DNA of 62,717 nucleotides, the filler included, from Bonamia ostreae (taxonomy: Eukaryota), in NCBI GenBank assembly GCA_040357525.1. It is 11 parts of 11 records of this genome, joined end to end, with 100 filler letters (N's around TTAATTAATTAA, not from the genome) between each part and the next. Parts side by side here need not be neighbours in the genome. Positions count along the whole stretch, not along the records: positions 23,020 to 28,638 come from JBDODL010000175.1; 10 more parts are not named here. One strand, given 5' to 3'. A program made the position numbers and the translations under genes. How positions within the stretch are numbered: the first letter of the stretch is position 1; every line of letters starts with the position of its first letter. The notes beneath the pieces were generated by a model. It was not told the DNA's origin. It saw only the letters and a list, made by a program, of their open reading frames with translations, and searched no databases. Positions 1-62,717 of this stretch are shown in pieces.

Positions 1-61
1 GAAAACAAAAATTCGCAAATTAAAATTTGCAGAAAACAAAAATTCGCAAAATATCAAAATT

Positions 62-1558
62 CTAATCAAAAACGACCTCCCAAACCAAAACAACGTCTTT
101 CGCTTCTTCCACAAACTCATCCTCAGTGCTCTCCTCGCCCTCTCCAACACGTTCCTCGCGCCAGCGAATGCGCTGAAGCATCAGACGCTTAAATTTCCGC
201 AGCCCGCTCGGCCCGCCCTCCACAAGAACGACGCAGCCGCGCGGCGCGATGGCGCCCACGCCCGTCAAATTCAGCTGGGCCGCGGAAACGTCGACTTTGA
301 AGCGAGAGCGCCCGTCCGAAAGCGATTTTATCGCGAACAAAGCCGCATCGACGCCGTTCCCCGTCGGCTCCATCGCTTTGCGCCGCTTCTTCTGCCTGCG
401 TTCCCCGGGCGTCAGCTTCCTCGTTTCGTTCTGCAGAAGGTGCGCCATCCGCCTTCTCTCCACCTTCGCTTTGACTTGCCGTTCGACGGCCGAAGGATCT
501 TGCACAGCCGAGTTTCCCAGGACGCGCATGACGTTGGCGAGGCTCACTCTGGCGTCCGGTGGCTCTTCTAACCCGAGTCGGACGCGTTCTGCTTGCACTT
601 CTAGTTTGGCGCGCTTCCTCATCCGCCGAGCTTTCTTCTTCTCTCTGTCGGTGAGGAACAGGGGGACCGGGTCGACGTTTCTTCGCGCGAGGAGGGGCTT
701 GACCGGAGGAGGATGTTGGACCAGATTTGTGATCATCTCTCCGCGCGCGTTGTCTTTGCCGCGCGAGTAGTGCGGTTGATGGATCAGTTCTCCGTCCCAC
801 CATTCCACGGCGAGAGCGGCTTTGCTCTTCAGTTTTTCGAGAAATCCGTCTTTTTTCGTGTTTTCGCCGAAGACTTGTGTTTTTAGTTCGGCTTCGCTGT
901 TCTCCGCTTTTAGCAGATTTTCCGACTGCTCAAAGTATTTAAACTCCTCGTCCGTTTCGGCCTCCTCGACGTTGTCTTCTTGTTTCGCCATGCTTTTGGA
1001 GAGGATCTTTGCTCGCATCGTGTGCGCCCGCTTTTCGTACGTCCCGGGCTTGACCATCTCCAAGGTTCTTCTCTTCCGAACTTGAGATTTCCGCGAATGG
1101 AAGGCCACCTCCGGGTCGAAGAAGGACGAGGAAGTTTGCCCGGAAAGAGAGCTCAGCGCTGCTTCGTTCGTGAAAATGGCGGTTTCTCTGGCTTTGCCGA
1201 AGTTCGGGTCGTAAGGCCCCTCGAACCTCTCGCGCTCGCTTCCGGGCATCCGCGTTTTGCTGATTCGGTGCGGCGTCTTCTTCGTTTCCGGCTTCTTCTC
1301 GCCGAACGCGTTCGGGAGATTGGAGAAGGCGGACGGCTTTGCGGCGCCGATGGCCTTGTTTCTCGCCGTGATTGTTTTGAGCCGTTTCACAAACGAGGGA
1401 ATGTAGACGTTGGCGAGAAATGGAGAAGGAGGGCTAAATATAGTTTTGATGAACCTTCGCCATTTGAGGTGTCTCGGCGGAACGGGGGATTTCAGCCCCG
1501 ATTGCGACGACTGCTTTTTGTCGTTTTTTGCTGGTTTTGTTTTGATTTTGGCAGCCAT
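62..1558 (-). CDS. PRPF3: U4/U6 snRNP protein Prp3; the 3' end probably continues past an intron near the window start
   Basis: VEWWD, ITNLVQHPPP, LFLTDREKKKARR, RVRLGLEEPPDARVSLANVMRVLG..AVQDPSAVE and RFKVDVSAAQLNLTG...VLVEGGP..LRKFKRLMLQRIRW are Prp3 motifs. Confidence 0.93.
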   Translation of the reverse strand: MAAKIKTKPAKNDKKQSSQSGLKSPVPPRHLKWRRFIKTIFSPPSPFLANVYIPSFVKRLKTITARNKAIGAAKPSAFSNLPNAFGEKKPETKKTPHRISKTRMPGSERERFEGPYDPNFGKARETAIFTNEAALSSLSGQTSSSFFDPEVAFHSRKSQVRKRRTLEMVKPGTYEKRAHTMRAKILSKSMAKQEDNVEEAETDEEFKYFEQSENLLKAENSEAELKTQVFGENTKKDGFLEKLKSKAALAVEWWDGELIHQPHYSRGKDNARGEMITNLVQHPPPVKPLLARRNVDPVPLFLTDREKKKARRMRKRAKLEVQAERVRLGLEEPPDARVSLANVMRVLGNSAVQDPSAVERQVKAKVERRRMAHLLQNETRKLTPGERRQKKRRKAMEPTGNGVDAALFAIKSLSDGRSRFKVDVSAAQLNLTGVGAIAPRGCVVLVEGGPSGLRKFKRLMLQRIRWREERVGEGEESTEDEFVEEAKDVVLVWEVVFD

Positions 1559-1649
1559 TTTGCTCTGGTTTGGCTAAATTTTCAATTTGATTTATAATTT
1601 TAGTCTAACATTTTTGATTTTCTGATTAGTCAAAATTAAATTTAGGCAA

Positions 1650-1770
1650 CAAAAATTATATTTTCGCGTCAAAAATTATATTTTCGCATCAAAAATTATA
1701 GTTTCGCGGCAAAAATTATATTAAATTTTGGAACAAAAATTATATTTTCGCGTCAAAAATTATATTTTTT
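1650..1770. repeat. Tandem ~20-nt repeat (caaaaattatattttcgcgt)
   Basis: About six imperfect copies are directly visible. Confidence 0.85.
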
Positions 1771-1906
1771 GGTTTAAATTTTCGTTCACTCGTTTTATTT
1801 ACAAACGAAAATATAATTTTTGAGCCGTTGCGATACCCAGATTTTACCAGAACGAAAGTATTTTTGAATTTTTGTCAATATTGTTACAAATAAATTAACA
1901 TTTCGT

Positions 1907-2565
1907 TTATTCCTTTTCACATGTAAAAACTGCACAGTTCGTAGCAAGGAGCTCTGGTCGAATATTCGTAACCTGGACAGTCGATATCGTGCCGACACGG
2001 GTATTTCCATCCAGAAGGACCTGCGATTTTTCAATTCGAACCTTTAACAGCGCAAGACCACCCGGTGTAATCCCCACAATATCTCCAACACAATTTCGAC
2101 ACAGGATGGCAGCCCCCGCACGTAAATTGGTCGTGGATTCTCCTTTGGAGATAATCGAAGCACCCTCAGACATTATTTAAGCAAACGGAAAAACTTTCTT
2201 TCGTACCCCACATAGCCCTCTCCCAGAGAAGATCGCTCGGGGTACTCCTGGAACGTCTTAAGGTGGCAAACGGTTTCCGACCCGTCGAGCGAGACCAATT
2301 CGATTATAACCGCCGATTTGTTGGCGACGTAATCAAGGCATCTTTTGTGTATCGCCAACGGGTCGGGACTTCTTCCGAACTTAAAAGAAAGGACTCCTTT
2401 CGTCTCCAACAAATTCTTCGTTGAAGCTAGTTCCGCTCCAGGCAAAATAGTGTAAGTGCAACGAAGGTTGTTTCCACTCACTGATATCGATCCTCCCAAG
2501 CACTCGTTATACGCCGACAAAGAGACCTTTACTAACGCAATGGAAAACAAGAATTCCATTTCCAA
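1907..2565 (-). CDS. Two abutting hypothetical ORFs (130 aa and 88 aa) with a TAATG stop/start overlap
   Basis: ORF track 2173..2565 and 1907..2173; no family recognised. Confidence 0.3.
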
Positions 2566-3020
2566 GCAAGAATGCGATTATTGTGGAAGACGGTAAGTTT
2601 ATAACGGATTGCGGTCATCCACACTGTTCGGTGCCACGTTAAATGGATCGAAGTCGCCTAGATTTGCTCAACTTTTTAACTATTCGAGTCCAGGAGCAAA
2701 GTTTATTGAACGTTTTAACGGCTGAGCCTCCTTTGGCCCTCTTCCAGATTATCTTAAAGGGCCAGTTTGGTCTAATGTTACCAAAGAGAGATATCACATC
2801 AAAATGAATTATGACAGAGTCTATGTTTCTTTATTAACTTGGATTGACGAGATAGTGAAAAGGAGGAAATGGATCGTTATGGATCGTTATGGATCGCATA
2901 TTCATCAAGATATTTTTGATGAAACGAATTTCGAAGTGCAAAGTACTCCGATTTGTGTTGCAACAAATTTTTCTGTATTTTAACGCGCAGATTAAAGTGC
3001 TGCAATTTGTATAAAAAGAT

Positions 3021-5665
3021 TTATGCGGTAGAATGCGGGTGAACGACTCGATGAAAGTCAAAATTTGTGTAAACGGAAACACGCGAGGATTTCCCCGCGA
3101 CAGCTAAAATGGGGTGAATGGGATGAAAAGCCATCGCGGTGATGTCTGTCGAGCGACTTTTTGTCATGTTGTGCAACTGGCGAACCACATGCACTTCTTT
3201 GCCCTCGAAGTCGAACAATTTTATCGACTCTCTCGAAGAGGGACTAACGTTCAGGTTAAAAACCAAGCGAAAATGTCGGCTGTGTCGTGGACAGCGACTA
3301 TGCGCAACGGAGTTTTGTGTTTTATAGTCGCGATTTTTCTGTTGGACAACGAAAAATAAGGCGAATACCGCATGTCTAGAATAACGACCTTCTCGTTCAA
3401 CCCAGCGCACAACAACTTGTTGCCCTTCGAATGCAATTTTATGGCACGGTTCTCGAAGAACTTCTTCGAAAACACAAAACTAAAGTTGCTGAAAAAAACG
3501 GAGGACCTATTCTCAGATCCAAAACTTCGACGTCTCCTCTGTTGGTGCCCAAATAAACGATGGACTCGCTGTCTCTGTCGGGGAACTTTTGTTTACGCGA
3601 TTGAAACCAGAGTCGTCGTGTAAACGCGGTGCCGCAGATTTATCGATTTGACTTTCTTTTCCGTGTCCAAATCCCAAAGACACAATTTGCCATTCGATCC
3701 CGCGAATATCTTTTAACGAACAAAGCATTCATTAATATTTTTGAACTCCATTAAATGTTTTGTGTGAAAGAGTTAACTTTTCTCTCACTCGCCACGGCGT
3801 CTTTTAGACGCATTCGGCGATTTTAAATCTGCCACATCTCTGAGAGACAGTGCCAGGGCGGGAACGCTCGAGCGATTAAAGCCATTGTTGCTATACTCGC
3901 TGCGAAGCCATTGTTTTTATTGCCGTAAAATCAAACGATTTGGTTAGAAAAAGGACGTCTTTCGCACAGCATCGACGAGTCTTTGCTCGGGGCGATGCCG
4001 TCCATAGCCCAAAAGGCGCTTACGAGGCTCTGATAACCAGAACGGTGATAATCTTTCCACACGCGCGCAGTTCCATCGTCTGTTAAATAAAATTCGAGGT
4101 CAACTTGAAGCGGCGATGATCATTTTCGGGTAAAAATTGACAAAGTCGAAATCAGTCGGAAATGTTTTCGTGTTTCCGTTTTTGAACGAGTTCACACTGT
4201 TTTTTCTGTAATCCCAAACACTTTTTGTCGCGTTTTAATTTGATCATGAAAACTTGATAAAATTGTCTTCATCTACTGCTACAAGGTAAGCTTCAAAAGG
4301 ATTGAAACTCATTTTTTTGAATTCCTTTTTCGCGACCGAGAACAACGAGGTCCTGTACCCGATTTTGCGAAATTTGTTCGCTGTTTTGGCGATTAGAGAA
4401 AGTGAAACGGTTTTTAGAGTAGAATTCTTCGACTTCTGCGCTGTCCTCGAAGAACTTTCGCAGAACGTCTGTTCGAGACAGTTCGTTTGCTTCTTCTTTC
4501 GCCAAATCGATGTTTGAATCGAAAACGCTGTTTTGCATCAGAAGCGCGTCCTTTTCCCAATATTTGTATTTGCTGAAGCTTCCAAACAAGTTTTTGTGTT
4601 TATCCTTCGCGAAAAATTGAGCGCAAACGGAGTCCGTTTTTGTTTTCAAGTTTTCTTCGCTGAAAATTTGTGGGATTGCGTAGATAGACTTTTCTTCGTT
4701 TTCTGTTGGTTCCACGCCAATTTTGTGTTTTCTTGGCGTGTTTAGCAAAGACCATTTGTAAAAGTCGAACATTTTGCACTTTTGTAATTTTGAATAAACT
4801 TCTTTCGGCATCGACGCGGTTTTAGACTTTAGTTTGTTGAGGTCGTTGACGGATTTGTAGCAGGGCTTCGAGTCGGCTTCGTTGTTTGCAGACAAATCGT
4901 CAAAGATTTGCCATTTTTCGCCATTTTCTTTCTTTGTTTTAAAAACTGGTCAGATTTAAGTGCGCGCAGAAGCTTTCAGCGCACGAAGATATCCTTCCGA
5001 ATGGGTCGCGTTTCATCCTGTCTATCGTTTCCAGTATTAGCTTAAGTTCTTTCCTCTGCGCCCTCGCAAATTTTGCAGAGTTCTTGTTCGGGAAAACGGG
5101 GGCGCTTTCTGAAACGAAATGCTCTTTGTTTCTGCAAACAAATCTGAACAGAGCGACCAACACTAAAAAACGAACGAGGGGACTGCCGTCTTTGCTACAC
5201 AAGGCGATTTTGTGGCACAAAGAGAAGTCCAAGAAGAAAAAATCGGCGTTTTTGAGCAGCAATTTTGTTCTAGCTAGTTGGCCCAAAGAGTAAACCGACG
5301 CAGCGCGTACCTCTGGATCCGGGTCTTTAAGGAGATTGAGAAGATCGTTGTGAATCGCGCGGTTGTACGCGAGTTCTTTAGAACGAGGGAAAATCTGCCA
5401 CATTTTGTAGAACATCAGAGCGGACCAGCAGCGCAAATTTCTTCCATCAGACATTAAATGTTTTTTCAGCGAAAGGATTCCGCCAATGTTCAAAACTTCC
5501 TAAAAGTTTTATTTCAAACATGAAAGTTCCGGAAACTATCGAAAATGCAAGAAAGTACTATTAAGCAGAGCGTCTTGTGGTGATCGGATTCTTTATTTTT
5601 GCGAATTCGATTTGCAACAATTTTATACAATTTTTATACGATTCAATTTTATGAATTCGATTCGT
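3021..5665 (-). CDS. RPTOR: Raptor/KOG1 (TORC1 subunit), C-terminal HEAT and WD40 part, multi-exon, 5' truncated
   Basis: HEAT motifs DPDPEVRAASVYSLG and DGSPLVR. After removing 20-33 nt introns the WD40 region reads MSFNPFEAYLVAVDEDNFI/VWDY..NSFKNGN/DGTARVWKDY and ends AMAFHPIHPILAVAG. Confidence 0.85.
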
Positions 5666-5765
5666 NNNNNNNNNNNNNNNNNNNNNNNNNNNNNNNNNNN
5701 NNNNNNNNNTTAATTAATTAANNNNNNNNNNNNNNNNNNNNNNNNNNNNNNNNNNNNNNNNNNNN
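5666..5765. other. Artificial contig linker N44-TTAATTAATTAA-N44. It recurs at about 11424, 17178, 22920, 28639, 34357, 40041, 45721, 51393 and 57063.
   Basis: Identical spacer with stops in all frames; intervening contig lengths fall monotonically from about 5658 to about 5570 nt. Confidence 0.97.
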
Positions 5766-5893
5766 GATTAAATCTTTAAGATTTAATCTTTATAAACTCA
5801 GAAAACATTCATTTTTGAGACTCCAATTAAACACAAAATGACAAGTATAAAATCGAAAGAGAGACAGTAGATAAAAAATTTATTTGCGAATAC

Positions 5894-7622
5894 TCAACTC
5901 TTTTTGTTATACGGGAATCGATTGTGGATTCCAGCCCCGAATGACGTCTGTTGTTTCTTCCTAAGAATTTAGTTGAGAACCTTTTCCTGTATTCGACTCG
6001 ACTCGGAAAAGTGGGCATCAAATCGCAGCTTTGCGGAACAGGGTTCTCTTTGAACCAGGGATGCTGCAGTGCTTTTTCGGCCGAAATGCGTCTGCGCGGG
6101 TTGTAGTGCAGCAAACTGCGCAGCAAAGTGAGCCCCATTTCAGATATGATCAATCTGCCGCTGTGGCTCATCACGTTCTTCAAACTCGACCGAAACCTCT
6201 TCGAAGCACAGATCGAGTTCCCGGGGAGACTTTTCAAGCCCGGCCAAACGGAAGTGTTGGGGGTTCCGAGCACTTTGAAGATCTTCTCGATTTGGTCGAG
6301 TTCGCCTTGGCCTTCGAAGAGCACTTTTTTCAAAAGCAGTTCGGCCATAATTGCGCCTGCGGACCACATGTCCACAGAAGTTCCGTATGTTTTGTCGCCG
6401 AGAAGAAGTTCCGGGGCACGGTACCAGAGCGTGATGACGTTCGGGCTGTAATTATGGAGCGGTTCGCCATATTTCCGCGCCATGCCAAAGTCGCAGATTT
6501 TGAGATGGCCTTTGTTGTCGTACAAGAGATTCGAGGTTTTGAGGTCGCGATGCAGAACCCAGTTTTTGTGCATAAATGCGATTCCTTTTAGAAGTTGCTG
6601 CATCAGACATTTCACTTCTGACTAAATTTTCATTGTGCAGATTATTTTAATTTCCAAATGTGCCACAAAAATTTTACTGAAGACGACGCTTTGTTCAAAA
6701 GTTTTTTGCGTTTAGTCGAAAAGATTTTTAGTCGAAAAGATTTTTAGTTCAAAAGATTTTTAGTTGAAAGTTTTTAAATGTTTGTTAATCTCAGTTTGAT
6801 TTATCTCAGTTTGTTAAACTTAAAAATGTCCGGAGCTCAAAACCGGATGTCAATTCGGTCATTTTGAATTTTATTTTAGGTGTGCCGTAATGTCTACGCT
6901 ACAAGGTGCAAACCGAAAAGGCACTGTCTCCTTTCGGAGAAGAAGGTTTTCGAAAAAAGTTTAAAATCGACCCGAATTAAAAATGTTAGTAAAAACGACT
7001 GTGAATGCATTTTGCATGAAGTGCTGCATGACGTGTTTGAGATCATGCTCCATATACTCCATTACCATAAAAACACTTAAAGTAAAAGCTTAAACCCGTT
7101 ATCGAACTTGTCAATGACGACCTCTTTGACATCGACGATGTTTGGGTGTTTGAGAGTCATCAGCAAATTGGTTTCCCGCAGAGCCGTTATTGGGAACCCG
7201 TTTCTGTGGCCCGCTTTAATTTTGACCTTTTTAAGTGCGACTATTTTGCCGGATTTTTTGTGTTCGCCTTGATCTTTTTGGAACGATTTTTGTAAAGTTG
7301 TCGCATCAACAAATTACAAATTTGCAACGCAAACAAAATTGGATTTGTTCGGCGATGCCATTTTGAAATAAAAACGTACACTGCCGTATACGCCTTGGTC
7401 GATGGAGTTAACTCTTCGGTAAACATCGTGGATATCTCTGCAAGAATTGGTCATCGGATTGAACGTTTCTTCTTCTGTGTCGAGAACATTGGTTTCGGGT
7501 GGTTCGGGCGAACTCGAATGTTTGCTAATTTTGGTTTTTTTGAGCTCGTTTGTCAGCTCTTTCGTTTCGGTTTTCTTCGGTTCAAGTTCGTTTTTTCTTT
7601 TGTTCGGATTGCCGTCCGACAT
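5894..7622 (-). CDS. CDK11: Cyclin-dependent kinase, CDK11/CDK10 (PITSLRE-like), 5 exons
   Basis: Spliced product reads IDQGVYGSV, VALKKVK, GFPITALRE, HRDLKTSNLL, DFGMAR, VITLWYRAPELLLG, LMPTFPS. Introns at 7274-7375 and 6622-6996, plus two of 20 nt. Confidence 0.85.
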
Positions 7623-8236
7623 TAATTTCTTTGTTTAGTGGTTTTATATATATAACAAAATGGACAACAGCTTTAATTGACGCATTATTAAAATTCATGC
7701 CGATTAGTGTTGATAAATCTCAACATGCGAACAGTTAATTTTTCTAGAGCAAACTAGATCTCCGTCCCTTATCGCTGTAATCTTTAGCATTCAATTAATC
7801 TCAGCTCTCATCACTTTCCAGATGAAAGAACAGATTTCCATCTCGTCATCTAAATTCTACATTCTCTATCGATTCACTAACGAAGCACGAACTTTCATTC
7901 TCTGGCACTGTCGCTCATCAGAAATATGGCAAATAAATTAAAAAAAATTAATTGACCAATTATGCCACTTTCAAAAAAAATTTTATGTAGATAGATTTCA
8001 AGGGCATTTGTAGCTAGATTGCAAATTGTAGTAAGAAATTGTAATTAGATAATTTGCGATTAAATCCCAAATTAAATTTCAAAACGATTATTTCAATTGA
8101 AAAAAACCAAAATCTGCAAAAATAAAAAACGATCATTTACAAAAAATAAAAATAAAAATTCGACAAAAAAATAAAAAAAATTCTACAAAAATTATCAAAA
8201 AATTCCACAAAAATTATCAAAAAGTAAACAAGACAT

Positions 8237-9354
8237 TTAATTGTTTTTGAACGAATCCAGTTCTGCGTCCAGACTCTCCGCAAACTTTTTTTGTGCTTCC
8301 TCGTCCAGACCACGCGGGACGCCGAACGAGCCAGCCCCGAAAAAACTGCTTTTCCCGTTCATCCCCCGAAACTTGTCGTTTGCTCTTCTCAGCAAAGGAT
8401 TCCTCCGGCCAGCGAAGCCCCTCCGCCAGCGAAGGCCCCTGGTGTACCGAGAGCCCCGTCTGCGAACGACAGATCGGGCCAACCCGTTTTGCGCCGGAAC
8501 ACTAAAATTAAGTTTTGGAACGTGTTCGCACCGAGAGCGTCCACTCCACTGAGCATTTCTATTTTCATCGGACGTCCGTCTACATGCGCCTAAAAAGGAA
8601 ATTGGATTGGTCAATTTGGCGTGTTTTTGATAAAAGCTAATTGTCTGGACAGCGCGTCGACGCGAAGCGACATTGCCGGCGAAGTGTCCAAATTGCCCGA
8701 TTTTTATGTCACTGCGGCCATGTCGCGTCTGTCCGTTCAAACGATCGCGGCATTTGGCCCAAAACGCAATTTCGTTCAACAAAAAAGAGCTAAAATTGTC
8801 TAAAGGAGCTAAATTAAGATTCAAAAGGTCACTAAGATCCGCTAATGAGCTGCAAAAAGTTGTTGGATTTTCACCGGTTCTACAGTTCAAAACAAGTGGT
8901 GTTACAAAAATTCCCAAAAAAAGTATATCTGGCAGAGTGGCGCGGACACAATTAAGGATATCATTTGAGAGGGAAACTTTGTTGTATTTCTTGCAGGCGC
9001 GAATGGCATCTGCTCGGGCGAAGAAAGTGACTTCCGCGGTTCCGAGCGATTTGCCTCGTTTGTCAAAGTGGATACGCGAGTCTTTTATTTTGCCGGCGAT
9101 TTTGAAAATTTCGCGCAAATCCTGAGAAGAGACGTGCGACTCCAAGTCGGAAACAAAGATTTGGGAGCTTGTCTGAAAGGATGGAACCTGTTTAAATGGT
9201 TTCAAAAAACAGTGTTTTTGTTGATTCGTCTGCTTGCGGTCGAAAAGTTTCTGTTGAAATTTCTGCGGCGCGAGCGGTTTTTGGACAGATTGTTTCGTTT
9301 ATTAGAGATCACTTCGGCAAGAGGAATGTTTTTTTGTCTTTCCAAATTGTTCAT
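8237..9354 (-). CDS. ALYREF: mRNA export adaptor ALYREF/Yra1 (RRM protein)
   Basis: RRM IFVSDL...IHFDKRGKSLGTAEVTF...YNK|AHVDGRPMKIEM is restored by removing intron 8590-8977. C-terminal motif AESLDAELDSF. Further introns of 23 nt (near the 5' end) and 20 nt (8502-8521). Confidence 0.88.
8639..8771 (-). ncRNA. Candidate intronic H/ACA snoRNA in the ALYREF intron
   Basis: On the minus strand: hairpin (8711-8770), H box ACATAA (8704-8709), hairpin closed by TGGACA/TGTCCA (8646-8690), then ACA (8642-8644) plus 3 nt. Confidence 0.6.
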
Positions 9355-9778
9355 TTTTGCTAAATTTAATTGTGGTTAGGTTAGATAGTGGTTAGTAAAT
9401 TTCAATATATTCCTATAACTAATATTTAGGGTTGTGGTTTATGGCACTAGTTAATCCATTTGTTGGATAGAAATATTGCCAAATTTAAGGGCACATTTTA
9501 GTTTATTTTTAAAGTTTTTATTTAATGTCCAATAGAAAACTTTTTGGAATTTTTATAATTTAATTTTGCTCCAAATTTTACATTTTTTTTTAAATTTGGC
9601 ATTTTTATAATTTAATTTGGAATTTTTACAATTTAATTTTGCTCCAAATTTTACATTTTTTTTAATTTGGCATTTTTACAATTTAATTTTGCTCCAAATT
9701 TTACATTTTTTTTAATTTGGAATTTTTACAATTTAATTTTTACATTTTTTAAATTTGCATTTTCAAGAAAGATTCTAT

Positions 9779-11423
9779 TTAATTGATCTGAATTAATTCC
9801 CTCATAAATTCTTTAGGCGAAACCACATCTGTCGACCCCGCAATAACATCTCTCGAATATGTTTTCGACACTTCTGAACAACACCTAATTTCTGAATAGC
9901 TCAATCCTCCCGCGACGAAAACTATTATTTTGCACATTTCTTTATTTTTCTTGCGTCTCCCCCTTTTCATCGATTTCTCCGGCGGCGGCTCTTGCACATA
10001 AGGGAAATTTTTCTTCGACAACGTATCTTCACAGATTTCCTTTTTATTAAAAAATGGAGACTTTTAGGACATTTTTAATCTTTGGCTCATATCTAGATAA
10101 ATTCAATTTGCTTTCTTTTTGAATCAGTTTATTTCTTTCTAAAGTCTCGTTGGGAATTTCTTCTGTAGTCCCCTTTGTAAGATTAAAAAAAGTACCAAAA
10201 AAGAAATATTTCTACACGCTTTTTTCTGTTTATTATTTAATTTTGCCGATTCCATTAAAGATTCGATGTCACTTTTTGGCACATTGGCGTAAGAGGTTTG
10301 TAGTATCATTATTAGACGCAATTTCTTCGCAGTACTTAATAACAAATATTTGCAAAATTTCGTGTTGGAATCAGTCAAAAATAATAAGATAAAAAATAAT
10401 CAGTCTCAAAAAATTGTTCAAACAAAATTTGGAAAATTCGGAAAAATAACGTTTAAACAAAAATGGCGAAAAAATCAGAAACAAAAAGCAAAATCGCGAA
10501 GAAAAATATAATAAAAATCACAAAAAATCGCGAAAAATTGCAAAGAAAAAATTTAAAATCACAAAAAATGGCGAAAAAATTGCAAATAAAAAATTTAAAA
10601 TCACAAAAAATGGCGAAAAAATTGCAAATAAAAAATTTAAAANNNNNNNNNNNNNNNNNNNNNNNNNNNNNNNNNNNNNNNNNNNNNNNNNNNNNNNNNN
10701 NNNNNNNNNNNNNNNNNNNNNNNNNNNNNNNNNNNNNNNNNNTCACAAAAAATGGCGAAAAAAATGCAAAGAAAAAATTTAAAATCACAAAAAAATGGCG
10801 AAAAAATTTAAAATCACAAAAAATGGCGAAAAAATTGCAAATAAAAAGTAAAATTGCGAAGAAAAAACAAAATCAAATATAAATAATTTATCGTAAAAAT
10901 TTCATAAAATATCGCAAAAAAAGTTGGAAAGATCGCAAAAAAATTTTGACAATAAAAATTTCAATAAATTAAATTAAAAAACGCAATCGAATCGTCTTTC
11001 ATAAAATTTGCAATTTTTTCAAGGGCTTTTTTCTTCGTGAAGACTTTTCCTCCTTCTTTCAGATTTGTGGCCATGTCTTGTTCGAACTCACTAAGCGCAC
11101 CCAAATTATGTTCCTTGTATTTGTCCATACAAGCTTTTGCAATTGAGATGTTTTTGGAAAAGGATTCGCTTAGTTTTTTGTATTGCGGAGCTTGGTTTAG
11201 AGCTTTGGAGAGATCTTTTAGTTGTTTGTGCGAAGTTTGTTTGATTTTGAGCAACGGATTGTTGGAGACGAATTCTTTGGACTTTTCTGGAATTTCGCGG
11301 ATGACAGTTGCAATGTGAACATCGCTGAACTCATTCCAAATAGGATCGTCTATCAGCATTTGTTTTACCATTTTGTCGCCTTCTTTATATCTTTTTTGTT
11401 CAATAAAATTGTTTTTTGTTGCT
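9779..11423 (-). CDS. SEC1: Sec1/Munc18 family protein, C-terminal part, 5' truncated
   Basis: DPIWNEFSDVHIA, LSKALNQAPQY, EQDMAT, KLRLIMI and IIVFVAGGLSYSEIRC..EVS...DVIAGST. A long intron contains tandem repeats. Confidence 0.88.
10460..10870. repeat. Intronic ~39-nt minisatellite spanning an assembly gap
   Basis: Repeated aaatcacaaaaaatggcgaaaaaattgcaaataaaaaattta units; the ORFs here are repeat artefacts. Confidence 0.85.
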
Positions 11424-11635
11424 NNNNNNNNNNNNNNNNNNNNNNNNNNNNNNNNNNNNNNNNNNNNTTAATTAATTAANNNNNNNNNNNNNNNNNNNNN
11501 NNNNNNNNNNNNNNNNNNNNNNNCAAACAGAAGAAAGAATCCCTTCTCTGCACGAAATTGTGTTCATCAATTTGGTGGCTCTTCCAGTTATCAAATTTAA
11601 CGCATTTGTCTTTTTATTAATTTGAAAATTTGATT

Positions 11636-12127
11636 TTACGTAAAATCTTTAACAACGAAAAAAAATTCAAAAACTTTAAAATTTATCTTTCGAATAAGAT
11701 CGGTATTTGAACGCAATCCTTCAAATGAACTGACGCCTCTGTGCTCGATATCCAATAAATCTGAATGGATTCTCTCCAATTTGTTCAATTTGTCTTTTTC
11801 CGAGTTTTCATTGTCCAAATATTTTTTCTCGTTTTTCGTTTCGAACTCTTTTTTGTTTTTTACGTACTTCCAAAGAGCGTAAATTCCTTCATAATTTTTC
11901 TTACATTCTTCGACTTGTTTTTTGTGCTGTTCGCGTTCGTTTTCTTTCAGTGATTCAAATTCAAAATCGATCACTTTTAATAACGTTTTGCTCTGGAGAT
12001 ACAATTTTTTAAATTCTTTTCTTTTCGACTTTGTTATTAGAAAGTTTTCGTCGCCTTCCGCTTTGCCGATTTGGTTTTTAGCTTTATCGCAGATGTCTTT
12101 GTGTTCTGATATGTAGTTTTCGATCAT
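11636..12127 (-). CDS. Probable Qb-SNARE (Vti1/NPSN-like), 3' end spliced or truncated
   Basis: Helical N-terminal domain followed by the SNARE-like heptad LERIHSDLLDIEHRGVSSFEGLRSNTDLIRKI. Confidence 0.45.
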   Translation of the reverse strand: MIENYISEHKDICDKAKNQIGKAEGDENFLITKSKRKEFKKLYLQSKTLLKVIDFEFESLKENEREQHKKQVEECKKNYEGIYALWKYVKNKKEFETKNEKKYLDNENSEKDKLNKLERIHSDLLDIEHRGVSSFEGLRSNTDLIRKINFKVFEFFFVVKDFT

Positions 12128-12700
12128 TTTTATTTTAAGCTTTTTGAGCTAAAGATCAATTAACGTTTTTTCATATGTTGTTGTTTTCATTTTTTTGACT
12201 GAAAAATGTTATATTTTTTGGAGATGTTGATATTTTCTCTCTTTTCTTAACCAGATTTCCCTTTTGCTTTTTAAATAACGATTTAATCAAAATCTCTCCA
12301 TTTTTCGTTTTATCCTTTATGTGCTTGTCGAACTCGATTCATAACAATTGATAAAAAATGGACACATTGTTTAAAGGTTCAAATACAGAATTGATAAAAC
12401 AGAAAATTTTTGCAAAGTCTATTAAATTGTCAAAACAATATTTTTAGTCTTTTCCAAAAATAAATTAAAAAGCCAAAATCCAAATATTTTTTTCTTAAAA
12501 ATCTTATATTACGAAAATAGCGTTCGATTTTTTTTAAACAATGGGCCTTTCCATTTAAAAAATCGATAAAATGATTGAATGTTGTTTTTATCAAAGACAG
12601 CAGAAAAATTAGTCCAATTTAGCATCCAACCAAAGAAGAAAATTATTCCAATGACATTTTTATATTTCAGATAATAATGGAAAAATTATCAATTGGAAAA

Positions 12701-12998
12701 TTAAAGTTTTCTGATTTTAATGGTCTTGTTGTTTTTTTCCGCGGCAAAATTTTGGCAGATATCAGAAATAACTAGTTTAATCGGATCTCTATACTTCATA
12801 TCGTTCGTCTTGAACATTGCAGTCTAAAATTTAATTTTTTTACTTTCAAATCGTTTGTTGTCTTGACTGAAAATTTTTTGGTTCTCGGCGTGTACTTTAC
12901 AACAAAGCGTGACTAAATTTGAAAAAATTTACTGTAAATGGCGTTTCTTTTATAATTTTGTCAGACCTTTCCACAAAATCATTCCACCTATTTTCCAT
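12701..12998 (-). CDS. SRP9: Signal recognition particle 9 kDa protein, 3 exons (absent from the ORF track)
   Basis: Two 20-nt GTAAA..AG introns removed give MENRWNDFVERSDKIIKETPFT|SRFVVKYTPRTKKFSVKTTNDLK|TAMFKTND..., matching the SRP9 pattern. Confidence 0.75.
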
Positions 12999-13102
12999 TC
13001 GACAAAGATTCAATTATAGAATTTTTATGTAATTAAAATCTAATTTAGACAGATAACTTTATTGTGGTCTATTATACAAAAATTATTCTTTTGAGCTTTA
13101 AT

Positions 13103-13753
13103 ATGTCGTCCATCGAATCTTCGGATGATATGAAGCTGAGAGAAGATGCCAAATTAGTGAACAATTTGGCTTATATCGACGACGAGATCGACGCCGCAAC
13201 GAAAGAGAAGATCAACGAACTGATCATAAAAGAAATGTCTGACATGCCCAAAAACAACTACAAAACAAAATCCTTTTATTTTGACGAAAACGTTTTCTTA
13301 AACAAAAACAAGAAAACGCTTTTTCTGAATTCGGAAATGAAAAGAATTGAGAAAAGACAAAAACTAAATGGAATCAACGACAAAATCTACCAAAATAAAC
13401 CTCCGACCGGAAACAGCTTAAAACAATGGAAAAACTCTCTAAACAATTTAGGGGCAAGAATTGAAGAAATCGAGAAACAATTCGAACATCTCGAGCTCCT
13501 AAAAAAATTCGGTCCCAATTTGTGGAAAAATCACGCAGAAAAAATGGAAATGGAATTGGATAGTCTGAAAAGTCACGAGAAAAATGTTGATTTTGAAATA
13601 TCCAAAATCAACCGGAAAAGAAAAACAGAGCAAGAATCCGCACAAACCGCTTTGTCGAGTTTGTCGGAGCGCTGGTGGAAACTGGTTAGGAAAAACAACG
13701 AAATCGAAACAGCTTGCAAAGTTTTGGAAATGAGAATAAAGAGACGAAAATAA
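13103..13753 (+). CDS. BCAS2: Pre-mRNA splicing factor SPF27/BCAS2
   Basis: LAYIDDEID...INELIIKEM, LELLKKFGPNLWK, INRKRKTEQ and W..LV.KN.EIETAC. Confidence 0.88.
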   Translation: MSSIESSDDMKLREDAKLVNNLAYIDDEIDAATKEKINELIIKEMSDMPKNNYKTKSFYFDENVFLNKNKKTLFLNSEMKRIEKRQKLNGINDKIYQNKPPTGNSLKQWKNSLNNLGARIEEIEKQFEHLELLKKFGPNLWKNHAEKMEMELDSLKSHEKNVDFEISKINRKRKTEQESAQTALSSLSERWWKLVRKNNEIETACKVLEMRIKRRK

Positions 13754-13771
13754 ACATTTTATTTGTTTTCG

Positions 13772-14890
13772 CTAATCCAATTTTGAGCTCAAAACTACAA
13801 AATTTTTGTACAAAAAATAAGAGCCGATAACGCCAAAAAGATAGCTCGCAAACAAAACTAAATTATAGAACAAAACTTCTTCTTTTCGAGGGCGAATTTT
13901 CGCTAAAAATCCAGCCGAAATCTGGAAAGCCGATAAAATTGCAAATGGAATGGCTGACGATGCAAGCCCAAATATTCCCTTTAGCATTTAACAGTTTTAA
14001 AACGCGTTATCAGAAAAGTCGTCGATTCAAATAAACCGAAAATAAATGAATAAGACCATTGCACAACTTAAAATTTTATAAAAAAAACTTAAAATACTTA
14101 AAGTCTGTTTTAAGCTTTTCTTTTCAATAAAAAAATGCCAAAATAATAAGTGCAAATGAGCTTATTTTTTAATGTATAATTTTATCAAAAACGGATTTCT
14201 AAAATTCATATAAATAAATGTCGATTTTTATATTGGCGGAACGAGAAAAATTTTAACAAACATGAACAAAATAGCAACGAAGAAATGGTCGTTGTTTTCA
14301 GAACAGAGAATTTTGCTATTGCGAGCGAAGTGCAGATAACAGATCTGTAAATCAGTTCTTCGAAAATGGGCGCCTAAAAATTGTTTGATAAACTAGAAGA
14401 ACTGATTTGATGAAAATTGGGTTGACCAAAGATCGCCCTTTTGTGATAAAAGCGCTCGTAAAATCGTTTTCGTGAAGAGCGAGTCTAAATTCTTCTTTAG
14501 AGCGCATTTTGGCTTCAATTAAAACAATAAAGCTGTGAGTTTGGTGTCCAAAGAAGAAGAAAGTTGTTATAAAGCCAATTTTTAGCGAATCGATTAAAGC
14601 TGTTCTGTTTATAGAAAATCCGATCATGCTTAAAAATGGCGATTTTCGAAATGAGTTCGACTCGGATATGGTCAAATAACGTTTGAGGGCTAAAAGGGAA
14701 AGAAAAGACGTAAACGAAATCGAAAAAGATCGTCTTAAAATAACATGTTTGTTGTTCCTGTCCTTATTCTCGAAGCCGAGAATATCCCAAACTAAACTTT
14801 AATGTAATAATTACTGTAAATGCTACTGATAAATAAGGCAACGTAAACAGTGCAAAGCAGCAATGCAACTGTTTTTAAATTATAGTCCAT
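13772..14890 (-). CDS. Hypothetical multi-pass membrane protein, multi-exon
   Basis: Hydrophobic ORF fragments on the minus strand; exon structure not resolved. Confidence 0.35.
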
Positions 14891-14985
14891 TTTGGGAGAA
14901 ATATGGCTATTTTTATTTTATCGGAAACGTTAAAACAATTTAGCATTAATTTTATTGTGCTTTCATAAATCAAGTTTTAGAAAAA

Positions 14986-17177
14986 ATGGACAAAACTGAA
15001 GACGTCGTGATTACAGAAGAAAGCGATGTGATCTTGCCGCCGCCAGACCTGAAACGTTTTTTTCTCATGTGAAGCAATTATTGTTACAACTGCTCAATAC
15101 GTCGCCAAAAGAGGCGCAGGTTTGGAAAGACAGATTTCGAAGCGCCAATCCTCCAATCCTAAATTTGATTTTTTGAAGTCAGCCAACCCTTACAACGCCT
15201 TTTACAAAAAAGAAGTGAAACGCATTCAAGACGAAATTAAATCAAAAGAAGAACAGACCGAAGAGAAAAAAGAGGAGTCGGTCAAAAAAGAAGACGCGGA
15301 AGAACCAAAAACTTTAATCAACGCAGAAAACCCGCCAGATAAACTGAAAGGAGAAACAACTGAAATTGACGACAACAAAACGAAGATCGAATTGTCGGAA
15401 GAAAAAGACATAAAGAAACCGGAAGAAAAAGAAAAAAAGGGTTCCGACGAATCGTCGGAAGAACCAGAAAAAGAGAAAAAGACTCTTTTGGAAAGAATTA
15501 AAGATTTGATCGATCAAGAAATGACGCCAAAATCGGAATTTGTGAAAGAAGACAAAACTTTTAATTTTGACGTGAAGCCATCTCCGGAAGTAGTGGCATT
15601 GGATGTGGAGATAATAAAGCTTACTGCCCAATTTGTCGCTGCGAACGGCCGGTCTTTCTTGGCAACTGTGTCGAACAGAGAACAGAAAAACCCCCAATTC
15701 GCATTTCTGAAACCGACAAATGCGTCACTGTTTCTCTATTTCAGTGATCTGGTCCAAGCATATCAACGCATTCTGAATCCATCAAAGGAAACACTTTCTG
15801 AGCTTAAAAGCGTATTTATTAAAATAACAAAAAATAACAATTTGAAAATTGATAAAACAATTTGTCAATTTGAAAAAATGTCAAAAAATGTCAATTTGAC
15901 AAAACTACAAAAAATGTCAATTTGTAAAAACTACAAAAAATGACAATTTTAAAATAACAAAAAATGTCAATTTGTCAAAACTACAAAAAATGACAATTTT
16001 AAAATAACAAAAAATGTCAATTTGACAAAACGACAAAAAATGATAATTTTAAAATAACAAAAAAAATGTCAATTTGACAAAACTACAAAAAATGTCTATT
16101 TGAATAATAACAAAAAATGTCAATTTGAAAAATAGCAAAAAATGTCTATTTGACTAAAAAACAATTTTAAAGGAAAGCAAAGACGAAAAATTGGTCTTCG
16201 ATAAATTGCTTGGATTGGCAGAATTCATTCAAAGAACGCGAAAACACGAAGATTTGAACAGAAAAAACAAAGAAGATGAAAAACGCGAAATGGCGTTGAT
16301 CGATTGGCATTCGTTCATTATTCTGGAAACTATTGATTACAAAGATGGCGACGACGATTTTCTCCCGCCGCCTTGTTCTAAACTACACTTTTTTCGAAAA
16401 ATTAAAATTTTTTTCCGTTCGCCGAAAAAATAGCATTTCGTAGGAAAATTTTTGCCTTTTTAAAAATAACATTTTGGATAAAAAGCGATGACGATCGACG
16501 AAATAAACGAACATTTGGAAGCCGAAAAACGATTAAACGAAAATATTGATAAAGTCGGAGCAAAGATAATCGACGAAGGATTGTCCGATAAAAACACCAC
16601 AGACAAAAACAGAACCGAGGAAGACTCCGTTGCGCTGGAAACAGTTCCTTCCATGCGAACAAATTTTACGAAAACAGCGAATCCGCCCGCTCCAATTTCC
16701 AGAAAACAATCAGTTTAAATTTCAAAAATTGAAGTCCGTCGAAGTTCAAAGATGCGTCGTCTGCAACAAGAACATTCCAGTTTCGGAAATAGAAGAACAC
16801 ATTCGAATCGAACTTTTGGACCCGAAATGGAGAGAACAGCGATTGATAGCGCAATCGAAGAAACGAAAGAGCACTTTGGCTGGACCGGGAGAAATGAGCA
16901 GAAATTTGAAAGAGTTCGTCGGAGTCAGAAAGCGCCCTTTTGCTCGACCAGAAGAACGAGTAAACGAAGACGTCATTTGGAACGGAAACGCCAAATCCGC
17001 CGAAACTTCCAAAATCGGTCCGGACAAATTTGGAGTTAAAGCTTCTGTTGTCGAGCAAAATCGCAATGACGAATCGGTTTTTTTAAATCGAAAAAAAGCT
17101 AATTGATGTGGCAAGAGAAAACGTTCAGCGACAAACAATCGATAATAATTTTGCAAATCAAATGGCAATGGCGTCAA
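14986..17177 (+). CDS. SF3A1: Splicing factor 3A subunit 1 (Prp21), 3' truncated
   Basis: Two SURP domains: PPPDLKPIIVTTAQYVAKRG (after 19-nt intron 15056-15074) and IIKLTAQFVAANGRSF...NPQFAFLKP. Also IDWHSF and EHIRIELLDPKWREQR. Confidence 0.93.
15815..16165. repeat. Intronic minisatellite (aaaaaatgtcaatttgacaaaactac-like units)
   Basis: Repeated units inside the long SF3A1 intron. Confidence 0.85.
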
Positions 17178-17740
17178 NNNNNNNNNNNNNNNNNNNNNNN
17201 NNNNNNNNNNNNNNNNNNNNNTTAATTAATTAANNNNNNNNNNNNNNNNNNNNNNNNNNNNNNNNNNNNNNNNNNNNGTGTATATCTTGGAATTCTTTTT
17301 TTCATTGTATCCAATAGCTCCCCAGTCGTGTTTGATATTCCTCTCATCTATCTGGACCATCTTGTTTTTCGGCCCGAAAAAGAATTTGCACGGAAAGCAA
17401 AAATTAAAAGGAAGAAAATCACCTTGAAAATCCCAATTTTAGAAAATCACAATAAGAGATTAAAAATTATAGCAAATTCCGGTACATCACCTTGAAACGT
17501 TTAAAATGCTAAAACGTTATATCTTCGAAAAAGAAGCGTCGACATACCCACAAAAGATGAAACTGAAAGTGGAGAGATTTGATTAAATCTTAAATTATTT
17601 GAAAATGCTCTTTTATTTATTTTCTTCTTCATCTTTTCACGGGTTTAGCTTCGACATCGAACATTTTTAATTTCTCTTTTTCTAATCAAATTGTTTTATT
17701 ATAAGTCTATATTTTATTATAAGTCTATAATAATTCTGAA

Positions 17741-18397
17741 ATGTCTATGTTCGAAATAAATTTCTGCAATGACTTGCGCGATATAGGAGTCTTGGAGAAC
17801 GAAAACCAGTTCGAGCAGAAAGCTCGTCTTTTTTCGATCATCGCTTCTATCGAAGAGCTGGAACGTCTTTGGGTTGGAGATTCGATCAGCGACAAAGACT
17901 ACACAAACGATTGCTCTGTGTTGATACAAAAGTTCAAAATTTTGTACCCGTCGCTGGAGGCCACTGTGCCCACAGTAGCTACTTTTATGCGGCGTTACGG
18001 CACCAATGCGGACATGGCGGTAAACCGCTGCAGAGAAGGCGCTCCCGCGACCGGATCGATCTCGAATTCCGTAAAGAAAAAAGGGACTCTGATCATTTTC
18101 GAAACAGTGCACAATTTTATTACGGTTATGGATGCCATCAAGCTGGACATGCGGGCTGTGGATGAAATCTATCCAAGCATCAATCTCTTGAAAGAAAGTT
18201 TGGAGAAGGAAAAAGGCATTTTGCCCAAAAAGGAGATGGGCAAAATTTTGGACTGGTTTTAACGTTTACGTTTTAGGGTGGACAAAATAAAATCGATGAA
18301 GGCGACGGAAACGATTTCGGAAGAGGATAGTCGGCAACTTCTCTTCGACTTAGAAAACGCTTATAATCTTTTGCATAAAAGTTTGAAGGAAAATTAA
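17741..18397 (+). CDS. VPS28: ESCRT-I subunit Vps28
   Basis: LFSIIASIEELER, FITVMDAIKL..AVDEIYP, and SRQLLFDLENAY after the 21-nt intron 18256-18276. Confidence 0.92.
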
Positions 18398-18652
18398 AAT
18401 GTCGCGGATTAAATTTTTAAATATTTCTGCGATACTTTAATTCCTCTTTTAAATATTCACCGGAACTTCGAACGATCTTTTTCCCATTAAAATCTTATTT
18501 GGAAATCGCTAAAATGCTTGAACGACGAGAAGCGCAACATATTCAATTTTGACCTTCATTGGTTAAAATACGTGTAAAGTTGATAAGAATAAAACGCCAT
18601 CTCCCGATATATTATTACAAACATACGATATAAATATATTTCTTGAGCTTAA

Positions 18653-19601
18653 ATGTCAACAAACAGAAATAGTAAACTTAAACATCCAGAAGAAAAAACT
18701 GTTTTAAAGTTTCAATAATTAGTATGCGCAAAATATTGTCTCCGTGAAGCGGCAGAAGAGAAGATGGGAAGCCATTAGAAAAGTTGCGGCCAACAAGAAA
18801 TTGGACGCCGAAGAAGAAATGAGTTCGTTTTCGGAAGAAAACGATTTCGAGCCATTTAATTTGAACGAAGAACGTGAAGGTAAATATAAAATTACTCAAG
18901 GCGGCTATTTTGACCAAGGAGGGAATTACTATAAAAATAAAGATAGTGAAAGCGATCCTTGGCTAGACGAACTAAGCGAAATGGGATCGAAAGCAGTTCA
19001 CAATAGATCGAAAGACATCCCGATTAAGGAAGTCAAGGAAAGGCCTCTTACCAACTCTGAAGTAGCCACGATAAGGGAAAAGATTGCAAGCAAAATGGAG
19101 GAATACGAAAGAGTTAATTCCTATCTTGCGAGATTATCGAAATTTGGCTCTAAAACACAACTTGAAGATCTAATGTCAGACCTGGACACCGTTTCTATAA
19201 AATACGGCGATTTAGAGGTCTACAATCGTACTCGCGAAGAAATGCTGGAAAAGGCGATAAAGGAAAAAGAATTAGATAAGAAGGAGAAAAAACCAAACCA
19301 ACCCAAAGAAAATTCGAACAAACAAATCGAAATTGCGAATGAAATGCCTGAAACTCCAAATTCAAAATATTTAGAAAAAATAGCGTCGGAATTATCTCTG
19401 GACGATAAAGTTTGGGAATTTGAATGGATCGGAGACTTTTCAAGTACTGTCGAAGGTCCATTCTCAATGAAACAACTAGAAGAGTGGAATAGCAAAGGAA
19501 GTTTTAGCGTTAAACCCATTCGCATCCGCCGAAAAAATCGCAAAGAATGGCTTCATTCTGAAAATATAAACAGACTTGTCGAAATATGCAGGGAAAAGTA
19601 A
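18653..19601 (+). CDS. CD2BP2: U5 snRNP 52K / CD2BP2 / Lin1 (GYF domain)
   Basis: FEPFNLNEER..GYFDQGGNY..KD..DPWLD, and a C-terminal GYF-like WEFEW...EGPFS..QLEEW..GSF. A 22-nt intron lies near the start. Confidence 0.82.
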
Positions 19602-19715
19602 ATTTTTAAAATCGCGAATTTTGTTTAAATACGCTTTGAAGAGAAAGTTAAATTTAAACGCGAAAAATAAACGGCACAATAAAATTGGAAGCAAGTTAAA
19701 CAGTCATTATATTCA

Positions 19716-21532
19716 TCATCGGTTCAATTGCGAGAGAATGCTCATCACTGTTCCCACTATGGCAGCAAACACGCCGAAAACAACAGAAAAAATCGGGAGG
19801 AAAAAGCTGAATATGAATTTGGAGAACGACCTGAGATTTGATCTCATGTGCTTTTTGAAATTCCCTGTCATCATCATAAAACAAATCGGCGGAAAAATAT
19901 AGATCAGCGGAGCCGCTAAAAACGATCCAATAACTGAATAGACAACAATAATTTTGTCCACGAATAGACCGAATATAAGGACCAGCAAAAACATTATTAC
20001 CGTTGCAGGGTAGTACAATTTGGCCGGAGGGTGGATCAAATTATACTTCTTTTTTGTTTTTTTCGATATCAGAATCATTATCATTATAAGAATGTTTCGT
20101 TTTGCGAAGAAATGCATCATCGGAAAAGTCAGCATTATGGTGACGCACAGTGCAATCCGACCCACATTTACAACTAGAATTTTTAATGAAACCATAGTCG
20201 ACTTCGCCAGTGTTAACGAAGTAGCGCAACCGCATTTTGTCGAAAACGGTTTCCCCGATAAGGTCCCTTTGTCCATAGTAGCCTGAAAACGCGACGGCCA
20301 TGCAAAGTATGTATACTGTGGGCATACCCAAGGTCTGCACTATTCGCCAATTTTTCAGATTTCTTTTCAACATCGCGTTGATGATAGAATACTGCGCCTG
20401 CTGGATAATGAACGCAGAAAAATAAATTCCAAGAACGCCCAACTTATCGAAAAGAGTTGATTTGTATGGAACAGCGCCGATTAAGCTGTACAAGACGAAC
20501 AGACTTTGCGCGTGTGCTTGGCCAACTACTTCGACAAAGGTTCGAGGAACTGGGTAGATCAATGGAACGGTGGGATGTTCGACAACCGGCGGTACTGCGA
20601 TGTTTGCCAATCTGGGGAGGAGTTTATTTACGTCTACATTTGTACAATCATCAAAGGCTGAGCGCATCGTGTTGTACATTATAGCGATGTTTGTAGCTCT
20701 GTGAATGCGAAATCGCTTGTCATTTTCGTCACTGTAGATACTCTTGCCATCAGTGACCTTTTCGCAAAGCCATTGCATGCGTTCGATGTTCAGTTTCAAT
20801 TCGTTTTGCATCATCTTATTCGGCGTCAAGTCATTCATCTAGAATTTTTACAGAAAACGAGTTTATTGTATTCTGGAGATTTGACGATTATTATCACGAG
20901 AAACGTAACCACCAGTGCAGACGACAACATAGAAGTGTATCCTAATATCGTTATGTCTCTAGGAATGCACAGCAAGAAAACGGGCACGACTATTGCCAGC
21001 AGCACCAACTTGTCGTAAATGAAAACTTTGTTGGTAAAGTCCTCAATCAGCGATTTGGTACTTCGGCGGAGGATAATTAGATAAATCGACATGGCGAAGA
21101 ACATCATAAGAAATATTAAAATTGTGATGATGTACTGAGACCAAGGGCCTATTGTGAGAATAGCGACTTCTGCGTATGATTGGGGATCTCCCTTTTTCTT
21201 CTTTTCCAGGTATTCGGAAGTTCTGACCAAGATGTCGCTGGTGAAGTAGATCAAAACACAGCAAAAAATTGAGGCCGCAACAGAAAAAGGGATTCCCCCA
21301 AGTTTGAGTGTTATAGGAAGAGCTACAATCCCTGCGCCTATGAGCGAGTTAACATAGTTTGCGTAGCAACTTTAAATTTGTTTTAAAACTTTAAGATATT
21401 CAGGAAATATTGCATTCGAGTTGGATTACTCAAGTTATCAGATTTCGAGTTTTCTTCTAAACTTGGGTTTGAATCTTCTTCAGAATTATCTGCCTGGGAA
21501 GAGCCATTTTTGTATCTCGCGTTAGTATCCAT
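19716..21532 (-). CDS. Amino-acid transporter (Aa_trans/SLC38-like), 4 exons
   Basis: NSLIGAGIVALP, SYAEVA, LTFPM and IYIFPPICF, with many TM helices. Introns 20839-20858, 20174-20192 and about 21370-21389 repair the frame. Confidence 0.85.
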
Positions 21533-21828
21533 GAATATTTGTTTTCTAAATTGTATATGAATAATTGCTTTCAATCGGTTTGGCGAACAATAGGAATTTT
21601 GCGTGAAGTTTAATTCTTAGTTTCACTTAAATTAATTATAAATATTTTATGTTATTCGATGTGTTTTATTTATTGTCCCAAGTCAAAAATCTTTGAAAAA
21701 ACAAAGTTTCGCTACTAAAGAAGTCACATATATGGAAGCAACAGACATCGAATAAAGAAACAACGGAAACAATGAACAAAAGAAGAAAAGAGGACAATGC
21801 CACGGAAGAAAAAATTATTTTTTCTCGT

Positions 21829-22770
21829 TTAATTCATTAAACCCCTTTCTAACAAGACCTCAATGTCGATTTCAAGCGAAGACACCAACAACCCGTTCGA
21901 CGGAATCGACTCGGAAAAACTTTCACTTACTTCAGGGTGGATCAGTCCCTGTTATTGCAAACATGATAATCAAAACAAGATTGCCGATAACGACATCGTC
22001 TCGTCCCTTTTCGGACAGAACAATGTCCGCTTGTCTGCCCGGGAAAAAACTTTTGAGAGCGGATTCCTCCAAACGATATCCGAATCCGGAATCGCTCAGG
22101 TCACTTCCGAAGCTCGCGCCGCAGCTCAGCATCAATCGGTCTAACAAACCTTTTGTCAGACTTTCGAAAACCATTTAAAATTTCGAAGCTCTCCGTTGAC
22201 TTTCCCATGTACAGAGCGCACAAATGGCGTCTGTTGACGGCGCCAGAACCGTGCTGGCCGTTATAAAGTCGGTCCTCTTTCCGAAGGGCGCTGTTCTTTC
22301 TAAGGACGACATCGCCGACTTCGAAGATTCTGATCGGTAAACTCGTCTGGCCCAAATTGTGTGCGGCAGACTTGAGCACCCCCTTCAATGTCAAAATAAG
22401 TCTTGGTACTCAAAACCGGTAACAACAGAGTTCTGCAAATTTCAAGTTCTTTTGTCTTCGGCTTGAGCACTTCGACATAATCTTCGGAACTGCACTGTTT
22501 GTTGAGACGGACAAAGTTGTCTTCGATGGAAGTCAAAATCCACGTCAAAACCTCCGTGTAACCGCATTGTGCAGCGACGGATCTAAGTTTGTTGGAAAAC
22601 GCGTTTATCGGTTGTTGTTTTCCGGTTGTCAAGCTTTTCGGGAGAGTTTTAGGGATGTTGTTGTAGCCGATTGCGATCGCGACGTCTTCGAGCACATCGC
22701 AATTATGCAGAATGTCGGCTCTTGTCGCTGGAATCGAAACAGTTATCGATTCGTCTTTTTAAAATTTACT
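21829..22770 (-). CDS. FARSB: Phenylalanyl-tRNA synthetase beta subunit, C-terminal part, 5' truncated
   Basis: PATRADILH.CDVLEDVAIAIGYNNI, KPKTKELEICRTLLLP, LPIRIFEVGDVV, SFFPGRQA and GLIHPEV. Confidence 0.92.
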
Positions 22771-23411
22771 TGTTGCTATTCTCATTTTTTGTCTCGAAGA
22801 TCAATTTATATAAAATCATTTTGTAAAATCTTCGACAAAATCGTTAATATGAAATCAATTTTTTTAAAATCATTTTGTAAAATCTTCGACAAAATCGTTA
22901 ATATGAAATCAATTTTTTTNNNNNNNNNNNNNNNNNNNNNNNNNNNNNNNNNNNNNNNNNNNNTTAATTAATTAANNNNNNNNNNNNNNNNNNNNNNNNN
23001 NNNNNNNNNNNNNNNNNNNGTTGGTAAATTAGACCCGGCACTCACATCAAAATATTATAAACAAAAATTGTAAGATTTTTCGTTTTGTACCGAAGCAACG
23101 GTCCCAATGTACACACCAAAATATTAAAAACCTTTGATGTAGAATAAAAAAGATTTTATTTGGACGAATTCATGTGGAAATCAAGATATAAACACAATAA
23201 TAATTATTTTTTTAAATTTAAAATTAGTTCGTTTTTACAAAAATCTTTATTTTTAAATTTAAAAATCAGAACGGTTTTAAAAATCAATTTTGCCTTATCA
23301 GAACAGAGAATATGATGTTACAACATGGAAAGATAAATCGAACAAACCGAAAATAAAATATAAATGGTACGTTGGGGCTATTCTTCAAAGTGTAGATAAT
23401 TATTAAAGATT

Positions 23412-23477
23412 AACTCTTCAGAAGCTGACTTTAGAATCATCGTTCATTCCGCCCGTCAGCAAATCATCATCAGAATT
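23412..23477 (-). ncRNA. Box C/D snoRNA, U43/snR70-like, just downstream of the PES1 stop codon
   Basis: Box C ATGATGA (23464-23470), guide GACGGGCGG complementary to conserved SSU rRNA CCGCCCGUC, D' ATGA, C' CGATGA, box D CTGA (23418-23421), terminal stem AATTCT/AGAGTT. Confidence 0.85.
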
Positions 23478-23494
23478 TTAAAACATGTAAAAAT

Positions 23495-25354
23495 TTAAAA
23501 AGTTCTTTTCTGCGCCGCAATTCTATCAAGTAATCTCTCCTTTTTCTCAGATTCATTCAAATCCTCATTTTCCAATTTTGGCGCATCTTGGTCAATTTGG
23601 AGATTTTCAAAGTTCTCAAACGGCGAGACGTGGTCTGGACACTTATTCCCCGGAAGATAATCGCCCACGGGCAAAATCTTGCCAAAATTGAGACAATCAA
23701 AAACATATTGAGATTGGACATTTTCAAAATTGTCTTTAGTTTTGCTAGCAGAAAATAAAGGTCTGTCGGAAATTTTGTGCGTCAAAAGAGGTTTGATTTT
23801 GTCCATCTTATCGAAAACATTTGTCTCGATATAAATCTTGCCTCCGAGAGCTTTAATAATGTACTCCAAAACATCGTAAGGAGTTTCTTTCGACAAAAGA
23901 AAAACAAAATTGTGGAACAAATTGTTATTGGACTTTAAAGTAATGTTCTGTTCGAATTTTGGCGGATAGTCCATTTTTTGGTCTTTGTAAAGCTTATAAA
24001 CGACAAATTTTAATAATGTGTGATAAAATTCGAGAAAGGCGACCAGAGAATTGAAATCGATTTTTTTGTTCTCCAACTATTTTTTTAGCCATTTTTCAAC
24101 CAATTTGTAAAAAGTTTTGGAGCCATTGATAAAAAATTGGCTAAAACGTTTTGAGTAAATTTATGAGGTTTGAGCCACGTTATCGAATGGCCATCGATAT
24201 CGACTTGAAAATAAAATCCCTTTAGAGATATAAAGGATTTTCTGAGCCATCCTTTGATAGCCGTCAGATGCAAAAACTCGTCATAAAGTCTTTGCAAATC
24301 TTCGCTTTTTTCAGGCCCAAAGCCTTTTACGGCGCGAGCTGGGACAGACAAAAACAAGCAAATCAGAGTTAGCGGGTCGTCCATGTCTTCGAGCGCTTCT
24401 CCAAAAGTCGGGTAGCGCTCTTTGACCAGATGGTCGTAATTTATTGACGGTTTGCTCTTCTTGACCGAAAGCAAATCGGCTGTTGACTTAAAAAACGACA
24501 TTAGAAAATTTTAGGAAGAGAAGAAAAAAGACATTGGAAAAATAAGTTTAACGACGGCACATAAAAATAATAAGCCCCGTTGAGTAACCAGGCAGTGCCT
24601 GGCGCTTGCATCACTTTGCTATGGCCACCGACACTGAGTGCGATTGTCGCCTGCTAGTGTCAGCAAATCAACAGCTCGCACTTTCTGCGGTTAGGACCCG
24701 GGGACTTTCCCAAAGACTTTATGGACATAAAGCCTCTAGACAAGCTTTAATCTGTGCCGAGCGAAATATGTGAGCGGAAATGGTACGGAGAATTTACGGT
24801 TATATGTTTTGTTTACGGCATGGTTTTTCAAAATAGTATGGCTCCAGGGAACACTACAGTGATCAGGAATATGCCGAAATCGTACTTTGGAGCGGTCGCT
24901 CGACAAAGCGATTAATTTCCGACTCTCGTGGGCGACGCAGTATGAACTGGTCGCCGAAAATTGCGGTTCCAGTAATGTTGGAACCGCGAGCCGTTGCGAT
25001 TTTGAGTGTCAAAATAAAAACAAATTTTGAGCGGGCTTTGGTTTTTTTCTTGGAATAAGCTTTAATGTCTCTATATTTGGCCAGCACCGGTTCTCTGCTG
25101 ATGCAGTTGATGTCGCGTTTGTCTAAAGGTCTTTTTGGGAAACAGTAATATATTTTGGTTTTGCTGAATTTTCTGTTTTTGGGGACTTGAGGATAAATGC
25201 CCTTTAGAATACAAAGTTTCCTGAAATCGGTCATTGAGATTTGCAATTTTTTGATGGCGCGCGAACGGGAAATGTATTCGAGAGGTTTTGTTAAACCTAA
25301 AGAATGTTTGTTCAGCCTCTTTTTGCCTTTCTTTTTTCTCTGTGCGTGACCCAT
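23495..25354 (-). CDS. PES1: Pescadillo/Nop7 ribosome biogenesis factor, 4 exons
   Basis: YISRSRAIKKLQIS..DFRKLCILKGIYP, DHLVKERYPTF..AL.DMDDPL, FLEFYHTLLKFV.YKLY, BRCT domain, YLPG..CPDHVSPF. Introns 25123-25143, 24487-25021 and 24077-24147. Confidence 0.95.
24552..24763 (-). ncRNA. RMRP: RNase MRP RNA, intronic in PES1
   Basis: On the minus strand: CR-I GGAAAGTCCCCGG, P8 GCAGAAAGTGC (GARAR loop), CR-V ACTCAACGGGGCTTA (P4 partner), P1 CGGCACA/TGTGCCG, P2 GCTTG/CAAGC, P3 hairpin, and P19 CCAGGCA-C-TGCCTGG. Confidence 0.92.
24807..24997 (-). ncRNA. snR30: U17/snR30-like H/ACA snoRNA, intronic in PES1
   Basis: 3' hairpin CGGC-ATATTCCTG(m1)...AAACCAT(m2)-GCCG followed by ACA (24810-24812). H box AAAGTA (24883-24888). 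Multibranched 5' domain. The 5' end is approximate. Confidence 0.85.
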
Positions 25355-25424
25355 TTGTAGGTCAAGGTTTTGTTAATTTTATGATAAACTATATTCGATA
25401 AGTTTAAGTTGAAAATAGCAATTT

Positions 25425-26405
25425 TTAGCTTTTATGATTATTATGATTAGTCTTCCTTCTATGCCTTAAATTAGACTTTTTCAAATCTGCACAATAAACA
25501 GCCAATGAGTGAATGTCGCTCTTTGCATCGATATATTGCTTTTTCAGTTCAATGTTTTCTTTTCTGAGGAACCGTTTGTCGTGTTTGCTCACTTGCAACT
25601 TTTCTCTTAACCTTTTTATTAATTTTGCCACCGATTTCTTTCTTTCGTTTTTTTGGTGGCAAAACGATTCTCTTCTGCGGTACAAACTCAAATTTTCTCT
25701 ATCTTTTCTTTTCCTCTCTGTCTCAGCAAAAGCGCTTGATTGTTCATTTCTAGAATAGTCTCCATTTCTGATTTGTTCGGTTTCGGAAATCAGGCTCAGT
25801 TCGTCATCACTGTTTTCCTTGTGTTCCGACAATTTTTCTGCTCTGTTTGACATCAAGAATCGCTGATTTTCAATCCATTTTCGAGCCTCTCTCCACGTCT
25901 CAGAAGATTTTCGCTTTAAGTTGCCCAAATCAATTTTCAACGCGGCAACCTCGTCATCTCTAAGCTGCAATCTTGTTTTAATGGAGTCATTTTCTTTTTG
26001 CAATTCTCTATTTTTCTTCTCGTAATCGTCTAACTGTTTTCTCAGTTTGGCGTTTCTCTCTTTTTCTGAACTCGCTAATGCTTCAAGTGCAACATTTTTT
26101 CTTTCAAACTCTTTAACTTTTTCCAGAAAAAATAATTTGTCTGTGGTTCTTTTGTCTTCTGAAAAACTGTTGTTGCTCTGCACTTTCAGAGTTTCAATTT
26201 CTCGTCGAAGTTTTTTGATTTCTTCTGTTTCAGCGATTTTGTTTTTGAAAGACAAAACAGATTGTTTCGAACGAAAGGATTTTCTTTTGTCGAATTTTTT
26301 GCGTGTTTTTTTAAATAAATTGTTTTTCGATTTTGTTTTTGCGCTCTCTTCCGAGAAATCACTGTTACTGTTGCATAAATGGCATTTTTTCTTGCTTTTG
26401 GCCAT
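25425..26405 (-). CDS. Hypothetical coiled-coil protein
   Basis: 326-aa ORF with E/K/R-rich heptads. Confidence 0.6.
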   Translation of the reverse strand: MAKSKKKCHLCNSNSDFSEESAKTKSKNNLFKKTRKKFDKRKSFRSKQSVLSFKNKIAETEEIKKLRREIETLKVQSNNSFSEDKRTTDKLFFLEKVKEFERKNVALEALASSEKERNAKLRKQLDDYEKKNRELQKENDSIKTRLQLRDDEVAALKIDLGNLKRKSSETWREARKWIENQRFLMSNRAEKLSEHKENSDDELSLISETEQIRNGDYSRNEQSSAFAETERKRKDRENLSLYRRRESFCHQKNERKKSVAKLIKRLREKLQVSKHDKRFLRKENIELKKQYIDAKSDIHSLAVYCADLKKSNLRHRRKTNHNNHKS

Positions 26406-27418
26406 GTTTTTAACTATTCAAACGGAGAATTTATAGTAAAACGCTTAACAGAATGTTATCTTGCCTCAAAGGAAATTCTCCCAAAAATGGTAACAATGGA
26501 GAAAACGGTAAATTTTCATTACCGAATTTATTAAGAACAAAGTTCTGCTGACGTTGAATCCAACGAAGAAATGATACGGAAAAGAAATGTTATCTTTGAA
26601 AAATTTAAACGAATCGTCAAAAAGCGCAAGGAACAGAAAGCGAAAGATTATATGAAGAAAATCGATATTGTAGAAATCGAAGAAAAGATTAAATAGTAAA
26701 TTGATACACATTTATTAATACAATTTTGGAGTTTTCAGGAAATAGTCAGACCTTCTGTTATGATTCCACCGAAAACAGTCAATACATAAAACAGACAAAA
26801 GTATAAAAATGTCGACAATAAGAATCAACACTGCTATCATTAAAATTATAGTTTGAATATCCATTATTATTGTGGCAAATATATGTTTGTGTTTATGCTG
26901 TATATTTTAAATATTTTTTTTATTTGCTACAATGGTTATCATAAATTAAAATTAGATTCTCGTTGTTCGTCCTGTAAAAATATTCAAATTTAAATATTCA
27001 AATTATTATTTTTAATTTTACTTTATTTCCACTTGGACTCAAATAAATAATAATATTCAAAACCTTTTTGGTTTTGAATATTTATCAAATAAATCGCGTA
27101 AATGACATTGAAGATGATAAAGACAAAATCGAAAAAAGTGAACTTGGGTGCAAAAAGAAGCAAAAATAAATCCAAATACGAAAAGAAATCACGCAAAAAA
27201 GAATTAAAAGAGCTCAAAAACTGAAAAACAAAATATATTGTTCATCAACTTTTGTGTAAACAAATTTGAATATACTTTCAAAAATAAATTCGCAAAAATG
27301 TTCAAATTTTATCGTGATATCAACTTTAATAAGAGATAAAATTTTGTTGTTAATAAATATTGTTACAATCTAAAAAATCGTTAATAAATATTGTTAATAG
27401 ACAATTTTCGCAAGTCAT

Positions 27419-27646
27419 TTAATAAACTACAACATTGAAGCATTTTAAGTAAAATAGGTAACCAACGCAAATTAACAAACATAAAATCACAACGACGATT
27501 GCTGCTATCGAAAAATAAAAGAGGACGTCGGTAAAGTTATCTTCTGGCATTATCGAATTTTTATCTTGATTAGGAAAATAATCTACATCAATTTCATCAA
27601 AGGTTTTACATGTGCACAATGTAAGTGTAATCAAAAATGAAAGCAT
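27419..27646 (-). CDS. Small hypothetical single-pass membrane protein with a signal peptide
   Basis: MLSFLITLTLCTC followed by a C-terminal TM segment. Confidence 0.4.
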   Translation of the reverse strand: MLSFLITLTLCTCKTFDEIDVDYFPNQDKNSIMPEDNFTDVLFYFSIAAIVVVILCLLICVGYLFYLKCFNVVVY

Positions 27647-28839
27647 TTGGCTTTTAGAATACAAAAATGAAATCATGTTAAATTATCACAAAAATTAAAT
27701 TTTTATTACTAAAAAACATTTTCTCTTTTTTATTACTAGAAAACAAGTAATAAAAATTAACAGATTTTTAACTATTCTCCCCATTTTTTAACTTTTCGTC
27801 TCTTTAATATTGAGACCTTCGTCTTCTAGAGGATTTTTACCACATTTATCGACAATTCTTTATTTTTTTAGCGACCATTGTAACAGGAAAATCATTCAAT
27901 GTTTGTTCTCCCGGAAATGATTCCATGGAAATGGTTTCTTGCTTTTCTTGACACGGAAATCATTTATAAAGATTTCTCTTGTTTTGGAGTTTTTTCGTCT
28001 TTCCGATCTTCCAACCATCTTTTTGAGGAATTTATGTAAATCTCAACTTTCAATTTCATTACAGAATTTTTGATGAAGAGAGCAGAATCAATTTTTTCAT
28101 ATTTTAATCATATTTTTAGTTTTTCCTTTTATATTAATTTAACAATTTGTATTTTCACTTTGAAATAATAAGATTATTTTATTTTTTTTATAAAGTTCTA
28201 ACCATTAGAAAAATTTAAAATCGGATAAACAAAATTATAAATAATAAAATAACAAATAACATTAAACCGAGAAAATAAAGCCAGAATGAAAAAATTTAAT
28301 TTTGAAAAAAACGACAAAACAAAGTCAAAAATTTCAAAACAAAGTTTTTGATGATATAAATAAAAGTATCTTTAACAAAGACAAGATCTTTGTCAAAAGA
28401 AAAAAACCAATTAACTAAAAATCTGGAAACAGAAAAGAAGATGCGAACAAAAAATAAAACACACACAACAACAAACAAAGTACTTTATAATTAATTAATA
28501 GACACAACAAAACAAACAACGAACACAAATTAAAAACAAAAACACACAACATACACAAAACAACAAAATTTCAGGGACTGAACAAACACAGATCTCGACA
28601 AAAGAGCACAAAAACGCAAAAGACAAAATCAAAACAAANNNNNNNNNNNNNNNNNNNNNNNNNNNNNNNNNNNNNNNNNNNNTTAATTAATTAANNNNNN
28701 NNNNNNNNNNNNNNNNNNNNNNNNNNNNNNNNNNNNNNCACAAAGTAGATAAATTAATGGATGCAAAGTAATTACAAGTTAACCAAGAAATTAAATAAAT
28801 TAAATGGAATTGAATGTATAATTATTACTTTAAATATTA

Positions 28840-29361
28840 AAAATTTACTATAAATCGACATCTTATTGATTTGGGGGCTTTGAAAGAATTTATCATCGAA
28901 AATCTATTTGATTGATAACAAAGAATATTTTTTTATCAATATTTTTAATTTTTAAAATGCATCTTTTATTACATTTTCGATTGGCTCCAGTGTCAGTTCT
29001 TTTTTGCGATTTAAGAAAGGATTTTTTAAAAATTTGGAATCAGTCTTTCTGTCTTCGCCATTAACTTGTAAATTGAATTTTTCTTATTTTAACTCCAGAA
29101 TTTCTATTTTTTCAGATTCAGTTAAATCTTTCTTCTTTCCCATGAGATAATTCTTAGTTGAAAAAGAGGGTGTAATAAAGTGGCACGTTTATTTAGCCGA
29201 AATATTCAAAAATATTAAATTTGTATTTTCAGCTAAAAATAGCTTTTCCAAAAAAATTTTATCGTTCAAAAATATTTAAATTTTAAAAAAATTTTAAAAT
29301 GCCCCCTCATTGTCATCTTAAAGCAAAAATATATGGGTATAATAAAGAGGCACGGTCTGTA
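28840..29361 (-). mobile_element. Degenerate Tc1/mariner (IR/DR type) transposon end and transposase pseudogene
   Basis: Minus strand begins TA|CAGACCGTGCC. 20-nt direct repeats at 29335-29354 and 29168-29187. ATG at 29143 gives MGKKKDLTESEKIEILELK* with stops and frameshifts. Confidence 0.72.
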
Positions 29362-29429
29362 CATAAATAATTGGATATTGGTATTTCAAAAATATTATTT
29401 TAATTAATACTCTAATAATTTTTTGGATA

Positions 29430-30424
29430 ATGTGTTACCATAAATGGATTTCAATAATTTTCATTATCGCTGTTTTCGACTTCTGGAAAAACGAAGGTCT
29501 TTTTAAAAGTTTTTTGAAAATTTTCCAAAGCGAGATTTGAGGGGAATTGGATCAAAAAACATTTTTCTCGTGTTTACGTGATAACACTTCCAGAAAGAAA
29601 GAAACGGATGAAAAACGTCATGTCCAAACTAAAAATCGATCCAATCTTTATCGATTCCGTTTTAGCTGTTTTTAACATTCTTGAAACATTAATAGATTTT
29701 ACAATTTTTGAACTATTAAATTAATAGAAAGATCTGGAAAGTACACCAAAAGAAGAATTTGTGAAAAGGGGGATAATTACTTCTGACGCGAAAATAAAAA
29801 TGTCGGAACTCGCATGCGCGCTGTCTCACATTAAAACATTAATGCACTTTGTAGACGAAAATACAAAAAATTGCTTGATTTTGGAAGACGACATCGATTC
29901 AAATTTTAACTTGGAAACTCTGAAGAACAAACTTTCAGATATTTTCGAACATTTGAAAGGAAGTTATCAATTCTTAAATTTTGGGAGATGTTTTGGCAAT
30001 TGCTGCTTTGATCGCAAAATTTCAGACAATCTCGCCGAGTGCATCAAGCCATTCTGCTTGTTTTTACACTTAAATTTTATTATTTGAAATCTCTCAATTT
30101 TTAATATTTGTCCATTTTTCGTCTCCGAAAGGAGACATTTTGAGAATAAAAACCCTTTATTTAATCTCCATTTTTCGTTTATTATTTTTAATAAACATTT
30201 ATTCGTGAAGGCATGCTTATAGCGTATCGAGTGAATACGCCAAACTTATTTTAAAAGAAATATTTCCTCTGAGCAAACCGTTAGATTACGAGATATTAAA
30301 TCTGAAAAAAAGATATAGAACAAGATTTTACTGTTCGACACCCTGGCTCTTTGTCCAGAAAAGAGAGGAAGTGCCCTCTACACTACGAGACGGACAAACT
30401 GATCTTCCCGAGTGCATTTGTTAA
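29430..30424 (+). CDS. Glycosyltransferase family 25-like protein, multi-exon
   Basis: N-terminal TM segment, VYVITLPERKKRM, ELACALSH, LILEDD, and LHAYSVS after intron 30060-30210. Confidence 0.75.
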
Positions 30425-30548
30425 TAAATTCGACGATTTTCTTTAAAATTCTGTTTTTACAAAATTGCTGATTTGAAAAATTTTTAAAAATGGGAATGTT
30501 TAAATATGAACAGTTTTATAAAAAATAACTTTAAAAAATTGACAAAAA

Positions 30549-31896
30549 TTATAAATTTAATCCTATCACATCCAATTTTTCGATGAAGCACTGATTCCGC
30601 AAAATTTTACTCAAATTCGGCACTGTTCTCCCCTTTTTATATAAAAGTTTGAACAATAAACTCTGTCTCCGTGTACAAATTCTTTGATGTATGTACCAGA
30701 ATCGCTTTCCAGCTCCATTAAAAGTAAATTCGATTTTAGTAATTTGGCTGATAAAATCTTTATCCATTTCTTTCTTTTCAGAAGTACTCGTCTTTTTGTT
30801 TATTGACAGAAAAAAAACCGGTGGAGCACTCTAATCGGCGTTTTTTGTTTTAAATCGATTTTCTTTTTCACAAAATTTTCTAATTCGTCCAATTTTGTAA
30901 TATTTTGTTTAATCTTCGCAGTGAAACTAAGATGTATTTAAAAACGAGTAAATTTTCGATTTGCAGATGTTCTTTTTTACTTGATCGATGTCTTTTTGTG
31001 AAGCAAGTCTAAATTTGGAAATTTGCACTTGATTTTTCCATTTTTTGTTTATTTTGTTGCACAAATTGTCCAAAATTTTTTTTTGAAATTTTGAGACGTC
31101 TTTTTTCGAGTTTTTCAGTTCTATTAAAAATGGTCGCCCTTCGCCAAGCATTTTTACATCGACATCTTCTCTTCCCAAACTGGAAAACGAATATTTTTCA
31201 GATTCGGTAAATTTTACAAAATCGTTTGAGCAAATCTCTTCAATCGATGTAGCAACTTTTAAATCGCCAACAAATCCTTTGGAGTGGCTAATGTTTCTGA
31301 TTGTTTTTATGTAATTCCCCGTTAAATAAATTGGATTTCTTGTGATTTCCCATTTGATTTCTATATCAGCGATTTTTCTCTCGTTTAGAAAAGCGATAAT
31401 CCTTTTAAATTTAGAAAATGATCGATTCAAAACTTTTCCATGTTGATTAAAATACCGTTTTCGTTTCTATGAACATCATTTTTGCTAAAATTTTTCTTTT
31501 TGTTTTCGCCGATTAGACCAAAAATATGCTTTACCTCTTTTTGGTCGTTTTTGTATTCAAAAACGGCGTTTATGATGACATCTGACTTAAAAATTTGATT
31601 TTAAAACGTTTTTATTGTGTTTGAAACCCGTTTCTTTTTCAACATTACTAATAACCAAATTCCGGATATCACTATAATCATATTTATTAAAACTCTTTGG
31701 TATGTACATGCTGGATTTCGTCTTCAATAACAGTCACAACGGGCAATAGGATTCCAGTGGAGAAATCACATATTTCAAAATCGTTCTTTTTTTTTAATTT
31801 TTTTACCTTTTTAAATCTGTTTTTATCTAACAACGGCGATTTTAGCATTTCCAAAATGCAGCTTTTTAAGGTCCGACTCAATTTCGGTTTGTTCAT
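30549..31896 (-). CDS. PUS10: tRNA pseudouridine synthase Pus10, multi-exon
   Basis: GNYIKTIRNISHS, GREDVDVKMLGEGRPF, QKTPIRVLHR, GTYIKEFVHGD and RTVPNL...LDV. Confidence 0.9.
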
Positions 31897-32211
31897 TTTG
31901 TCTAAATATAAAAAATAGTGAAAAAGAACGTTTTTAATCGATAAATGAAAGAAATGAATCGATATGAAAATAGAAATTTTTATATTATCTCGATAATATA
32001 AAACAAATTTTTAATATAAAATAGTGAAATTCTGTTCCTATCCCAAAAATTCTGTTCCTATCCCTGTAAATAAGTTAAAATCGCAAATCGATGTCATTGC
32101 GACATCACCTCTTTAATATAAATAAACGATTTGTGATTTTTAAAACAAAAAAGCGTTTACGAATAATAATATGAACATCTCTGTTAAAATACTCCAAGCA
32201 ACAAAACAAGA

Positions 32212-34356
32212 ATGAAAGATTTGAATAAAAGATTTTTGCCTTTGTTTAGGCATCTTCTAAAGGCGAGCAAAATTAATCCTGACGAGTTTATTAATTGCGG
32301 CGCCAATTTTACGATAGTTTCATTATTTTAAAAAGGATTTTAATGAACGGCAACATGAATATCTGGATTGCTCTCATTCTTTTGTGCCTTATTCTGTTAA
32401 TGGTACTTCTCAAAAAAGTAGCCTTCTCGTTCAAAAAAGACGCTGCTTTAATTTTTGTGAAAAAAGTAATCGTTATTTTCTTCTCGATTTTGACAATGTT
32501 TTAGATATTAAATTTTTCAAGTGCTCTTTCAATCATTGGCTTGTATCTTTACATAAAATTAATTAATCTGATCGTCGGCAAAAAGTCAATAATAAACTCC
32601 ATTAAAAACATCTTCGGAAAATATGCATCGATAAGTGAAAATGTTATCGATATTTCTAACTTTGCAAAGTTTTATTGCTGCATCACATAAACATTTAAAA
32701 AGAGGAGATTCATTGAAAATGATATCAGACTCTTTCACTAAATTAATCAATGTGATTGATAAAGTGTCGAATGATATTGAAAAACTATTGAAATCATTGT
32801 TTCGAGCTAACATATTAAATTTATTGTACGACGATACCTTTGAGATTTTAAAATTCAACCATGTTTTAAAAAAAAATCAAAGTCGAGTGTTTTTGCAAAT
32901 GTGAAATTTGCTATAAAGGAAACTAGAGATTTTTTATTCAACATTAATTCCAATGTTAAAGTTTTTAAAGTTGTCTTAAAAGAGTTATATGACTTTGGTA
33001 AATGAAATCAATTTAGTTTTGATAGAGATATTCAAAAGTATTAATTCTATAGACGACCTTCTTTTTAATGTGGTGAAATCTTTGCCTTTCTTTATTTTCA
33101 ATTTTGCTGTGTTTCAATATAGTATTTTTGTTATTTTCTCAGTGTGTTTTATTTTTAACGTCAATTTTTTTTCTAAATTCAGGTATTTTTTGATAAAAGT
33201 TAGGATGATATTTCCGATATTCGTTCATCTGTTGTTTTATTTTATCTTTATGCTCGCAAAATATGCGATTTTTGAAAAATTTATTGCAGCTTGTAGTATT
33301 GTGGAAGGTTTGTTGTCCAAAATTTGCTTAGAATTTGAAAGAGATGTTTATGAATTCAAATATCTATTTGTTGGAGAGGAATATTTTAAAGGTAGTGACA
33401 ATTGCTTTGCACATTGGAAAAGCACTAGTTTTGGTAACAGTGGGGATATTAACAGACTCCTAACCATTGCCAATGGTTGCGTGCTCCACGAGGATTATAA
33501 TTTTATTGATGTTTCAATGATTTTTGTCTTATAATTTTTGCATATTAACTTTGAAGTTATTGTTAAAACACCACTGTGCTTGTTACTTAATAAAAATGAA
33601 GAAACGACAGAATGTGCTCGGAATAGACGAAGAACAAATATATTATTATTTAGATATTGCGATGACTTTTATAAACCGATTTAGAAATATGGTTTTGGAA
33701 ACCGAATTAGAGTTTTAATTTAATAAAAAGAGAAAGTAGATTGATAGAAATAATTTTTGGGGAAATTAAAAGGGACACATTGAGTTTATATGAAGATTTA
33801 TCTATACTAACTCCCGGCAAACTCGACTTAAAGAAAAAATTGGAAGAAGCGAATTCATGTGGAATTTTGAATGAAAGCTATGTAAACATAAGGGATATAC
33901 TATGCTTTGAGTTACCTAGGTTTCTGTATGCGTCGGCTTTTGTTGATCTTTGCTTGCTATTGGTGTTTGTTATGAATCCAGCGACTATATAAATGAAAGA
34001 TTATTTTATTTCGCATCTCAGAATTAAGTGGATATCCCGTCCTGATTTGTTTTAGATGAGTCCATCGTCAATTTTCATAAATACACTAATACCGATACTT
34101 CACATTTTCTCCATTTATATCATTTTTTGGTGCTATCCAAAATTTGGAATTATTTTTAAAAATTATTCGGTATATTTGTGGGGACAAACGGAACTTTAAA
34201 AATATTAATGGACATAGACTTTCAGAGAATGAGAAATTTATGGACATAGAAATTTTAATGTATGGAAAATCGACCACAATTCTTGTTACAAAACATGAAA
34301 ATTCTCATCCGAAAATCGATCTTTACATTTCCGGTAAAAATGGCCAAGTAAAAATG
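32212..34356 (+). CDS. Large hypothetical multi-exon protein
   Basis: Successive + strand ORFs can be joined by tiny introns (e.g. gttttaatttaataaaaag, about 33712-33730); no family recognised. Confidence 0.4.
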
Positions 34357-34519
34357 NNNNNNNNNNNNNNNNNNNNNNNNNNNNNNNNNNNNNNNNNNNN
34401 TTAATTAATTAANNNNNNNNNNNNNNNNNNNNNNNNNNNNNNNNNNNNNNNNNNNNTCTGATTATAGATTTCAATAATTAATTGCTAAATTTCGAGATCA
34501 TTTTTACGTTTCATTAAAG

Positions 34520-34743
34520 AATCGAAAAGTAGAGCTTCAGAACTAATATTGTGGACATTTCCAGAATTGACTTTAAAAACTCGATTGCCAGGTCATTCTC
34601 AGAGAGTTCTGGGAATTTCAGCTAACTCTGAGAAAACGTTGGTCGCGTCTGCGGGATGTGACGAGTCGATAAGAGTTTGGAGATTGAATTCTGAAAAAAG
34701 ACAAAATTTTGAAAATGTCCAATATAAAAATGTTTTTAGATGA
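34520..34743 (+). CDS. CDC20: Cdc20/Fizzy-family WD40 APC/C activator, last exon only
   Basis: LWTFPEL...LPGHSQRVL...VASAGCDESIRVW, ending in an IR-tail-like FR. Confidence 0.7.
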
Positions 34744-35324
34744 AAGTTGCTAAATTTTTTATTTTATTTTCTATTTATTTCATAACTCTTTTTTACAATT
34801 TGCAATTCTTTTTTATAATACAATTTTCTCTTGGACGAAATAGAATTTAAAAATGATATTTTCAAAGTTTTAGCTCTTATTTAATCTGAACTCTTCATTT
34901 CTTTCTTCGACAAAAACTTTGCAATTTAATAAACGACGAACAATTTTGTTCAATTTTAAAAACACTCAAAAAACAAAAATACAGAAAATATCCAGATCAC
35001 TAAACAATGTTCCGCTTCGATAAAAATGTTCTGAAAATGATTTTGCACAAATTGTTTTAAGTTATAAATAGAAGAATGATTAAAATTCAATAAAAAACAT
35101 CATTGAAGCAAAAATACAAAATGAAGAGATTTAAATTTAAAAAATGATTTGGCTAATAAAAAGTTTAAAATTGACGAAAAAATAAGTTTTTGTAAAATTA
35201 ACAAAAATCAATTTTTATTAAAATAACGAAAAATTAAACTGATAAAATTTAATGTTACAATAAAAATTTTTAATTCAATTTTTACAGTCAAAAAACCAAA
35301 ACAGCTTATTAGCGAAAATAAAAA

Positions 35325-35820
35325 ATGGGCGGATGCAAATCAAAACAAAAAAGTCTTCGAAATGTTAAATCAAATAAATCTCAACGAAGAAATGTTAAAG
35401 AGAATGACAAAATTTCAAAATTGGTTGAAAAAATGGCGGGAATACCGGAAAATGAAAAAATGGTCAAAAACGTGAAAAGATTATTAGAAAATAAAACGGC
35501 AGATCAAAATCTCACTTCGGAAATAAAAACGAGCGATGTTTCTGTTACAGATTTTGATGACAACGGAGAACATAATCAAAACGGCGTTAAATTGGAAAGA
35601 GAAGAAAATTTTGGAAATAGAAATGGCGCTAGCTTGACATCGCGTTTTAAAAATAATGTCAAAAAAGAAAAAAAGGTTTTTATATTGCAACAAAATTTTA
35701 AATTTCGACAAAAACATTTTTTAATTTTATTGACCGAATATGTAGCAGTTCTGGGAAAGATTACACGACACGCCATTGGAATGCCAGAAAAACGCACTTG
35801 ATCGCAGAAAAGCAAATTAA
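35325..35820 (+). CDS. Hypothetical protein with an N-myristoylation/palmitoylation-like start
   Basis: N-terminus MGGCKSK; probable intron after KKEKK. Confidence 0.5.
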
Positions 35821-35944
35821 ACTACAAAATTTAAAATGTAATTAATTTCCAAAGTCCGCTTTTTTAAAATTTAGCAATATTTCTTTAGCCACACATCCCC
35901 AATTCTGTCCATTATATTCCATACTTTAAACGATAACAAAAATA

Positions 35945-36525
35945 ATGGCTTACGAGGAAAAATACATGGAAATGGCATTTAAAGAAGCCGAGAGAAGTTT
36001 GAAAAATGGCGAAGTTCCAGTCGGTTGCGTAGTCGTAAAGCGGAAATTCGGAATATGGACGGGCCACAATAGGACGAACGAACTGGAAAATGTTTTAGAA
36101 AATGACGTTTTAAGGCGACAGCGCACAGTGAGATTCAAGTTTTGCAGTCGATTAAAAAATCTCTAAACTCGGAATTCGAAGAAGCTGTCACCGGCTCTTC
36201 CTGGTACATAACATGTTGTTTTTTTCAACGAAGGCGAACCTTGCATAATGTGCGCGTCTGCACTGAAGGCTTTGAAGCCGAAAAACATTTATTTTGCGTG
36301 CATGAATAACCGTTTCGGGGGCGCTGGTTCGGTTTATAACCTTTTTTACGACTGCGAGATATTTTGTTCGCTCGCGGGGAAAGAGAATTATGGCCGAGCT
36401 ATGCAACTTTTTAAGCGGTTTTATCTGTCTGGAAATCCAAATGTTTCGAATTCTATGTTTTAGGCTCCTCCGGAAAAAAGGAAGAGGGATTTGTTGGAGT
36501 TTTTTTGAGTTGGTCAATTTTATAA
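35945..36525 (+). CDS. ADAT2: tRNA adenosine-34 deaminase Tad2/ADAT2
   Basis: YMEMAF.EA...GEVPVGCV, N|ATAHSE, T|CEPCIMC (19-nt intron 36215-36233), NNRFGGAGS and FYLSGNPN. Confidence 0.9.
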
Positions 36526-37077
36526 ATTTTGTTTTTGGGATTGCTGTTTTTTCTTTAGAATTTTATATTCAATATTCTGTTACAATATTTATTATTTGGC
36601 CCAAAAACTACGTTTTTTAAATAGTTGCTTTGAATTCTTTTATTGTCGTCTCTAAAAAATGTCTTAATGTTTCTTTTTTGGCACGTTCTAAATAAGATCC
36701 TGATCAATTTTTACAAATAAGAAGTTTTCTAACCAAAAATTGTTTCTATTTTTTCTTTGTGCGCTAATTGTAATTTTTCTTAATTTTCTTCTTTCTTTAA
36801 CTGCTTCTTCACAGTTTGTCCCACCGTTCATTACCTTTGTATCCAAATATTCTTTCACTTCTAGGGCATGCAGATTTAGCTGCTTCTAGAATGGCGTTGT
36901 GAACTAGTTCAGTGTACATATTAACCATTTGATTATACATTTTTATTATGTCCCATTTATTATGGCTCGTTTGATTTTATATCTTTTACAGTTTTTAGCT
37001 TTTGTTTAATTTTTAGTTTTATTAAAAAATATCAAAATTTTACCAAATTGTACAAATATTAATTAAAATTCAGCATT

Positions 37078-38810
37078 ATGGAGCAGCTGAACAAACTGTA
37101 CGTTTTCATCTGCCCCAAAACAACGGGGGACGCCATGATGCTCAAACCCGGGAGCCTCGCCATTTTGGGGCGAGCCCAGTTCCCAAGATTCTCCAAAAAG
37201 TAAAATTAGCCATTTTAGAATAAGCAGAGAACACGTGGAAATAAAAGTCTTGGACCAAAACCAAGACGGCAAAATTTCCATTAAACCGGTTTCCGCAGTT
37301 TAAATTTAGCTCGCGAAGCCCATTTTTTACAAGAAACACGGCGAAAAGTGGAAACGGCTTTTGACAGACGAAGAAACGTACCTCGGCCAAAAAGACGTGT
37401 TTTCTCTCGACAGAAACATTGACGAAAATCTCAACTCCACTTTTTACATTCGCTACTGCTCCGTCGGCGATTTTAATCGGACGGAAGGCAACAAAAGTTC
37501 GCTTTCCGTAACAACTTAAGAAATCGGGTCGATTCCGAACGAACAAGAAAAAAAAGAAGAATTGCAAAACGAACGAAACTCAATCGTCATTAATTGGAAT
37601 TACCAAAATTTTCGATCGATGAAACCACCAAAATACAGTTTTGAGATTATTGTTAAAATTTGCATATTTTTGTGGTTCGTTTTTAGATCACCCCAATTTC
37701 GGCACTGTTTTGATTCAAAAACGAGAAAAATTTAATTGGAAAATGGAACTGCTCAACTATGTCAAAAATGGCTACAAGCTTCCAAAGTACTCCGAATCGA
37801 TATATTTCGAAGACGAAACGTGCGTTATCATGTTAATTAGCGAAAATAAAATTTAGATACGACTCGTTTAACAAGTCCCAGCGACATTTGTTGGTGTTGC
37901 CACGGCAGCATTTGTTGTACTTGGCTGATTTGAATCGAAGTCACATAAGTTTAATTGAGTCGATGGCAGAACGAGCAGAATGGATTTCTGAACAGTTTTT
38001 TGACAAATGGCACTTTTAAGAATATTTTACTTTTTGATTTTTCCAATTTTATTGCGATTATGCCAAAAAAATTGCAAAATTTTGTTTTAAAAGCAATTTT
38101 TATTCGAATAAATTAAATATTTTTGTTTCGAAAGCGATTTTTACGCGAATTTGCAAACTATCAAAATTGCAAAATTTTGTTTTAAAAGCAATTTTTATTC
38201 GAATAAATTAAATATTTNNNNNNNNNNNNNNNNNNNNNNNNNNNNNNNNNNNNNNNNNNNNNNNNNNNNNNNNNNNNNNNNNNNNNNNNNNNNNNNNNNN
38301 NNNNNNNNNNNNNNNNNTTGTTTCGAAAGCAATTTTTACGTGAATTTGCAATCTCAAAATTGCAAAATTTTGTTTTAAAAGCAATTTTTATGCGACAAAG
38401 TGCAAAATCTAAAATACGATTAAAGCTATGAAAAAGAAGAATCAATTAAAATGATTTCTGGTTTTCATGCAAATCCTTCAATGGCACAAATCCATTTACA
38501 TGTCATTTCAACTGATTTCAATTCCAACTTTTTACGCAAACAAAGCCATTACAATTCTTTCAACACTCCTTTTCTAATACCTCCACGTAAAATATCTGAA
38601 CTGTTGGCGAAATCGGGCCAAATCAGCCTAAACACATCCCATTATTCAAAAATGTTATTTAGTGAAATGTGTTGCAATCGTTGTAAAAACAGTTATAAAG
38701 AAGTCAGAGAATTAAAAAATCATTTGTCGAATTGTGTCCAAACCGAATTTGATGATAGTTATTTGAACGAAGACGTTATGGTTAAGAATAAGGAGATGCA
38801 ACATAATTGA
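37078..38810 (+). CDS. APTX: Aprataxin (FHA, HIT and zinc finger), multi-exon
   Basis: Spliced FHA LGRAQF...ISREHVEI; HIT RHLLVLPR, GFHANPSMAQIHLHVIS.DF and HYNSFNT; C-terminal CNRC...HL..C. Confidence 0.88.
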
Positions 38811-38968
38811 TTTGAGTAATTAAATAAATTAAAATAATTTTTTTTAATATCGTCATTTTAGCAATTCGGCAAAATAAATAAAATTGCAAAGATTTTCTTT
38901 TTGGCAATTCCGAAATACTTTTCTAAATCCAAAAACGCATTTTTATAAATAGTAAAAACCGTTTCAAA

Positions 38969-39724
38969 ATGCATAATAAAAATTCAATTTGCTCAGATTA
39001 TTGGAACGACTTTTATTCTAAAAATGTTAAATTTTGTCAATTAAGATTGCACCGGAAACCCCAACTGATTTTTCAAAATATATTACCAAAAAATATTTAA
39101 CTCGACCAAATAAAATCCTCGACGTTTCATAACATTTACATATTTGCAAATTTAACAAAGCAAACAAAAAATTTAAAACAACTTTCGAAAAAGATTGGCT
39201 GTGGAAACGGTCGCGATTCCGCGTACTTCAGTATGTTGGGACATAAAGTTTTTTGCTTGGAACCGGCGCAAACCGCAAAACTTGAAATGCTTTGCGAACT
39301 TTACGACATGGCTCTCTTCAAAGTTTTTTTAATAAAAAGAAAGATAACGATATCAGAAATGGACAATGTGTTGAAAAGCGAACGTTTTGATTCGATTTAT
39401 TCTCGATTTTCTTTGCATTCCGTCAGCAGCGACGACCAAAATCGCCTTTTGGATTATTGCAAAGATCATCTGAACCGAAACGGACGTTTGTTTATCGAAG
39501 TGCGTTCGACCGAAGACGCGCTTTACGGCCAAGGAAAGAAAGTTGAAGAGGAAAAGAACGCTTTTATGACGGATCATTACCGTCGATTCGTCGATCAAGA
39601 CGAATTGTTACAAGCGCTGCGGAAAAGGGGTTATTGCATTGTGGAAAGTGTGAAAGGAAAAGGTTTGGCTGTAAAAGGGAACGAAGACCCGATTGTCATC
39701 AGAGTAATCGCGTATATTAAATAA
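38969..39724 (+). CDS. Class I SAM-dependent methyltransferase, 3 exons
   Basis: YWNDFY, ILD|IGCGNGRDSAYF, YSRFSLHSV, GRLFIEVRS and DHYRRF. Confidence 0.82.
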
Positions 39725-40339
39725 TATTGTTCATTAATTTTTGACAAAAAAATTTGCAAATTGTTATTTATTAGTTCTAGCTTTGACAAAAGTGGTAATA
39801 TTAAGTCTGATTTCGTCGTTTTGTTTAGAAAATGGCAAAAATTCGCTGAGCAAGAATCTGTTTTCCAAAAGTTTGTATTGGAACCAGTGACCATTGTCAC
39901 TTTCCCAAAACCTTTTTCTCAGTTCTAAGAGTTTTTCAAATGAAGGATTGTTTTCATCAACGATGTTCAAAGTTTCTTCCAAATTTTTGTTGGAATCAAT
40001 GTTTTTCATAAATTCTTCTTCGCTTTTTTATTTTTTTTGGNNNNNNNNNNNNNNNNNNNNNNNNNNNNNNNNNNNNNNNNNNNNTTAATTAATTAANNNN
40101 NNNNNNNNNNNNNNNNNNNNNNNNNNNNNNNNNNNNNNNNTCAAAAACAAAAAAAATTATTAAAATTTAAATTCGAAAACAAAAAACAAAAAATAAAAAA
40201 AATTATCAAAATTCAAAAACAAAAAATTTAAATTCGAAAACAAAATTATCAAAATTTAAATTCGAAAACAAAAAAATATCAAAAATTAAAATTCGAAAAC
40301 AAAAAAATATCAAAAAATTAAAATTCAAAAACAAAAAAA

Positions 40340-41747
40340 TTATCAAAAAATTAACTTTTACAATTTTCCGATTAAGTTCGGTTATCAAATCGTTATTTTT
40401 ATTATTATTCATAATCAAATTTTCAATTTCAAATTCTTTCGAAGACAACAAAGCCAATTTTGCTTTGATTTCTCCACCGGAATTGTTTAACATTATATCC
40501 TTCCTCAACACTTCTTTTCTAGATTTTTACATAATAAAATTCCGCAATTTAAAATTTATCTTTTTTAAGAAACCGAGCAGTTTCCAATATTTTCTCCAAA
40601 TCATTCAAATTCATTTTCAAATTTTCAATTTCTTTTTCTTTTTCGTTTATCGTTTCTTTCGATTTCTTAAATTTTTTTGTTTAAACAAAAAACCTGAAAA
40701 TTAATATTTAGACATTCGAATTCATTTTTAGAGTTTTCGATCAATTTTACATTTTCTCTCAAAACTTTTCGCTGATCAGTTTCAATTTTCGCCATTTTTT
40801 CTTCGTACTCATTTGTCGTTTTTTTAATTTTTGACAATAATCTTTCGTTCGTTTCTCTTTCGTTTTCTAATTCGTCTTTAAATTGAACAAAATTTATTTT
40901 TAAACTTTTTATCGATCGCAATTTTCTTTCGATTTTGTTAAAATTTTCTTCATATTCTTCATTTTTCAAATTTGATTCTTTTTCTTTGTTTTCTAGTTTT
41001 TCAACAATTTTTTCTTTTTCGTCTTCAATTTTCTCTGAATTTTCTAATTTTTTAGTTTTGTTTTTTATAAGGAAATTTTTTTATTTTTTGGCTAAATATT
41101 TTTGAATAAATTTTTTTAAGTCTAAAATTTTTTTTTCGTCCAAATTTTTGTTCTAAATATTTTTGAATAAATTTTTTTCAGTCTAAAATTTGTTCTCTAC
41201 TAAAAATTTTGAATAAATTTTTGGCTAAATATTTTCAACTGTCAAATATTTTATTTTATGATAAACCAATTAAAGTTGTCCTTTCATTTTTCAACATTTT
41301 AATTTCCGAAATTCGATTTGAAAGCAAAATTTTTAGTCGTTTTTCATTTTCTAACAACTTATCTTTTTCGATGTCGACAACACTTTCTCGTCTTTTTATC
41401 TCAATTCGCATTTGCTCCAAATCTTTTCTGTTTTTATCAATTTCTTTATTTTTGTTTTCGATCAACTGATTTTGAAATTCTCTCAAGCTCAACTCTTTTT
41501 CTAGCTCCGCTTTAACATTTTAAAATTTTCCGAAAATACAAAAAATGGAAAAACCTTCCAATTCTTTTTTCTCTTGATCAATTGATTTGATAACTTCACG
41601 GAGACGGCTAGTCGACAAATTGAACAGACCTCTTTTGATAATTTTGCTTTTTGAAGCAATTTTTGTCAATCGAGTTCTTTTCGTTTTTTTGGAAAGATTT
41701 TTTGTGTCAATAGCGAGTCTTTGTTTACGAATGTGAAAAGAAGCCAT
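40340..41747 (-). CDS. Hypothetical coiled-coil protein, multi-exon, 3' truncated
   Basis: E/K-rich minus-strand ORF fragments separated by introns. Confidence 0.5.
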
Positions 41748-42735
41748 TTTCGATTAAATTTTTATTTTTGATATTTACTGTTAATCGATAATAGTCGAAA
41801 TGCGAAATTTAGTTTTTTACAAAAAAACTTGGTTTTGAGGTGATTTTTCTGTTCTAAAACATTGTTGGTTTTGGGGGCTGTCAGATTTTTAGCATTAAGG
41901 ACGCTCACACGCGGATGTAACAAAGATCGCTTATTCTGGCAATTTTTTAAATATTTTTAAAAAACGGTGTCCATTTTGAGTCGTCTAAATGATCTTATTT
42001 TCAGTTTTATCGGGTTTGTTTAATTGTAATATTGCTAAAAATGTTGTTATGGAAAACAATATATTTCAAAGTTTAATAAATCGCAATTTCCACTTTCTCT
42101 GATTTGTCGATTGTTTGATTTTTCAAGATAGCAGCGTCTCTGGCCTTCTTTTTTTTCTTTTTAATCTTCCTTTTTCTTTTTTTGGCAAAATTTGGAGGAT
42201 TATTTTGTAACTCAACAACTTCTGGCGCAAATTCTTTTTTGCTTGTCTCAATTTCATCTATAAAATCTGTTTTGTTTTTCTTTAGATAGTTCTGTTAATT
42301 GAACTTTTTACAATGTAAAAACTTTGTAAATTTGTTCCAAATTATCCTTTTAGTTTATAAATTTTAAAAATCAATTTTTGTTCCAAAAATTCACAAATTG
42401 CATTGATTTTTTTCAATTTGACGAATTTTAAAAACAGGCGTTGGATGGTAATTTTCGTTTTTTGCCATTAAAATAAAAGTGTTCTTTTTAAACATAATTA
42501 AATATAACATTCCTTCTCACCTAAAGTTTAAGATTGCTAAAAAAACGAGCATGACAACAATGGCAATGGCAATTGATATAATGGAAATGATGACGAGTAT
42601 CAATGTGGCCCACGAAACCCTATTTGAAACGTCTACTGAAGACATTAAGAAAATATTTTTTCCAAGCAACTTTTTATACTAAAAACTTTAAATTCACTAA
42701 TGCGATAAATTTTAAATGGATTATCGCAAAATCAG

Positions 42736-42915
42736 TTTTGACGAACAAAAATTGCGACTTTCGTTAAAATTATTTTTATAAGCCCAAAATAATTTTTAAC
42801 GAACAAAAATGGCGACTTTCGTTAAAATTATTTTTTATAAGCCCAAAATAATTTTTAACGAACAAAAATGGCGACTTTCGTTAAAATTATTTTTATAAGC
42901 CCAAAATAATTTTTC
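42736..42915. repeat. Tandem ~59-nt repeat, 3 copies
   Basis: acgaacaaaaatggcgactttcgttaaaattatttttataagcccaaaataattttt repeated. Confidence 0.9.
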
Positions 42916-43067
42916 CAGTTTTGCAACATTTAATTTATTCAGAAAACAAAATTATTTTTTATAAAAATGATCTTAAAATATATATAATCACTTATCATAT
43001 AATAATAATAAAAGCTCATAAATTAATCGCAAAAGCTCTATTAGAGTTTGTCATATAATATTTGGAC

Positions 43068-44743
43068 ATGGCGTTTGGAAATCAGTGGCGTCCATCTTGC
43101 CATTTTGCTGTAGCTAAAATAGACGACTTAATTGATAATCCGAAAATGAGCTCAAATTCGAAAGAGATTTTGAATTTGAACAACAACGCTCTAATGGCAG
43201 CAACTCTTGGATTCGAACCTAACCATAAATGGGTTTTTTAACTTTAATATTAAAAACATACAAAAGTCCGAAGTTTCTAAAAATCAACTAAATTCTGATA
43301 TTTTGCAAAACGAGTTTTGCGACGTTATCGGTCAAATGAACGAAATTAATTTGAACGACAATTCAAACCAAAATTCGATAAAGGAACAACAACACAGATT
43401 GATTTCGTTCTGTTTCTCGAAAAAGGAGTCGTTGATGCTCCAAAATTACATTAAGAACGGAAAAGCTGACCGAATCCACGTTTTTGCAATTAATGAAATT
43501 TAGGACGCGTTCAAATCTTCGCCGAAAGAAATCTGTCGAGTTTCCAAGAACGTCTTCGGAAACTATGTTATCCAATTATTGTTACAATTCGGTTTTATTA
43601 TAAATTTGAGCTCTTAAAATCGAAAATTTTTATATTGCAGTTTTCTAATAATTTTTGCCATAAAATGATTTGCAATTTTGATATTTTGTCGTTCAAAACA
43701 TCTCCCATTTTAGACAAAACATCCTTCGTCCATTCTCATTTTCAACAAAACACAAAAATTTAGGTCATTTCATTTAATCAAACATTTGATTAAACAAACT
43801 CAACAACCACAAAACTATTTATTTTCAATTATCAACATTTTCCATTATTTTGTAAGCTCAAACACAAAAAAAATATTATATGCCGAACACCTAAAAAAGG
43901 TACAGACCAACAAAAAGATCACATCAGCGACAAAATAAGCGATAACTGCAAAGATCTGGCTTTTAACAAGTACGGTTCGCGCGTCGTAGAAACGGCGATA
44001 AAACACGCAACCGACAGAAACGCAAAAAAATTCATTAAAAACTTACAAGACAAATTCGTGCAATGTTCCATCGACATTAACGGCACTCACATTGTCCAGT
44101 CGCTAATCGAAAAAGACGCGGAAATTGCAAACAATGTTCTAAACGACGAAGAAGTCATTTTCTTGTTGTCTAAAGACACTAATGGCAGTCGCGTAGTGCA
44201 GAAGATGATACTTTATTTTCGCGGGGCAAAACAAAACGATCTTTTGGAAAAAATAATGTCCAAAATCAAAGTTTTGGTTTTGGACAGAAACGGAAATTAT
44301 GTCGTTCAAACAATGCTCCGTCTTAGACATCCGAACATTTTTTCTCGGATTTGCGATTTGGTGACTAAAGATATAAGAAAATATAGTTGTCACAAATATG
44401 CGAGGTCACGACTCCATTTTTACAAAAAATTATTTAACAATTCAAATTTCGTAAACTTTAAAGCTTTAGCAAAAAGCTAAAGTTCATAAAATAAAGCAAT
44501 GTCGTCGAAAATTGCGTTCTGCATGGAAGCAAAACCGTGAAAGAAAAAATTTGGCGCTGCATTTTTGACGAAATGAGCACTTTTAATATTTTAGTTAATG
44601 ATCCTTTCGGCAATTATGTTCTGCAAAAACTGATAAGGAACAAAGACAGCAAAACGAGATCTTTGCTGTCGAACAAAATTAAAATGGATTCAGCAATCAA
44701 CGGCGAAAAATTGATTTATTTTCTGAGAAAGCTTAACGAATAA
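43068..44743 (+). CDS. Pumilio/PUF RNA-binding protein, multi-exon
   Basis: Puf repeats VFGNYVIQ, KYGSRVVE, INGTHIVQ, TNGSRVVQ, RNGNYVVQ, KYASNVVE and PFGNYVLQ. Confidence 0.9.
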
Positions 44744-44968
44744 ATTATTGTTTCAGATATTTTTATTCGCAAATTTTTGGTCTTTTACTCGATAAATTTG
44801 GTCTCAGAAATTGGTCCTTTTAATTTTTTTATAAAAATTGGTCTCAAAAATTGGTCCTTTTAATCTTTTGCAAGTCTCAATAATTGTTGATGTTAAAACG
44901 AATATTATTAGTTGAAACCATTTTTGTAAGATTTTAAGCAAATCCGATAAATAACGATTAGCCGATTT

Positions 44969-45604
44969 ATGGTTGAAAAGACCAATTTTGAGGACTTATC
45001 GGATTTGGAAGACTTTGTCGAAGACAAAGCACCGACCGTCAGAACGGAGCGAATCAAAAATTTCAAGTGGGAGAAAGAACCTGAAATAAACAATGTCTTC
45101 GCAGAAGCCTTTTTGGGCTGCGAAATAAATCTGAGGCAATGCGCCAAAAAAATTTTGAATTTTGAGTACCCCCACGAAAACACGTCGCACGGCCTGCTCA
45201 GCTTGAAGAAGCCGCGCGCTTCGGTGCACGTGCACCATGGCGGAAAACTGATTGTAATCGGAATGCCTTCTTTGGAAGCCGCAAAACTGGTTCTGCGGAA
45301 ATGTGCTCGCAGGATACAGCGAATTCACAAGAACGCGTTGTTCGGGTGTTTCAACGTTACGCAATCGTTCGGATCGGGAAAACTGCGACAATGTTTGGAT
45401 CTGGAAAAAATGGCCAAATCGAACAAATTTGCAATATTCAACCCCGAAATAAACAGTTCTTTGTTGTTTCAGAAAAACGGGTCGAAGATGACGGTTTATA
45501 AGAACGGGACGATTACTTGCAGCAGTGTCAGTTCCGGTGCTTTCTTCGACGCTTTCGAAGATCTGCTTCGGAATTTTAACCAATTTTTGATTAAATCTTT
45601 TTAA
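44969..45604 (+). CDS. Divergent TATA-binding protein-like factor
   Basis: Two TBP-like repeats: LGCEINL...KPRASV.V..GGKLIVIG..S.EAAK...RK.AR.IQ and LDLE...FNPEI...VYKNGTI. Confidence 0.72.
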   Translation: MVEKTNFEDLSDLEDFVEDKAPTVRTERIKNFKWEKEPEINNVFAEAFLGCEINLRQCAKKILNFEYPHENTSHGLLSLKKPRASVHVHHGGKLIVIGMPSLEAAKLVLRKCARRIQRIHKNALFGCFNVTQSFGSGKLRQCLDLEKMAKSNKFAIFNPEINSSLLFQKNGSKMTVYKNGTITCSSVSSGAFFDAFEDLLRNFNQFLIKSF

Positions 45605-46062
45605 AATCTCTTTTCAAAATTGAAATATTTCGGCTCAGCCACTTCTGGAAAATTCAAATATTTCTGGAAAATGCAAAATTGGAAAAATAACATAGCAACT
45701 TCAAGTAAATCTTATCTAGANNNNNNNNNNNNNNNNNNNNNNNNNNNNNNNNNNNNNNNNNNNNTTAATTAATTAANNNNNNNNNNNNNNNNNNNNNNNN
45801 NNNNNNNNNNNNNNNNNNNNTTTAACAAATTTTGTAATTTAATATTTTTGCAATTTTCAGCGATTTAACAAATTTTGTAATTTAATATTTTTGTGAATTT
45901 TAGCGATTTAACAAATTTTCCAATTAATATTTTTGCGATTTTCAACGATTTAACAAATTTTGTAATTTAATATTTTTGCAATTTTCAGCGATTTAACAAA
46001 TTTAAGAAAAAATTGATTGTTACATCAATAAAGGGAACGAGATACTTTTACACCCCGAAACA

Positions 46063-46464
46063 ATGATCGAAAATAATAAATTTCAATTTTTGACATCGCT
46101 AAGATACCATATCACAAATGTAAACGAAAGCGATTTCGTTTACGACTACGGCGTGCCGGTTTTTCTTTTAGCCGCCCAATTGGGAAAATGGAGAAATAAG
46201 CAAAACGAGATAAAAGATTTGTTAAAGAGTTTAATCTTTGAAAGTCATTTATATAATTCGAACATGTTTTTGATCAAAATGTCTTTTGAGCTCTTTTTAG
46301 ATGAACAAGAATTCGCAGACATTTTTTCTCAATTGGATTCGCTGCGAGAAATCATCGAATCCGATGAATATCGGGAAATGGTCCAATGTGCAATCGATTT
46401 TCTAAAAAAGCATATTTATGGCCGCGTTACAGTTTTAAGAAATGTCCTTCTGATTTTCGGTTAA
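46063..46464 (+). CDS. Hypothetical protein, 3' exon
   Basis: 133-aa ORF following a repeat-rich, intron-like stretch. Confidence 0.4.
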   Translation: MIENNKFQFLTSLRYHITNVNESDFVYDYGVPVFLLAAQLGKWRNKQNEIKDLLKSLIFESHLYNSNMFLIKMSFELFLDEQEFADIFSQLDSLREIIESDEYREMVQCAIDFLKKHIYGRVTVLRNVLLIFG

Positions 46465-46616
46465 TTTGATCTATTTTAGAGATCATAAAAGTTCTGTTAA
46501 TGAGGAGATATGGTTGAAGATTAAATGGTCGAACATTTTTCACAATAAATTGCAATTTAGCCAATTCGGCCAATTTTTTAATGGGAGACATATTGGAAAG
46601 TGATAGTTCTGTAGAA

Positions 46617-47457
46617 ATGACGTCAATACACAAACGACAAAATTGTGAATTTGACGTTTACGAATGGCAACAATTGGTTAAAAGAATAAACTTGTCAAAG
46701 TTGATTTTTGTAAAATGATATTTTGTCGAAAAAAATTTTAAAATTCGATTGTTTTTTAAAAAGTCGAATAGACAAAATGATATTCGATTATCTCAGTTTT
46801 GAGGGATTTTATGACGCGGCCACTAATTTTTGCAAAGAAGCCAAATTTCAAAGTTTTATCGGTTAATGAAATATTAGTGCCAGAAAAAGAAAAGGAAATG
46901 TTAGTTCTCAGAAAAAGGGTAAAAAAACTTTTAAAATACGACAATTTTGACTCCGCCGTGAAAACAGTTAACGAAACTTGTTCAAATAAAAAAACGGCAA
47001 TTTTTTGGTTAAAAATTTTAAAGATGCAAAATTTTATTGTCAAAAACAAAAATTTGGAGGCAATTAATGTCGCTCAAAACGAGATTTCTAAATTTGATCT
47101 GATTAAAAATGTTTCAAACTTACAAAAATAAAACATTTTTAATGGCCAGAACAATAACTTTTGTAAAAAGGAAACATTATTAAACGAATTAAAAACAGTC
47201 ACTTTGGCGGCAATAACCAAAAAGGAAAATCACGAATTGGAGTTTATTAAGACACGAGAATACAAAGAAGCCGTTATTGAAACAATAAATTTGGAATTGA
47301 AAAGTCATAATTGGAGCTTAAATAGTTTTAAAACACTTATCAAAAAGAACCGCTTTTGTTTAAACAATACAAATTTTTGCTGCACAAACAAAATGAATTG
47401 CGAGAATTTGCAAAATTTCCAGATTTTGAACAAATCATGGCAAAACATTCACGATAA
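46617..47457 (+). CDS. GID8: GID8/Twa1-like LisH-CTLH protein, multi-exon
   Basis: After splicing: EWQQLV..INLS, LisH MIFDYLSFEGFYDAATNFCKEA, CTLH segment, and C-terminal PLL...Q.EL...FP. Confidence 0.7.
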
Positions 47458-47592
47458 CGTGAGGATTAAATGTTAAAAACTTTATGCGAAGTACAAAAAT
47501 AACAATGGACAAATTGTAAAATTTTTGATTTTGTGGCGATTATTTCCATTTTTGGTTTAACAAAAAATGATTTTGTGCAGATTAGAAACGAT

Positions 47593-47871
47593 TTACATAC
47601 AAAACTTGTCGTGTTTTTGTTTACAACGACGGTCCAATTTATCGGTGGCAGATTTCTTTTTAGCTTTTGTGATTTTTTTGGGTTTGTCAGTTTTAAATTT
47701 TAATTTGGATCGAATCAATTTCTTTTTCGATTTTTTTTTCATTTCTTTTTGTTGAGCCAATTCCTCGTCTTTGTTTATTTTTGATATTCTTTGCTTATTT
47801 TTAGGTATTTTAGGTTGCTCTGTTTGTTTGCTCTCGATCGCTTTTTTTTTGTTTTTATCTTCATCAGACAT
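47593..47871 (-). CDS. Hypothetical lysine-rich protein
   Basis: ORF only. Confidence 0.35.
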   Translation of the reverse strand: MSDEDKNKKKAIESKQTEQPKIPKNKQRISKINKDEELAQQKEMKKKSKKKLIRSKLKFKTDKPKKITKAKKKSATDKLDRRCKQKHDKFCM

Positions 47872-48118
47872 TATGAAAATAGTTATTATATTGGGTTATC
47901 CTAGTTAACGTAAAGCTGAAAATAATGGATATCGTACAGAATCAGAATTTTATTATGTCGACGCTTAGTTTTTGAGGATATGCCTTTTTTAACCATTTTA
48001 GAATTCATTTTTCTTTTTTATTAATAAAAAAGTTCCAAAAAAATTTAAATTCGTTTTCGAAGATATGTCGTTTTTGGATTTTATAAAAAAAATTTGCAAA
48101 TTTGCTGATTTCAAATAT

Positions 48119-50194
48119 TTAATTAAAAAAATCTAATATTTTAGCTTTCCGTTTTACAGCTTTGGTGCAACCTTCTTTATAAAAATAATCGATTGCTTTA
48201 GTTTTGAGTGCAATTTTTTTTGCGGGTCTTTCTAAAAATGAGAACCGCTTTCTTTTCTTTTTAATGGCGATTTTAAGTGGTTTTAAGATTCGTCTCGAAT
48301 CTATTTTTTTGATTCTCTCAATTAATATTTGTTCATTCATATTATTCCCGCCAATGTTTTCAGAAAAATCGGTGAATTTTAAAATGTCCGGACTAATTTC
48401 GGATTTTATCGCAAAATTGTCTATCCGGAAATTGCAAAAATTTTTTATTTGATAAAATTTCTCATTAGAAATGTCTAAATTTTGAAAATTCAAACTTTTG
48501 GAAATAACCAAATCGGCTAAAGTTGGAATATAGAACATCGCGCAATTTTTGTCACTCGTTGTTAACAGATTTTTAATTTGTTCTAGAACTAATAAAAGTC
48601 GATTTTTTGGTTTTTTCTTTGGAATAAAAAGACGAAAATTTGATTTACCGTTAAATTTCTATAATTTTAAAAATTTGAAAAATAAAAATTGCAAAACAAT
48701 AAATTTTAACAATAACAAAATTGAAATTAATTGACATTGTTAATCTTGGCACTCAACAAAGCCAAAGACTCATTTGAAAAGATTTTATCAATTTCTGAGA
48801 TATCCATTGACGCTGAAGCCATCTAAAATTTGCAAATAAAACAAACTTTGCTGAGATAACTTGAACTAAAATTCAAATAATTGTTAAAAATACAGTCCGC
48901 CACAAAAAGCTTTTTTTCTTGAAAATTTGCCGATAACCGAAAAAAGTGTTTATAGAAAGACTCGTTTTCAACATTTTTTGTCTTGAAAACTTTATTTAAA
49001 TAATCGATCAGATTCAATTTGCTGTCCAAATTTCCGATATTCAGCTTTTTAAAAGTGTCGACGGTTGCCAAAATTCTCCCCTCGTTTGCGCGGTGATCGG
49101 CCAAGAATTGCAGAGTGTTTAAGCAAAACCGAATGTCCGCCATTTCCCCGAATTGTTTTGCCAAAATCGGATCCAAATCGATTTTTTCTGTTCGGCAAAT
49201 TCTCTGAAGTCGGTCCAAGATCGTTTGTGCTTCGATAGGCGGAAATTCAACAATATTACAAAAATCGTGAAGACGTATTAGCGGTTTCGTGTATCTGTGA
49301 ACATAAGAATGTCAAACAAATCGTTGCAGATGCAAATGACGGGAACTTTAATTTGTTTAAACCATTCGCTTCTGAAAATATCGACCAATTTCTTAAATTA
49401 AGAAAAAGAACTTTAAGCTCAAAAGTGTTTCTTCCGATTCCGTCGATTTCGTCAATTACTAAAATACTTTTGGTTTTCAAAATGTTCTCGGAAAAGTTGA
49501 TCGACTCGTTTTGTGTTACAGTGGATATCAATTTCCGCAGATCTGTGGCTGATCGTTGGTCACTATTTTTATCCGTGTAACGGAAAACCTCGCGTTGACT
49601 TCTATCGGTGAGTAGCCGCAATGTCTGGCGATTACGTGGGCACAAGTCGTTTTGCCGCTTCCAGGCGGGCCATGTAACAACAACAATTTTTTGGGAGTCA
49701 AATTTTTGGGGTTTGCAAAATTAATTAATTTTTGGTTAAATGGCTTTTCTATAATTGGATTTTGTTTGTTTTTTAACCATTCTAAAACTTTTCGGTTCGA
49801 TATCTTAATGATTATTGAAAATTATTTTCTTAACGGAAATATTTTTTGGAATAAAATTAGTCTTAATGGGGGTGAATTGGTCTTAAAATTAATCTTTTTA
49901 TTTTGTAACTTCATTGCTAACCAAATCAAAATATTTTTCAGGTCTATAAATTGTTGTAAAGGGAGATCTCTTTTTTGGAACGAGATTTCTTTTTTCAGTA
50001 AAAAGGCTCTCTTTTTGTAATGTCAGAACGTTGTGATTCGAAATCTCTGACATCAACTTCCGGATTTTAATATTTGAGCTTTTTGTTTTTTTGGAAATTG
50101 CGTTTTTGTTGATGCGCTTATAAAGTTCATCTTCTGAAAAACAACGCAATTTGGTTTTTCCTGCATCGGAAGTAGTTACGTTAATTAACGACAT
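48119..50194 (-). CDS. CTF18: Chromosome transmission fidelity protein 18 (RFC-like AAA+), multi-exon
   Basis: [59 protein letters not shown] and C-terminal [13 protein letters not shown]. Confidence 0.87.
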
Positions 50195-50307
50195 AACCGA
50201 TTTGGATAAAACAAATAATTTTAGACAAATATTTTAAGCTCACCGGAAAACTAAAAAAACAGTAATTATATGTAAGCACATAATAATCGCAAATTAAAAC
50301 AAACCTA

Positions 50308-50919
50308 ATGGCAATCGTCCAAAACATCGACCAAAAATTTGGCAGAATAACCTTAACAGCAAACGAAATCCAAAAACTCGGTCGCAAAATGCGCAACCGC
50401 CTTTCGGCCCAGAAATCCCGCGAAAAGAAAAAACAATACATCACAGAACTAGAATCCAAAATAAGACATTTGAGCCAAGAAAACATTAAATTGAAACGAA
50501 AATTGCAAAATTCTCAAAATTTGGTCGAAACCAAAAACGCGAAAATCAACCTTCTCGAAAGCGAAAACAAGCTCTTGAGCAAAGATTTGCAACATATCAA
50601 CCAAAAAATCGACATTTCGAAAGACAAAATTTTTGTAAAATTTGAAGAATCCGAGTTCCGAGTCACAGAAGAGGGGTCTAACCAAAAGTCAGCAGCACTT
50701 CTGGAAAAACTATCCCCGCAGTTGGATTGTCCCCTTCTCTTGATTTTGACAATGATCCTTTTTTTCAATGTTACTACGCAAACCGTTCCCAATTTTAAAA
50801 TTTAGTCCATGAAAAGGACCAAAGTGACGGAAACGCAAAATGTCAACCAGACGACTTTTCCCTTTTACTACGACCATACGCGACCAAAGAAAAAACCAGG
50901 TGGGACGAATAAATTATAA
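50308..50919 (+). CDS. bZIP transcription factor, XBP1/HAC1/bZIP60-like
   Basis: RKMRNRLSAQKSREKKKQYITELE zipper; QKSAALL motif followed by a hydrophobic segment; two IRE1-type stem-loops; 21-nt spliceosomal intron 50785-50805. Confidence 0.85.
50686..50727 (+). promoter_or_regulatory. Paired IRE1 cleavage stem-loops delimiting a 26-nt unconventional intron (50693-50718)
   Basis: AAGT-CAG^CAGC-ACTT and ATCC-CCG^CAGTT-GGAT; both loops fit CNG^CAG. Confidence 0.8.
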
Positions 50920-50957
50920 TTTTCCATTTTGTAAATTGTATGTAATAAATATCCGAA

Positions 50958-51380
50958 ATGGAGAAGCTAAGAACGGTCAGATCAGAAAAAGAATTGGAAG
51001 AATTGATAAACTCGTCTCGGAAACTCGTCGTCGTTTATTTGATGGCGCCGTGGTGTTTGCCGTGTATAAAAATATCGAACAAAATTGGCCAACTCGATTC
51101 ATTTCGCGGCGACATTGATTTGGTGCGCATAAATATAGACGATTACGACAGATATAATGGCTGCAAGATTTTGCCAATTTTTTTGATATTCAAAAACAAA
51201 AAGAAGATTAGGTCGTTTTACGGGTCTAATATCGAGAAGGTAAAACTTATTCTTGGCGAATACACTAGTTCTGATTTTTTTTTGTTTTTCAAGTTTGATT
51301 TTGACGTTTTTTTTAAATTTATAATTTGCATTTTTTCAAATTTTGTTTTTGTGATTTTATTTACATTTGTTTTGTTTTAA
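50958..51380 (+). CDS. Thioredoxin-like protein (3' end uncertain)
   Basis: LVVVYLMAPWCLPC active site; ILPIFLIFKN. Confidence 0.8.
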   Translation: MEKLRTVRSEKELEELINSSRKLVVVYLMAPWCLPCIKISNKIGQLDSFRGDIDLVRINIDDYDRYNGCKILPIFLIFKNKKKIRSFYGSNIEKVKLILGEYTSSDFFLFFKFDFDVFFKFIICIFSNFVFVILFTFVLF

Positions 51381-51492
51381 AGAGGAGTTAATNNNNNNNN
51401 NNNNNNNNNNNNNNNNNNNNNNNNNNNNNNNNNNNNTTAATTAATTAANNNNNNNNNNNNNNNNNNNNNNNNNNNNNNNNNNNNNNNNNNNN

Positions 51493-52530
51493 CTTCGACC
51501 CGTAAAGCTTCCGGATGTTGTTCCTTTCGACGATGCTCAGGTCGACCTCGCCTTCTTCGGCCAAAACGACGTGGCCGTTGGAGCCGACGCTTTCCACGAA
51601 CCGCTCGAGCTTGGCGATGATGCGCTCGTTCAGGGCGATCAGCACGTCCAGTTCATACCGGTCGTCCTCAAAGAGCAGCATCCGCTCCTCGTACTCGTTG
51701 CGGTTGTTCGTGTGGAAGAGGTTGCCCTCTTTGTTGTAGGGCACCGAGACCAGCGAGTTGTTGAGCACTCGGCCGTTGCCGCAAACGGAGCTGCGGGTGG
51801 TCATCGCGGGCGCACCGGCGTCTTCTTCCGCGATTCTGAGGTAGCTCGGAGTCGCCCGCTTTCGCTCCGAGCGCCGCGTCTCGCCGATGCGGCTGATCAG
51901 CGTCCGGCTCTCGCCTTTGTTGTCTGGACAATGTTTTGGAAACCTATTGCTTCCATGAACTGCGCGAAGCACTCGCTCGTCCCCGGGCGCGCCAGGTCGG
52001 CGACTAGCTGCATCAGCTCCTTGTAGCCGACTATCCCGTTGCTGTAGAGGTTGAGCGCGCGGAGGAACAGTTTGTAGGTGTGGCGAGGGACGGTGTCTTT
52101 TATCTCCTTGATCACCCGGAACTTGTAGTTGATGGAGTCGTTCTCCTCCGCTTGCAGCATCTGCCGCTTGATAGTGTCCAAGTCCGACCCGCTTTCGCCT
52201 TGTCCGTCGGGGAGGAAGAAGAGGAACTCCTTGGCGATGGGAAGGGAAACCTTGACCAGGTCTTTGCGGCCCCTGAGCAGCTCGATGATGCTCTGGCGCG
52301 TGTCTCTGATGATGCGCAGGATGTTCTCCTCGGAGTCGTCGTGTTTGTAGATGGCTTGTTGTTTTATCTGGAAGTCGTTGAGGATTTTCTGGAATCGCAT
52401 GTAGTCGGTCGGGTGTTTCCGGAAGCGCTCTTTTATCTTCGTGAGGAAGTACACCGCTTGCGTGTACTCGACGTACGACGGCGAGTTGCTTATGCTGTTC
52501 TATAATGGCTTTAAGTGAATTTACCTCCAT
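51493..52530 (-). CDS. SIN3: Sin3 co-repressor (PAH and HDAC-interacting domains), 3' truncated
   Basis: AVYFLTKIKERF..P..Y..F.KIL..FQ, ATPSY, VLNNSLVSVP and RNEYEE.M...EDDRYELDV; 20-25 nt introns. Confidence 0.9.
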
Positions 52531-52878
52531 AATTTAAAATTTAGTTTAGATTCGCTATATGGCTTGTTCCTATTGAGTCTGTCGGTTTCTTCATCAGCAT
52601 CTCAATTTAAAGCACCGCCACAAGATTTTGCTTTCGGCCAAATCATATAATCGAGATTTGGTCGTGTGCGACTTTGATCCGTACTAGAATACTGCGCATC
52701 GCCTTCTCGTGTGAGCCCAAAACCCCTTTCTAGAATTGAGAAACTTAACTCTAATCATGACATATAGTACATCAAAACTCATTTTTCCCAAAGCTCCATA
52801 AATATAGTACATCAATTATCATATTGAATTGTAAAGTTTAGTGCATTTATAGACTATAATTTAATAGACTATCATTTT

Positions 52879-53048
52879 GAGCGAGCGCCGATGGAAATAA
52901 TTTATAATTTATGCAGATATTTATGGAGTGAGCGACAAAGGAAATAATTTATAATTTATACAGACCATATTTATTGAGTGAGCGCCAAAGGAAATAATTT
53001 ATAATTTATGCCGACCATATTTATGGAGTGAGCGCCAAAGGAAATTAC
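52879..53048. repeat. Tandem ~50-nt repeat, about 3.4 copies
   Basis: gagtgagcgccaaaggaaataatttataatttatg..gaccatatttatg units, lying between divergent genes. Confidence 0.85.
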
Positions 53049-53162
53049 TTCAGAAAGGCGCGGAAACAGACCCAATAAATGTTAATTTAAAATTCTTATA
53101 ATTCAACTTTTAAGCTCTAAAGCTCACTTTAATTAGATAAACTTATATAATTTAGAAACAAA

Positions 53163-53902
53163 ATGGCTGCGTTTCACTTTTTAAACCACCTTATCGTTTT
53201 CTATTTGGTGATCCAATTCACACACAGTTTATTCAAAATGAGGAGCTCAGAAATCTTGTTATTCGAATTTCGCAATATGATTTTCTACTCTTTTGCCATT
53301 CTTTTAAAAGGATTTGTTACTGCATCCTTTATCGACCCCATTTCTCTGCCCTACATGTTCGTTGTGAAAGTTTTGCAATTAAATCGATAGGACTTTATAG
53401 TGCATGTCCTCAACTTTCTAAATTATTTCGCAGTCAAATCGATTTTAAAAAGATCGGAATATCTTGGTGCGCCGGACAAAAAATTGCGAATCTTGGCCAC
53501 GTCGACCTCTATTTTTCTAACCGAATACCTTGTTTACCATCTGTTGGATGTTTATGTGATCGCAATCAAGACCGAGTTCAAAGTCGAAGCGCTTTACTTA
53601 AACGCAGCGGGAATTTTGCGATACGTTTAATTTTATTATGATAGATTTTGTCAATCTTAAAAGTTTACGTGGTGTGGGAGCACTTGTATTCTCGGCGTAG
53701 AAATAGCACCACTTATAACAGTTTGATCACGTTGTCTTTGGTGCTATATTTCGGCGACACTTTGTTTTACAGGTTTTAATCCAATATAGAAGGATCTTTG
53801 AGTTGGTTTCTAGCGTAGAAATGCACCAGTTTGTTATGAGAACTGTATACACGGTATCAACAGGGATACTGTGTTTCTTGCTCGACTATGTTTACAAATA
53901 AA
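53163..53902 (+). CDS. TMEM147-like multi-pass membrane protein, multi-exon
   Basis: Start MAAFHFLN, K.RILA and EF motifs, and TM spacing resemble TMEM147. Confidence 0.5.
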
Positions 53903-54290
53903 TATTTTGCGATTTAATTGTTTATTACATTTTATATCTAGTTATTGACTATCATAATGAAGGATCCAATTTTTTTACGAAATTGTTCCATTTCTCATTT
54001 CTCTAGTTACAAATAGTTCGTTTTTAGTTTCTGTCCTTTAATCCCAAAATTATTCTAGTTGATGTGAGTATGTTTTGTTATTCAATAAGGATTTAATCAA
54101 ATTGATTGAATCCATATTTTATATTTGGATTTAATCATATTTTCCTCCCACTTTCTATTTCAGCGGATATGTGGTTTCGAAAATATATCCTTTTAGCATT
54201 TTAACCATTTCTAGATGAGATTTATTGGAAGATGTTATTACGCGAGCATTTTAGGTGACTAAATTAAAACTACACAAAAATTGTAATATC

Positions 54291-56636
54291 ATGATCACAG
54301 AAAATTTGGCTGAATTTGTCGGGTTCAATCCTGTTCCAAATTGCTTAGATTGCAATAACGACACGGTCGTTTATGCTGCCAAAAACAATATTGTTGTTTG
54401 TTATATCAATAGCGATGTCGCCAAAAAAATTCAAATATTCAATGTGAGTGATTCTGAAATTTCGACTGTTAAAATAATAAGCAAACAGCGTGTTTCAGAA
54501 GAAACCGTGAATATTGTTACCGGCAATAAAGCCGGACAAGTTAAATTTTTCTCAAAATCATCGAATTCGAATAAAATCGATTTTCAACGTCAATTAGCAA
54601 AAACTGGCGATCCCGTAGTAGACGTGATTTACATACATTCCCCAAATCACAGTTCTGGAGACTTTCTAATCGTTGCACACGAGAAATCTGTTGTTGTTTA
54701 CAAAAACAATGTTTTCTCGCATCAAAACTAAGTTGCTAATCCAAGAGATACAAAATGAAGGAGTGCTGAACTTTGCCGTGACTTGCCATTCGAAGAAGAC
54801 TCTGTTTTTAGCAATGGCTGGAGTAGATTCGAAAATTCACGTCTTCTCGGCGAACGTTTTCAGCGAGAAAACTGTTTTTAGTGTCATCAAAAGTTCCAGC
54901 ACAGGTTAAGCTTCGAAGGACACAGCGACTGGATTAAATCCATCAAATTCGTTGAAAAAGATTTTAGCGAGAACGTTTTTCTTGCTTCAGCTGGACAAGA
55001 CTCGAAAGTGATCGTCTGGCGTTTAAGTCTAGGGCTTCCAGAAAAGAACACTTTGGAGTACTTCAAAGTTTCCAAACTGTCTTTTTCAGTCGGAGAAAGC
55101 AATTTTTGCTTTGAGAAGAAGTCTGTGCTCAGAGGTCACACTTCGAACGTAACTTCTGTGGATTGGATCCCCTCTTCGCTTGGCGAAGAGACGGAATCTT
55201 TGCTGACTTCTTCGATGGACGGAACAGCGCGGATTTGGGAATTAGAAGATGCTGCTTCAAAGGATATCGAGACACATCAAAACTTTAATTGGAGTGAGGC
55301 GTTCTGCTGCAAGGAGACCCGCGGGAAAGGCGGCGGATTTCTAGCTGCAGTATTTTCCGGGAACAAACTTATAGCTGCTTCAAAATCAGGCGCCCTTCAC
55401 GTCTGGGCGAGAGACATCAACAATTTGTTTAAAGAAGTGCCTTTTCCGACCGGTCACAACGACGCGATAGAATCCGTGGCTTGGGACAGAAAAAGCGGCT
55501 TCCTTTACAGCTGCGGCAGCGACAAAACAGCGCGAGTGTTCGCATACAAAAAAGCGACAAGTGAAAAGAGTGTTTGCCGGAGCAGCGAATGGAGAGAAAT
55601 ATCGCGGCCCCAACTACACGGACACAAAATTTTGTCCATTCGCCCGCTTTCCTTTCCGCCTTTCAGCTACATTTCGGCGGCGGAAGAAACGTGTCTGCGG
55701 ATATTCACAGCAACGAAAAAATTTGCAGAGCTCTTTCCAAACGAAGCGGACGGTTTTTATGACGAACGTGTCGATTTTGCTGGAAACTCAGAACTGAATC
55801 TGTGCAACAAACCAGAGGAAAATCGCAGCATTGCAGCCAACAACGCAAAATTCTGCGAAAGCGATTTGTGGGAAAACAGCCAATGGCAAGAAAAGCAGAA
55901 ACTGTTCGTTCGCCGAGAAAACGCGACAGCCACATCTGTTTTCGGCAACGAAATAGCTGTTGTTGGAGAACGAAGCGGCCTTTCCAAACAAAACGAAATA
56001 GAATTTTGGACTAGAAATACCAAGGAGATGTTTTTGTACGAGAAAAGTAAGCGTTCCTGTGCTGCGGGCATTCTCGGAATAACATCCATCCAACATTCTC
56101 CAGACGGGCTCCATTTACTCGTGACAGGGCGGAACAGAAATTTTACAATTTTTAAAAGTTTGATTTCTTATTTGATGAAAGGAACCACTGAAAATTGTTT
56201 CGATAAAGTTTGTGAAGAAAAGAATGCACATAGAAGAAGTTTGTCTTGTTGCGTTTGGTTAGACGAAAAAACCTTTGCCACTGGTTCACTAGACAGAAGA
56301 GTCAAAATCTGGGAATTGGATTGTGAATCTTATGTTCCGAAGAAAAAAGCGAAAATCTCTTTAAGTTTTGGCGTTGAAAGCGTTGCGTTTTCCAAAAACG
56401 TTGAATCCATTTTGGTTGGCCTTTTAAACGGCGATGTCGTTATTATCAAAAAAATCGGTGATAATTTTGCAAATTCTGAAGATGGCGGGAAATTTAGCTT
56501 GAAAGAATATTTTGGGAAGGACTTAAATGGCGCGATATTGACTATTGACGTGATCGATTTTACAGACAAAAAAAACTGTTTATGCGCCACTGGATCGAGA
56601 GATGGAGTACTTAGAATATTTAAACTTTCTGTTTAA
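54291..56636 (+). CDS. ELP2: Elongator complex subunit 2 (WD40)
   Basis: FEGHSDWIKSI, LASAGQD, LLTSSMD, DKTARVFA...WREISRPQLHGH, SAAEE..LRIF and AHRR. Confidence 0.88.
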
Positions 56637-57162
56637 TTTTTTTTTAATTTTGGACTCACTAAAATTGAGCCGAGTCAGGGAGGGAAAGCTCATGACTCTA
56701 CTGATGAACCATTATAATATTTATTATAATATTTTCAGTTTTTGAAGGACAAAATTGAAATATTTATTTAACATTTCAAATATTGAAAATTAATTTGAGT
56801 TGATCTTCATCAAACTTAAATTAGTATGTTATATCTCCACATTTCAAATTAATAAACGTTAATAAAGCAGTTTATTGTTTAAAATGGAAAATATAAAAAA
56901 TATAAATTCCTAAATCATTAATAATCAGTATTTAAATTCCTAAATCTGGTTGTCTTTTTATTGAAATTAAAAAATTGATTTCAATTACTTAAAATTTTGG
57001 AATTAAAAAATTGATTTTTTCAATTAATTAAAATTTTGGAATTAATAAATTGATTTTTTCAANNNNNNNNNNNNNNNNNNNNNNNNNNNNNNNNNNNNNN
57101 NNNNNNTTAATTAATTAANNNNNNNNNNNNNNNNNNNNNNNNNNNNNNNNNNNNNNNNNNNN

Positions 57163-57233
57163 CAAATATTTTACTTTTGGAAATGCAAGTTGATCCTTTC
57201 GATCAACTTGCATTTCCAAAAGTAAAATATTTG
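57163..57233. repeat. Perfect 33-bp inverted repeat with a 5-nt loop at the contig start
   Basis: 57163-57195 is the reverse complement of 57201-57233. Confidence 0.9.
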
Positions 57234-57328
57234 TTACGTAATTAATATTTCAATTTGGAAAATTTGCAAATAAAATTGATTTTCCAAAATTTTGAAAATT
57301 CAAATTTTCAACGATTTTTATTAATTAG

Positions 57329-58444
57329 TCAAAAAGCGATTATCATTGGGTTGAAACAGAACTTTACCACAAAAAAAGAAGAAAAGAAATTTTAAGTGCT
57401 CAGTTTTAAATAAAAAATAATCAAATAAATAGCCCTGAAATCGTTGATCTTTATGGAACGGATATTGTTACATTTCCTCTGGTTGTTTCAATATGCTTGG
57501 CTCAAATATATCTGTCCGTTTGGATTGCAGACAAATCTTTTTGGTTGTTTCTGATTTGTGGATATTCTATTGGAGGAACCCTTGTTTTATAATTGATGCT
57601 TACTGATTTTTAAAAATAATTTCCGATCTGTTTAAAGACGCACTGGCTGCAAACATCGTCACATGAACTTTCCCACAATCTTTGTTTCGAACAAAGCTGG
57701 GCAAACAAATTGCTGGCCATTTTTGCCAACTTTGCAACTGGAATCCCCTCTTCGATCTCTTTCCAACGATATCACGCTGAACATCACGCTTATCACGGAG
57801 TGCACAAATTGGATCCAGATATCCCCTCAATGGCCGAAATTCGTTTGTTCCGAACGCCCTTGTTTAAAGTTTTTTGGGTGTTTTTGTTGCCGCTTTTTTA
57901 TGCTTTGAGACCTTGCATCCAAAGACCCAAAAGACCAAACTTTTGGGAAATTTTTAATATTGCTGTTGTTTTCGCTTTTAACTATTTTTTGGTGCACTTT
58001 TTTGGATTTAAGAGCCTGATTTTTCTTGTTTATAGCACTTTAATGGGAATGGGTCTCCATCCAGTTGGTTTTAAATTTTATTGTTACAAATATTATGTTT
58101 GTTACAACACTTTCTAGATTTTATGTTTGTTATAATTTATTTCGTTCCTAAAAGCCGGGAACTTGATAGCAGAGCACTACGAATTTGTGTTGAATACAGA
58201 AACATATTCTTATTATGGCATTTTGAATTTTGTAAATTTTAATGTTGGTTATCACAATGAGCACCACGATTTCCCGTGCATTCCGTGGACTCGGTTGCCG
58301 AAGGTTAATTCGATCGCGAGGGAGTTTTATAAAGATTTGCCTTGTTACAGTTCCTATTTGAAGGTGTTCTATTATTATATAATGAGCTCAGAAATGGGTC
58401 CTTTTTCGAGAATAACAAGGGATCAAAGTGTGTTGAAAAAGTAA
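57329..58444 (+). CDS. DEGS1: Sphingolipid delta-4 desaturase, multi-exon, 5' end unresolved
   Basis: HKKRRKEIL..|PEI, His boxes HELSHN, RYHAEHH and NVGYHNEHHDFP, plus ETYSYYG. Confidence 0.93.
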
Positions 58445-58538
58445 ATGGTGTCTGTTTGTAAATCACGAGATCCGTTCGTTTTATTATTAATGTTAAATTG
58501 AAATTTAATAAAAATGGTTTCAAACTCGATAAGTTTTA

Positions 58539-59158
58539 TTACGACATTCTTATCAATTTCCGATGAACATTTTTAAGGGAGTGACATTTGAACAGTTGTT
58601 CTTTTTTGGTCTTTTGATGAATCTACCGTTTATTCTTGGCCTTGAAATCGCAAAACATTTTCGTCTGTGATATTTTGTCTTTTTAAAATTTGATTGTGTA
58701 CACGGAAACATAATTTAAATTTTCTTATCTGCGAAAACGGAAACCTCTCTTTTCGGCCCCAAAATAAAGTCAATTTTTTTGCGTTTCCATTTTATAATTT
58801 TTTGAATTCGTTCGTTTAGATTGTAAACGTAAACTTTTTGTTCTTTTCTACTTTTTTTGCCTTTTTGAGCCATTTCATCGCCAATTGTATTCATATACAA
58901 AATGTTATCACAATTGTCTTTTTCATTGTTATTAATAATGTGATCTAAGTTTAAATCTATGTCCTCTGTCCCATCAAAAAACATTTTGGAATTTTGGCAA
59001 AAATCTTTGTACATATCACAAGGGAAATCTCTGTCTAAACATTTATCCAAAATATTCATATTATCTTTTCCCAAATTATCGTCGCTTAAAAGAGATGAAA
59101 AGTCGAAGAAACTTCCGTTGTTGGTGAAATCTCTTTTTTTGCTTTCTATATTGTCCAT
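58539..59158 (-). CDS. CCT-domain protein, 2 exons
   Basis: ERIQKIIKWKRKK...|TKYHRRKCFAISRPRINGRFIK matches the CCT consensus (RK..A..RPR.KGRF.K). Confidence 0.75.
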
Positions 59159-59340
59159 TTTATAAATATTTTTTGTGGTTGTGATTCTTTAGAATTATTA
59201 ATATTTCAGTTCAAAAAATCTATTAGTTGAAATTTCAAGTTAACAAATATTTTATGCCCAATTAATTTTTCAAATAACAAAAATTTTTCAAATTAAATTT
59301 TTACGAAAAAGCCAAATTTTAATAAATCCGATTCAACTTA

Positions 59341-61396
59341 ATGCAAACAATTTTCATGTTAATTTTACTAATTTTTGAACGGTTTTTATCCAAAAACTCA
59401 ATTTTTCATAAATTTTCAAAACTCTCTTCAATTTATGGAAACGACGACAGAGTTTCAACAATTTCGTCCAGATTTACAAAATTTGAAAATTTGTTAAAAG
59501 CAACCGTTGTTCTTGTCAAGAAAAAACACTTAACTTTTTTTTCTAACGATTTTTTCGTTATCGACAACCCTCAGAGGTACATTCAGACAATTAATAATAA
59601 CAAAATTTGCGACGACACCAAATTTTATGGCGAACCTAATCCAGGTTTCTGTTCAGGTTTTTTTAAATATTCTTTTTTAACATGATATTTTTTCCACTTT
59701 TGAATTTATAAAGGATTTTTATTGTCGAAAAAAATGATTGTGACAGCGGGTCACTGCATAAAAAGCCCTGCAAATTGTCATTCGATTGCTTTTATATTTG
59801 ATTTCACATTAAAATTGTTCTCGAAAAACAGATTCCTGATACCAAAGAAAAATGTTTTCTTTTGTAACAATGTTGTCTCTTTGATGAATGAACCAAGAGA
59901 TGATCACAGTGTTGTTGTTCTAAACAGAGACGTTAATTATCGCTTTTTAAATATCAAGATTTCTGGTTTTATCTTTTTAATATTTACTAATTTGTGATTT
60001 TGTCTTCAGAGATATTTTTGCACATGAGCACTGAATTAGTGTAAATAAAATCTGTTTTGTACTTACACTTCTTCAATCAAAAAAGAAAGGCTGTCAAAAC
60101 ATAGCGGATTGATGATGATAGGCCATCCATACGGATTGGAGATGAAGATAAGTTTAAAAGGAAATGTGATATTGGAATTCGGAAATTTGTTTAGCTGTGA
60201 CTTAGACTCTTTTGTTGGCAACAGTGGATCTTTGGTAGCTAACGCAGAAAATCTAAATATCGAAGGAATTTTAGTTCGGGGAAACGATGATTTTTTCTGG
60301 AACAAATCAAGAAAATGTGCGCAGATAAAAAGATATGAGAAGGGCCAAGAAATCGTAATGAAACCGACTACCTTTGATCACGTACTCCAAAATACCATTT
60401 TTCTGAAACCTCACGGAAAAGTAGTCGTTCCATATCAGTTGGACAACAGAAAATTCAAAGAGTTTGTGTATTTTTACGTTGTTAACCCTGAAAACGAGAA
60501 AAAACATTTTCTTCTTCAAATTTCTAAAGACTCTTACGAATTTGCGAGTTTTAATTTTGCATACGAAAGTAAAAATGTGCCTGAAAGTTTTTTAAACAAA
60601 AAAAAATTTGTGATAAAATATTTGAACATTAATTTATCATTGCAACTATTTGATGTAACAAATGTTTACTGTAGATATCGGAAAAACAGAAATCAGTGAA
60701 GAAAACAAGCACAAACAAATGGTAGGATCGATTTCTAAAAATTCCAGCTTGTTATTTTACCTAAAATACAAAATCCCAACACAGCAAAAATCGGAAAATT
60801 TTGAAGTTGAATTGGAACTTTACGATTTTAGCAAAAAGAAATATAGACGAACAGTTTTTCTGTTTGTCAGAACAAAGTCTTTGTTTTCTTCTATGCACAA
60901 AAAAGATGTTGGAGTTGATTATCAAAAGTCTATCATTTTGGAGCCGGATTACAAAAGAAGAAACGCGAATTTGTGCAGAAACAAAAAGGACGTATTTTCA
61001 AAGACTTTCATTTTCGGATTATTACAAAAGTCGACCATCTTTGTTCGTTTAGAGGGATCCAAATCTGTTTCGGCGAAGATACAGCCGGCATTTGAAGACT
61101 GGAATAGTTATTGTTGTCAGAAAAAGGACGGGAAAGTCGAGTTAAAAAACGAAGAAATGGAAGGGGGAACGTTGTATTTGTTGACGGTGTCAGCGGAGAA
61201 AAGAATAGCCAAACTTAAAATATGGTCAGACATCAAAATCGGAATGCTGAATCCAGACCAAATATTTTCCACTTATCCGAAAATGGGGAATTTAGGCAAA
61301 ATGGGCAATATTTTACCACAGAAAATGAGTTGCAGCAGAGGACAGAGAAAATTTGTCGATTTTTCAATAACGATTATTATTTTAAATTTTTGTTGA
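59341..61396 (+). CDS. Secreted trypsin-like (S1) serine protease with a C-terminal extension, multi-exon
   Basis: Signal-like N-terminus, IYGNDDR, FCSGF, VTAGHC, D.SVVVL, IGHPYGL, DSFVGNSGS and GILVRG. Confidence 0.8.
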
Positions 61397-61413
61397 TTTT
61401 GTAAATTTTATTA

Positions 61414-61557
61414 TTCGTTGACCAAACAAGATATTTTGGTCTAATAAATTTTTATTTAATTTTAATATTCGTTGAGCAAACAAGATATTTTGGTCTAATA
61501 AATTTTTATTTAATTTTAATATTCGTTGAGCAAACAAGATATTTTGGTCTAATAAAT
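61414..61557. repeat. Tandem ~54-nt repeat
   Basis: tattcgttgagcaaacaagatattttggtctaataaattt, three copies. Confidence 0.85.
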
Positions 61558-61615
61558 TTCGGTTTATTTATCGTTTTACCTATAACCACGATACTTAGCC
61601 ATTTGGACTCAAAAG

Positions 61616-62717
61616 ATGGAGCACTCTTTAGAAGCAACATCTTTCAGTAGACCAAACAAAGAGAGATGGCTAGGCGACCATGTTTTTACAATCTTCAAAC
61701 TAAAATCCACAGGACATTAACACATTCAAACAAGAAATAAAAAGCTCCCGCAGAATCAAGAAAATCGGCGAGGGAACTTACGGGTTTTTGCTTAACTCTG
61801 CAGAGCGGTTTTTAAGACGGAATCACCGACGGGCATGAACGTCGCCCTCAAAAAGATCAATCTGGAGAACGAACACGAAGGAGTTTGCATCATTTAACCA
61901 CAACACAAAAACAGTTCCCGATAACAGCGCTGCGCGAGATAAAAATGCTAAAGGCCATTAGACATCCAAACATAATCTCGTTGTTGGACGTCATTCCTGT
62001 CCACACCGGCGGCCGCCGTCCCGACTTTCACCTGATTTTCGAATATTTAGACCACGATTTAGCCGGTCTAATGGCTAGCGGAGAAGTTGTTCTCCAGGAA
62101 CAACATGTTAAGCACTGCCTTTACGAACTCTTGAGAGGACTGGAATATTTGCACAATCGTTGCAAGCTGATCCATCGCGACGTCAAGTTGTCAAATATTC
62201 TGGTCGGAAAAGACGGATCCATCAAAATAGCCGATTTTGGCTTGGCCCGCCAACATTATTCGGACAAGAGGGACTACACCGGGAGAGTGGTCACTCTGTG
62301 GTACAGAGCCCCCGAATTGCTACTGGGAATCAAAAACTACAGCACCGCGATTGACATCTGGGCCGCCGGGTGCGTTTTCTCGGAAATTGTTTTCGGAAAA
62401 CCGGCGTTTCCGGGCGAAACTGAAATTCAACAGCTTACACTTATATGCAAGGTCCTCTTCGAATAACAGACATAATTTTTGTAAAACAAGCTTATTCTGT
62501 TTAATGGAAAATTTGGTTAAAAAAGGTAGTTGGAGCGCCGAACAAAGAAAATTTTAGTGATTTTGAAAAACTTCCAATTAAAGTGTCGAAAGACTACCCG
62601 CGAACTTTTGATCAACGATACGCAAAGTTTAACAAGTGCAATAAAAGGTTTAAGAAAAAATCGCCGGAAGGATTCAAACTGTTATCGAGAATGCTTGAAA
62701 TTGACCCCCACAAGAGA
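61616..62717 (+). CDS. CDK9/CDK12 (CDKC)-like kinase, multi-exon, 3' truncated
   Basis: IGEGTYG, VALKKI, EG|FPITALREIKML, FEYLDHDLAGL, HRDVK.SN and YTGRVVTLWYRAPELLLG. Confidence 0.87.

Follow-up and report, generated by a model that had tools for sequence, protein, structure and literature searches.

Predicted RNase MRP and U17/snR30-like RNAs Share One Intron of the Pescadillo Gene in Bonamia ostreae

Results

The Pescadillo Gene and Its Introns

The DNA analysed here (the window) is a 62,717-nt stretch of joined Bonamia ostreae contigs; all coordinates count along it, and the locus lies on contig JBDODL010000175.1 (23,020-28,638). A profile search with Pfam PF06732 (Pescadillo_N) identified the intron-bearing gene on the minus strand as Pescadillo/NOP7 (Table 1). 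The profile matched three exon pieces in order (profile positions 9-92, 99-205, and 206-253) with 78.9, 112.4, and 45.5 bits against a cut-off of 28.6. A marginal BRCT_2 domain follows (PF16589; 26.5 bits, slightly below the cut-off of 27.3), which is the domain order expected of Pescadillo/NOP7. Exon 1 could be aligned to the N-termini of all four homologues, and exon 2 is 100% identical to the B. ostreae protein model P0001. That public model begins inside the 535-nt intron and lacks exon 1; its first 104 residues are missing because the intron was overlooked. A search of the protein collection for a full-length product with exons 1 and 2 connected gave 10 hits among 17 candidates, all from other species and at 52-73% identity; none was identical, and therefore the splice has no second record at the protein level.

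The preliminary description spoke of a genome of ~20-nt introns; introns were measured here in the Pescadillo gene only, where one of 21 nt and one of 71 nt accompany the 535-nt intron. Run X1 consists of assembled contigs, and its RNA label ("RNA?") is a guess; its contigs leave out the 21-, 71-, and 535-nt introns, each GT..AG, and X1 therefore holds RNA-derived sequence. Run X3 contributed no contig here, which does not count as evidence of absence. One X1 contig (depth 3202) joins 24486 to 25022 and omits exactly 535 nt, with 30 letters on its shorter side against a bridging rule of 31. The intron begins with GTTTTTATTTTG, ends with TTTTCTAATGTCGTTTTTTAAG, and has a branch-like CTAAT at 24504..24500; it is in phase 0, since exon 1 ends with ARSKF and exon 2 starts with STADL. 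Across the joint the PF06732 profile runs from position 92 to 99 and the protein alignment is gap-free, whereas an unspliced reading meets a stop at 24865..24863. A preliminary description of this DNA had assigned the host gene to PES1 and placed a spliced phase-0 intron of 535 nt between these two peptides; the three Pescadillo_N pieces and the RNA-derived contig that skips 24487-25021 bear it out. The 21-nt intron would encode a 7-residue insert, which is missing in all four homologues, and the 71-nt intron is likewise spliced out in P0001.

Table 1. Features of the Pescadillo locus of B. ostreae, in the direction of transcription (positions in the window).
Feature	Position	Strand	Basis
Pescadillo exon 1a, ATG at 25354	25144..25354	-	PF06732 profile 9-92 on 25354..25022
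21-nt intron, GTTTCCC..TTTAG	25123..25143	-	skipped in 1 X1 contig, depth 3984/3984
Pescadillo exon 1b, end ..ARSKF at 25022	25022..25122	-	PF06732, homologue alignment
535-nt phase-0 spliceosomal intron, GT..AG	24487..25021	-	spliced RNA contig; Pfam continuity
U17/snR30-like box H/ACA RNA, ~187 nt, predicted ends	24807..24993	-	SNORA73, fold, motifs
U17-like 5' domain	24993-24920	-	predicted fold
H box AAAUUA (ANANNA)	24918-24913	-	motif position
Internal hairpin of U17-like RNA	24909-24884	-	predicted fold
3' hairpin of U17-like RNA	24876-24816	-	predicted fold
m1 AUAUUCCUG	24872-24864	-	motif position
m2 AAACCAU	24826-24820	-	motif position
Minor alternative 5' splice site GUAAAC, overlaps ACA box	24811..24816	-	joint 24486->24817
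ACA box of U17-like RNA	24812-24810	-	motif position
Spacer U17-MRP, 47 nt, 40% G+C	24760..24806	-	RNAfold 0.0 kcal/mol, unstructured
Predicted RNase MRP RNA, 204 nt (205 if G24555 closes P1)	24556..24759	-	RF00030 covariance match
MRP P1 CGGCAC/GUGCCG	24759-24754 / 24560-24555	-	Rfam alignment
MRP P2 GCUUGU/GCAAGC	24745-24740 / 24609-24604	-	Rfam alignment
MRP P3, shortened, 19 consensus positions deleted	24738-24712	-	Rfam alignment
MRP CR-I GGGAAAGUCCCCGG	24711-24698	-	Rfam alignment, high posterior probability
MRP P8 CGCA-GAAAG-UGCG, GARAR loop	24689-24677	-	Rfam alignment
MRP P19 hairpin	24602-24588	-	Rfam alignment
MRP CR-V ACUCAACGGGGCUUAUU	24585-24569	-	Rfam alignment, high posterior probability
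AT-rich 69-nt intron 3' flank with T5, T6, T4, T6 runs, CTAAT, 3' splice site	24487..24555	-	
Pescadillo exon 2, STADL..FTQN, start 24486	24148..24486	-	PF06732 profile 99-205
71-nt intron	24077..24147	-	joint 24076->24148, 1 contig, 195 letters on shorter side
Pescadillo exon 3 with BRCT, to stop	23495..24076	-	PF06732 profile 206-253; BRCT_2

RNase MRP RNA

The whole window was searched with 4227 Rfam families. RNase_MRP (RF00030) matched over its full length (model 1-266 at 24759..24556) with 75.6 bits, where the gathering score is 50, and with an E-value of 3.7e-19 for the complete window. Judged from its sequence, the predicted RNA is a complete, above-threshold member of the RNase MRP family. 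The landmarks named in the preliminary description (CR-I, the GARAR loop of P8, CR-V, and helices P1, P2, P3, and P19) were all located in the Rfam alignment. CR-I and CR-V pair in MRP RNA to form the P4 pseudoknot. At E<=10, with the best match alone kept where families of one clan overlap, the P/MRP-type families listed on this stretch were RNase_MRP and, at 19.1 bits, Giardia RNase MRP, and no others, which argues for MRP RNA and not RNase P RNA. The GARAR pentaloop on P8 is named as an MRP signature (PMC4287351; articles cited by PMC number are represented here by excerpts, and statements taken from them extend to those excerpts).

U17/snR30-like H/ACA RNA

Upstream of the MRP RNA, SNORA73 (RF00045) matched at 24932..24807 with 27.9 bits, well below its gathering score of 74 (E 8.2e-5 when 901 nt were searched and 0.0057 on the whole window). 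The SNORA73 model is built mostly from animal sequences. The predicted RNA is filed as U17-like by its motifs, not as an Rfam member. Its predicted fold has the succession hairpin, H box, internal hairpin, hairpin, and ACA box, and is more stable than all of 200 shuffled sequences (z = -4.4). The m1 (general form AUAUUCCUA/G) and m2 motifs lie on the basal sides of the pocket in the 3' hairpin, flanked by the basal stem CGGCAU/AUGCCG, and the upper stem ends 14 nt from the ACA box; in U17/snR30 RNAs the distance from the top of the pocket to ACA is 14-16 nt (PMC7601244). Table 1 of the same article gives identical variants of both motifs, from Tetrahymena and Candida glabrata. We concluded that the predicted upstream RNA carries the hallmarks of U17/snR30. 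The preliminary identification as U17/snR30 thus holds for m1, m2, the H box, ACA, and the fold, and not for the family score; of the two covariance-model matches it had foreseen in the intron, RNase_MRP came out above threshold and SNORA73 below. The whole-window Rfam search found no 18S rRNA in the window. Its sub-threshold hits to mir-153 and MIR774 at 57164-57232 come from a 69-nt palindrome on a different contig and have no bearing on the Pescadillo locus.

The low SNORA73 score is also what would be expected if the MRP RNA alone were functional and the upstream element were some other or decayed H/ACA-like sequence with m1- and m2-like words by chance. Neither word is enriched by itself in the window (both strands counted): ATATTCCT occurs four times against 1.9 expected and AAACCAT nine times against 17 expected. 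By our own estimate, the chance of finding m1 and m2 about 40 nt apart and in the right order is ~0.02; here they also face each other from the two strands of a single hairpin, at the base of its pocket; CGGCAU/AUGCCG closes the hairpin, and the H box, internal hairpin, and ACA box are where they are expected. The SNORA73 E-value on the whole window comes from a search with all 4227 families, the U17-like segment has 49% G+C within an AT-rich intron, X1 does not differ from the window over 24847-25051, and the same architecture lies upstream of an MRP RNA in the unrelated metagenome contig L002 (see below). We consider a chance or decayed element improbable.

Spacing, Transcription Signals, and Contigs of the Intron

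Both RNAs are sense to Pescadillo and lie inside the intron, as the preliminary description had placed them. Their spacer is short, as it had also stated, and measures 47 nt from the predicted ends instead of ~44 nt. With 28 nt from the 5' splice site to the U17-like RNA and 47 nt from there to the MRP RNA, there is little space for promoters. RNAfold predicted no stem-loop resembling an RNase III substrate in the spacer, which also lacks other known cleavage signals, and no tRNA gene that could act as a processing signal was found in the window. The G+C content is 0.49-0.50 in both RNAs vs. 0.26-0.40 in the flanks and spacer. The MRP RNA itself contains a T5 run (24567-24563), which is located 3 nt ahead of the P1 3' strand and would tend to end Pol III transcription early. 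Beyond the MRP 3' end, further T5 and T6 runs follow at distances of 14 and 27 nt, and a TAAAT is located ~33-37 nt upstream of the MRP RNA.

A minor joint, present in a single X1 contig of depth 349 whose shorter side has 29 letters (bridging rule, 31), connects 24486 to 24817 and skips 330 nt, which read CT..AC on the plus strand. The 330-nt piece removed through the 24816 site contains the MRP RNA without the U17-like RNA, and the joint places the U17 sequence and exon 2 on a single spliced molecule. Splicing at 24816 severs the ACA box and gives an mRNA with an early stop codon, and for these two reasons the site may be mere noise. The GUAAAC site is not conserved in L002.

One X1 contig (record 4) is unbroken over 24457-24845 and takes in part of exon 2, the 3' splice site, the MRP RNA, the spacer, and part of the U17-like RNA. 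Such unspliced contigs could derive from pre-mRNA or from DNA contamination. Their depth is a hint only, unsuited to ranking parts of one gene: 95 for the retained 71-nt intron vs. ~5800 for its exons, and 3187 and 1618 for the contigs of the 535-nt intron. X1 differs from the window in four places, two of them in 24457-24845 and none in 24847-25051; the two differing letters at 24529 and 24542 are both in the intron 3' flank and none is within the MRP RNA. A fragmented assembly (the window is a chain of ~5.7-kb contigs) and reliance on a single run of contigs would suit the view that mis-assembly or an insertion produced the long intron and that neither RNA accumulates. The X1 contigs, with their four differences, nonetheless reproduce both the whole intron and its exact removal, and the MRP RNA is complete and well above threshold; we regard an artefact or relic as very improbable.

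A U17-MRP-RNase P Cluster in a Metagenome Contig

A pattern scan of metagenome sequence returned two loci, L001 and L002. L001 was rejected as a chance match, as no RNA family scored better than E 1.1 around the pattern. On L002 (1113 nt, not related), a tandem array on one strand consists of a U17-like RNA (SNORA73, 19.5 bits), then RNase MRP RNA (99.4 bits), and then RNase P RNA (72.9 bits). Its U17-like and MRP RNAs are separated by 41 nt and its MRP and RNase P RNAs by 10 nt; this spacing was set by the scan pattern, and its likeness to the Bonamia spacing is no evidence. As in Bonamia, the U17-like RNA is directly upstream of MRP RNA on the same strand, the spacer is short, and there are internal T runs (T9, T5, and T5). 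Unlike Bonamia, L002 adds an RNase P RNA, and its RNAs are much larger than the Bonamia counterparts (388 nt for MRP and 400 nt for RNase P). The predicted RNase P RNA starts only 10 nt after the MRP RNA, which favours co-transcription in that organism. The contig suggests that U17-MRP linkage recurs outside Bonamia and that such clusters are not peculiar to one parasite.

Discussion

Comparison with Known Gene Arrangements

We found no description in the literature of a sense-strand intronic MRP RNA, although surveys of MRP genes and their supplements might mention linkage or intronic sites; nor did we find a snoRNA cluster containing MRP RNA, or any record of either the MRP or the U17 RNA of B. 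ostreae. In the excerpted sources, no intronic or clustered MRP RNA is reported for Kuraishia, Trichoplax, Giardia/Trichomonas, or Ostreococcus. The preliminary description knew of no such arrangement, and our search agrees. It was also right in taking MRP RNA for a stand-alone transcription unit as a rule. Synthesis by Pol II has a precedent in the yeast MRP RNA gene NME1 (PMC7277114); as far as the excerpt of that article extends, NME1 stands alone, outside introns and clusters, unlike the Bonamia MRP RNA.

The arrangement nearest to that of Bonamia is found in insects and crustaceans, where RNase P RNA, likewise of the P/MRP family, lies in sense orientation in introns of Pol II-transcribed protein genes and has no evident Pol III signals (PMC4287351). 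In Drosophila it is released by splicing and then trimmed by Rat1/Xrn2 and the exosome under the protection of Rpp proteins (PMC6797745). The insect and crustacean RNA is alone in its intron, whereas the Bonamia MRP RNA shares one with an H/ACA RNA, and its host gene, in a rhizarian parasite, serves ribosome biogenesis.

Vertebrate U17 RNAs, in the introns of U17HG and in six introns of Xenopus rpS8, resemble the Bonamia element in their intronic position, Pol II host, m1, m2, H box, and ACA box, and are freed by exonucleolytic trimming (PMC7601244). The excerpted account gives one U17 per intron in vertebrates; in Bonamia a second, unrelated RNP RNA lies 47 nt downstream. Several RNAs per precursor with cuts between them are known from the snoRNA clusters of plants, Ostreococcus, and yeasts, but the clusters treated in those excerpts hold C/D and H/ACA guide RNAs (PMC7671301; PMC7277114), in contrast to the MRP-containing intron of Bonamia.

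Transcription and Release of the Two RNAs

We favour, with a probability of roughly 0.6, the reading that the Pescadillo gene of B. ostreae hosts two ncRNAs matured from one Pol II-transcribed, spliced intron of 535 nt. RNA polymerase II would transcribe Pescadillo, the spliceosome would excise the intron, and the U17/snR30-type H/ACA RNA and the RNase MRP RNA would then be matured out of it. Cbf5/Nop10/Nhp2/Gar1 on the U17-like RNA and Pop/Rpp proteins on the MRP RNA probably define each product, and by analogy these proteins would shield the RNAs while exonucleases remove the remainder of the debranched intron, a step modelled on vertebrate intronic U17 and Drosophila intronic RNase P RNA. 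Since two RNPs would share one intron, the 47-nt spacer must be opened too, perhaps by a putative endonuclease. For a minority of transcripts, splicing from the alternative site at 24816 could do this, freeing a 330-nt lariat in which the MRP RNA is alone.

The MRP RNA might instead be a nested gene: the U17-like RNA would be matured from the intron, and the MRP RNA would form its own unit there in sense orientation, under a Pol III type-3-like promoter or a Pol II promoter of its own. According to the excerpted surveys, Pol III transcribes MRP RNA in every animal examined, its signals being present in 26 of 26 insects (PMC4287351), and the intergenic, uncapped MRP RNA of Ostreococcus, followed by a T stretch, was judged to be made by Pol III (PMC7671301). 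The D. melanogaster MRP RNA gene is physically intronic as in Bonamia, being within CG10365, yet it is antisense and, with a PSE and a TATA of its own, constitutes an independent Pol III gene, whereas the Bonamia RNA is sense (PMC1796607). The T5 and T6 runs past the MRP 3' end and the AT-rich TAAAT ~35 nt upstream would fit such a unit, but both T runs are changed in X1 (24529 and 24542) while the MRP RNA is unchanged, and a T5 lies inside the RNA just ahead of the P1 3' strand. Merely 47 nt separate the MRP RNA from the U17-like RNA, and the RNase P RNA 10 nt after MRP in L002 favours co-transcription there. A nested gene is possible, though we think it unlikely. For the shared-intron reading, we infer the Pol II origin of the MRP RNA, the trimming route, the separation of the two RNAs, and the co-regulation of the three products; the observation made in the preliminary description is confirmed and its interpretation is partly supported.

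Implications

U17/snR30 is needed for 18S rRNA processing and RNase MRP cleaves ITS1; in yeast, the direct action of Nop7 follows immediately on this cleavage by MRP. A broader and rather doubtful proposal is that some protists make core rRNA- and tRNA-processing RNAs as a Pol II-driven "processing-RNA cassette," taking in the Bonamia locus, the eukaryote with the U17-MRP-RNase P cluster, and the splice-site switch. Under it, the 5' splice site at 25021 would yield mRNA and the full intron, and the site at 24816 would release an MRP-only lariat, with both the mRNA and U17 sacrificed; the U17-MRP-RNase P array of L002 would be the form of the cassette in another eukaryote. If this were true, U17-MRP linkage would be older or wider than animal, plant, and yeast models suggest, and so would Pol II or polycistronic synthesis of the P/MRP ribozymes.

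RNase MRP RNA is an essential ribozyme whose textbook gene stands alone, transcribed by Pol III in animals and plants and by Pol II in budding yeast. When RNase P RNA was discovered to have moved into an intron in insects and crustaceans, this change of polymerase and biogenesis route was regarded as unexpected. An MRP RNA in sense orientation within an intron would provide the MRP counterpart of intronic RNase P RNA in a distant lineage, the Rhizaria. An intron common to MRP and U17/snR30 RNAs would break the habit of one RNA per intron, and with two unrelated RNPs in one intron a way of parting them would therefore be required. The U17-MRP-RNase P contig provides a concrete search pattern for eukaryotic genomes. 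In B. ostreae, one promoter would supply factors for 18S processing, ITS1 cleavage, and 60S maturation.

Host gene and splicing of the long intron

The window is chained from contigs of ~5.7 kb each by N44-TTAATTAATTAA-N44 linkers (10 linkers, 5666-57162), and two plain 100-N gaps are also present (10643-10742 and 38218-38317). Two genes on separate segments have no physical linkage. The Pescadillo/NOP7 (PES1) intron and the RNAs in it fall wholly within one 5619-nt contig (23020..28638). Three exon pieces match Pfam Pescadillo_N in order (profile 9-92, 99-205, and 206-253), followed by a marginal BRCT match. Since the profile runs in order across the exons, no domain segment is missing across the 535-nt intron. 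Exon 1 ends in ..ARSKF and exon 2 starts with STADL.., and reading through this intron meets a stop at 24865..24863. The N-termini of four of four homologues align with exon 1, and all four lack the 7-residue insert that the 21-nt intron encodes.

Exon 2 is 100% identical to the 311-residue 'hypothetical protein MHBO_000877 [Bonamia ostreae]' (NCBI name). This model begins with MSFFK, followed by STADL.., at an ATG inside the 535-nt intron (window 24486-24501) and is without the 104 residues of exon 1 (window 25022-25354); the public protein model thus missed the intron. No identical protein containing exon 1 was found among the 17 candidates scored. B. ostreae introns are canonical and average 2 per mRNA, and the parts of the same Ascetosporea comparative genomics paper covered by term search make no mention of snoRNAs or MRP (PMC11069148). 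Upstream on the same strand, an ORF for a lysine/glutamate-rich protein of 330 residues (25425-26417) has its stop only 70 nt (25355-25424) from the Pescadillo ATG, and the Pescadillo promoter must therefore be very short or inside the neighbouring gene.

Coordinates of the host gene, the intronic MRP RNA and the RNAs of metagenome contig L002
Feature	Position	Strand	Remarks
Pescadillo/NOP7 gene	ATG 25354 to near 23495	minus	three introns
Intron 1	25143..25123	minus	21 nt
RNA-bearing intron	25021..24487	minus	535 nt; begins GTTTTT, ends AAG; CTAAT 13 nt before end
Intron 3	24147..24077	minus	71 nt
RNase MRP RNA	24759..24556	minus	full Rfam model
L002 U17-like RNA	ends at 853	minus	SNORA73 19.5 bits; fungal Afu_309 19.2 bits
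L002 RNase MRP RNA	811..424	minus	99.4 bits; 41 nt after U17-like RNA
L002 nuclear RNase P RNA	413..14	minus	72.9 bits; 10 nt after MRP RNA

Splicing was examined in one public run labelled 'RNA?' (X1), in which 78% of the gene's sampled words were present; its contigs were aligned to 23600-25400. The X1 contigs lack the three introns, all of which have GT..AG ends. One contig skips the 21-nt intron; the joint over the 71-nt intron has 195 letters on its shorter side; and the joint over the 535-nt intron (24486->25022, one contig, depth 3202) has 30, one short of the 31-letter rule of thumb for a bridging record. The splicing of ARSKF to STADL, predicted in the preliminary description, is thus confirmed by one contig of one run together with protein continuity through Pescadillo_N. 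Unspliced X1 contigs (24457-24845 and 24847-25051; depths 3187 and 1618) cover the whole 535-nt intron. The retained 71-nt intron stands at 95 vs ~5800 for its exons; contig depth cannot rank gene parts, and the depth of the intron contigs is a further hint of little weight. At 4 places X1 and the window disagree, so the two are not simply one sequence. Over 24457-24845 the sole differences (24529 and 24542) hit T runs in the 3' flank of the intron; the MRP RNA, the spacer and as much of U17 as is covered are unchanged. In a second RNA run, labelled mollusc metagenome (X2), one contig is identical to the window over 228 nt in the 3' part of the gene (23600-23827), consistent with a parasite living in a mollusc host.

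RNase MRP RNA and a U17-like RNA in the intron

The MRP RNA claimed for this intron was borne out by covariance search: RNase_MRP, at 75.6 bits vs a gathering score of 50, is the sole above-threshold Rfam cmscan match in the whole window. P1, P2, a shortened P3, CR-I (GGGAAAGUCCCCGG), P8 with a GAAAG (GARAR) loop, P19, and CR-V were aligned and placed by coordinate, and membership of the MRP family is established by sequence and structure. Sub-threshold mir-153 and MIR774 matches at 57164-57232, on both strands, come from a 69-nt near-perfect palindrome with which another contig begins. This is probably no microRNA but a hairpin at the contig end or a feature of the assembly.

For the upstream RNA, the U17/snR30 assignment held in its architecture but not in its covariance score. 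The SNORA73 (U17) match (24932..24807) reached 27.9 bits, well below the 74-bit cut-off; E was 8.2e-5 when 901 nt were searched and 0.0057 for the whole window. The predicted 5' domain is Y-shaped (24993-24920), and an H box (AAAUUA) and an internal hairpin are present. In the 3' hairpin, the basal stem CGGCAU/AUGCCG frames m1 (AUAUUCCUG) and m2 (AAACCAU) on opposite strands; the same variants are listed for Tetrahymena and Candida glabrata (PMC7601244, Table 1). The upper stem lies 14 nt from the ACA box, vs 14-16 nt in U17/snR30 (PMC7601244). Taken singly, m1 (4 matches) and m2 (9 matches) show no enrichment in the window; what counts is their joint placement. We concluded that the upstream RNA is very probably U17-like. 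G+C is 49-50% in both RNA segments vs 26-40% in the flanks and the 47-nt spacer.

Maturation of the two RNAs

Splicing of the host transcript is shown, as is the sense orientation of both RNA genes within its intron. The proposal that one Pol II transcript yields the protein and two RNAs therefore stands as to arrangement and splicing, and maturation of both RNAs from that transcript is our best reading (probability about 0.6). That the MRP RNA is instead a nested gene with its own Pol III unit appears less likely. T5 and T6 runs downstream of it could be terminators and an AT-rich TAAAT lies ~35 nt upstream. Against such a unit, the spacers measure just 28 nt (5' splice site to U17) and 47 nt (U17 to MRP), another T5 run lies within the MRP RNA and ends 3 nt short of the P1 3' strand, and X1 carries changes in both of those downstream T runs but none in the MRP RNA. 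No tRNA genes were found in the window.

Exonucleases trim vertebrate U17 out of its host introns (PMC7601244), and Drosophila intronic RNase P RNA is trimmed by Rat1/Xrn2 and the exosome, protected by a subset of its proteins (PMC6797745). With maturation from the Pol II transcript, the U17-like and MRP RNAs may both be released by exonuclease trimming as in these precedents, and a cut between the two RNPs would be needed, as one intron holds both. Fold prediction gave no structure in the 47-nt spacer. A minor X1 joint (24486->24817, GT..AG, one contig, 29 letters on the shorter side) skips 330 nt at depth 349 vs 3202, about a tenth of the main joint. It pairs the normal 3' splice site with GUAAAC at 24816 (24811-24816), which overlaps the ACA box. 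Such splicing, an observed route to parting the two RNAs, would free a lariat carrying MRP alone, but U17 would lose its ACA box and the mRNA would gain a premature stop. The minor site, which L002 does not share, may serve as a fail-safe or may simply be noise.

A related cluster in a metagenome

A metagenome collection scanned with the pattern m1-gap-m2-gap-CR-I gave two loci, one (L001) a chance match. The other (L002), a 1113-nt contig, carries U17-like, RNase MRP, and nuclear RNase P RNAs in tandem on one strand (14-1050, minus), an independent second example of such linkage. Its U17-like RNA has the domain order of that in the window; likeness in U17-MRP spacing was imposed by the search pattern and is no evidence. 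T runs occur inside the three RNAs (T9, T5, and T5), and a T6 follows the RNase P RNA at the contig end. Only 10 nt part the MRP and RNase P RNAs, too few to hold an upstream promoter, and co-transcription is therefore favoured in L002.

Comparison with known MRP RNA genes

Pol III signals were reported at MRP RNA genes in 26 of 26 insects surveyed, unlike insect RNase P RNA, which is intronic (Manivannan et al., PMC4287351). The D. melanogaster MRP RNA lies within an intron in antisense orientation and has a PSE and a TATA of its own (Woodhams et al., PMC1796607), Ostreococcus MRP RNA is intergenic (PMC7671301), and yeast NME1 is a Pol II product (PMC7277114). As the preliminary description had supposed, the main texts searched on MRP RNA gene location, transcription, and clustering described no sense-strand intronic MRP RNA and no cluster with MRP RNA, the U17-MRP-P cluster included. 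Intron-hosted RNP RNAs are already known; the MRP case, with its companion U17, is the first found in the literature searched, and a related U17-MRP-P cluster exists elsewhere. Yeast Nop7 is one of the 'A3 factors', which are required when pre-rRNA cut by MRP at site A3 is trimmed to the 5' end of 5.8S. If this role carries over, host and passenger would act in consecutive steps.
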